DNA of 64,000 bases. It comes from Setoptus koraiensis (taxonomy: Eukaryota > Animalia > Arthropoda). Position 1 is the stretch's first letter, and each line of letters starts with the position of its first letter. Of this stretch, positions 1 to 64,000 are shown piece after piece. Below the pieces are notes generated by a model. That model made no database searches. It saw only the letters and a program-made list of their open reading frames with translations, and had not been told where the DNA came from. Made by a program: the position numbers and the translations under genes. The DNA is taken from NCBI GenBank assembly GCA_048013815.1, contig CM106585.1:22506001-22570000 (forward strand). The letters run 5' to 3'.

Positions 1-1480
1 AGTCTATAGTGAGTAGTGCCAATCGCCAATGGTTGCAACCTGACCTGACTTTGATGCTATTACCTGAGCACGTGCTCTCTCTCTCTCTCTCTCTCGCTCT
101 TTGTGAGTCGTACAAAATTGATGCAAACAACAGCAGCAACAGGTGACTGATGCTGGCAACATGACAGTAGCAGCACAAACTAGCATCAAAATCGCTGCTA
201 TTCATAATTGATGATACGCTTACCTGGCGCAACCAGGATCTATGCGCTGTAGCAACAATTGGCCTGCTTCTGTGTAGCACTCTCTAGACAGCCTCTCATT
301 ATTATTATTATTATATCGGCCAGCGTGTTTGTGTCATGCAATATTAATATTATGTAATGCGGCTCACACTTGCGCAACGCCAGCTGCAACCTCCCAATTG
401 TCGATTGTTGTCGAGTGGACAGGCCGTTGGCGATGGCCAACTATTATGCAACAGCCACCTGGTTTTAAATGACGGGACACACAGTGTTGTAACGCGCAAC
501 TTTTGTCAGTTTGTCTTACAAACAACACAACAAACAAGCCAATGGCGCTGCTGCTGCGGAGGTTGTTGTTGTTGTTGCTGCTGTTGTTGTGTAAGGCAGT
601 TATCGACTATTATTGGCAACATAAACAGCCTCGTTGTGCTGGCATCAAGTAGCGAGATTGCGCCATTACCAAATGATGCGGAGATGCTGCGGTCCGATAG
701 TGGACACAACAACGATAAAAGAAGATAAAGACAACAATTAGTTTGTCTGCCTTTCAATTGATGGCTGTCGATGGTGCTTTGTGGTGCCAATATCGGTCGT
801 GTTGACTCAAACGACACAGCAAACAACAACAGTCGCCATAGTGTGATTTTAGATCAAATCACATGATTTGTTGAAGTGATAAAAATATAAAATAGTGCCC
901 AGTTTGCTTGTGGTTCGTTATCGTTGCTTCTTGGCCACAACCTTGCGTCGCACAACAAACTCCAATCTCAATGTTAACCAATGTCAATGTCGGCAATTTA
1001 ATATCGACATTCGATTGAGAGCAAAGCAAAGTCACATCGGCAGCAGCCAGATAAAAGACTCTTTGTGTAGTCGTGACGCCGTTGTTGTTGCCGTTGTTGT
1101 TGCTGTTGTTGTTGCTGTTGTTGTTGCCGTTGTTGTTGGTGGTGGTGGCGTTGTCATCAGTCATCCGTCGGCAGTTAGCAATCATCAGACACAAACACTA
1201 ATTTAGAATTTATTGTTGAGGTGCGCCAATGGTTGTTTGGCGCAATTGATGTGCTCGTCGTGAAAGAATTGCACATTCCAATTTGAGAAGCGAAATTCTG
1301 GCAGCAAACAAATTAATTCCAGCGCGAAACAACAGCTCTTATCTTGCGACTATCGACCAATCTAATTGCTGCCATCCTCTTCTAGGCCGCTGGCAGTTTT
1401 GGCCTTATTTTATTTTACGCCTCTGACGACATGTCAGTTGTTGTTGTTGTTGTCAACTGTTGGATTATCGGTTGCTTCAG

Positions 1481-1542
1481 TTGGCCAGCCGATATCAATT
1501 GGCCAGCCGATGTCAGCTGGCCAGCCGATGACAGTTGACCAG
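1481..1542. repeat. 18-bp minisatellite (~3.5 copies)
   Basis: ttggccagccgatatcaa / ttggccagccgatgtcag / ctggccagccgatgacag. Confidence 0.85.
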
Positions 1543-4500
1543 TGGATGGCCACACCAACAGAATTTGAAATGACACTTGCCGTTTGTTTGTTGTTGGTGT
1601 GCCGGGCCGGGGCCAACAACGGCCAACAACCAAGCGCGGCAACGAAGAGCGACAACAATGCTTGCAATGAGATTATCGACGAATAATTGACGTCGGTTTG
1701 TGTCAACGTGAATCTCATTGTCGCTTTGGGGCACACAAACCGGGCCGCTCTCAACACTTGTTGTTGTTCGGTGATAGAAAAGCCAAAAGAGAAGAGATAA
1801 TGGGATTTGCAGCAATTGTATACTTTGTTCGTATCAAGTGTTGATTTGCAAGTTTTGATCTGTGCCTCATAATCATAACAATACCTGTTTGCTCGGCCGT
1901 CACTAATGCCAGCAATACAATCGATGATAGGATGAAATCAAACTGTCACGGCGAATCGTGCCCCATGGTAATGATTGGACATGGCAATTAGTTGTTTGAA
2001 AGGAACTGACAACTGTTGTACAAATAATCAACAATCAACCACGGATAAGCAACCGGCTCACAATCGGCTCAGCTAACGCCCACTGGGGCCAGTCGGACTG
2101 GCTTCAACTGCCAATGCCACTCGAGATGCCATTCGAATTGAATTCTGTTAAATTGAATTTTGTGTGTTCGAACTTGGAAGCGAGCAAACAAAGGCACAAA
2201 CTCACCGCTCGGCTACCTGTTGGAATGGCCTTCCGTGGCGCTCACTGTGCTCACTCGTGCCCGTACACCGGTGAAACCTTTGCCGGGCCTGGGCAATTTT
2301 AGTGTGGACAGTAAACACAGGTAACGGTTGTAGCGAGAGGTATAAAATGACATCTTTTGGCAGTGCGTTGTCGTCGTGCTCGTTAGCGATAGATCAAAGT
2401 AAATAGATTAGATCTTGTCCCGCTCTCTCGCTCTCCTATGACCAGTGTGTGTTAGTGTAGGTGTGTATGCAAACATTGCCAGGCTATATGTGTGTTTGTT
2501 GGCGGCCGTTTTCGATCAAATTACTCGATCGGCTGCGATGACAGCTCCCCATTTCGGCCAATGTTTACCTGTGCACTTTGATAGATGACAGCACACGCTT
2601 GGAGCGAAGAATTCGTTTGTTGTTGTTTCTATTTTGCGCATCAGCAGCAGCAGCAACAACAACAACAACAACGGCAACAACGACAACAAATCAGCGCGTG
2701 TTTACTATTTATCCATCATCGGCGACTCTTGTCCGGTACCTGGTATTCCGTTTGCTCTGGCGGCCACACTGCACACTGCGCGTAACCATTTTATATTTTA
2801 GGTGTATGTGCGCCGTCGAAATGGCCTCAAATAAAACCTCGACGATCGTTGCAAATGACGATAATAATAAAATGCGCCGCGCTGAAACGAGACGAAATAA
2901 AATAAATCGACATGCTGGCGATGCCAACTCAAGATAGCGATTGAACGCAACCAAGTGGAAAGAGAAAGAAGCGAATAGATGCCTAAAGGATTCCGCTCGG
3001 CCGCTCGGCCACTTGGTTGCTCGGCCTCGTGTGTCTGTAGACTGCAGACCATTGTCCGGCACAACCAGAAATTGGACCTCCTACCGGCGCGCCACTAGTG
3101 CTGGCCACTGGCATAATTGACCAGTTCATTTACATATTTATGGTCGATTTCTGTCGCCCATTATATCTCGTGCAGTGGCCAGCAGTGTGGCGTATGGCAC
3201 ACTATACAGTGAATCACTATTAGTGATGGCTCGTGTGCCTCGAAAGCGTGAGTGCCATTGTTGTCGTTGCACATCACACAAATCGCAAATCGACCATCGT
3301 CAACTCTCGACATCAAGTGCCGACCTTGCGATTATTCAAATGAATTTTTGCTGCTGCTGCTGCTGTTGACACTGACTGAATAAATTATTGATAACAATTA
3401 TGACATCTTCACTGTGAAAAAACTTGTCCTCTCTAGACGAGTCTTGTTGAGTTTTCGTCGTTTGCTTGCTTGCGACGACACTCACACGGTTGTTGACCCA
3501 ACCGACCAGTCGAGTGATTGTGACCGATGACCCATCCCAAACCGCCCATCGGATCTCATTAGGTGACTTTGCAAAAATTTTCATCTTTATATCTCGCCAG
3601 TTGACTTGTTGATAGACAATAAAATGAGACTTGAACGGTTATCAGAGAATCGCCACTGCCCAAATGAAATTTTTAGCGTTCATCACTCACAACGTTTATT
3701 TGATTACGCGTTGATTGATTCAAAAATGTGACTCTAGTTGATCAGTTATTGCCCATACAGTCTCCAATTTTCGTTTATGTCCATCTTGATACTGATTTCT
3801 TATCTATTCGTTGGGTCATTTGGTGGTTAGCTGGCAATCTGGCGCATCTATAAACTATTTTAATGATCACTAACGATGCCAACATCACAGCATAGATGCT
3901 ATCTGTCTCTCTGGCCATTGCGACCTCTAATTAGAGAGTCAAGCGAGCCGAAATCAGATAGATTCTGTATGCGCCGTTGCATTCTTTCGTAACGACAAAC
4001 ATCAAGCAACTATTTGCACATCTGAAAGTGTGACAGCGCAAAGCTTTCGACTTGATGACATTGGTTTCGAACCATAACGCTTCGCGCCAATAGACAATTT
4101 TGCTTGGCAATGGTGCAAAATTTCTTGTGCGTCTCTTTGTAGCGATTGTACAATTTTTCACAATTTTTCTGCGAATTCTGTGCGTTCAGCTTGTTTGTCT
4201 GGCCCAGGAAATGCATAGAAAACAAAATAGCAGCGGTAGCCAATTATGATAAATAACAAACTGTTTAAAAAGAACGATATGCATCACACAAGAAAGCAAC
4301 AAGTGAGAAAATGCTTCTTTTTTTCGTTGTCGTTGATCTGTCTTGTGTAACGCGTGCTGCATGGTGCATAAAACGAAGTGCAAAAAACAACTGTCTAAAA
4401 AGATCTCGTTACTGCACTTGCCGGCAAACTTATACTGTCTATTACATCATGTATTATGTGTGTGTGTGTGTGATAACGACATTCAGTGATTGTTAAACGC

Positions 4501-6337
4501 GGATGTAAACACAAATGTAAATACGGTGCACGAAATGCACGAGGTGCAAAGGAACGGGCGAGAAGCGAGTGCAAGAAGTTTTGGCTGGATGAAACGGAGC
4601 GAATCGGATGCGGTCGTCGCGCGCGTGGCTTCTTTTGCGAGGCTTCTTTTTTCTCTTTGGCGTTGCCGTTCTTCGTGTCGGTAATCATCATCGTGATGGT
4701 TCTTTTTTCTTCTCTCTCTCGCTCTCTTTGTCCATCAACGGCAGCAACAACAACAACAACAGAGACAAACACTGCCAACGCGCTCACAGTTGCGAACGTG
4801 CTCGCAAGCACCATGGAACCACAATAAGATGGAACCATAATGAGAACAGTTCTTTTCGGCGCGGTTTCTTCTCTGTCGCTGTGGCCGCTTCTGTGTCTTT
4901 CGGCTTGTTCGATTATTCGTAAATCGAGCAAATCAATTCGTTCTCTCGTTGCTTGTTGTTGACGCGAGCGAACGAGCGAGCGGACGATAATGAAAACCAA
5001 TGAGCACTCATTGGTTTTCGACCATAGAATCGGTTCCTTTGGACAGTGCAACAAAAACAGTAGGGCGGTTCGTTGCTTCTTCTGCTTCTTGCTTGTTGGC
5101 GATCATCGTCAAAATTGGAGTCGTGATTCCGAGGCCAAATCGTATGCACAAACACTGGACAATGAGCCACTAGTGTCCGTGGTGGTCAGTTGACGTGCGC
5201 AGGGGCATCATCACGACAATGCAAGCGCTGCAAACATACCGATATAAACAAAGCGAAAATTTGGCGCTTACCAAGCAAAGTAACGAATCTTGAAAACTAA
5301 TCACAGCAACTGTAATGAGTTGTTGTATATTGTTGAAAATTTGTTCGCGTGCTCTCGCACGCCCAACACACCGGCGAGTGCCGAAGCAGATGGAAGAAAA
5401 GTGTTGATTGGATGAGTTCATCTTCTTCTTCTTCTTGCTCCGTGATAATCATTGGTTAATTTGTGGTGCACTGTCGACTTGATTGCGCTGCCCACGAAAA
5501 CAATCGCCTTTTTCGTCTCGGAGTGTCTCACAACTTGTGAGTCACAAGTGAGCGTCGGCTTTTGATGTAAATCGAAATTAGTTTTCGCTTGTGTGAGTTT
5601 GCCCTCAACCTCGAATAAAATGCTTTTTCAGTTATTGTTCGGAGGGGTCAGCGGGCACAAGCAAACTTGTTGTGATTGATTGCCCAACGCCGAACAATAT
5701 AACTGAAACACAAGACGCAGTTTAATTAATAAAATAATTTTTGTTTGTTGGCGTGATTGCTGGCTGCTCAAGGCGCGCAACAGCGAGCTATTTCGGCAAC
5801 GAATATCTCGGGGTGATCAATCGAAATCAATCAAGTGTGTTGGAGGCATCAAGTGCATTTCTCATTCTTCATTGCTCATTTCGTTGTGATTTTGTGCTGT
5901 TGCCGGTTGGTGTCGTTAGTGGCAGTTGGAGCGCCATTTTCAACACACAATTAATTTGAGCAACAAACATACGCTGGCCACTGGCCACTGACCACTGACA
6001 ATAAATGTCGACATGGCTTGGCCGGCACCATCACACACGTAAGCCAGCGACCACTTGATGCTTCTACTTGATGTTGAAACTAACTAGTAGGTAAGTGTGT
6101 TGCGTCAGCCATCAGGTGAAAAGGCAGTTTATGGCTGCTATTCACCTGGTTTCAATTCTATAGAGATTATGCACGGAGAAAGACCGATTACACGTGCTGG
6201 AATGCGCAGGTGGTGCTCGCGCTAATAATTACATGCACACACCGTCGGCCATTAATCTTCTTTTATTCTGTTCGCGAGAACACAGTCTGTTCTTTTTACC
6301 TGTGTTTTGTTTGCTCCGCTTCTTTTCGCCCACCACG

Positions 6338-6426
6338 ACTGCATCGACCGCATCAACTGCATCAACTGCATCAACTGCATCAACTGCGTCCACTGCATCA
6401 ACTGCGTCCACTGCATCCACTGCGTC
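6338..6426. repeat. 9-bp tandem repeat (~10 copies)
   Basis: actgcatca with variants actgcgtcc and actgcatcc. Confidence 0.9.
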
Positions 6427-9400
6427 GGCGACAGCAACACACGTTACGTATTTCTTACGCCACGTTGTGTCGATATCACTGGGCACCGGCGTGCTGACGA
6501 GTACGCGCTGACGAAGCAACACGTAGCATGATGATCGCAAATAATCGGACAGTATCGTCAGTTGATGCGGGATTGGCATTGCGGAGTCGGGGTGTGTGCC
6601 CATCAAAAGCAGCACAAACTCAATCGAGCGTGATCTGAGATGGGCCAATTTGACGACAATGATTTGATTTATTTGCGCCCGTCGCAGTGATTGTGCGTCG
6701 CAGTGATTGTGCGTCGTAGTGATGCCACAACCAGGGCACAAGCAGCACAAAATGGCATCATTGGTTGTTGCCGCCGACCACCACCAACTTTTGTGTTGTT
6801 GTCTCTCTGTTGTGTTCGTCTTGGCTGCGATGGTCAACTTGCAGCTTGCGACCAACTAAAAAACAGCGCACCAACGAGCACCAGCCGAAGCGCGTGTTTA
6901 GCGCGTGCTTTTCTTTGTGTCGTTTCTTTGAGCCTTTCAGTGTTCTTTTGCGCCTCCAACGAGCAACATAAAGCAAGAGAATAACAGTGCACAATTGAGG
7001 CACAGTATATATGATAATGATACAACTTTGTGGCCACTCGAAGCCGGCCCAGTCTGGCCGCACCATCAACTGTTGCAGCTAGACTAGCCGCGCGCGCTGT
7101 TGGCGCAAATACAGTGCAATCATTTAGACGAACGCCAGACATCTCGTCTCATGAGCTGGTCGGTTCTTTAGCAGCTTGTTAGTGGCCGGCCAGCACGAGC
7201 ATGTTAGCCTAGCTCATACAAGCTTGTACAAGAGCGTATACATGAGCATATATATGGGCTGGCATGCACAAGTTGCAAGGGCGAGAGAAGAGAAGCGAAA
7301 AAGAATCACTTGCACGCGCTTCTTTCTTGCCCTTGTCGCCGTTCTTGCCCTTGTCGCTGTTGTTGCGGTGCGTTCGAAGCGCGCTCTGGTCAGCAGATGT
7401 TTGCTCTCTTGGCGCTGGCACCCTGGCTGCTGTGGCCCCCGCTTGCCCAGTTGGCTGCCCCTCGTCTAGTGGCCCGGTCCAGTAGTTGGCGGCCAACACT
7501 GGTGGCAATAATCTGTGTCGGCCCCGCCCGGCAAAGAACAACCAACCCTCACCCCTAATCGAAGGTCAATATTAACCTAGTTGGTTCGCGCGATTCTTTT
7601 CAACTGTAACTCTCTCTCTCTCTCTCTCTCTCTCTCACTAACATAAGCATAAACTAACTGCTACAACTGAACCATATACTGTATATATCAGTACAGTAAA
7701 TTGTATAAGAAGCAGCGCGCAAGCAAACAAGCAAATTATTTATCGCCGTGGCATAAAAGAAGGCGCAAATTCCTTTGCTCGGTCAGCGTCTAATCCTCTA
7801 GTGTGTCAGTCGGATTACTAACAGCGACTGCTACTGAAATGGCCACAATTTCAGAGCGGCAAACTCACTGTTGGCCGGACTCACAAAATCAGCGTTTCAG
7901 CCACAACAAGCGCACAATTGCCTACAATCGATGATGACACCGATTGTAAATTTCTGCTCTAAATTGTTAACTGCACGCTGTAATAGAACTGGTATCGTTG
8001 TTGTCGTCACTAGCGACAAACAGATACACAGAATGAGAATTAGAATCACAATTGAATAGAAAAATGAATTGAATGGCACGCTCATCAATTGTTGTTCTTT
8101 GTCGTCGTGATGCCATGCAATGGGTGTGCGCCAAAAAATAGAGCATCCTTGCGCCCCACACAGGTAAAGCAAGGTAAGAGGCTCTATTTGACAGTTACAG
8201 TTGTGTTATTGTTATCCGTCCACGCTCAACCACCGAGTGTGTCAACCACCAATGGTATAACACACTCTATTTGTGGCATCAACTGACCAATTCTTATACA
8301 CAACTTTCTCTCTCTTTGTTAACACTGCGAGAAAGACATCACTTTAGCCTCGTTCTTCCACTTGAATGAACTCGAATTGATAACAATATTCTCTAATGGT
8401 CAGTCTGTGTTTGTGACCAACACAAAATGTCCTCACCATGTGCACATATTCACTGTCCCTTCCTGAGATCGCATCAACAGATACGCTTCTTTATCCTCTA
8501 ATCCCTTTGCCTCCGCCACCATCACTACTATCGTATTTGTCTCGTATATACCAATGTGCATTTCTGTTGCAATCTTTTCCATGAGCCTTTCCAACATCTC
8601 ACGCCTGTGCACTCTGAAGATGAAAAGATGCATGAGACGCAAATTATCACTGCTGCATAGTTATGTAACTCAACTAACATGTATGTGAAACACAATGATT
8701 TACTTAATGACTGTGTATCAATGTCTCTGTTTAAGTTAAATCACCGAGCCAATGCGAGGGCCTTGAGATGATCACTCCCATTAGCTTGTCGTCTTTATAG
8801 CTTCATTGTGCCGGGCAAAATCGTAAAGAGGATAACGTTTGAGTGTACTGTTGTAACATCGTGCCTAACATGACCGAATGCATCAACAGTCAGCTTATGA
8901 TGTAATACTATGAAAACTAAGATAAACTCAATAATAAACTCACAATTACTAGTATTAGCCTAACCATAATCTTGAACAAAATTCTCTTTTTCTCTCTTCG
9001 ATATATGACAACGTCATCATTATTGGTGAAATAAACAACAACAACAACAAAACAGATCTCGTTCTCATACTCACACTACGGAGACGAAATGAATGTCTTA
9101 TCGTTAGACTCTTCCAAATACTTTCGGCCAAACGAGGATCAAACGAAGTAAGTATTAATCTCAACTAAATGACCATCTTCGCCCTCGGTCCTCATTTGAG
9201 CCAATAATACATGCTTTTATGTATACTTATTGAAATAAATTTAACGATACCTGATGAATAGTTTCGGTAGCTTGGACGCCGTTGATTTATGAGCATTTTG
9301 ATTGCCAGTTGGTCTTTTTTGGTTTGCTTATCAATAAAGCCGCCGAAAGATCGTGATTACAGTTAGCTGCCTACTACTATCAATAGGTCTCGTGATGATG

Positions 9401-9929
9401 ATGATGAGTCAGCTCAATCAATTGATTTTTAATGAATCGTTGATCAAAGTAAACCGAGCCGGTCCACCAAAAACAATCATAATGTAGTCATTTGATCTAG
9501 TGTAGTATCAAAAGTAATTCGATTCTTCACTAGACTCAACTTTTTATCTCATTAATTTCAATATAAACAAAGCAGAAAACTAATCAATCTCATCGTCTCT
9601 CTCCCTCTCTCTTATACTAACCACTATTCTTAGGTTATTAACATTACATTGTTACTTGTTTCCCCAAGAATGTTCAAAAAAGAATATGAGTAGACGACGA
9701 CTGAAGATGAAGAAAATCAATTTTTCTCACGAGATGCAATATAAGCTGTAGTTAATGCTCGGCAAGAGAATACCATTTTCACTTCACATGTTCTTTTTTT
9801 ATCAATAAAAACCAAAACTATTGAATTTACTCATGCAGTGCCGTGTCATTCGAAATATTGTCAGGCTGAGTATTGTTTCAAACTATCGGAGAGGTATATC
9901 GGGGTTCGATGTTATTATAGAAATTTTAT

Positions 9930-11504
9930 TCAGAACATACATAGAGGGCTATCATAGACCATTTCTAGGTTAACTTTATGACCAACTAAATCCCTGATGT
10001 TGTCTATCTTAGATTTTATCATTGTGGGACGCTCCAAAGATAGTCCCCACGCAATTGCATTCACATCGTCGGGTAAACCCAATGCAGTGAGCATCTCTGA
10101 TCGGAATACACCACAATTGCCCACTTCAACCTCTTTACCTAGGCCCTCATGATAGCTGAATATCTCCATACTTGGCATAGTATAAGGATTGTATGTCGTT
10201 TTAAACTTGAGTTCTCCAAGACCAAGTAGGTTGAAGAAGGTCCTCAAAACATCCTTCAGATCACCTTCGGTGAGATTTCTATCGAGATAGACCCCTTCAA
10301 CTTGATTGAACTCAGCGAGATGTGTCGCGTCTAATGTTTCGTTTCTGAAAACCCTATCTATGCTGAAGAATTTTGCCGGCGTGAATGGTGTATTCTTGGG
10401 TTTCATTTTGTGCTCATTAGCAATCTTGTAGATCATCCTAGCCGTCACAGCTGTTGTATGTGTCCTAAAAACGTTTCTGGTTGATTCCTCTTCACTCCAC
10501 TTATACTGATATCCTAGCGGCCACGACTTATCTGCGTTACCAGAATGTGCACTCTGAACTCTACGAACTAATTCTCTGTCCTCAATCTTAGCGCACGATT
10601 CAGGGTTTTTGATGAAGAATGTATCCTGGGAATCTCGAGCAGGATGATCTTGGGGCACAAAAAGTGCATCGAAGTTCCAGAAGGAACTTTCTACGTAATT
10701 GTCTGTAGGCATCTCAGAGAATCCCATGTCGAGAAAGGTCTTCTTGAACTGCTCTCTCACTAAATGCAATGGATGCTGGTGCCCAGGTGTATCTGGAAGA
10801 CCTAGAGCATCGAAGTTGTAGGCCTTGAATTTCTTTGTTTTCCATTCGTTCGATACAACTTGATCCAGGGTGATATCAGTCTCGCCAGTTTCGATGGTCA
10901 AACTGAATTTTGGGCCCTTTTTCAGCTCCAGATATTTAATCACTGTAGCAGTGACCAGCTTTCTGCTACTCAAATCAGATGCTGGGAGAAAATTAGGATT
11001 ATCAGGACTATAAGAGCCTTCTTGAATTGCCTTCAACGTTCTGAAAACTCTATCCTCAACATGGGACACGGTTCGCTTTATCTGTTTTGTTTCCTTATCC
11101 ATACAAATCCACTTATTTCGCATGGCTGTACTGAAACCCACTTTGCCTATGGTCAAATCTTGGAATTTTTTCATTAATTCAACCTGCTCAATGCCTGAAT
11201 TTTCAGGTATACAATTGAACAAGCGCACCTCATGACTGACACCATCCTCAACGATTTTCGCGGCCTCTTTGGTGAGTTCAAGTTTTTTGAAATCTTTCAT
11301 CTGACTCTCCAGGAATTGTTTGGAATCTCCAGTGGAGTCAGCAGCTTTCGTCGAGATACTCTTGATTGCTCCGATAATTCTCTGGTGATCGACATTGAGT
11401 TTTTTAGCTAAATCTAAACTACTGATAGGGTCTACCTCGGTTGCATCCAACAGACCGAGTAGACTGCCGGCAGCTAACTCGGGCGGCGTGGGAGACTCCG
11501 ACAT
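9930..11504 (-). CDS. FARSA: Phenylalanyl-tRNA synthetase alpha subunit, cytosolic (intronless, 524 aa)
   Basis: Uninterrupted ORF with class II PheRS-alpha motifs: HQHPL, VESSFWNFDALFVPQDHPARDSQDTFF, RTHTT, KFFSIDRVFRNETLDATHLAEFNQVEG, YNPYT-PSME, AWGLSLERPTMIK, HKVNLEMV. AATAAA overlaps the stop codon (TGAATAAA, 9925-9932). Confidence 0.98.
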   Translation of the reverse strand: MSESPTPPELAAGSLLGLLDATEVDPISSLDLAKKLNVDHQRIIGAIKSISTKAADSTGDSKQFLESQMKDFKKLELTKEAAKIVEDGVSHEVRLFNCIPENSGIEQVELMKKFQDLTIGKVGFSTAMRNKWICMDKETKQIKRTVSHVEDRVFRTLKAIQEGSYSPDNPNFLPASDLSSRKLVTATVIKYLELKKGPKFSLTIETGETDITLDQVVSNEWKTKKFKAYNFDALGLPDTPGHQHPLHLVREQFKKTFLDMGFSEMPTDNYVESSFWNFDALFVPQDHPARDSQDTFFIKNPESCAKIEDRELVRRVQSAHSGNADKSWPLGYQYKWSEEESTRNVFRTHTTAVTARMIYKIANEHKMKPKNTPFTPAKFFSIDRVFRNETLDATHLAEFNQVEGVYLDRNLTEGDLKDVLRTFFNLLGLGELKFKTTYNPYTMPSMEIFSYHEGLGKEVEVGNCGVFRSEMLTALGLPDDVNAIAWGLSLERPTMIKSKIDNIRDLVGHKVNLEMVYDSPLCMF

Positions 11505-11910
11505 ACTTCGTATCTTGAGCGTATTATTATATAAAACTTATACATGTAGTTTTATGAGAAGTGAAAATATTGGTTCTTCCGCTCCCAAATATTAAATTCA
11601 TCCAAATGCGAATGAGTCCAAATGCGAAAAATGATCACGTTTTAGCTATATTCACTTCATTTTCGCGCGGTAAATTTGAATTTTGGCTTGATTTTGAATT
11701 TCCCGCGTGGTTTTTCAAAACTTTTCGGATATCCATGAAACAGATTTCATTTAGGCGCATTACACAATGAGGTAACGCTGATTTCTGGGGTCTGTTCGAA
11801 TGCTCTCACAGTAGGTGTCCCGCACACTAGTTGTTACATTCATCATCTAACTTAAGCATCATTATACTTATGGCATATTATTTATTCACATTTTCATCAC
11901 GACTGTCATC

Positions 11911-12182
11911 ATGTCTGACGCTGATAGCGAGAGGATCAGGGAGAGGTTCGCAAGCCACATTTGGGCCACACAACAGAGGGTACTATATCATAGAGCGCAC
12001 CTGTTAATTAACTAGTGCTTCTCACACTTGAGATCGAATTCGGTTCAAAAGTCAACTATGTGATAGGACCGAATGGAAGCCGAAAAAGTGTCATCCTCGC
12101 AGCACTTGTGGTGCCCCGAGGTGGTGTCTCAAGCAGAACTGCCTATTTTGTCAATTGTGATGACGACAATTTGTTGACCTAG
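11911..12182 (+). pseudogene. SMC6: Degenerate 5' fragment of an SMC6-like (SMC5/6 ATPase head) gene
   Basis: 12027-12182 translates LEIEFGSKVNYVIGPNGSRKSVILAALVVPRGGVSSRT..stop, matching the SMC6 Walker A region (FG..VNFIVG.NGSGKSA.L.AL.V.LGG.A..T). The Walker A Gly is replaced by Arg; upstream sequence is frameshifted with stops; no continuation. SMC6 versus SMC5 assigned by eye. Confidence 0.7.
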
Positions 12183-12711
12183 GTGCAAACGATAGGTCTG
12201 AGCAGTCAATATACTAAGATACTGTGCAATCATGTCGATCACTATTGAATAAATTCTCATTCAGTCACTAATCCCCTCAAGTCTATCAAGAGGAGACAGA
12301 GATAATAGTTTGTTCATGGTCTATTGCAGCTAGATAGATACCAGATAGCTACAATGATAGATACGGATAGATACATCATCAACTCTCCCCTCTTTTTTAA
12401 CGTCATTTGTTTATATTGATTGATAAGATAACAATGTTGATTTGAAAGAAAAACTTGAGCTACTTGGGTGTCGATATGTAAAAGTTTTTCTTATGCGAGC
12501 AGTTATTACTGAATTGAAATAAAAACAAAGATTAAATGATATGAATAGCATGACAACAATTTGATGAGTTCCATCGCAATTTATGAAATAAATGATTGAG
12601 ATTTTCGCGTATAAATAGAATTCAACTCCATCAACCATTATATTTTCGTTGAACTATTTTGCCGATAACCCAGAAAACAAATAGGACAAATTTTAAATTA
12701 GATTCACTACG

Positions 12712-15700
12712 ATGGCCATCTATGACCAAGAGTATATCACCCGCTTCTATCAATATCCTGCTGTACAACAGGCGGAGTTGGAACAAAAGTTGAAATTACT
12801 TTCCAGGCATCATGATCGTATTGTCGATGTTAACTTGGAGCATTGCTTTTACGTTGCCTCTTCAGGTATCTATTCTATGATGATTGAGTCTATCTGATTA
12901 TAGCCGTCATACACACATGCATCATAATCATAATAATTAAAAAATGTTCATTTTCCTTTCAATGTAAATTTTGAAGCCCCTCTGAGTGACGAGGAACGCA
13001 AACAAATCGAGTGGCTGATTGACCCAAGTGGCGATGTGAGAAATCAATCGCATTTCGATACACTATTCAGTGGGCGCGACGACGAAGTAGTCGTTGTATT
13101 TGAGATTGGTCCAAGATTAAATTTTTGCACTCCATTCTCAACTCAGGCCGTCTCAATTATCAGATTTTCGTGTGGACCCACCAGCAGTGTCTATCGAATT
13201 GAACGTTCGAAAATCTACCGAATTATCTATAGAAAGGATGGCTCACAGGAGGATATTTGCAGGGAAAGCCTTGAGGATTACACAGTGACTGTGTTGAGCA
13301 GACTTCTCTATGATAGAATGGTAGAGACGGTCTACGAAAAGCCAATCACAAGTTTCAAATCTGTTTCAAATGATGTGAATGCCAACCAAGATAAAGAAAT
13401 ATTGCCGAACAATGAGGTGGACATTATTGGCAACGGTGCGGATGCTCTCAAGTCAATTAGTAGCAAATTGGGCCTGTTCTTTGATCAGTGGGACATTGCT
13501 TTCTATGTCAATTTGTTCACCAATATCATCAAACGAAATCCCACCGTTGTGGAATGTTTTGATTTGGCCCAATCAAATAGTGAACATTCAAGACACTGGT
13601 TCTTCAAGGGCATATTAGACATCGAGGGGCGCGGTGTGGTGAGCAAGTCATTGATGGATTTGGTGTCAGCCACACAAAACAATTCGAACCGTAACAATGT
13701 TATTAAATTTGAGGACAATTCAAGCGCCATTAGAGGATTTTCAGAGCTCAACATAATTAAACCATTCAATTCTACAGAGGCTTCGTTGATGCAGATCAAA
13801 CCAAACCAAACTAGACATATTATATTCACTGCCGAGACGCACAATTTTCCCACTGGCGTTGCCCCATTTCCGGGCGCCGCAACAGGCACTGGCGGCCGCA
13901 TTCGTGATTGTCAAGCCACCGGGCGTGGAGCCCATTGCATCGCGGGCACGGCGGGCTACTCATTCGGCAATCTGTTGATAGACGATTACGAGCTACCATG
14001 GGAAAAGGCAAATGAGGCCTACCCCAACAATTTGGCCACACCGGCCAGAATAGCCATTGAGGCTAGCAATGGTGCCAGCGATTATGGCAACAAATTTGGT
14101 GAGCCAATTATATCTGGTTTTGCAAGAAGTTTTGGAATGCGCTTACCAGTAGTGCAAGAACAAGGCGAGGAGCCTGGCCAAACGGGCTCCACTGGCGACA
14201 GATGGGAATATCTGAAACCGATAATGTTCACGGGAGGAATCGGTAGTATTGATGATAAATATATTAAGAAAGTTAGGCCCGATAAAGGCATGAAAGTGGC
14301 CAAGTTGGGTGGGCCCGTGTACCGTATTGGCATTGGTGGCGGAGCGGCTAGCTCGGCCACAGTCACAAACAAAAGTAACAAACAAATTGACGAGCTCAAC
14401 TTTAATGCAGTGCAACGAGGTGATCCCGAAATGGAACAAAAACTGAATCGTCTAATTAGAGCTTGCATAGAGTACAATGGCAACGGATTAGAGGATCAAT
14501 CGAGCAACACTGATTTCAATCCTATTTTGTCTATTCATGACCAAGGCGCCGGTGGCAACGGCAATGTTCTGAAGGAAATTGTTGAGCCTATGGGCGCCAT
14601 AATAGACGCAAACAAATTTACATTGGGCGATCCCACCATCAACATATTGGAATTGTGGGCGGCCGAATATCAGGAAAGCGATGCCATTCTCACTGGCGGT
14701 GTTGGCTCAGATGACGAGAAATTGTTGAAGAAAATCTCAAAACGTGAAAAGGTCAATGTGGACATTGTTGGCGAGGTAAGCGACGATGGCCAGATGAAAG
14801 TGTGCAACTTTGTCCGACATCAACACGACCGAATGTATCCCATAGACCTGAAATTGGATTATGTCATCGGGTCCATGCCGAGAAAATTGTTCAACCTCAA
14901 AGATTATTGTCAGCAGCCCATTATTAGTGGCGGCCGATTAGCGATTGGCGCGCATCAAAATTCATTACTGTTGCATGGTGTCTTGGAACGAGTGCTCAAA
15001 TTGCCCAGTGTTGCCTCAAAGCGCTACTTGACCACCAAAGTGGACCGTTGTGTCACCGGTTTGATAGCCGGCCAACAATGTTTGGGCCCGTTGCATACGC
15101 CAATCGGTGACTATGGACTGATATCGCTGAGTCATTTCGATTATCGAGGTTCTGTTACATCAATTGGCGAACAACCGATCAAGGGCCTGCTCAGTCCCAA
15201 GGCAAACGCACACATGAGCGTTGCCGAGGCTCTCACAAACATGATGTTTTGTGTAGTCACCTGTTTGGAGGATGTCAAGTGCAGCGCTAATTGGATGTGG
15301 GCAGCTAAATTGCCGGGCGAAGGGGCCAAGCTGGTGGACGCTTGCCAGGCCATGTGTCAGCTAATGTCAGAGCTTGGTATTGCCGTTGACGGTGGCAAAG
15401 ATTCTCTGTCTATGATGGCCACAGTGGATAGGAATAACTCTAGCCTGATTAAAGCACCCGAAAGATCAGAAAAATCATCAAGTAGTGATGAGCTAGACAG
15501 TGAGAGGCCCGAACAAGAGATAGTGAAATCGCCTGGTACGTTGGTTATAAGCGCCTATGCACCGGTGCCCGATATCAGATGTAAAGTGACACCCATTATG
15601 GAGTGTCTGCCAACTAGTCGCTTAATCTGGCTGAATATGTCGCACAATTGTAATGCTCAAGAGCATTTTAAGCCAAGATTGGGAGGCTCAGCTCTGGCTC

Positions 15701-17148
15701 AATCATTTGGCCAGCTGGCCGTGGACGAAGCGCCCGAAATCAACGATGCCTCTCTGCTGAAATCTGGCTTTAATATGGTTCAACAACTGATTAAAGACGG
15801 AATTTGCACTGCCGGCCATGACATCAGCGACGGAGGACTGTTGGTTTGTCTCATAGAAATGGCCCTAGCGAGTCACTCTGGTCTAGATTGTAATTTCAGC
15901 AAGGAGGCCTCGCTCAAAAATATCAAAGAACCGGTCAAAATTGACGATTGCCTGAGATACATGTTTGCTGAAGAGTGCGGCATCATTTTGGAAGTTGACA
16001 CTAGCAAGATGCCAATGACGCAAATTCTAGCCAAATGTCGTGAAAAACATTTGCAGGCACAAGATATTGGCGCCGGCTCCTACAATGATCAACAGGTGAA
16101 AATAAGATTTTTCAATCAACTCATAGTCAATTATAACGACAATAACACGCTGCGACAACAATGGGAAGAGACGAGCAAACGCTTGGATTTGATGCAAGCC
16201 AATGAGGTGTGTGTCCGGCAAGAGTACACTGGCATGAGCGAGCGGCCCGTTAAACCAAACTGGAAATTAACATTTGATGCTAATAAAGTGAAAATATTAC
16301 AAATAGGCCAAGATTTTCACTATCTGACACCGAGACCTCAAGTGGCTGTTGTGCGCGAAGAGGGCATCAATGGCGACAGAGAAATGATCGCAAGTCTTTG
16401 TCTGGCGGGCTTCGACGTGTTCGATGTCACCGTCACCGATTTGACGGGCGAGCGGGGCCTCAGTTTGAGGCAATACAAAGGACTTATATTTCCAGGCGGA
16501 TTTTCTTATGGCGACGTATTTGGTTCGGGTCGTGGCTGGGCGGCAACAATGAAATTCAATCAACATCTCAATCAGGAATTAATGCATTTTCGCCAAAGAC
16601 CAGACACATTTTCCTTGGGTGTTTGCAACGGATGCCAGCTGATGTGTTTGTTGGGTTTCTTCGATAAAATGGACACAGATCCGTTTGCCGAGCCGTCTGT
16701 TCAATTGACACAAAACGATTCGGGCCGTTTCGAGTGCAGATTTGTCAATATCAGGATAGAAGCTAACACTAATTCTATTATGCTTAAACAGATGCAGTCA
16801 AGTTGTTTTGGTGTTTGGGTGGCTCATGGCGAGGGCAAGTTTGAGCTCAGTGGCAAGGACAAATATAAAGCAGAGCAAGACGAACGTATCGCCATGAAAT
16901 ATGTTGACGACTTTGGGGAGCCAACACAACAATATCCATTAAATCCAAATGGAAGCAAATTTGCTGTGGCTGCAATATGCAGCACCGATGGCAGACATTT
17001 GGCCATGATGCCTCATCCGGAAAGATGCACCCAAATGTGGCAGTGGCCTTACGTTTTGCCAGAGTGGAAAACCGGCGAGAAGCGTATCGACGTGAGCCCC
17101 TGGAACAAGATGTTTGTGAACGCTTTTGAATTTTGCACACAATGTTAG
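12712..17148 (+). CDS. PFAS: Phosphoribosylformylglycinamidine synthase (FGAM synthase, PurL); join(12712..12865,12977..17148)
   Basis: Motifs EIGPRLNF.T, DLAQSNSEHSRHWFF, AETHNFPTGVAPFPGAATGTGGRIRD, IHDQGAGGNGN, GGKDSLSM, GHDISDGGL, GGFSYGDV, LGVCNGCQ (catalytic Cys), MPHPER. A phase-1 GT..AG intron at 12866-12976 (111 bp) joins ...FYVASS to APLSDEERKQIEWLID in frame. AATAAA at 17173-17178. Confidence 0.97.
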
Positions 17149-17604
17149 ATTATCTCATCAATTATATTGATCAATAAAATGCTAATTATTTTCAATCATC
17201 CCAGTTCGTTCACTAAACAGAGATAGAGAGACATGTTTAAGCGAGGTATGTGTGTCATTGCCTTTTCTCAAGTCTGCCTTGTTTTCTGCACTATTCATCT
17301 GGTTAGTCAGCTAACTAGAGATACCAATTGCTGATACAATCAACAAAACTACAAACACGAATATAACAACAGAATATATGGCCTCGGCACCGGCCAATCC
17401 GCCCAAATAGGAGCCTGATGAGCCGCGCTCGCAGCTTATCTCTGACCAGCGCCTTTGTTGAGCTTAGCGCAGACATTTAAAGACATCCGACGGTATGATA
17501 GCGAGATAGCGAAATGGCGAGATAGTGAGATAGTCGTATGACAATAGAATATACATAATAATTGTATATTATACAATATAATATATTACTGTAGAACAAT
17601 TAAA

Positions 17605-17688
17605 CTAATTTTGTAAGTGAGCAGCCTAATTTTGTAAGTAAGCCACCTAATTTTGTAAATGAGCAGCCCTATTTTGTGAGCAAGCATC
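17605..17688. repeat. 21-bp minisatellite (4 copies)
   Basis: ctaattttgtaagtgagcagc and variants. Confidence 0.85.
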
Positions 17689-19401
17689 CAAGCTAGTTCT
17701 GGCTGGCAGTCACTTGACTGGCTAACTAGACACTGTCTAGTGAGCAGACCTAGCTATGGAGCCCACAGCAACTGTGTCGAGCAATGGAATGACTGGCTGG
17801 CCAACTGAATTGGCACTATGAATCGGGCGATGGCTGCTAACAATGCTGACCTAAATGCGAAAGCTTTCCACTAGTGAGTAGCAGGTATTGTTTGGCTTGC
17901 AATAGCCAAATTTAGGAATAGATAATCTTTGTATGTATGTGCTGCTGACAAAAAATCATTGTTATATAATGCATCTCCATTCAACTTATAGCTCTTACAG
18001 TGCCAAAGGAAGTAGGCAAAAATAGATTAGATCAGCGTAGCGGAAATATCAGCATCATCACAATACATTTACAGGAGTCAGTGTCGTCGGTGTTTGTTGT
18101 GTATAGGGGAGGGCCGTGAAAAGGAGAGTCGTTTGAGATTAGATTTGTTGTTATTGTACCTCAGTAGGTGCACAAGTATGATGGCCAAGCGAGGGCACGC
18201 CAGTGATGCCGTGTTGTACCGTTATAGCTAATAGTGGAGGCAACCTTGAACAAATGAGCAACAAAAACTGATTGCGTGTGTTCCCTATATGGATGGAGCC
18301 CATCTACACACGGAGCCATTGGTGATTGGTGCAATTAATTTGCTAGAAATGGTCCGACGAAGCAGTGTTCAGTTGGGCTGGCTGGCTGGCTGGCTGGCCG
18401 TAACCTGGCCAGCCACAGTATATTAGTACAGTATAGGTGCATATTAATGAGACGGCGCAAGAACACAACAACAACAACAACAAGCCAGAATGGGAGAAAC
18501 TTACTGATAATGTTGTGCTGCTGAAATGACTGGCTGAATTTACGACCCGTCCAACTAGGCAACATATTTTCGAGCCTCTACTCGATTATATCATATAATA
18601 CACCATACTATATATCATTGCTCACATGTGTGTGTGTGTGCCAACATAAACTAACATGGTGTCAGTATAGTAAGTTTAGTAACTAAACTGTGGCGAGCCT
18701 TATTGATGCACCTCACGATATATGCGCCTCGTCCCTCGCATTGCGTTCGTTAGGGCTGTTTTGTTCTGGATGTGAACTTGAACTTGGGATGGTCCAACAC
18801 TGTGCTGGTCCCGAATTAATGTCCGCTTCGCGTCTAGTGTTGCCGCCGCCACTGCCGCTGTTAATAGGCAATATTTATTCGGAGGAGGGCCCGCGATGCC
18901 GTGTCGCCCGAATAAATATTAAGGCGCAAAGGTAAGCTCTCACAAGCAAACTATTGGTTCAACAAAATTGGTTGTCAGCCTGTTGGGATCAATGATCACT
19001 GCGGATGACATCATGTTATTTCTGCGTCTGTGTGCGTCATACATGAGTTGGTCAGTTTGGTTTACAAAAAATAGTATCCATTTAGTGGGCGCGCAGTTGC
19101 ACTTGTCGCCCAATTTTCAAGCGTCGTAATAATAACAGACACCCAATTTTGGCCACTCGATCATATCGCACTAGTGAGCTTACATAGGTAGTGTCAAATC
19201 GGTCAAATAAGAGTATCATGAGAGGAACAATTGTTAGTGCAGTTGCAACCAACAACTGATGGTGTGTTGTGTGGATGTGTCGACAATCTTATCGTCATCT
19301 ATTATCGTTGATTTGAGTTGGACGCTCATGATGCCAAAATAGAAGAGGATATATAGAGAAGCAAGCAATCAGTAACATTGCTTACATCATATTGGATAGC
19401 C

Positions 19402-19474
19402 CGGCCACTACGAGAGCGGCCACTATGAGAGCGGCCACTATGAGAGCGGCCACTATGAGAGCGGCCACTATGAG
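19402..19474. repeat. 15-bp minisatellite (5 copies)
   Basis: cggccactatgagag repeated almost perfectly. Confidence 0.92.
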
Positions 19475-19971
19475 GCGCTGGCGCTAATCTCTCTTTGCGC
19501 CACTTGACAGTATATAAATTAATATATTTGTCTGTGGCAGATGCTCCCGAGGCCGGAGCCAACCAATTTGCCATTATTTATTTCGTTGTGTCACGTGTGT
19601 TTTTGCCACTGGCCCCCTATCGCACAATTGTGCCCCAATTCATTCCGCGCGTTGGCCACGCTTTACCGACACCCACAGTGAGCAGTAGCTACTGTACACT
19701 CACTGTTCACTGCGTAACTATTGCCGATCGCGATAACATATGTATCGAATGGCTGAGTTGCGAATGATCCACGATGATCCAATTTAATTTAAATCAAATC
19801 CAATCCAATCTGTTCCTTTTTCTTTTGTTCTTGCCATTTCATTTCACGTGTAATGCGCCCCCTACCAGCCACTGTCAGGCACACTGCAGCATTACGTGCG
19901 CCGCGCGCGTTGTCAGGTTCGATTCGATCTAAGCCTAATGCCAATGCTATTATTGTTCGATTGGGGCCGCT

Positions 19972-19977
19972 CACACA

Positions 19978-20047
<70 letters not shown>
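19972..20047. repeat. (CA)n microsatellite
   Basis: Long, nearly pure CA run. Confidence 0.98.
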
Positions 20048-20048
<1 letters not shown>

Positions 20049-21037
20049 GTGGCCGAATCGAATGTGCGCCTAAATTATCAGTAATAGATTTAATTTGCGT
20101 CTCGCCACCACAGGCGCCCACCACCTTTGACGTGTCTCTGCGTTAATGGATAGCCCCGAGTGAAACTGGCTATACATAGCACTGACACTGTACGTGGGCA
20201 AGTGCCGCCACGTAGCGGGTTTTACAATCCTGTGTGCCCATTTAAAGGCTGACGCCATGTGACTGCCCGTGTGCCAGTGTGTGTGTCGAATATCATCGAT
20301 CGGGCCAGTGCGCGCATAGCACAAGCGCGTGATGCGGCCACCCCCGTTATAACTAGATATCGGCCAACCAACCGCTGACCCACTGGCCAAACACAGCAAG
20401 CAACTAGAGACAAACGCGCAAAAAGAGTTGGTGGGCGCAGGCAACGTGACACGCATATTACGCTTAATCAGCACTTGAGTTTAGGGGGCGCACATCACAA
20501 TTGTTTGGCTTGTGGCTGGACAAAGAGCGATAGAGAATTGGGGGGCCTCACAAGCCCCACGGGCCCCACTGGCCCCGCTAGTAAGTAAGCAAGCAGTGCA
20601 GTGTATTGGAACAGTGGAACAAAACTGATGCGAACTGCGCCGAGCGTGCATTATTCTTTTTGCCTGTTCCGCATTTTTGCACTGTTTGTACTATGGAACA
20701 AAATTACGATACACACACATGTGTGTCGGTGTGTGCAAGCGAGCAAACGAGCGAGAGGTGTCGCGTGTGGTGTTTTGTGTGTCAATAGACGGGCGTGAAA
20801 AATCTCAATGCAACAACATGTACCATGGAATGCAGACACACACTGGCATAGAATGCGGCGTCTGTAGTACATGTTACCGTCTGTAGAGGCACATGTTACA
20901 TGTAACACACAGTGTGAGTGATTGCGTTAGATCATCGAACCATCGACATTCGACATTTGATGCTCGTCGCCAGCATACATCGCAACTGTTCTCATCGCGC
21001 CACCATTATTATTGTTGCCAGTATTACGCTATCTCCA

Positions 21038-21182
21038 TTATTATTATTACTATTACTACTACCACTACTATTACTATTATTATTATCGCTGCTATTATTA
21101 TTATTATCACTACTACTATTATTATTAGTATCACTGTTATCATTATTGTTATTATTATTATTTGTTGTCGTTGTTGTTGTTG
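21038..21182. repeat. Compound (TAT/TAC/TGT)n trinucleotide tract
   Basis: Degenerate tat/tac/tgt triplets; source of the poly-L/I/T/N track ORFs. Confidence 0.9.
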
Positions 21183-22222
21183 ATGTCATTATTTGTTCAT
21201 ATGTGAGGCTCCAGTGAGCAACACACAGTCTAGACGATTATAAGATTTGATAGAGTTGTTCAATGGAAGCGGCCAACAACGGGCCAGATATCATCAGCAA
21301 ACGCACATATTCAGCAAAGGCAACAACATTATGACAAGTGGCCAGACAAAGAGACTTGCTCGTTGATATAAATTAGTCTTGTAATACGACAATGTGATGC
21401 TGATAAGCGACAACAACAACAACACACACGGCATGTCATTGAATCACGTCTCTAGGACTTTCCATTTGCACAACAACAATTAACAGTAAACCATTAGGGC
21501 CCAATGACGACATCAACCAACACGCTGGACAGCCACAATTTATTGCTTTGTCTATCTACGCACAGTCAACTCAATTGTCGTTGTTCATTTCACCCTTGAG
21601 GCACTAAATCACTTTGCCTTTCACTCTCAATTGAGTCGCCACCACCCATCACCAGCAACACCAACAACATCAACAACAACAACATCAGCACGAGCCCAAT
21701 AGAAGACTAAACCGCTCAATGTAAGCTACGTGACTTAACTATTGTCCCCTGCTTGTGCATACTTGTTCCCTTTTATAAATACCTATAGTCGCCTCGGGAC
21801 TTATTCAATTTATCTAGTTGATACACATCCACCTACTCATAGGGGCCACATTACACATAATATACACCTTGCACACACAACAGACTCACAACTCATGTAC
21901 ATACGTGGCTATTGTTTACGATGTGCGCATGCCGTGATATACAAAATCAACCAGCCAATAAAATAACCAGTCACTCAGCAAGCCAGTCAACCAGCAAATG
22001 AATGCCAGTGTATTAGGCGAGCTAATGCGCGAAAAAAAAAGAAAAGAAAACGCACCTAGAAAAACGTGTGTTAAATCGGAAACATTGAAGAGATTATATA
22101 CAGCTCTAGAGAGATATATCATAGATTACTGGCAAGTAAATGTTCCAACTTAGAAGCTGTTAATATAGCTCACGAAATCAGGCACCGGAAATACTAGAAA
22201 TATTTGATTTGATCCTTCTCTA

Positions 22223-22223
<1 letters not shown>

Positions 22224-22276
<53 letters not shown>
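22224..22276. repeat. (CA)n microsatellite
   Basis: Pure CA run. Confidence 0.98.
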
Positions 22277-22279
<3 letters not shown>

Positions 22280-25200
22280 CACACTGCTGCCAATTGATCT
22301 TATATGATGCCTTTTGTTGGCACTATCAATATGTTGTTGTAAAGTGACTTGGTACAGCCTGACCTGTCTAAACAACTCAATAAACTGGTGCTCACTAAAC
22401 CAGGATCAATTGTTAATAATATTAAACTACAGAAAAAAAGAAAACTACTTCAAACATCTGCCAATCATAGAGTCAATAGATTGTAAGAGTTGTAGTGCAC
22501 TTATTCTCAAGTTGCCAACAATAATCTCCTCTCACACAGGCTAACCAAAAATACCCAACCAGTGCCTCATTAAATATTGGACCGGGCCTACATAATTTAA
22601 TGTTGACAACGGGCAAAACTATTCCGTTTCACAGCGTTCCCATCCAAAGCAATTAGGACATATTCGAAAAAAAAAAATTGTTTGGCCCGAACAATAGACT
22701 CAGCTAGTAGTCGCGCATTCTCATTGATATTATATTTTCTACTAAATTGAAATCTCTGCTGAAACAGCTGCTCAAAGACTTTCAATAATAACAGCAGCAT
22801 TAAGGGCACGATGGGCTTGACAAGGATGGTCAGTTCTGTAGGACAAATTAGAAAAGATTTGGTAAGTATTATCACTATCACTTATGTTAGCTGTAATAAC
22901 ATTAATGGTGGGAGATATAATTTTTTGTGTTTTAAAAATCAATTATTATTATTATGACAGTTGCTGCTAAAGCAATATAAATTCTCAAATACCATGTGCC
23001 GCATCACTATAGAAAGTGAGCTTTTCAGTCAGCGTTTATGGTAGTTTGCGTTGAGCCACCATTTAAACTTGAAACTATTAAATGATTTCTTATGGTGTTT
23101 TCCATCATGCGAGTTGGCGAAAGAACGAGTTCGTGAATCAAAGCGCGTTGATGTTTTTCGCAGTGAGTGCTATATTATCCAGCTTAACAATCCGATCTAG
23201 AATAATGACAACAACAACTTGATGGTGCGTAGCTAGCGGGCGGATTCTCTAATGCTGTTTGCCCTTAACACTGAAGTCGTCAAGCAGTTGCCGTCGCCTC
23301 AAGCGTGACCGTCGTTGTCATCTTCTCTATAAATGCTATTATATGAACCTAACCTTCTCTTCCATAACTACCAGCCAAGCTATTTCCACAATTTCCATTA
23401 GCTCTACTTCACATGCACTGCTTTTCTTCTTTCTTTCCTACGAATGCTTTTGCAATTGCAACTGGCACCACCATCCTTACTATAGCACCTATTACTAAAA
23501 GTGGTCGCTACTCTAATCATTGGCGAAGTCGCTATCAAGCTGGCGCCGATAGTGAATTTAATTTTCTATTTCTTGCTTCTCACTTTTCACCATTTCAAAA
23601 GCCTCCTTCTGCTTCACTTCTGTCTATCTAATTCTAGGCTCAGAGAATGTGAGATTCTATCTATCTGTGAGTTTGTCGGCAGAAGTGAGAGGGGTAGATA
23701 TATATATATATATATATGTACGGAGAGAGAGAAAGAGAAAGAAAGAGAGATAGAGAAAGAGCTGAACGGAGAGTGAGCAGGCCAGTTCTCAGAGTGAACC
23801 ATTCAGACAAGCTCCTCAAGAGGAGCACGCTTTCAAACAGATCCAGCAAGCAACCAAGGTATCACACGACCGTCGGAAGCGCTGGCCCCAAATTACGACG
23901 ATATGGTCTCCACAGACGGCACGCCAATGTCTATGTGACTACATGTATCGCGATTATTACCATCCACCGCAACTTGCATAACATTAATTATTGTGTGTAT
24001 TAATGTGCCAGCACGTTACTCATTTGATTTATTGAGATAGCGAGAAAAAAAAAGAGACGGAGAGTTGCGCGACCAGATTTATCTAGATTAAAAATCACCA
24101 AGAAGGAACACACCCATACAGTTAATAACTGTGCAGTTACCGAGTTTATACAGAGAGATAATTGTTGTTAGTCTGAGCTGCTATATTATTGTTACCATAG
24201 TGGGTCCCAGCGACTAATATTGTTCTCTCAGTTAGCTCCATTACATATTGTCCAAGCTAGCTTAAATTTCATCTACCACGAGAGACGTATCTAGCGTCGT
24301 CTTCGGCGCTGTCCTAACCCACCAACACAAAACATTACATAACTGTAATACACTAACTATAAACACAACCGCTGTCTACCTACAACCTACTCTTTTTCTT
24401 TACCTGACATTTACGCTACTATCTCACCATCGTTATCACAAACACCGTCGCAGTCAGCGTAATCATCATCACTGCAGTTACAATAGCCATTCCAGTGTAG
24501 CCAGACCATTCTCTTGAGCGTACCATATCGTCTTATTTATCTATCGAGCTGCACCACTTCCACTACCAGCCTCGCTATCTTTCCATGCACTAACTACTAC
24601 TAACTAGGCGCTTATGCACATGTCCTTGCCTTGACACTCCACTACTACTACTTCTTCTTTTAGTGCCATCACCAATACCACAATCGTATTCACTCTCACT
24701 CTTCTGGATGCATCATTTCCACCTGCGTACACATCACTCACGACAACGACTTTATAAGCTGTTCATAACCAGTTCATCGTGTGCCACACACACACACACG
24801 CACACACGCACACACATACACACACACACACACATTTGACTTCGATAACTAGATCGAGGCAGACGTGAGCAAAATCCACCACTAGTAACCATCAACCACA
24901 ACAAAAATAGAGACCAAAACAAAACAAAGTAACATAACACAGTATAGCACAACACTGAACAACCAGGCAGCTAGACAGTTAAGCAACTGACTATAATAAC
25001 ATAACAGTCTGACGACGACATGACAGCAAAGTAGGAACATGTCTGAAGATATGTTGAGATAGGAAGAGAATAAGGTAGATGATTAGGGAGAGACAAAGAG
25101 AGAGTGAGAAGGGGAGAGAGGGAGAGAGAGAGGGAGAGAGAGAAAAAAAAACAAAACAAGGACTGTCTTCGTCATTTATGTTGCTATGCCTTGAGAAACT

Positions 25201-25326
25201 TTTGCTTCATTCCGCCTTGTTCCAGTCATTAATTCATTCTAGTGATGTTAAGCGGCACAACCACCTCTAGTTTCATCCGTAGACATATTCGTGCACAAGC
25301 AATGATTGACTCTCTCTCAAGACAAT

Positions 25327-27302
25327 ATGACATTATATAATAATAGCAATAATTCTAATAATTATGATACTAAAATAATAAACAATTTATCGTCCAATCG
25401 TTTTATTAACTCAAAACTACAACGACTACAACAACAACAACCAAACCATTCGTCATCGCCAATAATCGCGTCTTATGTCAATCTCGCTCAATATTCGAAC
25501 AACAATGTTAATCTCGTTGAAATGATCGATAACACTAATATTGTTGTCAATCAAACGATTGTATGTGATGATGATGAACAACAAACAAACAAAACAAATG
25601 CTGCCTCTATTTCTAATCAAACTATCAATGATGGTAACATATATAAAACTGTAACGACAAATGCAAACAATAATTACGGTGATGATACTATTTCGCATCA
25701 ACAACGAACAACTATTGTTACAAATCGACATCAATTGCCGCCACCGTCATCATCATCACCACAACCGGTCATGCTATCAAATCAATGCGACCTGAACTAT
25801 AACAATTGCCAAAAAAACAATTCGTCCACGGCAATTCACAACACGCAATCGTCCCAACAACATCAACAACTATCACGTAACCCTTCATTAAAAACAATCA
25901 ATCAATTACAACAACAAAATCTAAAGAAAAACTCTGATTTAACTACAGTTCACGTTGTTGTTGGTAATGAGGCTTGCGATCTCGATTCGGCAGTATCATG
26001 CCTGTTAATGTTCCATATCTTGACCAAAATGTCGGACGGCATCAATGGAAAAGATAAAGTCAATACATTGTACATACCCTTGCTCAATACTACAAGAGAT
26101 TTACTTGAAAGCAAGAGCGAAGTGCTATGGTTCCTCAAGAAAACTCTCAATATTGACAAGTCATTTTTGACTTGCAAGGATGACATCGACTGGAAGGAAA
26201 TAAAGAAGAGTAAGTATTCTCATTGACAATCTATTCTGCCATCGAAATCGATCATATTGCTCTAACGCTCATCCAATATGGATTATCTTGTATTTTCATC
26301 ACCTTCTCATCTACAGCGGGAGTTGAAGTCCTCATCACCCTGGTTGATCATAATTACAGCGAGGAATTTGACAATATTGGCAAAATTGTTGAGATTATAG
26401 ATCATCATCCTATCATGAATCGCGATTGGTTATTTGCCAACCATTCCAGTTTAAGATTAACTCTTGATCCAACTGTTGGCTCTTGTACCACTCTAGTAGC
26501 GGAGAGACTCTTTAATATATACGCTGAACATCATGTAGCCGATGAGATTTTACTATTAATTTACGGAACAGTCCTTTTAGACACTATTTGCCTGTCAGAG
26601 AAAGCCAAACGTTTTACACGCCGTGATGTGTACCTACTAAAGAAACTAGATACCTTAATGGGTTCGAAGCGTCCTTCCAGAGATGAATTGTACAAACAAC
26701 TAGTGGAGGTGAAAAATACCACAAAAGAACTGAACTTTGAAAAGCTAATGAAACGAGATTTAAAAGTTTTCAAAGATGTAAATGGCCTTAGAGTTGGTAT
26801 TGCGTCATTGTTCGGCATGGCAGCCAAAGAAGCTCTAGGTTTGGCCGCCAATATTAATTTAGATGTTTTCTTTCAGCAACACAAGTACGAAGCATTTATT
26901 ATAATGGGTCTAGTAACAGACGTGGACCATATCGATAGTATATCACGTGATTTAGTGGTTATTTCGGCCAATGAAAACTTATTCCAAGAGTTGACAACGA
27001 TATTTGAGGCCGAATCTAGCAAATTGGATCTAGAAATTGTCGAGACCAATCATAACAATATAGAGGATTGCAGCGTTAGGAAACAGGAACAAAATCCTCT
27101 CGTTTTTTATAGAGCACGAATCTATTTACAAAAGAATGTGACGTCTTCTAGAAAAGTTGTTGCGCCGCTTGTCTTGAAAGTTTTACACGACGGAGCCAGC
27201 AAAAACAATGATTTAAAATCTTCTGATCTATCGACCGTCATTGAACCTAAGTCGGAAAAGTTGTGTCAACCTGATGAGAATGCTGTTGATAATGAAATCT
27301 AG
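25327..27302 (+). CDS. PRUNE1: Prune-family exopolyphosphatase/phosphodiesterase (DHH + DHHA2); join(25327..26209,26317..27302); start codon uncertain
   Basis: HVVVGNEACDLDSAVS, LVDHN, EIIDHHP, VGSCTTLV, GTVLLDT, RDLK and SRKVVAP motifs. A phase-1 intron at 26210-26316 (gtaagt...ctacag, 107 bp) joins the two track ORFs in frame. First in-frame ATG is at 25327. Confidence 0.93.
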
Positions 27303-28216
27303 TTGGTTAATTGTTGTAATGTAATAGCTTGTTTTAAAAGTAGTTGATACGATTAAATCGAATTGAAAGTTTCACGTTCGCAGTATTTAAATATACAACT
27401 TTACATGACGATATCGAGCAGCCCTTCACAGGTTCTTATATCTAGTCAAATTATTTCTGATATGATGTATATTCAACCGAAGACTTCTTAATTGGAAGCC
27501 TGAAACTGCATTATCTGCTTGTTTGTGAGAGCAAGTTTAATTGGTTCGCTGCTTTGTACTTGTCTTTAGTTATTGATTGGATTAAATTCATCGCGACCAC
27601 TTTTTACAATTATAGAACTCTCAGCAAATGCTATTGCTGTACTCAATACGTGTCCTTATGTCCATTTTGTGCGAGTGTACCGGTAGTTCCGATTGGTTCC
27701 AATCTAGAACACGTGACACACAATGTCAAGCTCTCACTTCCTAGACCAGATCTCACTGAGAGACTACTAGGGACCTTGCATTTGGATCATATTATCTCTC
27801 ACTCATTTATATACCATATCACCAACAAATACATTTTGGTATTTATTGTAAAGTTCATTAGAATGACAGGTCAGTCGACATGTATCACTCCTGAACAAAC
27901 CACACACTCCTAACAAGTGTCACTCATTACATATATTAGACTTCCACTGCACAATCTCTACATGTAACATGTAACGATTCGTGTTTTCTCTTTCAAACTT
28001 TGCGCCAGTCGACGCACGTGTAGTATATGTATGAGCATGTGGCCAGCCACGAATGCGTGACTTCAATTGACGAGATATATTTGCCATCGTTTATCATTGC
28101 TTTTTTTATTCTTTTATTCAATGCCCATGAGCGATGCATCCATGTTATTAATAAAATCAATCCTCTCATTCAGATCAACTCTATTTGGATCGACAACAGG
28201 AAGCAATCAACCAAAG

Positions 28217-29062
28217 ATGGATTTAGAAGAGACTCCGCAACAACCCGATTTAAGTAGATTGGCAGTCCACAGGGTCAACTTATATCGTCCTTTGCCTACC
28301 TCAATAAATTGTATGGCACTGAGTCCATTGACGAGATATGATTGACATCGTATGATTGATATTAGCAAACGACTGAAAATCAGCAAAAAGAAAACCAAAA
28401 GAAGAAAAAAAAGCCCCCAAACCGACAGCTCAGACAGTAGCAGTAGCTCGGATGATAAGAACGATCAAGTTGAATATCTTGATGTCAAAGTATTTGGTGG
28501 ATCTTTAGGGGATGTTGTCGTTTGGGATCTGAAAACGGGATCCATATTAGAAACTATTCACATTGGTGATGAAGACGTCGTTGCATGGGCGTTATTGACC
28601 ACTAAAAGTGGCGAGTTAGTTGTTGGAGACTCAAACGGATTCACGTCTATCTACGAATCTACTTCATTGACATGTAAACAAAGAGTAAATTTGCATACAG
28701 CTGACGTATTATGTTTATCGAAGACAGATAATGAAAATGAGATTTTTATATCAGGTATTGATAATATTATTCGCAGCATTGCAAAGTACGCAAATGATGA
28801 TATGTGGGTTCCAAAAACAAAGAGGCATGTACATAGTCATGATGTTCGAAGCTTAGCCACATACAAGGATACCGGTTTATTTTCTGGTGGATCAGACTTC
28901 TTTCTGGCGCAAACATGTTATCCAGACGCAAAGAAAACCTACTTTATGCCCAACCTATCTGAACATTTAAAATTCAATAAACCCGACGAACTCATGATGC
29001 AGAATGAAGCCTTTTTGATTACTTGGAAGTTAGCTGGTTACGACCAGTTTTTCGTTGTTTGA
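28217..29062 (+). pseudogene. UTP4: UTP4/cirhin (U3 snoRNP WD40 protein) pseudogene with internal deletion, in-frame stop and 3' truncation
   Basis: The N-terminus LAVHRVNLYRPLPTSINCMALS resembles the UTP4 start (VHRVRF...P..I.C.A). After an in-frame TGA (28343-28345) the same frame gives mid-protein WD repeats (GDVVVWDLKTGS, VVGDSNGFTSIYE, LHTADVLCLS, ISGIDNII, HVHSHDVRSLA, LFSGGSD) and ends at 29062. Confidence 0.72.
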
Positions 29063-29546
29063 TACGTGACAGCTCATATTGATCATGGTGAGCTGTTTTT
29101 GTTGCTGTCCCAAATGGCGCGAACATTTCCACTGGCTGAGCATGTCGCGGTGAACTATCTGATGTTCTGGAGTATTTTGCTCTTTTCATGCACCGGAAAT
29201 TGCACAAATCCCAGAAAATGAGCTCTGATTCGTGCGCTTGTTGTTGATGGAGGTCAGAATAAATTGATTGTTGTCGCTGAACTGCGGACTCACCACAGGA
29301 TACCGGCTCTGATTAAATATAGTATATTGTCGATAATTGAAATTTGGAGCCGATCGACAACGAGCAAGCTAATAAGTGCATTGATTTAGGCACATATTGA
29401 GACACATTTGTAAGTATATTATCATTATTATCATCGTTAAGATGTTCTCGTCTCGTGCCCATTAGTGTGATAGCTTTCTTTATTTGATCAGAGCCATTAA
29501 TGCTTTTTAAGACCCGTTTAAGATTCAAACCCGATCGTGCTTTGAT

Positions 29547-29700
29547 GGCCTTTGGCCTTCATAATGAAAGCCTGGGTTTTTTTTATTAGAGGTCGTCCTA
29601 GAGTGGCCTAAAGTGGGCTTTTATTATAAAAACCAAAGGTAATTAAAGCTCGGTTTGGCGTTCATTCTGGCCCGCATTCTCATTATGAAGGCCAGGGGCC
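29547..29700. mobile_element. Possible MITE-like inverted-repeat element
   Basis: Perfect 15-bp inverted repeat tggccttcataatga (29553-29567) / tcattatgaaggcca (29680-29694), extended by flanking ggcc, around an AT-rich non-coding core. No clear TSD seen. Confidence 0.35.
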
Positions 29701-30275
29701 TTGAACCATTAAGGCCGACACACTAGTGCCGATTTTATGCAACGAATGGCCCTCCTTTCCTAAGGCAAGCGGACAGCGTCAATCTGGCGCCCATCTGAGC
29801 GGCTGAGCTCTGATTCGTGCGATAGCCCAATTATTTCTCACTACCCGTGTAAAACCATATTGGGCCATTTGCAGCGACGAACTATGGCACCACACAAATT
29901 CTAAAATTAACAACTGTATATCCTTATGACGACATATCGGGCTAATTTTGTTGCAGCGCTATAGTATATATCGTGCCTATCAGGTAAACGAAAGAGAAGA
30001 TGCTGCGAGAAAAAGACTCGTTTTATTATCCTGTCTCTTACTGTTTATTGATTCATTTCAGCATTCGTTTTCAACAACAACCTAGCACAATTGAATTTGT
30101 TTCCGGTCGCGAACTCGCTCTCGGTCATTTCCAATCTTCCATCCTTATTCTGCTAAAACATTGTTGATTCGTTTGTTCAATATTCACCAGGTCAAATATA
30201 AGTGTGGTTCCAGCATGTGGTTCCAGCATATAGTTCGTTTAAAGCTGATGAGAACCATCTCAATTTAATGTTGAA

Positions 30276-30458
30276 TCACTTGCGTCCAAGATTTTCCAAA
30301 TCTTGTCCTATTGGGGCAGTAAGCACTCCGTCAAAAATGGATTCTACAAGATTTAGCAAACCTGAATCCTGAGCGAAGCATGGTTGTATTATATCCGTTG
30401 CCGCCATCAGAAAGAAAGCGAACAGGCATAGACAAAGAACAAATGAAGTTTTCATCAT
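30276..30458 (-). CDS. Small secreted peptide precursor, paralog A (60 aa)
   Basis: MMKTSFVLCLCLFAFFLMAATDIIQPCFA|QDSGLLNLVESIFDGVLTAPIGQDLENLGRK: hydrophobic signal peptide with a C-F-A cleavage site; closely similar paralog at 32361-32546. Confidence 0.8.
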   Translation of the reverse strand: MMKTSFVLCLCLFAFFLMAATDIIQPCFAQDSGLLNLVESIFDGVLTAPIGQDLENLGRK

Positions 30459-31421
30459 GATTGGATAATTACGGCCGGTTGAATGATTTTGCGTTTTGCG
30501 TTTGGTGAGTCCTGTGTTGCAATGAATGACAACTAATTGAACTAATTGACAACTATTTGAAGCTGATTACACTTGTCAGGGGAGCTTTCGACTGATGGTA
30601 CCAGAGAGTAAAACAGAGAGTTTAAATACTTTCTCTCAATCGAGAAACTCTAAGCCGAATATTGGAACTGCGACAACTAATTCCGCAATAATTGACTTAC
30701 AATTGATAGTCGAAATCACTCGTTGGGATTTATGAAAATTCCCCATTCCAATAAAACTTCGTGTCTGCCGCCTGCATAAGTAATAAATCTCTGATCCTCT
30801 TTCCTCTGTTGGGAACTTTCAAATTCAAAGCGCCAGACAATTGTCACATGAGTATACTGTATATAATTCCTTTGTTTATGCCGATTTTATGGAAGGTATC
30901 AATTGATTGCAGGCTCTTTTTTGGGCTATCTTAATTATTTTCATCTAGTCAGAGCGCATGAGGCAATTGTTTATTACAGCGAGTGACAAGTTATTGGGTG
31001 CAATCTTTATTTTTAGAGTGTGTGGCTGGTGATGGTACAAATAAAAGTCTCATGTGCCGTCGTATAATCCTGGCTCAAGGCCACTGTTAAGCACCCCAGT
31101 GATAAGATCAAGCCAGACGGGTGAAGCCAGACGTTTCTCTGGTCCACGGTAAGCTCATGTGGTTGCATTCTGGCCGCCGGTGCATAAAAAAAGTCGCTAG
31201 AGTTCTCGCTCGCGGGGAACCGCGTTATGTGATTTATTGGGAAGAGAATGCGCGCATCCCCTGAGTTGCGACCGAGAGGTCTCGCTAGTACCTCTGTCTG
31301 CTTGCTGCCAACTTATTGCTGGTGCTGATGGTGAAACGGTGACACGTAACAGTTCATTTTCCGGGCAAAAGTGGCCGCGTAAGTGTGAGTAACTGATGGC
31401 CATTGTTGTCGGGCGCCAGAT

Positions 31422-31498
31422 ACAACATGGTGGATGGTTATTCAAGTTGCTGATACTGTCATTCAGACAGCAACTTGAAAAAATCCGCCGCTTGTTGT
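31422..31498. ncRNA. Pre-miRNA-like hairpin (candidate)
   Basis: Perfect 12-bp stem ttcaagttgctg (31441-31452) / cagcaacttgaa (31468-31479) with a 15-nt loop, extended by ggtggat/atccgcc and acaaca/tgttgt. No match to a miRNA I recognise. Confidence 0.35.
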
Positions 31499-32360
31499 TG
31501 GCATCGCATGTCAATAGTACCGGCGCGTGTGTCCGGCCCCGGCAACTTGACTGTGCGTCGCTGAAATTGCTGACAGATCGCTGGGACCAATTGACAATTG
31601 TGGACAAAGTTGTTTGTTCGATTGATGAGCTAGATTCTGACTGGGCAATTTCCGACTGTCAAACTCGCTAGCTCGGTAGCCAGAGTTAAAGCATTGAAGA
31701 CAAACAACCTTCGAGATGAATGTTAGACGAAACTTATCTCAGAGTCACTTTGCAGTCTCAACTCACAGGGCGCACACTCTTTTTTTTCCCAACCAATCAC
31801 ATCGGTTCCCCACGACGAAGACTAACGAGAACTCGAGCGACGTTTTTTATGCGCCGGCGGCCTGAATGCAACCACACCAGCGTCTCCGTGTCAGAGACGC
31901 GTCTGGCGTCACTCATTGTTTCATCTTATCACTCGGATGCTCAACAGCGCCCATGAGACAGGATTATTGCCGTCTATTTATTGCGACGGGATGAGTTTCT
32001 GTTCAGGGTTATTATTATTCATGCCTCCACTAAGAGCACACCCCATTGACAAAGATTGCATCTAATTGTTTGTCACTCGTTGCAGAAAACAATTGTCTCA
32101 TGCTCTCTAATGAAATAAAAATCAATAAGATCTCAAACCAAATAGCCGCTTCTTGATAATTTAAATCTATAGCGGATTCAGATCTCAAATAGTGTAACTG
32201 TATAGAGACCGAAACAGAAATCTACTGTGTGAATTCAAAAAATCTAATCGTCAAAACCGCAGAAAAGTGTTTCTTTACCATCGGTGCGGAAGTTTTAGAG
32301 GTGAGGGACGAGATGATACAGATCGACACTGACTACGACACAATATTTGTGGTTCCAAAC

Positions 32361-32546
32361 ATGATGAAAACTTCCTTTGCTTTTTGTCTATGCCTGTTCG
32401 CTTTCTTTCTGATGGTGGCAACGGATATAATACAACCATGCTTCGCCCAGGATCCAGGTTTTCTAAATATTGCCGAGGCTATTTTTAACCAATTGTCTGA
32501 CGTTCTTGACGAACCACCGGATCTAAGCGGTCTTCCATGCAAATAA
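32361..32546 (+). CDS. Small secreted peptide precursor, paralog B (61 aa)
   Basis: MMKTSFAFCLCLFAFFLMVATDIIQPCFA|QDPGFLNIAEAIFNQLSDVLDEPPDLSGLPCK: signal peptide differs from paralog A at only three of the first 29 positions; mature part diverged. Confidence 0.8.
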   Translation: MMKTSFAFCLCLFAFFLMVATDIIQPCFAQDPGFLNIAEAIFNQLSDVLDEPPDLSGLPCK

Positions 32547-32627
32547 TTCATCATTGGATCGAGATGGTCCTCGTCAGCTTTAAAAGAACAATATGCTGGA
32601 ACCACACTTGTTTTTGACCTGGTGAAT

Positions 32628-32850
32628 TGTCTGGAACACTATTTGGCTCTTTATCCAACCGGGGCTTATTTAGATAAAGCTTCCGATGCTTTACAAAAGT
32701 TAGAAGAACGTCTTATGCATAAAAGCTTCGAAGCTGCTGCGCTCTATGTGCGTTTAGGCTATTATAATGCTGCTATTGTAGCAATGAAAAACTTTCAGCA
32801 AGCCTATCCACAAAGTCCTTTCAAGGAAAAAGTACTGCGTCTATTGATTA
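32628..32850 (+). pseudogene. bamD: Internal fragment of a Bacteroidetes outer-membrane assembly lipoprotein BamD (Cardinium/Amoebophilus-like)
   Basis: LEHYLALYPTGAYLDKASDALQKLEERLMHKSFEAAALYVRLGYYNAAIVAMKNFQQAYPQSPFKEKVLRLLI matches the BamD TPR3-5 pattern (YP.S.Y...A...L..L...L..K.F..A.LY...G.Y.AA.....NF...YP.S...E). No signal peptide or N-terminal half; the frame runs into unrelated AT-rich sequence. Confidence 0.82.
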
Positions 32851-33167
32851 TCTTGAATCTAAAAATTATTAAACTGATGGTAAAAAATTTTATGCAATAA
32901 CATAGTTTACGTTTAAAAAATGTTTAGAGAAATTTTTTATAAAAATATAAGTATTATTAAAAATCAATAAATAATGAAACTTTTTCTTTTTTATATATGA
33001 AAAACCAAAAAGGTAAAACTGAAAGATCTGGTAAAATTTTTACTATTTAGCTATTTAAGCGTATTGATTCCATCAGTTGTATAATGGTTGTTTATTTAAA
33101 AATTTTTATTTATAATTGGTGCTAATAATTTTAAAAAAAACTTAATAATGAATTAGTAACTAAAAAA

Positions 33168-33175
33168 TATATTTG
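33168..33175 (+). promoter_or_regulatory. Bacteroidetes-type -7 promoter element (TAnnTTTG)
   Basis: TATATTTG about 150 bp upstream of the ATG at 33326. The start codon has an A-rich leader (ataaaaaaataaaATG) without a Shine-Dalgarno, as is typical of Bacteroidetes. No -33 TTTG seen. Confidence 0.5.
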
Positions 33176-33325
33176 CGTTGTAATTGTCAAAACAAAATAA
33201 AATTTACAGTTCATCTAAGTCAAATAATGGTAAAATTAAATAACTAATTTACCAAGATTATGCATCCATCTTAATTCAGATTGTTGCAACAGTTTCTACT
33301 AATTTTTTAACCATAAAAAAATAAA

Positions 33326-33865
33326 ATGCTATCAAATATCATTAAAAGTAAACTCAATATCTGTAAGGGTAGCCTTTTTATTGGTCTTTTAACTTGTAAC
33401 AGTTTATTCTCTTGTACAAATAGAAAACAGATGTTAGGAATCAAAGACCAAGTATCTCAGACACAACAACCACTAATCATAGACACAGAAGGACGAGATA
33501 CAGAATTTATAGAAATGGGACAATTTGAAAGATCTAGCGTTGCTAGACTATTAGACAATAGTACAGTTAGTCTAAATCAAGCAAGAGGAAAAACTAGCTG
33601 TCCCAAATCGTTAAAATGGGTAACTGTTACTACATTGTTCGCCATAGCTTGCGGTGTTACAGTGTACTATTATTACTTTGATCATTCAACTACAAATAAC
33701 ATAATAAATACAAATAACACAAGCTACCTAGAATCAATAAAAAAACATCTGCTAGAATGGAGAAAAAAATATAAAAAAACATCAAACGAATTTCTAAAAC
33801 AATACACTAACAATACTTATGAACCTATGAAATCCACTACTGATGCAATATTTATTCATAATTAA
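33326..33865 (+). CDS. Hypothetical bacterial lipoprotein/membrane protein, Cardinium-like (179 aa)
   Basis: Intact AT-rich intronless ORF with a basic N-region, a hydrophobic stretch and lipobox LFSC (Cys30), a second TM segment WVTVTTLFAIACGVTVYYYYF and a K/N-rich tail; adjacent to the bamD fragment. Confidence 0.7.
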   Translation: MLSNIIKSKLNICKGSLFIGLLTCNSLFSCTNRKQMLGIKDQVSQTQQPLIIDTEGRDTEFIEMGQFERSSVARLLDNSTVSLNQARGKTSCPKSLKWVTVTTLFAIACGVTVYYYYFDHSTTNNIINTNNTSYLESIKKHLLEWRKKYKKTSNEFLKQYTNNTYEPMKSTTDAIFIHN

Positions 33866-34076
33866 TTAGAATTCATATTAAATATGTCTACTAGGGTAGT
33901 CAATAGGTTACTTATTTCAAGTTTATGTATAAATACCTGACTATGTAAATAGTTTGATTTTAATCAAATTTTTACGCATTTAACTATTAAAAAACTTTAA
34001 TTTTGAATAAAATCGGCTATATATAATCCAAAATGTCAGTACACTCACCCGACCAACCCCTCCCCAACAATTCAAA

Positions 34077-34282
34077 AAAAAAATAAAAAATAAAAAAATA
34101 AAAAAAAAAAAAAAAAAGCAAAACAAAACAAAACAAAAAAAAAAAAAACAAAAAATAAAAAAAAAAAAAAAAAAAAATAAAAAAAAAAAAAAAAAAAACA
34201 ACAATAAAAAAAAAAAAAAAAAAATAAAAAAAAAAAAAAACAAAAAAAATAACTAAAAAATAAAAAAATATAAAAAAAATAA
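34077..34282. repeat. A-rich low-complexity tract at the contig end (probable sequencing artefact)
   Basis: Irregular poly-A with scattered C/T and no G, directly before the N gap. Confidence 0.7.
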
Positions 34283-34782
34283 NNNNNNNNNNNNNNNNNN
34301 NNNNNNNNNNNNNNNNNNNNNNNNNNNNNNNNNNNNNNNNNNNNNNNNNNNNNNNNNNNNNNNNNNNNNNNNNNNNNNNNNNNNNNNNNNNNNNNNNNNN
34401 NNNNNNNNNNNNNNNNNNNNNNNNNNNNNNNNNNNNNNNNNNNNNNNNNNNNNNNNNNNNNNNNNNNNNNNNNNNNNNNNNNNNNNNNNNNNNNNNNNNN
34501 NNNNNNNNNNNNNNNNNNNNNNNNNNNNNNNNNNNNNNNNNNNNNNNNNNNNNNNNNNNNNNNNNNNNNNNNNNNNNNNNNNNNNNNNNNNNNNNNNNNN
34601 NNNNNNNNNNNNNNNNNNNNNNNNNNNNNNNNNNNNNNNNNNNNNNNNNNNNNNNNNNNNNNNNNNNNNNNNNNNNNNNNNNNNNNNNNNNNNNNNNNNN
34701 NNNNNNNNNNNNNNNNNNNNNNNNNNNNNNNNNNNNNNNNNNNNNNNNNNNNNNNNNNNNNNNNNNNNNNNNNNNNNNNNNN
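34283..34782. other. Assembly gap (500 N)
   Basis: Run of N of round length, typical of a scaffold placeholder. Confidence 1.
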
Positions 34783-37700
34783 ATATGAAAACTGGTAACA
34801 AAAACTGGTGTTCATGTCTCATACGTTCATGCGTTTTTCAATGCGCAAAGTAGATTAACTAATGATAACTTAATTAAGAAATGTATATTTATATACATTA
34901 AGTAATGTGCGTATAAGATAGTTGGTATAGTTTTTTGATCTACTTAGTTGGCGCCTGGCAAGGGCATCCATTCGTGTGCATGCAAATCAATTTGAATCTT
35001 ACAAGTCGGCACTGGCAACACTTATTATAGCTATCTATTCACTCGTTTGTTGTGGTCAATTTGATTCGTGTGGCGCAGCTTCAATCTGATCAAATGACCG
35101 ACAACAGCAGCGACAACAACGACGACAACAACAACGACAGCGACAACAACAACAACGACAACGACAACGGCAACGACATGTTGAAAGGAATTGCAAATTT
35201 CATTTTCGTGCAATTAGGCTAGTGATTACTTTCGACACGCTGGCTAGTCCCGTCGCTGTCTTGCTTGGGTTCGTTCAGCGTACACAGTATACGTTATGTT
35301 GTTAGGCATGTAAATTACATCATCTCTTGTGTAACACTTTATTGCACACTTTTTCTCTTGTTCTCAAATTTAGTTTTCATTTCACATTTGTTCGGACCAT
35401 TTCACATCATTGTGAGCTCACACATAATTGACAACAACACTCTCTGGTGGCTATTTTATTTATCCATCTTGATATTTGAAATATCTTGAAATTGATAGAC
35501 CGAACAAACGTGAGCGAACTATGCTCTTGAACAAGACGAATCGGGACGGCATGTATGGCGACAAAACAACTTTGTCATATCTGACTGGTAGGCAGGGCGA
35601 GAGCCACCAACGGTTCATTGGGCTATCCGTTCGCAATTTTATTTTGTATCTTTTATCTGTATTGTATGTATGTATGGTCATGACTCATGAGTCGGTCACT
35701 TTCTCCTTGAAATCACCCCTATACACAGTTCAATTCAATTCATTTCATTTTAACATTGCTGTCAAGCTATCAGTGGTTACTTGCTACAGAAAGATTAGAC
35801 CGGAAGTGGTGCTCACACAAATGCAATCTGTTCTGTTTTTACCGCTACTGTTGTTGTTGTTGTTGTTGCTGCTGCTGCTGTCGCTACTGTTGTTGATAGT
35901 TGAGTAATACAAATTGATCGCACTCACTGGACACGAGAAGCTTTGACCACTCATCACTTAAATCAAAACCTGCTGATGAAGCTATCTCGAGTTGGTCACC
36001 TGTTGCTGCTGCTGCTGCTGTTGCTGTTAGTGTGTTATGTTGTCCATCACTTACGAATTGCAAATTGCCACTAGCTTGAATCGGCTAGCCAGCGATCAAG
36101 CCAATTTAAAGCATTCACTCTACTCTAGCGTGCATACTACAGGCCAGTAGTGAATCTGAATACAAATTCCAATTCCAACTTTTACTTATGCTTCTATTTC
36201 AAATACAATTATTCCAAAGCGACACAGAGCAAGCGAGAGACTCTTATTAGAGCGAGCATCATCGCCACTGAAAGCGACTCACAGTCAGTAATCTATCAAG
36301 CTACTTTTGACAAGACCACTGCTGCTGCTGCTACTAGTGCAACTACTACAACCAATGCTAGTGCAAGTTGCAGCTTATGCAACAACCTGTTACTTATTAG
36401 CCATTCATACTAACTAACTATAACATTGCTACTGTTTAATGTTGTTGCTCTTCTTCTTTCTACTCGGATGTGTGATTGTCGATTGATGGTGATGATGTTG
36501 TTTCTCGTATTTAACAATCTAAGCAACAAACAGTGAGATATAAGCAAATTGCATCACGGTCGTCGTCGCCGTCATCAACAAGTCATCATGTCAAGACTTG
36601 ATTTTAGCTTAGCTGCTGCAGTTGAATGTACACTACTGATACGCCACTACTGGTCATCACTGGCCACTTGTTGTGTCCATTCATCATTCGTCATGATATA
36701 TGGACTCTTCTAACGGTCTATCTTAATACGGTTTGTGTGTGTGTTGTGTCAGATAGAAAGATACTAGAGGGCCAGCGAGTGAGTCACTGTTTATCCGTCA
36801 ATGTTGCTCCGTTAGGCATATCGTTAGACAGTGCAAACAACATCAGTCATAAGTAGCAAACAACCTGTTACGACTTATTCATTCATTTGAATAGCTGAAC
36901 AGATATTATCAGTATGACTGCAGTCTATCTATCTCAATTATCAGCTATAGGCTATAACTAATAAATCACCCAACTCTCTCTTTATATGTCGGATATTGCG
37001 CTCAAACGGTCAGTTGTTGGCTGTGCAATCAACCATCCGTCTCCGACTTTACCCCTACATTCCGTTTGATTGGTTTATAGTACAGCCAGTAACAGCGATA
37101 CGCATTCTTGTCTAGGCATAGATATCATTATTATTATTATTATGACGATTACAACAACTACCGATTTACTCCACTCGCAAATCACGATGACAGTTATGGT
37201 CGATAGGTGGCGCTAGCTGGCTCTTTGCATCACGATTCGTAACTGTATGAACTCATAATGAACGGATGTCCCTCTCTCTTTGCACTGCTGATTGGCAGAA
37301 ATGGTTGGCGCCAGCGAGCACCAGATAACCAATGAACGGAAGTGGGTTAGTTGGCGTCCTCTCGGGGTGCAGAGCATATTTTTATCAAGTAAGCGGGCGA
37401 GTGCAACTTGCATGGGACCAATGTGGCGTGTATTGGTGCCATATGAAGTGAACTAAACCAATAACACATAGATATATGAGCCTGTGAGCAGTGTCAGTTA
37501 CGTAAGACGTTGGCTGACTCGCAATGTTTGTGAGCCCGCCGGGTCTACAATTGCGCACAACATTAGACTGACAGGTGTGAGATAATAAACAACAGGTGAA
37601 TTGTTGTTGCACTAGATGCGCGGCTTTTTGTTGTTGGCTCTGATGCAAATAACTTGCACAGATCATCTGAAGTTGTTGTTGTTGTTGCTGCTGTTCATTA

Positions 37701-38650
37701 TCATTAGTTTAAATCAAATTGCTTGCCACCGGTGCTTCGAATAGCGAGAGCTGGCTTGTGTTTAGTTAGCTGGTAGCGTTGCAATTGGAGCTAGTTGATA
37801 GTAACTGTTAACCGTGATGCAACAAACAACAACCAACAATTAGCATGAGAATCAGCACTGTGTTGAACTTTTCTACTATCTTCTCTTCTGTGAGAGTTCA
37901 TTCTCTCTCTCTGTCTCTGTCTCACAGAACAGACAGAGGAGAAGTTTTCGGCGCCGACTAGCACCGACTCTCGTGTGTCTTATCTTGGTGATTTATTGTG
38001 TTGTGAGCGTGACTTTACTTACGATTACTTTGTCACAAGTTGCTGCTGTTCGGCCAGCGACTTGTGCAAAAACAACACGGCCACAGGTGAAGTGAATGCG
38101 TAGATCTAATGTCGGCATCAATGTCATGCTAATTTCATTTAGTTGCTTTTAACTTATCTGATGGCCCAATGTTTCGCCTGAGATCACCAACGGCACCGAC
38201 GACAGCAACAACAACAACAACAGAATTACCAACGGCTATGGTATAAACAACAACAATATCTACTGGCACTACTAACGCATTATCGCAATTCCAACAATTG
38301 GATAACAGAAAATTCTCACACTCAGTGATATATAAATTAGACAATCACATCATCTAGATAGATAACGAAAACACTAAACACTAGACTCTAGCAACTACAC
38401 ATACACACATATATCTGCTGACCACTGTTGGGGCTCGAACAAAGTTGCACAATTTAAACAAGTTATATTGTGACTGAGAGGCAAAATGTGTTGTTGTAAC
38501 TGTGTGTGCCTGATGACCAACAACACAACACAACAAATATCCACTGCATAAGATATTGCCGTTGGACTAACAATTTGCAATTTGAAAATTGTTAGTCATT
38601 CATAATAGTCAATAGGTTAGGAGAGAGCTCGAGGGCACAGCAATACTCAC

Positions 38651-38769
38651 TTGACATCCAGGCGGATGGATCCGAATTGCCAGTAGATTTTGGTGGGAAG
38701 TGGGTCCGAGCAAAACGAAGCCGTCAAATCGGCACGGCTACCCTGAACTGCCTTCACAAGACTTGGCGA
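38651..38769 (-). CDS. Ig-superfamily gene exon 7 (start of the last Ig domain seen)
   Basis: cag|SPSLVKAVQGSRADLTASFCSDPLPTKIYWQFGSIRLDV|gtgagt; phase 0 to 2. Confidence 0.85.
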
Positions 38770-41700
38770 CTGCTCGGTGACGATTTGGGTGAAACAAGAT
38801 GAAAATTACAGTTAGCATATGACAAAGTGAGCATCTCACAAATAAACCAACAAACAAACAAACAAACAGCAACAAAATGCTCACCCTGACTAGGAACTGG
38901 GGCTCGCCGAACACGTCCAATATTATGTTCGATGATCTGACTGTGTAATCGTAACCATTAATCCTGTTCTTGGCCTCGCAATGATAGTCGCCCTCTTGCT
39001 TGTATGTGACATTTTGCATAACTAAATATTGACTCTTGTTATCCAAGGGGAACGCTTGACTGTATTTGCTCATGGGATCTGTGTAGAACCATTTAACTTC
39101 CGGTTCGGGATTGCCCTCAAATATGCAGGCCAGTGTGGCTCGTTGGCCGAGACTAACTGACTCAGAGTGAGAGGTATTTAATAGGACGGGCGCATCTGTT
39201 TGGTTCAAATGTTTTTTGTTTCATATCATATGATAATTCGGTTTGTTGTGGCAATGTGCAATTAATTAAATTAATTGGATCAATTAGCATATTGTGTGAT
39301 GTTGTATTGTTGTAGCATGATATTTCAATTAGACAAAGGCGAGAATGTTATGTTATGTTATAATGGTCATATCATTACATGCAACAATATAGCTAATAAT
39401 AGCTTATATCACTTATATCAACAAGTGACCTGACTTACATAATACGTTGAGCTTTACGTCGGTTGGATGTGAAACACCGTAGCTATTTTGCGCCAAACAC
39501 TCAAATATATTCTGATTGAGATCGCGACTTATTGAATTGAATTCTAATAGGGGTCCGGCTCTAGTGGGCGAGGTTATCGCCTGCTGAGAATTGTGTTTGC
39601 CAATTGAGCTGCCAGGAGTGGATCCTAATTATGCATACGGGTCGGGTATGTTTGTGTTTGTGTATCGCATATTGTTGTTGATTGAGTGCGGCCATTATCG
39701 CAAACAATTTGAATATAATTGGAGCGCCATTAAATTTAGATATTGGTACAGTTAGTATAAAGTTGGTATTTAGTTTGATATTTGGATAGTATTTTATATT
39801 TCAGTTAATTAGCATCAGTTATTAACAACATCACAGTATGCTGTCGGATAGATGGCAATTTATCCACAAGTGCGTGAATTGTGGGGTCAAAATGTCAACT
39901 GGCCACAATTGGCGCTTAATTGTGTGTGTGCGCGCTTGACCCGTTTCTACTAGAAACTTTCAAGCCCATTTTAGCCAATCTGCCAATACAATTACTCGCT
40001 GGCTACAAAAATTATTATTATTATTATTTCTTGTGGGTCGCCCGCTAACCACTGAGGCTGACACTTCCTTATTGTGTGGCCACTGGCCATAGAATAAGAC
40101 AGACGGAATAAGACAGATAGACCAGGCAGACAGCAGCAGATAAGCAACGGATAAGCCAGTGGAACTCTGGCGAGACTTTCTAATGTTGTTGCTGCTGCTG
40201 CTGCCTTCCTAATAACCGTGCATTGGATGTTGTCACGCGACATTGTTGTTGCGACAACACAAGTTGCACACAGAAACATTTAAACGCAACAGGTAGCAAC
40301 AAGCACTGATTGGCTTATTTGAATATTTGAATAAAATGTTGGCTAGTTACAAGTTGCAATGATTATTGCGCAATAATGATGAATATTAATCGATTGGTTA
40401 CACTTGATTTTCACCTCACAACATTCAAAGCCGTTAGAACAGTCTGGTCAATGCATCTAATTATTTTTGTCGCCTGCGTGCTAGAATATTGCAAGTTGCA
40501 ACAATTAACTGGTTGCACCGACAACACCGGCAAATCAACTGTTGGTGCATGATTTTGTTATTTCTCACTTTTACTATTGAGCTGCCTGTTGGCTTGTCGG
40601 CTTTTCGGCTTGGCAAGACCGCGCTGGCAAGACGGTGCTGGCAAGACAGTGCTGGCGAGACAGTGCTGGCAAGACTGGCCTGCTGATTGAGGAGCTGGCA
40701 AGTGCAAACATCATGTCAGTTGTGCACGATGGATTTTCGTGAATATAAACTCTTACATAATGTCTATTCGCGCAATTGGATTCGTCTATTGCACTAGTTG
40801 GCCTAAAGCCAAAAGTAGGTCTGGCAATTAACGGGCGCCACATGTAGTCGCCAGTGGTATTATCAATATAAATAATGTATCGTCCTAATCAATGAATTTC
40901 TGTTTGGCTTCACTGCTCAAGCTTGTGTGTGCCAGTGTTTATATTAGACAATCACACACATACACACAATCTCGCCAGTGTTCAACAGGAAACAGGAAGG
41001 TGTGCTGAAAAGAAGAATTAATTTTGTGTTCGTTATATCGCAACAATTTGGAGAGATCGTCTGCACAAGACGAAGAAGAAAAAGTTTGCCAAGAGCAACT
41101 TTTCATTCACTTCTTTTTGCAACTTTCATTCGCCTGGGTGATGAGTAACTGTGGCAGCGGCACACTAAGACAGCAGCACTAAGCGAGGATTATCATAAGC
41201 CCGATTATTATTATCATAGATACAGTGTGTGCGAAGGATGTTGCAAAATTATTTATATTTATAATTCCAAAGTGTAAAATGTAAATTGTGAGTGTGTTGC
41301 ATTTGCATCTGGAATGCTCACTAAGTATATAAATATAACACTCTCCCTCTCTGCGCCCAAGTGTGCATTATATAATTGAATCACATTGATCGGCTTCCAA
41401 TATTGTGGCCCGACCTGACCACAACAACGGCAACAGCAACAACAACCGCAACAGCAACTGCAACTGCTACAACAACTGCAACAACTGCGACATGCACACG
41501 CTGCAAACAACATAAACGTGACCAACAAGCATGATGCAATGTTACGTAATTCAAACACTTTTATTTACACTGTTGGTTGGTTCGCTGGCTTTATAAGTGT
41601 GTGTGTGTGTGTGCGCTGTCCCGACACCACCCAAGGCAGATTATCTCAATCTTTTTGCGTCTCATCTTTTTTGATGGTGGCAGCTCTCACTTCAGCTTAA

Positions 41701-44700
41701 ATCTCTGCTCGTTTATACCCAACAACAACAGTGTGCTCGAATCGCAAATCTGCGACTGTCTCTCAAGTTGAGAGTCTCAACTATTCTCTTCACCTTGCAC
41801 ACAATTTCACCTGTTGAATCTGTTATATCTGTGTGCAGTTTCAGAGTGGCTAAATTGGGCGACTTCGCGAGCACGGATATAACTGGGTTTGCTGACGATC
41901 GCAGCGACCACTGAGCAACAGTGTGTTACAACCGTGATAGCGCAAAACTGACCAGTAAACTGATTGAAGTTTGCCCAAGATAAATCACACAATCAAAACA
42001 AATCATTTTGGCGCCCACTAATGGTCACAGCACGATGATATATGCAGACAATTTGCAAACATTTTGCAGCCAGTTTACAAACAATGGCAACTGTATAGTA
42101 GTGACTGTTGCCATTGAGTAAAGTATGGAGCAAAGTAGAGTTAATTAACTAGAGATAATTAGCGTATAGAAGCGTACTTACCGTCGGTCACCAATCGCCA
42201 ACTTATGATACTTGGCGGCGGATTTGAATCAACGTTGCATGTAATACTCAGCGGACTGCCCTCGACAATTGAGTGCTCCCGTTGGCCAACGCTTACAGTG
42301 GGAATATCTGACAGGAGAGACAATAAGATAGATAGGTATAATTAGTATTAGAGCAGTGGGCCAAATTTAAGTTTTTTAGTCTGCAAGTTTAACATTGACG
42401 TCAAGTGAAAGGTAAGTCGGACGGCACGCAAACATAAGTCGCCAGACACACCATCAAGTGATCACAAAACGAGTAACGGTAAATCAAGTATCAGCAGTGC
42501 AAGATTTCAAGGTGAAATCGGCTAGCTTGACAGGTTGCTGGCACGTTTAGCCATCGGTTGTTGTTGTCGTTTTTTGCTAGCAAAGAAAGTGATAGATTCA
42601 ATTAAACAGACATATTAGCCGATGGTTAATTCGGCAAATGGCGACGCCAAAACACTTAAAAAGTCAAAAAGGTAAGGTGACGCGCAGCCATTTGAGCCAG
42701 CTGAAATAGACTGATTCAAACGGATAATAGACTGGCGGCCAGACTGTAAAACATTGTTGAAAATAAAACACAACACACATTTCACACAAATTTACAATAC
42801 TAATTTATACAGGCGAGAAGTATCACCACCGCTAGAGAATAATGCAAGCCTAATGTAAGTTGTCTAATGGTGCGCATACGCCAGATAGATAGATTCAACC
42901 AATTGCTATTGGTTGGTGTATTGTTGCTAATGGGTTTCGATAGTCGCTCACAGGTAACCTGTTCAACCTTTGCACACTCATACTCACAACAATTGCAGTC
43001 AATTGTGAGTCACAATTTGTGAGTATTGGCCAGTCTCAATACTTGCAAAAGCTCAATATTTAAAAGCGCAATTGTAGCAAAAGCGAAATTCTCTGGCAAG
43101 ATACGCACTGCAAACAATATGGATAAACCGACAGCAAACTCAATGGGACGGCTCATTAAATATACACACACACACACGTTTTTGATGGCGGCCATTCATC
43201 AATTTGTTTTCTCGCCCGGCCAATTGATTGCTTGCCTCTGATCTGCAATTGCAATGCATAGTATGCATTGCCTAGGCTTGCAGTGGCAGCAACTGCCGTT
43301 TGCTGTTCGTTTGCCAACAATCTCGACTGCCGATGGTCGGTAGTTGTTGTTCAAAGTGGCGCACTTTGTCTAATGAATTCAATTGTCTTATTATCCGTCT
43401 TGCCGGCCAGTCTCAAGGCCCCGCTTCTCTTTATCCGACGTGCATAACATATATGGCATATTTATTATACGCAGAGAGAGATACGGACTGACCAGTTAAG
43501 GCGTCTGTAGGGCGATTTCATGCTCACGCCGGCGCTGCCAGGGTCAGGCCGATGTGAGCTGCAAGCAATCAATTCAAGGTGCTTACAATTGCCATTTCCA
43601 GTTTGTGCCCACTACCTGGCGCTACCTGCAATGATACAATAACAATAAATAACTATAACTAACATTTACCTTTGTAATAGTAATCTAATGAAGCCATTAA
43701 ACAAACGTATCGCCTAAGGTCCAAATGATTATCGTCCGCTGTGTGACTGCTATATATACACTGCCAGTACATCTTGGCTCTTCTTTTGGGCCGATTCTTT
43801 TGGCAAACTCTGTTGGCAAATTCTGTTGGCAAATTCTTTTGGCAAATGCGGATAATAACAGCGCCAACAACACCAAATAAATAACAATTGCAGTCTAAAA
43901 GTAGACAACAATAAACGCACAAACAAACAAAAACAAACACACGCTGATCGATCATCGAGCACGCACCAACAACAAGCTAACCAGATAATCACGTCAATTG
44001 ATTGCCACTATGATATGCCGAGATGAACAACAAACAAACAAATTGCAACAATTTGCTCCCTTGTGCCATTGGTATTAACGATAATTTATTATTAATATTA
44101 ATACCTGTCTCTACATCCAGTCGCTAGTCGCTGGCTGGCCGGCCGGCTATTTTGTCGTGTTGATATTGTTATCATTGTTGTTTCGAGCTCACGCCGAGAA
44201 AACTTTGCCCGGCTTTACAATTCGTGGCCAGATGATTTGATAGTTCGCTCAACCAAATCGCTGGCTTCTTTTTTTATCCAAATCAACAAAAACTCGCTCA
44301 CTCTATCTTGTTTGTAAGCATGCGAATCACACTGACAATGATTCATTTGTTACACGCCTTATTGGATTAGCATCCAAATTGGCGAAGCAACATTCACGAA
44401 AAATCACGGCCCTCGCCCTGGTCGCTAACAGTGCCACGTTAGCTACCAACAGTCGCCCCACAGTTGGCTAGCTGAGTATTAAGCAAGCAACTATCTGGAT
44501 AATCCCATTTGCGTGCATGTCAATTCATACACAGACACAACAACAACAACAACAATCTAATAATTAAATAAATAGATTAATCAAACCGACTTTTTGTTGC
44601 AATGTTTGCAACTTGCAACCAATAATAAATAGTGAATACAACTATACTTACAATGCACGTCCAATTCCACTGTGCTCGATTGATTCAATGTTGGGTGCCA

Positions 44701-47700
44701 ACCGGAACAGGTGAGATTTTTGCCGTTCATCTGACGCTTGACATCGCCCATTTTGAGTCTTGACACTGTCGTTCTAGAGGCGCTAGTGGTGGCGTTAGTT
44801 GTGTATTGCACGGCCTATGTCATCAATTAATTAAATTTGTGTCACGTCCACGTGTGGCGCAATTTGTTTAGCAGAGATAATTGAAGTGAATATGGAAATG
44901 GAAAATAAAATAAGGTAAAAGTTAGTTGATTGTGGTTCATTGTAAAAATAATACACAGTCAGTGTTTACAGTGTCGCGATTGAGGGCTAGAGTGGTCGTT
45001 TCAATAATTATATCAGTAACGAGATTGCAAATTCATCATCTTATGGTGTGATTTGCTTGCCGTGAAACAAGAGTTCAGTTTATGTTGTTTGTATCAGAAG
45101 TGCCAATTTAGATAGTACGCTAATTGGTAGAATTGGATCAAGATGAGTCACCCGAACTAGACTAAAATGGACAAACATGGCCGACATTGTTGCTGATAGT
45201 CATTAGCATAATGGGACAAGAAAAGAGAAGCAACTGCTAATTATCTACACGTACTCATGGCAACACATGTGTCATCCTTATACAGTGTACTGATATAATA
45301 CTGTACAACTGTTAAAACTGGTATGATACAGTCACAAACACTCAATACATGATGATGATGATGATCAAACTGCCAGTGATATACCGAGCGAGAATAACTG
45401 TAATGTTTTGTAATGATGATAATTGTTTGTAAAAGTGTTTATCTCATATAATATTCATTATGATATTCACTACAACATTCATACCTCCGATCGGGTTAAA
45501 GGTGAATAAGACGAATAAGGAGGGCAACTCCCTTATTCATGAATATTTTTCTATTCTCATTCACTTGTCATTGGCGTGAACACGCTGGTCGTGGTGTTAC
45601 AACTGTTGTAACGTGCATAACAAGACACATGATAATGAGCAATGACGTATTACGTAACAACAACAACAACACGCAGCACTTGTTTTACTGCACTTGTCAA
45701 TTGTGGCTTCAATTGTTGGTCAACTTGTTGCTTCATTTGCTGATCGCATTCACAATTGTCAGTGTTACAACACAACAGCTGACAGTCGGACAGTGGAGAG
45801 TGGAGAGTCTTGGCGCGAGACAGACGCCACTTGGCGTTGTTGTTGTCCGATGATAGGTGAAGGTGACACACAAACAAAACTTGTATTAGTAACAAGCAGC
45901 AACAACGACAACAACAACAACAGCGCCGTATAAAGGCGACTCGTGAGTGTAGACAAAGAACAAATTTGCGTATATTGCAACGTAGTAATAATTCAAGTTT
46001 GCGTCATTTACAGTATAGATTTGCAATTAGTAACAAGAGAGAGTGAGAGTAAGTTTCACATAACAACAATTTTGGCAAGTTGTGGTTTCACTGGTCCAAC
46101 TGTGACGTTGCCAGTTTGCTGCTGTCAATGGCGAGGACACTTGAAGCGACTGACCATCTCCAAAGGTCAGTTTGTGTGTTGCGCTGTTGTCTCCACTAAT
46201 GAGCGCTAGTGCAATTTGCTAATGCAAAACACATAATGCAAGAATGCCTGTTGTGGTTTACATTATACATTATGCAATCAGCACTGCATTGGATAATGTT
46301 GCCATTAGCATCGACGACAATATTAGCAGCGGGCAGCAACCCGCTGATTTGATGGTGGCTTCACTTATTATTATTACTTTGCTTATTATCGGATGGCACC
46401 TTGTCAACCTGTTGCTGTCTTGTTGTTGTTGTTGTTTTTGTTTGCTGGCTTGATTGGCACGTCGTTGTTCGATTTGCATAAGATCATCTCTCTCTCGTGA
46501 CTTGGCCAATCAAATCAGTCGGCATTATACAGCACACAGTGGCTGTTAGTTTGCTTTATTGCGCTGACCACTAACAGCAACAGCGGCAGCAACAACAGCA
46601 ACAACAGCAACAACAACAACAACACAAACGACGTCTTGCCAGAATTACAAATTCATTCAATCAGCAGCGAGCAATTGCCTCAGAAACAGGTGAAATTTAT
46701 TTATCTCGTTTGATTTTATGGGCAGTCATAAGTTTGTATTGTGTTGTGATTGATGGGGCGGCAATGTTGTAATAATGTTGCTGTGATAAACTATTGTAAA
46801 TCAGACAGATCGGATCAGATCAGATCAGATGAGTTCGCGTTGGATTGGATCTGGCGTCGGATCAATTGTGTGCGTAACACGGCGTGTAAACGGCCGCTTT
46901 CAATAGTTGTTATGTAACTGTTGCTGTTGTTGTTGCTGCTGCACACAAACAACGAGCAACGTTAAAACGTGTATTATGTTGTCATGACAACCATCAGCAG
47001 CCTCTCATTTGTGCCATTGATTGAACTTGGCTCACTTACGCAATATCAGCCAGGCACACGTAACAACAGATAGCGCAGTCAAACGAGTGAATGAAACCGA
47101 AATTAACTCATCTTGTCACTACCATCGCTGTCAGTTGGGTCATTGGGCTTCGGGGCAAATTCAGTCGGAGATTCAAAGATTGGCGTGCATTTAGGGGCAC
47201 ACAAGGAGAGCATGGATGAACATGGTTTCTCGTTAGATGTCAATAACAGTCAATAAATAACAGCTAGTTACAACAGTAATATAAATATAAATCATTGTCA
47301 TTGGGCCTAACTGACAGTGAGTTGATGGTCAAACGGCAATAACAATCATTGATTGCTTTATTATCTCATTTGTTGTTGTCGTTTAAATGTGTTGTGAATC
47401 TCAAAATCAGCATACAAAAGTCAGTTTTTATGCTGATTTGGGCTGCCCAATTGAACTGACCGTTGTGAGCCCGACCGTCAGGTGGCGCACAGTTCAATCA
47501 GTTATTCGGTAGCCTACTACTCGCTTGCAACTCGTACAATTGTAAGTAGCTTGGTGTCCGTTTGGAGATGAATAGTCGGCCACGAATTGGCAGCACATAA
47601 TTATTACAAATTTTATTAGTTGTATGAATATTCACAACGAGCGACTCTTTGTGTCGAGCCAGTTTCGTCAAGCTCGACACACAGAGACACAAATACCACA

Positions 47701-50700
47701 ACAAGTTGGCGATAACGTGTAACGTATTGATGGTAATGGCAATAATAATGGGCATACACACGACCGGCAACTTGCCAGTTGCAATACAGACTCCGTCTAG
47801 AGAGTTATTTATTGGAAGAAGCGACCCGAACGTGGATAATTGGCGAGCTGTTGCGGCCGGCGAGCTGCACTTGCGTTGCGGCAATTGCAATTCGCAAACA
47901 GATCGAGAAAAATGCGCTCGCAACTATATTGGCAAGAGCAACAATGAGTCGCTCTCGGCAATATCAGCCGAGCTCGTAAGGTGCAGATATTGGCAAGTGT
48001 GCGTGAGAGCACATTTTCATCGCTAATTTGAGCCTTCAATTTTTGAAAATTTCATTTGCCGCACCGATTGAGATTGTGCACTGTTGCGGTGCTGCGAATG
48101 TGCGCTCAAATTTTCAAATTTTCCGACAAATTTCAAATTGTTAGCGCCCAAGGAGAAATAAAGGCGAAAAAAAGCGGACAGCGAGAGATGATGAGCCCTT
48201 GAACGTTATTGTGGCTGTTGGGATGGTTAGCGTTGCTGGGCAAACAGTACGCGTTTTTTCACATCCATGACCAAGTCGCTGACTAGTGTGACGAGTGTGC
48301 ACTATTCAGCCATTCGAGCCGCTCGAGCCGCTCAAGTTGAGAGGTGAATTAGCCCCGATGCCGGCCCACAATCGAGTGCGAGCCAAACAACCAGCCAGCA
48401 ACACGACTGACATTGCCAACAAAGTGCTAAAAGAAGCGACGAAAGAAGAAGCGACCCCAACGAGCGATTCTTTTGTGCAACACGCCGGACATTTTAATTA
48501 CACGTTGTCAGGGACAGCGGGCCAACAATGTACAAACACTGTCATCGCTGGCGTGTGTTTGTTGCCGGTGACAGGTCATTTCCATGCGCTTGTTGGTATT
48601 TTGAGCGTCATTTCGACACTAGACGGCACACGGCCAGTCGCCATTGTATGCAGAGACAACAATTTGCTCTGACTCATTTCGACAATGTCTAAAAATGATT
48701 TAATTCCCTTTGTTGTCGCTCGCAGCTACACTGCAAACACACCTGAGCCTGATGCTGTTTACCATTATCAATTTGCTCCAATCTGCACACTGGCGATCGT
48801 TCGAGAGCGACTTATCGAGGCATCGTCGCAGCGAACCAAACACTCGTTGCTCATGATGGCGCCACAACCGACACTTGGTTTCTGTTGGCTAAAACAAAAA
48901 GCAAAACAAAAAACAATTGCGCTTCCATTGGTCACGGGTTTCACGCTCGCTCACTATCTCGACATCTTGCTCACCTGGCCACCACATATCTTATCAGATA
49001 TCTGTGCATATTTGTTCACTTTACATGTTCATTTACAATGGCATGCAAGGCACTAATTTTAGTGCAAATTGCTGAGCTCTTGCACAGCAGATCTTATATA
49101 ACTTATATCATATAAGCCAAGGAAAAATGGTGCAAAAAATTCAACAAGTTGCAACAATTCCCTTCGCTCTGTGATACAGCCAAAATAGAGAGAGAGAAGA
49201 GCCCAAAAATTGAGACAAAGGTCAAGTTGGGGACAAAACCACTCTGCTGGCATAGATAGCATGTTTGTGTAGATGACAGCGAATCGTGGATTGTTCATGA
49301 GAATCGATGATTGCTATTATTGTCAAGTGTTTATTTGCAATTTGTTTGCAGTTTATTTTGGCGCCTTCTTATCTTGTTTTAACACACAGTGTTTCACAAA
49401 TGGCGTAGGTCAGACACAGATTTTCAACTCACTGACTCACTCACCGGCTGACCGGATGACCCATTGACAGGTAGCGAGAGTGAGGCTGAACTTGCGACAC
49501 ACACACACACACTCCACTGACACGATGAAATGAAATTATCAATTATCATGCTTATTCAATTATTATATAATAGCATTTATGCTCGTTTTTGTTTCGCAAA
49601 GGTATCCGTGGCTTTGCGATGGCTCGCCTCTTGTGTCCACACCACAAATAATACACACACACAAGCAACTGACATCGAGTGAAGAGAACACAATCGATAC
49701 TTATCCACAATCAATAGTTACATAATAGTTACACAAAAAATAGAAAAGTGGAGATTTTCTGTAGAAGACATTATTACGTAACCAACACAACAGCGACAAC
49801 AAGTGGCTCGATACTGGAACTCGCTTACTTTGCTAGCCACAGTGCGTGCCACATTGTGACTATGCAAGTAAGCTTAGGTGTGTGAGTGTGTGTGTGTGTG
49901 TGTGTGTCGGTGTGGCGACTGGTCAAGAACAAGAACAACGACAACAACAAATGGGAAAGTCGCCCATCAATCAATTATTCAATCGTCGGTACTGTCATCA
50001 TTCACTGTTGAGCTTTACTGTTACAGCAGTAAGGTCGCGATTATGAGCGAGAGAAGCGACTGTTCTTGCAACAATATTACCTAACAAGAAGAATCTTACG
50101 TAACAATATTACGAGCGAGCCAATTTGTTTTTGTTTCTTTGTCTCTCTTGTAACATGTTGTCGTCGTTGTCGTTGTTGCTGTTGTTGCTGTTGTTGCTGT
50201 TGTTGCACTCCCTCAACGTCCGACCAACTGACTGACTGACTGACTGACTGACCGACCGACTGAATGAATGAATGACTGACACACAACGCAACAGCAACGG
50301 ACAGCACACAACCATTGCTGTTACGTAACACTCTGTGTGATATACCCTGTGTTTTCATACAAAACAGCTGACTGTCCCTGTTTGATTGGACAAACGGCCA
50401 GTGCTCGCCGGCCATAAAATAATTGCAACCAATCGTAAATATTGATTTATCTGGCCACTACAACAACAGCCACAACTGACCAATAGATGCGATTAACACA
50501 CACACGCCAGCCAGTAACTGGCAACTCTCTCGCGTCTGACATAATGACTGGCCGCATCAGCATCGGCCAAAAGCGGCCAAAAACAATTGCCAAGAACAAT
50601 ATTGCGCAATATTTCCAAGCAAATACAAGTTGCATTTGGCCCGATATGAAGAATAGATAAAGATAATGGCCGATGATTCTCACGACTTGCATTGGCCACA

Positions 50701-53700
50701 TTTGAATATAATTACAATATATACATATTGCTGGTGTTGTTGTTGTTGCGAGCCATCAGTGCGGCCAGCAATAGGTCACCCACCCATAGGTGGCAAGTGG
50801 CTCATCATCAATTGTTGGCAATTGTCAGTGGTGTGTCACGCACTCTCACAACACACTGACAGCGACTGTGATTATCGTTATTATTATTATATAACAAGAC
50901 AATTGTTGTGTTACAGCTCACACTTATCACACACACACAACTGACCATAACTCATTATTGCCGATACAACCTACAGAGAGCGTGAGTGTCTCATTAGGGT
51001 GTCCAATTAGTTGGCCAATTGCGAGTATCATGTTGTTATATTGTATCTATTGTTATTATTATTATTATTAGCGACTCGACAATAGCAACGAGTGTGGACC
51101 GGAAATTGGGGCCATTTCACTTGACGCCACTCGGCGTTCAATTGACACCAACGTGTTCCGGCATTCGCTGTTGAAAGTGGCAAATAGTAATTTGTAGACA
51201 GGCATGAATGATAATAACAACTGTTATGCAAGTACCCAAATGTGAATAACAAAAATCAAATGAATATTGCGCACTAACTAACTCTATTGCGTCTTGCGTC
51301 TTGCGTCTTGTGTCAGTTAATTTGGGCGTCCAATAAACGGTGGCCAGTTCATCAACAGTCGACTTGATGAGCAGTCGTGATTGCCGCTATGCCAACAAAC
51401 AATCTAATCATCATACTGGCAACTGGTAACGGTGTTAATGTTGACAAGATAGCTTGCTATCGTGATGCCTGATGATTGATATCCATGTCCAATGATCACA
51501 ATCGTTTTGGCATTAATATTTAGATGACGATGTAAGCACTTTCCAAGTGTTACTATCACACAGTATTTATAACAGCAACAACCTTTTTGGGCATCAACGA
51601 GCCAGCCATCAGATGAGCAGCTCGCCGGGCCTGAGATTGGATTGGATCGGATCAGAGTGGCAGAAATTGCATTTGATTTTCTCAGTGAACACTGCAAACT
51701 CACCTGTATGTTATGTCTAATAATAACTAGCCAGGTAGCTGATGTTAGCTGGCGTTTCATCGACCACTCGATACCCAGTAACAGACGCAATCTAGACACA
51801 CTAAGAAATAAGAAACAGCTCGCAAATCTAATAAGAAAGCCGATCGAAATATAAGCGATTGAGCAAAATTAACGAGTTAGCGGCAAGCTTCACTAACCGT
51901 TGTTAATTTTCAGCCCAGTCTAACGCTTCTCACAATGCTGCTGCTAATAGTACAATTGTCTGCTGTCGGTATTATCATCATTATTGTTATTATTCAATTT
52001 TGCACACTGCATCTATTTTACATGTTACCAGTTACACCGTTATCCGTTTTGCACAGCATCAGTATAACTCATGTAATGGCAGGCGATAATAATGATAATT
52101 ATCTGTTAAATTGGCGTCATAAAGTCATCAGTCTGGCTGTTGGCCGCAACTATTCACAACTACTGAACAAAATCTCAACTATATCTCGACTATCATAACT
52201 ATACTAGATAATCTGGCCAGTGAGTGTGTGGCCATTTTAGATGAGCATTGTTAAAAGTACGTAAAATAAAATGAGAGATTCAAGCACAAAAACGAGCTGC
52301 CTGCTCGTACGGCTCAACGGCAAGCTTAATTTGGCGAGCTCAATTTTGCGATATTTACGCCGCGAAAATCTGTTTGCGAGCAACCGGAAGATGAAGAAGC
52401 TATTCAATTACTATTAACTTTTTAACTGTAACTTTTAAAAACAGCTCATGCACGTAATATTAAGTGAGTTAATGAAACGCTCATGGTGGCCAGATAATGC
52501 TGATCGCTTAAATTCAATTCAATTGATCTCTCGTGATTCAATAACCTGCCTCTCACTCCCCCTCACCTCTTAAAATAATGCACTCTATGTAGCTATGGCG
52601 CATGATGAGGCCATTATTTAAATTTAAATGAATGATCCGACAATTAAGCGAATGGCAACAATCCGTTCAATCACGCGCAACTTAATTCTGGCAACAAGCA
52701 AGCAGATAATTAGATCATTTACTGTTAACAGTGGCTACTTTACGGCTAACAATTCATAGACATTGTGAGACAAGCGCACATTACATTGTAATAGACATTG
52801 TAATCATCGTGATACAGACAGTGATAGACAGACACACTGAGCCGACCAATATTATGTAAGATCGATCGCTTTGTGAATGAATGAAGTGAGGTCCGATGAA
52901 AACAGTTAGCTGGTCACTTTTACTTGCCAACTATGCCCATCGTTTCGCCAAGTTAGCTTGCCAATCAATCATTGATGTAAGCGAGCTGTGACGGACTTGC
53001 CCATTCATCATGGACCGAGCGCCAATTTAACCCATCTTTTTATGCCTTTATCTCTGAGATAGACATAGAGAGAGAGTCACTCTTTTTCTGTGTTGTGTGT
53101 CCCGAAAAAGAAAAAAACAGTTTCGTCGTCAGGCGTGATAGTTTAGATCTAGATAGAAAGAAGATATATTAAGATAAGTACAAAGGTATTTAACACACGG
53201 CTATGTGTTACGGGTGTTTATTCGAATGAATATGTGATGATTCTTTGCGAGTCATCATGATTGTGATGGTTCAATCATTGCATGCACTGGACAATTGATC
53301 GGACAATTGGGCACAACAACGTTGAATAACAATGATAATGATAATGTGAATGAACTCAGCCAGTGCCAACATTTAACTTGTGCATTGATTGACTTTATAA
53401 CTAAACTTGTAAACTGACCCATCATATGAATCGATACTCACAGATTTACTTTTATTGTTTTCGTTGCAACAAAGACACTCACTGATTCCAATGGCTAATT
53501 AATGACATTCACACACACACACACAATTGGACTGTCACTGTCGAAAAAATAACAACAGACTTTTTAAATAGTCTTGACATGGTACAACTTGGTCACTCAC
53601 GGTGAATAGGCTGACATTAACAGACCGATATAGCAGCGAGACTTTTCTTACACAGAATCAGAGAATTATATCAATTCAATGCAACTCAATTAGTAACTGT

Positions 53701-56700
53701 TGAGCATCTTCTTTCGACTGAAATTATCCATTGCTGGCCAACAGTTTCGATAGATGAAGGGCACTCTTCTCTTTAGAATCTTTATTTTCGTTTTCATGCT
53801 TTCGCCTTGCACATCTGAGGTCAGACAGATAAAGTAACGGCGCTGGCCCAATTGGACAACTCACATTATTTATAAATTAGCAATGATTAGCCACGATGCA
53901 AATATACGAGACAGCAGGCGACTGGCGCACTCAAGAGTTCACTGACTAGTGAAATGGGAGCCAATTAATTAAACTCGCACCACTTATAACTTTTAATATC
54001 AGTTAATATCAGCGACACTCATGTTACCAGTGACATACCACTGGCAGTAAGTTACTGCCGAGACAGTAACCGAGAGCCAGGCACAGTTATTAGGCAATGT
54101 CTAGTGTGTGTATTATGTCACCAACTGCCCACTGACTGCTGGTCATTCGATCAACACACAACTCGGCGATTATTCGGCCAATAACCAGCTCGAGCTAACA
54201 TGGCTACCTGTTGCTATTGGCGTCGCTGTTGCTTTTGGCGCTGTTGTTGCTATTGGCTCGCTGTGAATCAATGTGATTCGCGCTGACAACAATTCGTTGA
54301 ACCGACCACACGGTGATTTTAACATTTTATCCGTTGCATCGATTCGATGCGATTCGAGTGGCTCGGTCGCATCGTGGGCTTGATTTGATTTGGCTGAACA
54401 GTGACTGTCGAGCGTCTAGTCAATCAGTTCAGCGTACGGTGAGTGGAATAAATTGAATGAAAACAAAACAGTTTATGTGTGTGTGTGTGAACATTACATA
54501 ACGTAATTGTTGTCATCTCTCGGTCGGTGTTGGTGTGGTTTGGTTGTTGATGTTTGGTTGTTGATGTTCGGTTGTTGATGTTCGGTTGTTGATGCTCGGT
54601 TGTTGATGCTCGGTTGTTGGTGTAAGTGACCGACTGTGCACCAGAGGCACACATGAGCACATAATGTACATAATGTCATGCGATCATACATTACTAATGT
54701 AAACTAATATTATTTATATTTGAACCGATACAACAACAAGTGATGAGTCGCTCTCACCAGGTTGCGCTTCTCTTTGATGTGTTTATGTGGCTCTTTGATG
54801 TAGCATAAATACATGGCTTCTCTTCTCTAAAGAAGCGCTGGCAAAAAGTATCAAAAGAACGGCGTTTATCTGGAAAAGAAGTTTCTCACACACACACACT
54901 GTGTCCATTGAAAAGAGCGCTATAGGTAGCAGTGGTCATTGTCCACATTGTCCATACAGTGTGCATTTACATTTAATGGCCATAATGGTTTTGCTCACTG
55001 CCGACCGGCATCACAACAATCATCGCTATCACACACTCGCCATGACACTCACCGCGCACCACTCACCATAACGCTCACCATAACGCTCACCATGGGCTAA
55101 ACAATTTTCAGTATGCTCCGTCTGACAACTTGTAAGTGCTGTCAAGCTTGCCATTGCTACTGGCGACCGCTCACAATCGACCCTTATCGTCGTAGCAAGC
55201 TTGCCTATTGAATAACGGCGAGCATAATTTATCTGGATAAATATAAATATAAGCCAGCAAACGATGAAAACTTTTCATTGAAAAGTGTTTATGCGTTGAG
55301 TGGACAATTCACAAGTCGACGGGGCCATTCTCAGCGTGTCATGTTCGTGTGCAGATATCATAGAAAATCTGGCTGTTATGAACACGACAATATTCCATCA
55401 CAACTGCAAACTTTCTCTTATTCACCAACTCACAACATAACAACACAATGTGTGCCGGTTACATAACTGACCTGGCAGCCAAACCAATGCCCGGTCACAC
55501 GATGCTGCCACCGGGCAACATCGGCCAAACTTGTGCCCGTGTCCGGTTTGACATTTATTGATTTATTGTTTGATATTGGCGCGTATTGCGTCAGCAGATT
55601 ATTTATTGCGTTTTGCCTGATAATGATTTTTTTTTTTTCATTTTGTGATTTAATTTGCACGCAATTGTCACAATTGTCAAGTGAAAGTTGGCTCGTGTTG
55701 CTCATTTGCGCACTCACACAGAAGCTGTTTACGGTGACAATGTGATTCAGTGATTTGGTGAGTCGAGAGAATCTCAGAATAATCTATTGACAAAAATCAT
55801 TGTAAATGGATCATTGATAACGCGACATTGACCATCGTTTGCAGCGGCGGAATTGAGAGCCAAGTGGCATATTTGTGTGCCGGTTTTTGCATTATTTGTT
55901 GGTGCATGCTGGCGCAAAAGTCGCCTGCACAACTGCATTTACATGTGTATCTGGATAAGACACAATGCTGTCATTTGTGCTGTCACACACACATTTGCCA
56001 GACACCAAGCTGGCCGACAATGGCAACAAGTGGCACTTTCTATTCACTGTTGGCCATACAAACATTTGATGCAAACAACGGAATTGATGCAACTTTTTAG
56101 AGTTGCATTGGACGACTATAAAACGTTGGGCCACAATGAATCTGACGAAGCGACCGGATTCCCGGAAGAAGACGACTCATACAACATTGTTGTATCGATT
56201 GTTTGTTTGTCTCAATTGGCTGGCTGGCTAACGTTCACAACAACGACAGTTGAGTTTCGCTTGTTTGTTTGTGCTCGCGCGCGCTGATTGTAGAGTCTAC
56301 AATCAGTGAGCGTAGAGTCGCCATCATTGGCTGTGTGGCGCTATCTCGAATAACGGTAACCATCTAGGCAATGTTAATGTTGTTTGTATGTTACGCAACA
56401 TACGATAGATTGTGGATACATCGTTAAAACATGAACAAAACATCGCCCGCCAAGATGCTCTAATGGCTGTACGTTGGCTTCAATTGATTTGTTTGGCAAG
56501 ACATCGGCCAATCATGATGCCGCCTCAACTGCTCTCGATGCTCTTCTCGCCAGCGCTCTTGTCAGTGTTGGTCGCCAGTGTTGGTCGCCAGTGTTGGTCG
56601 CAATGTGTGTGTGCAATGATCTCAAGTGCCGGGTCAAACAACGTTGCGTCATGATGCCGACTGCGCAACGAGTGACGGCGAGCGAGCGAGCGAGTGAATC

Positions 56701-58236
56701 ACTTTCACTTTGATCATTTGATACATCATCTCATACATCATTTAGTTGACTGGACAAACAGGTTGCTGTTGTTTGGATAACAACAGCAACAACAGTTGAC
56801 TCAACAAAATTCTCAAAAGTGCCTTTCTCAAACGGCCAACACTTTCACTGCGACTCCCACAACATTTTTGCTTTTCCTTTTGATGCTTCCTTTGCTATCT
56901 TTGCAGTGTGAGATCTACTTTTCGCAGCCACTTGAGAGATTCCTGAGTTTCTATCAAGTTTGCTGTTGCTGTTGCTGCTGTTGTTGTCGCTGTTGTTGTT
57001 GCTGGCGGCAGCAGCAGCCCGAGCAAGATAAAAGAATTTCAAAGTGGAAACACGAACGCAAAAAGTGGCATCATCTCGTCCATTCTTTTATCTGGGGTGC
57101 ACACACTTGTGACAGCAGCGGGCAGCATCGTCGCCTTTGTTTAGTTTGTTTGTTTGTCGATGTTTGCACCAGTTTGTGTGGTATGATAAAGCAGTGAGCA
57201 CAATGTTGCTGTTGTTGTTGTTGCCGCTGTTGTTGTTGTTGTTGTTGCTGCTGTTGTTGCCTCAATAACATTGCATCGATACACAAATGCCAGATAGAGA
57301 CATGCCGAGATTATCGAATTGCAACAATTCCGACACAGTTCAAATGTCGTCGCCGTTTATCCGTTGTTGCTGCCGTTGTTGCTGCCGTTGTTGCTGCCGT
57401 TGTTGCTGCCGTTGTTGTTGTTGTTGTCGTTGTTGCGCAACATGTTGCGCCACCGCCAACAATGACCTGTGTCAAACGTACGTATAGCCTGTTGCTGCCG
57501 GTGCTGTCAGTGATGCAGTACAATTAATACATCACCAACTAATGCTAACCATCAGCTATACGGGCTATATCTAACTATATATTCTTGCAATCGCCAAGAA
57601 AATATAAGAATTAAATGAATGTGTTACATCATCGACGCCGCTTTTCCGGTCCTTTCATACACATCAATCCCGTCAATTCCATGTCGGTTATATCATATAC
57701 AATTACAAGTCGACGAAATAAAACTCGAGCAACCCAAAGAAGCGCCAACGAACGAATGCAATGATTTAAAATGATTTAAAATGATTTAAAATGATTTGAA
57801 ATTATTTGAAATGATGCAACTTACCTCTTTGGTGATATTGCGTCCATCGAGAAACCATTCAATGTTGGGCGGCGGATTTCCTCCTTTAATTTCGCTGTTT
57901 ACGGTTGTTGGTTACAATGGCAGGTAAATGATGATTAGTTGTTATTGTTATTAATCATTGTTGGTTTACATTGTTATTGACAATTATTTCTATTAAGCGT
58001 GCCTGCGTTTTGCATGACAGCACTCTCAAGTGACACAATGGCCTAACAGAAATGTAGTAACAACAATGACGCAACAGCAATGACGCAACAGGTCACCTTA
58101 ACTGTCATCATCATATGCATCACATTACATTGCACAATCACATTGCATATGAGATAGTTATGAATTAAGTGGTTACTTACCATATGATCATCTTTTGCTT
58201 ATTCTCTTCCACTATGAGCCGCTGACTGTTTGTCAC
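38651..58236 (-). CDS. Kirre/Roughest/NEPH-like Ig-superfamily adhesion protein, partial gene model: join of 58236-58181, 57894-57825, 44814-44652, 42307-42182, 39624-39439, 39195-38885, 38769-38651
   Basis: Seven exons with canonical AG/GT ends and mutually compatible phases give a continuous reading frame covering three complete Ig domains and the start of a fourth. 5' exons probably lie beyond 64000; TM and cytoplasmic exons were not found. Family assignment is by eye. Confidence 0.85.
38885..39195 (-). CDS. Ig-superfamily gene exon 6 (complete I-set Ig domain)
   Basis: aacag|(Y)APVLL...LACIFEGNPEPEVKW...LVMQNVTYKQEGDYHCEAKN...FGEPQFLVR|gtgagc; phase 1 to 0. Confidence 0.93.
39439..39624 (-). 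CDS. Ig-superfamily gene exon 5
   Basis: ttag|(G)STPGSSIG...GPLLEFNSISRDLNQNIFECLAQNSYGVSHPTDVKLNVL(Y)|gtaagt; phase 1 to 1. Absent from the ORF track. Confidence 0.9.
40623..40675. repeat. 14-bp minisatellite (~4 copies)
   Basis: gctggcaagacagt and variants. Confidence 0.85.
42182..42307 (-). CDS. Ig-superfamily gene exon 4
   Basis: gtcag|(Y)IPTVSVGQREHSIVEGSPLSITCNVDSNPPPSIISWRLVTD(G)|gtaagt; phase 1 to 1. Confidence 0.92.
44652..44814 (-). CDS. Ig-superfamily gene exon 3
   Basis: catag|AVQYTTNATTSASRTTVSRLKMGDVKRQMNGKNLTCSGWHPTLNQSSTVELDVH(Y)|gtaagt; phase 0 to 1; second half of a C2-set domain. Confidence 0.9.
54542..54619. repeat. 14-bp minisatellite (~5.5 copies)
   Basis: ggttgttgatgttc with polarised variants (gttt, gttc, gctc). 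Confidence 0.9.
57825..57894 (-). CDS. Ig-superfamily gene exon 2 (70 nt)
   Basis: aacag|(C)EIKGGNPPPNIEWFLDGRNITKE|gtaagt; phase 2 to 0. Confidence 0.9.
58181..58236 (-). CDS. Ig-superfamily gene exon 1 in window (56 nt)
   Basis: ccag|VTNSQRLIVEENKQKMII(C)|gtaagt; phase 0 to 2; completes the Cys codon with exon 2. Confidence 0.82.
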
Positions 58237-61200
58237 CTGGTTCGTCAATGTACCAACAAAGAGAAATAAAAAACAATTAATTATGCATTATTAATCACTT
58301 ATCAATTGAGATCTAGATTTAGTTTAGTTGAACTGTGTTACAGGATATCTTATGTGCCAGTAACGTATACAGTGTATAAACGTGTCGTATCAGATGCAGT
58401 ATCAGATGGCCGCAAACTGACAGTATCTGTTATAAGGGCAACAAGCAAACAAAGTTGATAAGATGAGATAACAATCAGCTGATACAAGTTAAGATCTCAT
58501 CATGTCGCTCAATCTCGCGCCCTTTATCTTGACCAACTGTAAATCTAATTTAAATAATAAATAATAAACAATAAACTAAGCGCAGGTTAAATTGAGTCGC
58601 TTGATCAATGTGAGAGTGAGTTGGGCAACATCAACCGTGTTGCTGTGATCGTGAGCTGTCTGTTAATTAATTAATTCTTGACCACTACATTCAACTGTCT
58701 GTCTGTCTAGCGCCAGTAACGCTAATTAATACTAATGCAATCAGCACGCTCTCTCAATGGGCACATACAAGTAGAGGCAACTATCAGCAAGCAGCTTTAT
58801 AATAGATTAGCTTCAATTGCAATTGACCGTTCGCTTATCATTTGATACATTGACCGGTGCAGCTAGCTTATGAGCATATAGTCCATGAATCATGATGATA
58901 TTTGTGTGCCCAATGAGCACTAACAATGTAAGTGTGCAAGTGTGACCAGCGTCACAACAACCAGCATTGCGTAATGTGTGTTTGTTGCTGATGTTTTCAA
59001 TTAACGGACAACGGACAACGGCAATACAAACAAACAGATAATAACATATGAATTTCACTGTATTGTTTGTGCAATCGACTCGATCTATCGTATTGAGATA
59101 TACATGTGATATTTATATGAAATATAGCAAGAGATTAAATAATAACATTGAATATTGGCCATTGAACTCCACATTTCACTCACTGATCCCATCTGATTCT
59201 GAGTCTCAGACTTTAATTATATCATAATCATATCACATGCACCAGCTGAGACCAGCCAACATAGAAACTTGTTTCTCTCTTATCATTTCTCCCTTTATCA
59301 TTTGTTTCATTTGTTTAGCTGCTTGTACAAATAGTAATAAGTAATGAACACTTGCGAATTTGTGATCGTTGTGGATCAACACTTGAAACAATCCGAATTT
59401 GAATTCAAATTGATTTAAATTCCAATATTACACTCAACACAATTGGACAACCAGCAACAACACACTTACATTTTAAATGATCGTTGCCCAGCCAACAGAC
59501 AGCCAAGCAAAGCAGCAGCACTGATAAACAAACTAACGTCTAATTGAAATATATAACAATTTAAGGTCTCGCCATATGTGAGAATGTTCACATAGCTGAG
59601 GTGACAAGCTCGTTGATCACACACACACTCAGTCAGTTTTGTTTCTGGCAGGTAAATCACGATTATTATTAATTTTTGTTTTTCTGTGCAATAACATTCT
59701 GTTAATGTATGAACTGTATGTATGTATTGATCCAACAGCCAGCCAGCCAACCAGCCGGCAGTTGAACTTTACTCGCTGCTTGCTAGTTAATTAGCAGCAA
59801 GTCCCTAATTGAGTTAGCTGGCTCACTGAGTTGCGCAACTTATGCAACTTATTGTGCACAACACATACCTCAGGTAAGTTGCAATTTGCATTTGAATGGG
59901 GTGCTTGCCACTGCTGCACACTGGGCAACCAACTGAGCAACTGAGCAACCAAACGGCCAACCAACCAGCTAACTACCAGACTAAATTACAATCGGCCGAG
60001 CACTGGGCCAAGTTGCTGGCGTGCCTCGGTGATGCCACTAGCAGTTAGTTAGTACATTGAACCTGTACCTGTTTGTTTTGTTTACTTGTGTTTATGTTAT
60101 TTATATTGTTTACGTAATAACTATTAGATGCGTTACAGCGGCAGCCAACAAACTACTGTTCACAGCTGATCGTCTCCGGGGCAACACCAAAACAACAGCT
60201 GGGCAAAGCTACAATTATCAATGAATAGTGTTGCTCACGGATGTGGCGTCATTGTCTCGGGTGGGTGACGCAAAACGCCGGGGTATTATAGCATCTACCC
60301 ACGCTCTTGAAATCGAGCGGAATTGTTCTTGTTTAAGATACCCTCATCATCATTATGATGCAACATTTGAAAAGTGCTACAATTGTTGTGCAAGGTCATT
60401 GCGTCATTTGAGTCACTGTTGTACTACAGCAGCAGCAGCAACAACAACAACAGCAACAACAGTTTCAATGTCCACTTGTTGCTGTCTTTTAGTCGGGACG
60501 ATTGTCAAACGATCGACTTGACAGCCGATAAATAATAATTATCATGAGCAACAGGAACAATGACAGCAAGTAGACAATTCATTGTTGTGACATTCATTAG
60601 TTTAGCTGGATATTCAAATGATGCTTACGGCCAGATTCAGCTGAGTGAGCGCAATAGCAATACAAATGTCACAATACAACAACTTGCTCTAGATAGATGA
60701 GTTATGGTTGTTGTGTTAGCCAGTTTGTCTAGTAGACAATGTCTAGCCAACACAACAAAACGAGGCTCACTTGTGCGTTGATTTGGTAATGATTGTGCGT
60801 CCAATTGATCCGCAATTGGCTACAGTTGCACAATTATGTCACATAACGACCACTTACAAACAAACTACAAAATAGATACGCCTCACGAGAGACAACGGGG
60901 CCAAATAGAGCTGAAATAACGAGATGAATGCATCGTTCAACTTTTCACACTCTTTTTCAATGTTGTTGCTCGATGCTCCAACGGCGCCATTGAAACCAAC
61001 AGGCAACAACAACAACAACAACAACGACTAGAAAGTTTCATCACGTCATGTCTCGACAACAACGTCGTACACGCCGTGCATTATGAGTATTGAATGAGTC
61101 ACTCATTATGAGTGAGTGCGAGTGTTTGCATCACTTGTTTGTTTGCACATTGAGCATGTTACATCATTGAGAGCATAGTCAGTCGATGATACAGCTGAAA

Positions 61201-62580
61201 TACAGGTAATGTAAGCAACGATGCACATATTAATATGCGCCATTGAGCAAGGCCGTTATAAATAAATAATTACGTCACACTGACATTAATCTTATCGTGA
61301 ACTGAGACATTGATGACAAGTGCTGCTGCTGTTGCTGTCTCATACATTATGTTGCTGTTATATATTGGTGTATGGTAGTGCACTTGTCAAGGTTAATTTG
61401 GTTTAGTTTTTTTCTTGTGTTTTGTTTCAATCTTGCTCATGTCACTGCTGCTGACTCACTCAAATTAACGGTTTCTTGTGCCCTCAACTTGAGACTTTGC
61501 AGTGTTTGTTTCAATCGCAACTGCATCACATGTCACCTGTTACATAATATGTGTAACATACATGTTATATGATGCAGTGCATAGGTGACATGATGAGGTC
61601 ACTGTAGTCTAGTGAGTCCGTTATACTCTGTTTGTGTGTGTGTGTGCTATCATGATGTGGGAATCATGAGCATTTACGTATAACAATAAATAGAAACCGA
61701 ATAAATGGCATGCCCATAATACCAACTGAATGTTGGCGGCAAGTGACAGTTGTTTTGTTTGGTCATTGGGTGTTATTGTTCCAAATATTTTGCTTATTGT
61801 TGACATTGTTGCAGCAGTTGTGTGCATCGATGAGCGACCGCATTATTTGATCACCTCTAGAGAAACACTTTTCCACTTGCGTCTGGCGTGTCGCTGTTAC
61901 ATAACAAACAACAGCCAACATTGCATGCCAGTGATTGACTTGGAATTTCAAATTCCAAACTCCAAACTCCAAATCTCAAAAACCAAATATTAGATAGCGA
62001 ATCGCAAATCGCAAATATCAGATGTGAGATGGCAAATATCAATGAAAGATGAATGCATTATGACGATGATGATGTCATTGGTTTGGTTGTCATTATTGGG
62101 TTACTGCGCGGCCAGTTGTAGCTGACTGGCGACCACGAAAAGACAGCCCCACTCAACAGCTGATGTATATCATCCGTCTATTGAAGGATCGGTCCTACAG
62201 ATAAGATGTTATGCATTGTCCACTTGCGTAAGTAGACACTTGTTCGTGATGTTGTTTGCACACACACAACATTCAACTGTCAGACTTATCGTCGTCAGCT
62301 GTTCACATATGGCAACAACGTCAAGATCAGCTGATATTGTTGTGGCATTGGTCGCAACTATGGTGAACAGATAAGTCAGTGACAGTTAGCTTGTAGGAAT
62401 GGCGCTTCTGTTCAACAGAATCTGTTGTTGTTGCGATATCATAACAACAACAACGACAACAATAAGTGATTACATGATTGGCAAACAAGCGGCGATGAAA
62501 ACTTTTTCTTTCTCTCTGTACGCTTTATATATATACTTTGCAGACTGGCTGGCGGTGTTCGTTGGTTAGCTTGGCTCGGC

Positions 62581-62645
62581 TCGGCTTCGATCGGCTTCGA
62601 TCGGCTTCGATCGGCTTCGAACGGCTTCGAACGGCTTCGATCGGC
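62581..62645. repeat. 10-bp tandem repeat (~6.5 copies)
   Basis: tcggcttcga / acggcttcga. Confidence 0.92.
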
Positions 62646-63020
62646 CGGCCGGCCAACCTGTGGGCACATGTGTGATTCGCAAAATCAATCATGCTACATA
62701 ATAGTGATGGTAAGTATATCTTGCGGTTGCCCATTTATATTAGTTCAAACTACTATTATAGCCGAGGCTGGCCGATGGACGTAACGCAACTAGATAAAGC
62801 GTCACAATGCAACAAGAAGAAATTGTTCAAGAATTTTGTGTGTCTGAAAATTTTGTCTGATTTGTTCAATTGATGTAAAATTCAATAGCGTTGCGCTGAC
62901 CGCGCATATTTGTTATTGTCATGGCGCTACCTGTTTTGTCAGATACAAACACACGGACAAAATAAATTTGAATATCTCATCTAAAAAGCATCTAAAGTTT
63001 CCACTGTTGCAGCCTCTCCA

Positions 63021-63127
63021 GCAACAACCGCCCAACTACAACAACTACCGTACAACTACAACAACTACCGCCCAACTACAACAACTACCGTACAACTACA
63101 ACAACTACCGCCCAACTACAACAACTA
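63021..63127. repeat. 20-bp repeat with 40-bp higher-order period
   Basis: acaactaccgcccaactaca alternating with acaactaccgtacaactaca. Confidence 0.9.
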
Positions 63128-64000
63128 CAACAACAAACGAGTCGCCAATGTCCAATTGTCCGTGTAGTTGTGCGTTTGTGTTGCGCAACTCACAACAATC
63201 GTTGCCAATGTTAGATTTAGCAGTGTCTATCCACAATTACGACACTGCTATAAAAAAAAGAAGCCAACAAATGAAAAGCGATTGTTGTTCTAGAGAGAAG
63301 CCGATAATCTTTCGATAAATTCGTTGTCTTGTTCATTCAATCGCCCGCTTCGTTTGCTCGCCGTCTAAACTCGTACCGTGATCAGCTGATCCATTTTATC
63401 TAACAATCAGCGATCTAACAAGTGTTCGAGTGACAATAAATGAGATAAACAGATAAGACCATAGCAATCATTGGCTCATTAGCTCACAATGAGTGTCCCA
63501 TGTACGTGCTTTTGCCAATGCAAATAGCATGTATAGTGTGTCTAAATCTACTCTGGTATAGATAGCATGATCACCTGATGAGATCAACGTTGTGATTGAA
63601 TAGTAATTGGCAATTGCGTAATCTCTTCAACAATACAATTTACATTTGCATCTTGAGAGCACAACAAGAAATAAATAAATGAATGAGATCATGATCTTGT
63701 TCTTTGTTGTTTTTATTCCTACTTGATTGATGTTAGTTGATTTGATTTTACATTTGATCATCTCTCTCTCTCTGTTTCGCTCGCGTTGCATCGACGAAGC
63801 GACGGGCTGTTGCGATGGCTTCACATTTGAAGTTAGTCATGACATGACAACACCAATAACAACAACAACGACAGCAACAACAACGACAGCAAAATAAGAA
63901 CAGATAGCCACTTTGATATTATATAATCGGCCGATTTGAACAATAAAGTGGCATTAGAAACTAACGAAAACAGATAGGAGATGAGCGACCATTTGCATAA

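Follow-up and report, generated by a model that had tools for sequence, protein, structure and literature searches.

Does the point at which host 3' flanking sequence gives way to bacterial coding sequence mark a genuine insertion of symbiont DNA into an animal genome, or did the assembly join host and bacterial sequence by mistake? The question is raised by a window of 64,000 nucleotides, the whole stretch of DNA analysed here, for which the original prediction had offered both readings. For Wolbachia, the transfer of symbiont DNA into the host nucleus is well documented, and Bacteroidota or Cardinium-like donors have been put forward for some HGT genes of insects. Within the literature that we searched, nuclear inserts from Cardinium were hardly documented: no dedicated report was found, and the phrase 'host genome' is absent from a 2025 Cardinium review (PMC12342168).

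We combined homology searches, sequence composition and a paralog comparison with short-read evidence from four runs (X1, X2, X5 and X7), used in the form of k=31 contigs rather than raw reads. X1 is the probable source sample of the assembly, while X2 represents another sample from another study.

Host setting and the paralog pair

The host portion of the 64-kb window is eukaryotic, with a GC content of ~42%. Two of its genes were observed as single uninterrupted ORFs, cytosolic PheRS-alpha (9930-11504, 524 aa) and FGAR amidotransferase (FGAR-AT, 13036-17148, 1370 aa), and their lack of introns points to an animal host genome that is strongly intron-poor. Among named relatives, the best matches of the PheRS-alpha were to the acariform mites Halotydeus, Medioppia, Oppia, Sarcoptes and Dermatophagoides at 48-54% identity, and the top match overall reached 74%. 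The host would accordingly be an intron-poor acariform mite, probably an eriophyoid.

The foreign stretch adjoins one member of an inverted pair of small genes with signal-peptide-like products of 60-67 aa. Paralog A, a secreted-peptide gene on the minus strand, was delimited from the ORF list, the sequence and an X7 contig; its transcript region spans 30029-30588 and its CDS runs from 30458 to 30276 (60 aa). Paralog B lies on the plus strand with its CDS at 32343-32546 (67 aa, counted from the MMKT start), followed by a 3' flank of ~80 nt up to the junction at 32627. The inverted arms, 30182-30465 and 32354-32627, share 77% identity over 287 nt (blastn), with individual blocks reaching 83-90%.

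A 560-nt X7 contig covered paralog A from 30029 to 30588 with no differences and a depth of 93.5, while the adjacent host DNA had a depth of 0; no X7 contig was found for paralog B. A low-depth contig of 211 nt was also present in this run. From this restriction of host coverage to paralog A, X7 looks like RNA data, with its library type off record. The contig ends 15 nt downstream of a poly(A) signal on the minus strand (AATAAA, 30049-30044), and from these two observations together the 3'UTR of paralog A probably extends from 30275 to ~30029. The position equivalent to the insertion is the hexanucleotide TTCAAT at 30176-30181, which separates the arm end at 30182 from a 59-nt block at 30117-30175 and thus falls inside this probable 3'UTR, in keeping with the earlier placement of the insertion in a 3' flank.

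Several repeats surround the pair. Just upstream of paralog A, the interval 30588-30784 showed a summed contig depth ~10x that of its flanks (925 in X1, 1400 in X2 and 198 in X5) together with many loose contig ends, which points to a dispersed repeat of roughly at least 10 copies. The 1.9-kb spacer between the paralogs, with a GC content of up to 49.5%, holds additional inverted repeats (31064-31208 and 31826-31967, 83-89% complementary), and a contig joint between 30798 and 32103 on opposite strands recurred in three runs; two arms alone thus do not describe the full palindrome. To the right of the scaffold gap described below, trinucleotide tracts of (GAC/AAC)n (35099-35182) and (TGT/TGC)n (35831-35899 and 36001-36033) lie inverted to one another ~700 nt apart, the first of them masked as a repeat in the read mapping. 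A third copy of the 59-nt block, with 3 differences, was found on a low-depth X7 contig, so the block is not unique to paralogs A and B. One flank of this third copy is 47 nt long and contains a 30-nt consensus matching 26846-26875 on the minus strand with 1 mismatch; the other flank is absent from the window.

A truncated bamD fragment at the left junction

The alignment of the paralog arms stops at ...GACCTGGTGAA(T), between 32626 and 32627, so the host homology ends at the junction as had been claimed. Because the T at 32627 is compatible with the host paralog as well as with Cardinium bamD, the two sequences overlap by 1 nt. The bacterial sequence that begins there occupies 32627-32848 on the plus strand (222 nt, 74 codons). 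It is in frame and free of stop codons, and it is truncated mid-gene at both ends, leaving it without a start codon, signal peptide or C-terminus; the frame comes in from the host 3'UTR and runs out into unrelated AT-rich DNA. The predicted identity of this piece as a mid-gene Bacteroidetes BamD fragment was borne out by two profiles, Pfam YfiO (E=1.4e-7, 31.9 bits against a cut-off of 25, profile positions 114-190 of 203) and TIGR03302 BamD of NCBIfam (8e-10), as well as by its matches to Cardinium.

The closest counterpart was the bamD of Cardinium cByotN1/cBcalN2 from Brevipalpus flat mites. At the nucleotide level the fragment aligned to the gene of Cardinium sp. cBcalN2 without gaps over all 222 nt at 87.4% identity (blastn), corresponding to codons ~166-240 of a 288-codon ORF and, in the cByotN1/cBcalN2 protein of 269 aa, to residues 148-221. 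The fragment thus accounts for no more than about a quarter of the gene, and the features of a working BamD/YfiO (a full length of ~240-290 aa, a lipoprotein signal and a complete TPR domain) are missing. With 74 of ~270-290 codons and no start codon, the fragment cannot function.

To identify the donor, one genome per species was scanned by tblastn across 185,579 species. Five matches were returned, four of them to Cardinium from the hosts Brevipalpus (89% aa identity), Oedothorax (81%), Nabis (67%) and Tipula (62%), while the fifth was irrelevant (44% over 36 residues). Compared with 19 Cardinium BamD proteins, the fragment was 89% identical in amino acids to the cByotN1/cBcalN2 protein and 62-81% identical to the 18 others. 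A maximum-likelihood tree placed it within a Cardinium subclade with support of 100/99; as expected, 74 residues did not resolve its position inside that subclade. The protein comparison and phylogeny that had been proposed as a check therefore both returned Cardinium. No closer bamD donor was found in the metagenome scan.

The 29 nucleotide differences between the fragment and cBcalN2 were distributed as 6, 2 and 21 over codon positions 1, 2 and 3, and the changed codons comprised 18 synonymous and 8 non-synonymous cases. This preponderance of third-position and synonymous differences indicates that most of the divergence arose under selection in living bacteria. A nucleotide divergence of 13% that is mostly synonymous also shows that the donor was a strain other than cByotN1/cBcalN2 and that the copy has undergone little decay since arrival. 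The source of the bamD fragment, judged by these comparisons, was a Cardinium related to, yet distinct from, the Brevipalpus Cardinium.

An AT-rich second piece with an orphan reading frame

The bamD homology terminates between 32848 and 32849, and at the same point the GC content drops from 39% to 24.5%, which fixes the break into far more AT-rich DNA that had been expected at ~32850. The second piece, 32849-34023 on the plus strand (1175 nt), was defined by its composition, its lack of matches and one short-read contig spanning it. All seven of its 500-nt windows had a GC content of 20-31%, below the minimum of 31.2% among 608 host windows in the 64 kb.

Within this piece, an intact orphan ORF of 179 codons (ORF179) was found at 33326-33865 on the plus strand. 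Its longest open frame measures 182 codons, whereas 2000 shuffles of the AT-rich sequence gave none longer than 128; on this basis ORF179 must be a gene that is real now or was so until recently. Its N-terminus (…GLLTCNSLFS-C), judged by eye, resembles a bacterial lipoprotein signal with a lipobox, and one hydrophobic segment is present. No homolog was recovered in a word-indexed search of 5.8 billion proteins, and phmmer against 1.84 billion representatives returned only two low-complexity matches (7e-7 and 1e-5). The best score in the ESM Atlas was 0.69, below any useful level, no Pfam or NCBIfam family was matched, tblastn found nothing in the PLSDB plasmids, and a metagenome scan was likewise negative. 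Exact-protein look-ups of ORF179 and of the paralog A peptide in Logan and other assemblies showed nothing on record. At the DNA level, the second piece had no blastn match to plasmids or phages and no tblastx match to four Cardinium loci. A single-sequence AlphaFold model of ORF179 was unusable (pLDDT 29).

Composition did not speak for Cardinium. The GC content of ORF179 (30.5%) was lower than that of all 19 sampled Cardinium ORFs (33-44%), and its codon usage favoured neither Cardinium nor host, with a log-likelihood ratio per codon (-0.03) that falls between the values for Cardinium ORFs (+0.05 to +0.17) and host ORFs (-0.04 to -0.14). A test for bacterial promoters counted 6 sigma-70-like sites against 9.6 expected from shuffling, that is, no enrichment. 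A mitochondrial (NUMT) origin of the AT-rich piece was considered and rejected on finding no tRNA, no Rfam family and no similarity to mitochondrial proteins in 32500-34282.

The second piece is most likely of bacterial origin. It may be a strain-specific Cardinium region, it may belong to one contiguous donor segment in which a pseudogene fragment of bamD was already present, or it may stem from a different source. Since it has no homolog, a symbiont origin is established for only 16% of the insert (32627-32848). The original prediction of a two-piece symbiont insertion thus held for the first piece, a Cardinium bamD, and was left without such support for the second, where ORF179 has no homolog and neither GC content nor codon usage favours Cardinium.

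Physical continuity with host DNA and copy number

In X1, a single 2582-nt contig covered 32386-34023 with 0 differences and 0 gaps, and thus combines the complete foreign stretch and the two internal junctions with 241 nt of host arm B on the left side. In X2, the same interval was covered by two contigs, one of 1405 nt (32386-33790) with one SNP and one of 1207 nt (33761-34023). The SNP, at position 33356, is T in X2 (fixed) and also present in X5, while the window and X1 carry A; the A>T change is non-synonymous (Asn11Tyr) and falls within the signal peptide predicted for ORF179. This difference makes X2 genetically distinguishable from the window and X1, and the samples are therefore independent.

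The depth of the insert was close to that of its host flanks in both samples, 89.7 compared with 97-110 in X1 and 97.2 compared with 116-133 in X2. Together with contigs (k=31) that cross both junctions, these values bear on the spanning and depth check that had been proposed, at the level of contigs rather than of raw reads. Bin depths over the bamD piece were fully accounted for by the one spanning contig in X1 and X2, and no second contig was found on the piece in either run, nor any extending toward the rest of bamD. Accordingly, there was no sign of a free Cardinium whose bamD is similar at 90% or more.

Past 34023, contigs of X1, X2 and X5 enter a 59-nt match to the reverse complement of 30117-30175 with zero overlap, and the joint between 30175 and 34023 on opposite strands was observed in all three runs. 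This right-hand flank is known as 59 letters at 90% identity or more to the flank of paralog A. As the block lies 6 nt outside the arm of paralog A, the order in B (arm, insert, block) is colinear with the order in A (arm, 6 nt, block), and this colinearity gives an insertion of 1396 nt (32628-34023) with host DNA on both sides. Paralog A, by this alignment, serves as the uninserted (empty-site) reference copy, and its proposed use as a pre-insertion reference extends to both sides, with the flank block resuming after 34023. The insert joins host DNA without interruption at either end, at near host depth.

The contig end and the scaffold gap

The assembled sequence to the right of the insert has a different status. 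The interval 34024-34282 consists of 44 nt followed by a poly-A-rich tract (34068-34282) and has no short-read support: nothing from X1 or X2 maps to 34024-34067, and 34068-34282 was masked as a repeat in the read mapping. The depth of the bin 33937-34133 equals the share of the contig ending at 34023, with 39.6 in X1 (89.7 x 87/197) and 40.1 in X2. We consider 34024-34282 to be probably a long-read or assembly artefact. It is followed by a scaffold gap of 500 N (34283-34782), behind which the real host sequence to the right of the insert lies hidden. Since short-read contigs run 944 nt past 34023 and, from the other side, 1173 nt leftward of 34783, existing short-read data could probably close the gap.

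Structural polymorphism

A different picture was obtained from X5, where host contigs had a depth of 21-27 and the insert 0-5. The outer B arm was not seen in this run, and the inner flank of paralog A (30437-30587) was present at ~6. The majority contig connects 30436 with 32382, on opposite strands, via 33 letters common to both, and this joint produces a hybrid gene with the 5' end of paralog B and the body and 3'UTR of paralog A. The hybrid contig and the low insert depth together show the locus to be structurally polymorphic; the palindromic cassette thus occurs in two or more structural forms, of which the insert-bearing one is the minority in X5. The low insert depth in X5 fits polymorphism, and admixture could be an alternative.

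Discussion

We consider it very probable that 1396 nt of foreign DNA, made up of a Cardinium bamD piece and an AT-rich piece, are integrated in the host nuclear genome as a young neutral relic. The site corresponds to the 3'UTR-equivalent flank of paralog B, ~80 nt past the B stop codon. End joining would have sealed fragmented DNA of lysed intracellular bacteria into a double-strand break in the germ line, which would explain the 1-nt overlap on the left, the zero overlap on the right and the 6 nt of paralog A that are missing at the site. Mid-gene breaks, an overlap of 0-1 nt, few missing target bases and composite pieces are also characteristics of Wolbachia and organelle inserts, and it is from these that we infer end-joining capture. 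The insert would be a relic of a past or undetected Cardinium infection on a haplotype that is still polymorphic, and its youth is suggested by the mostly synonymous bamD divergence and the still open ORF179.

The competing view that reads of a free Cardinium, or of another bacterium, were misjoined to a host contig, with the N gap as the misjoin, draws on a bacterial-type stretch that runs into low-complexity junk and a 500-N gap, on the missing short-read support at 34024-34282, and on contamination being common in mite assemblies (for example PMC12507336). Unbranched k=31 contigs nevertheless span 32627 and 32849 with no difference at either junction, in two distinguishable samples and at approximately host depth, and they re-enter paralog-like host flank after 34023; no other contig carries the bamD piece onward, and the piece itself is cut mid-gene at both ends. 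For a de Bruijn contig to be falsely joined, 30-mers would have to be shared at each junction, and such a join would not recur at host depth in a sample with a different allele. The chimera put forward as an alternative in the original prediction is therefore rejected for junctions 32627 and 32849, its features being found solely at 34024-34282, and as an account of the locus it is extremely improbable. A genuine insertion whose AT-rich part (32849-34023) did not come from Cardinium carries appreciable weight, if short of being the probable case. In that case, some other bacterium or AT-rich source would have supplied the piece as filler, either during the same repair event or through a second insertion next to the first, as the failure of ORF179 and its flanking DNA to match anything would suggest (four Cardinium loci, PLSDB plasmids and phages included), along with a GC content under that of all 19 Cardinium ORFs and a codon score between those of Cardinium and host. 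The piece does, however, directly adjoin the Cardinium piece on the same haplotype, and Cardinium genomes carry many strain-specific orphan genes. The DNA-level comparison moreover covered ~40 kb of Cardinium, and the donor strain is absent from databases, the best bamD match being 87% at the nucleotide level.

It is unlikely that the insert is functional, either through ORF179 being transcribed and used as a domesticated symbiont gene or through a rewired 3'UTR or expression of paralog B. ORF179 is intact in very AT-rich DNA, where 2000 shuffles reached at most 128 codons, X7 holds a 340-nt contig on 33553-33892 at depth 5, and paralog B has no X7 contig compared with a depth of 93 for paralog A. 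An intact ORF is, however, expected anyway in a young insertion, and with the X7 library type off record a depth of 5 could reflect DNA carry-over. The sole variant in ORF179 is non-synonymous (Asn11Tyr), promoter-like sites are not enriched (6 compared with 9.6 expected), and the insert-bearing haplotype is the minority in X5. No sign of selection on ORF179 was found. A change in paralog B expression through the insertion is possible. We give little credence to the bolder idea of a young, segregating Cardinium fossil in a probably eriophyoid mite lineage, with no free symbiont this close now seen, whose lipoprotein-type ORF is host-transcribed next to strongly expressed secreted-peptide genes in an early stage of co-option. 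A young neutral relic remains our preferred reading, and the comparisons below refer to it.

The insert belongs to a known class, endosymbiont-to-host nuclear insertions, of which it is a genuine and ordinary relic with an unusual donor in Cardinium. Wolbachia nuclear transfers ('nuwts') and other endosymbiont inserts have been described from arthropods and nematodes (Dunning Hotopp et al. 2007, as cited in PMC12342168), and further endosymbiont-to-host insertions from Glossina (PMC3998919) and Drosophila ananassae (PMC4558871). Like nuwts, the locus holds fragmentary, mostly non-functional pieces of a heritable intracellular bacterium in nuclear DNA at host copy number, with mid-gene breakpoints and little or no microhomology, and nuwts too are often composites of non-adjacent pieces. 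Unlike nuwts, its donor is a member of the Bacteroidota, the insert is just 1.4 kb long, no free symbiont this close was seen in the samples, and the empty site can be read within the locus from an inverted paralog a few kb away. There is also a resemblance to NUMTs, in which AT-rich DNA of organelle type, here of symbiont type, is patched into nuclear breaks by end joining, whereas the first piece here is unambiguously a bacterial outer-membrane assembly gene.

No concept is changed by this locus, which offers a small worked example of the end-joining capture of bacterial DNA. The case can be checked internally: its donor clade is defined, its junctions are known to the base, a paralog shows the empty site, and polymorphism is in evidence. 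For symbiont PCR and metagenomic screens it is a reason for caution, as a bamD amplicon could be host-genomic. For the mite lineage itself, the insert may serve as a marker of an earlier Cardinium infection.
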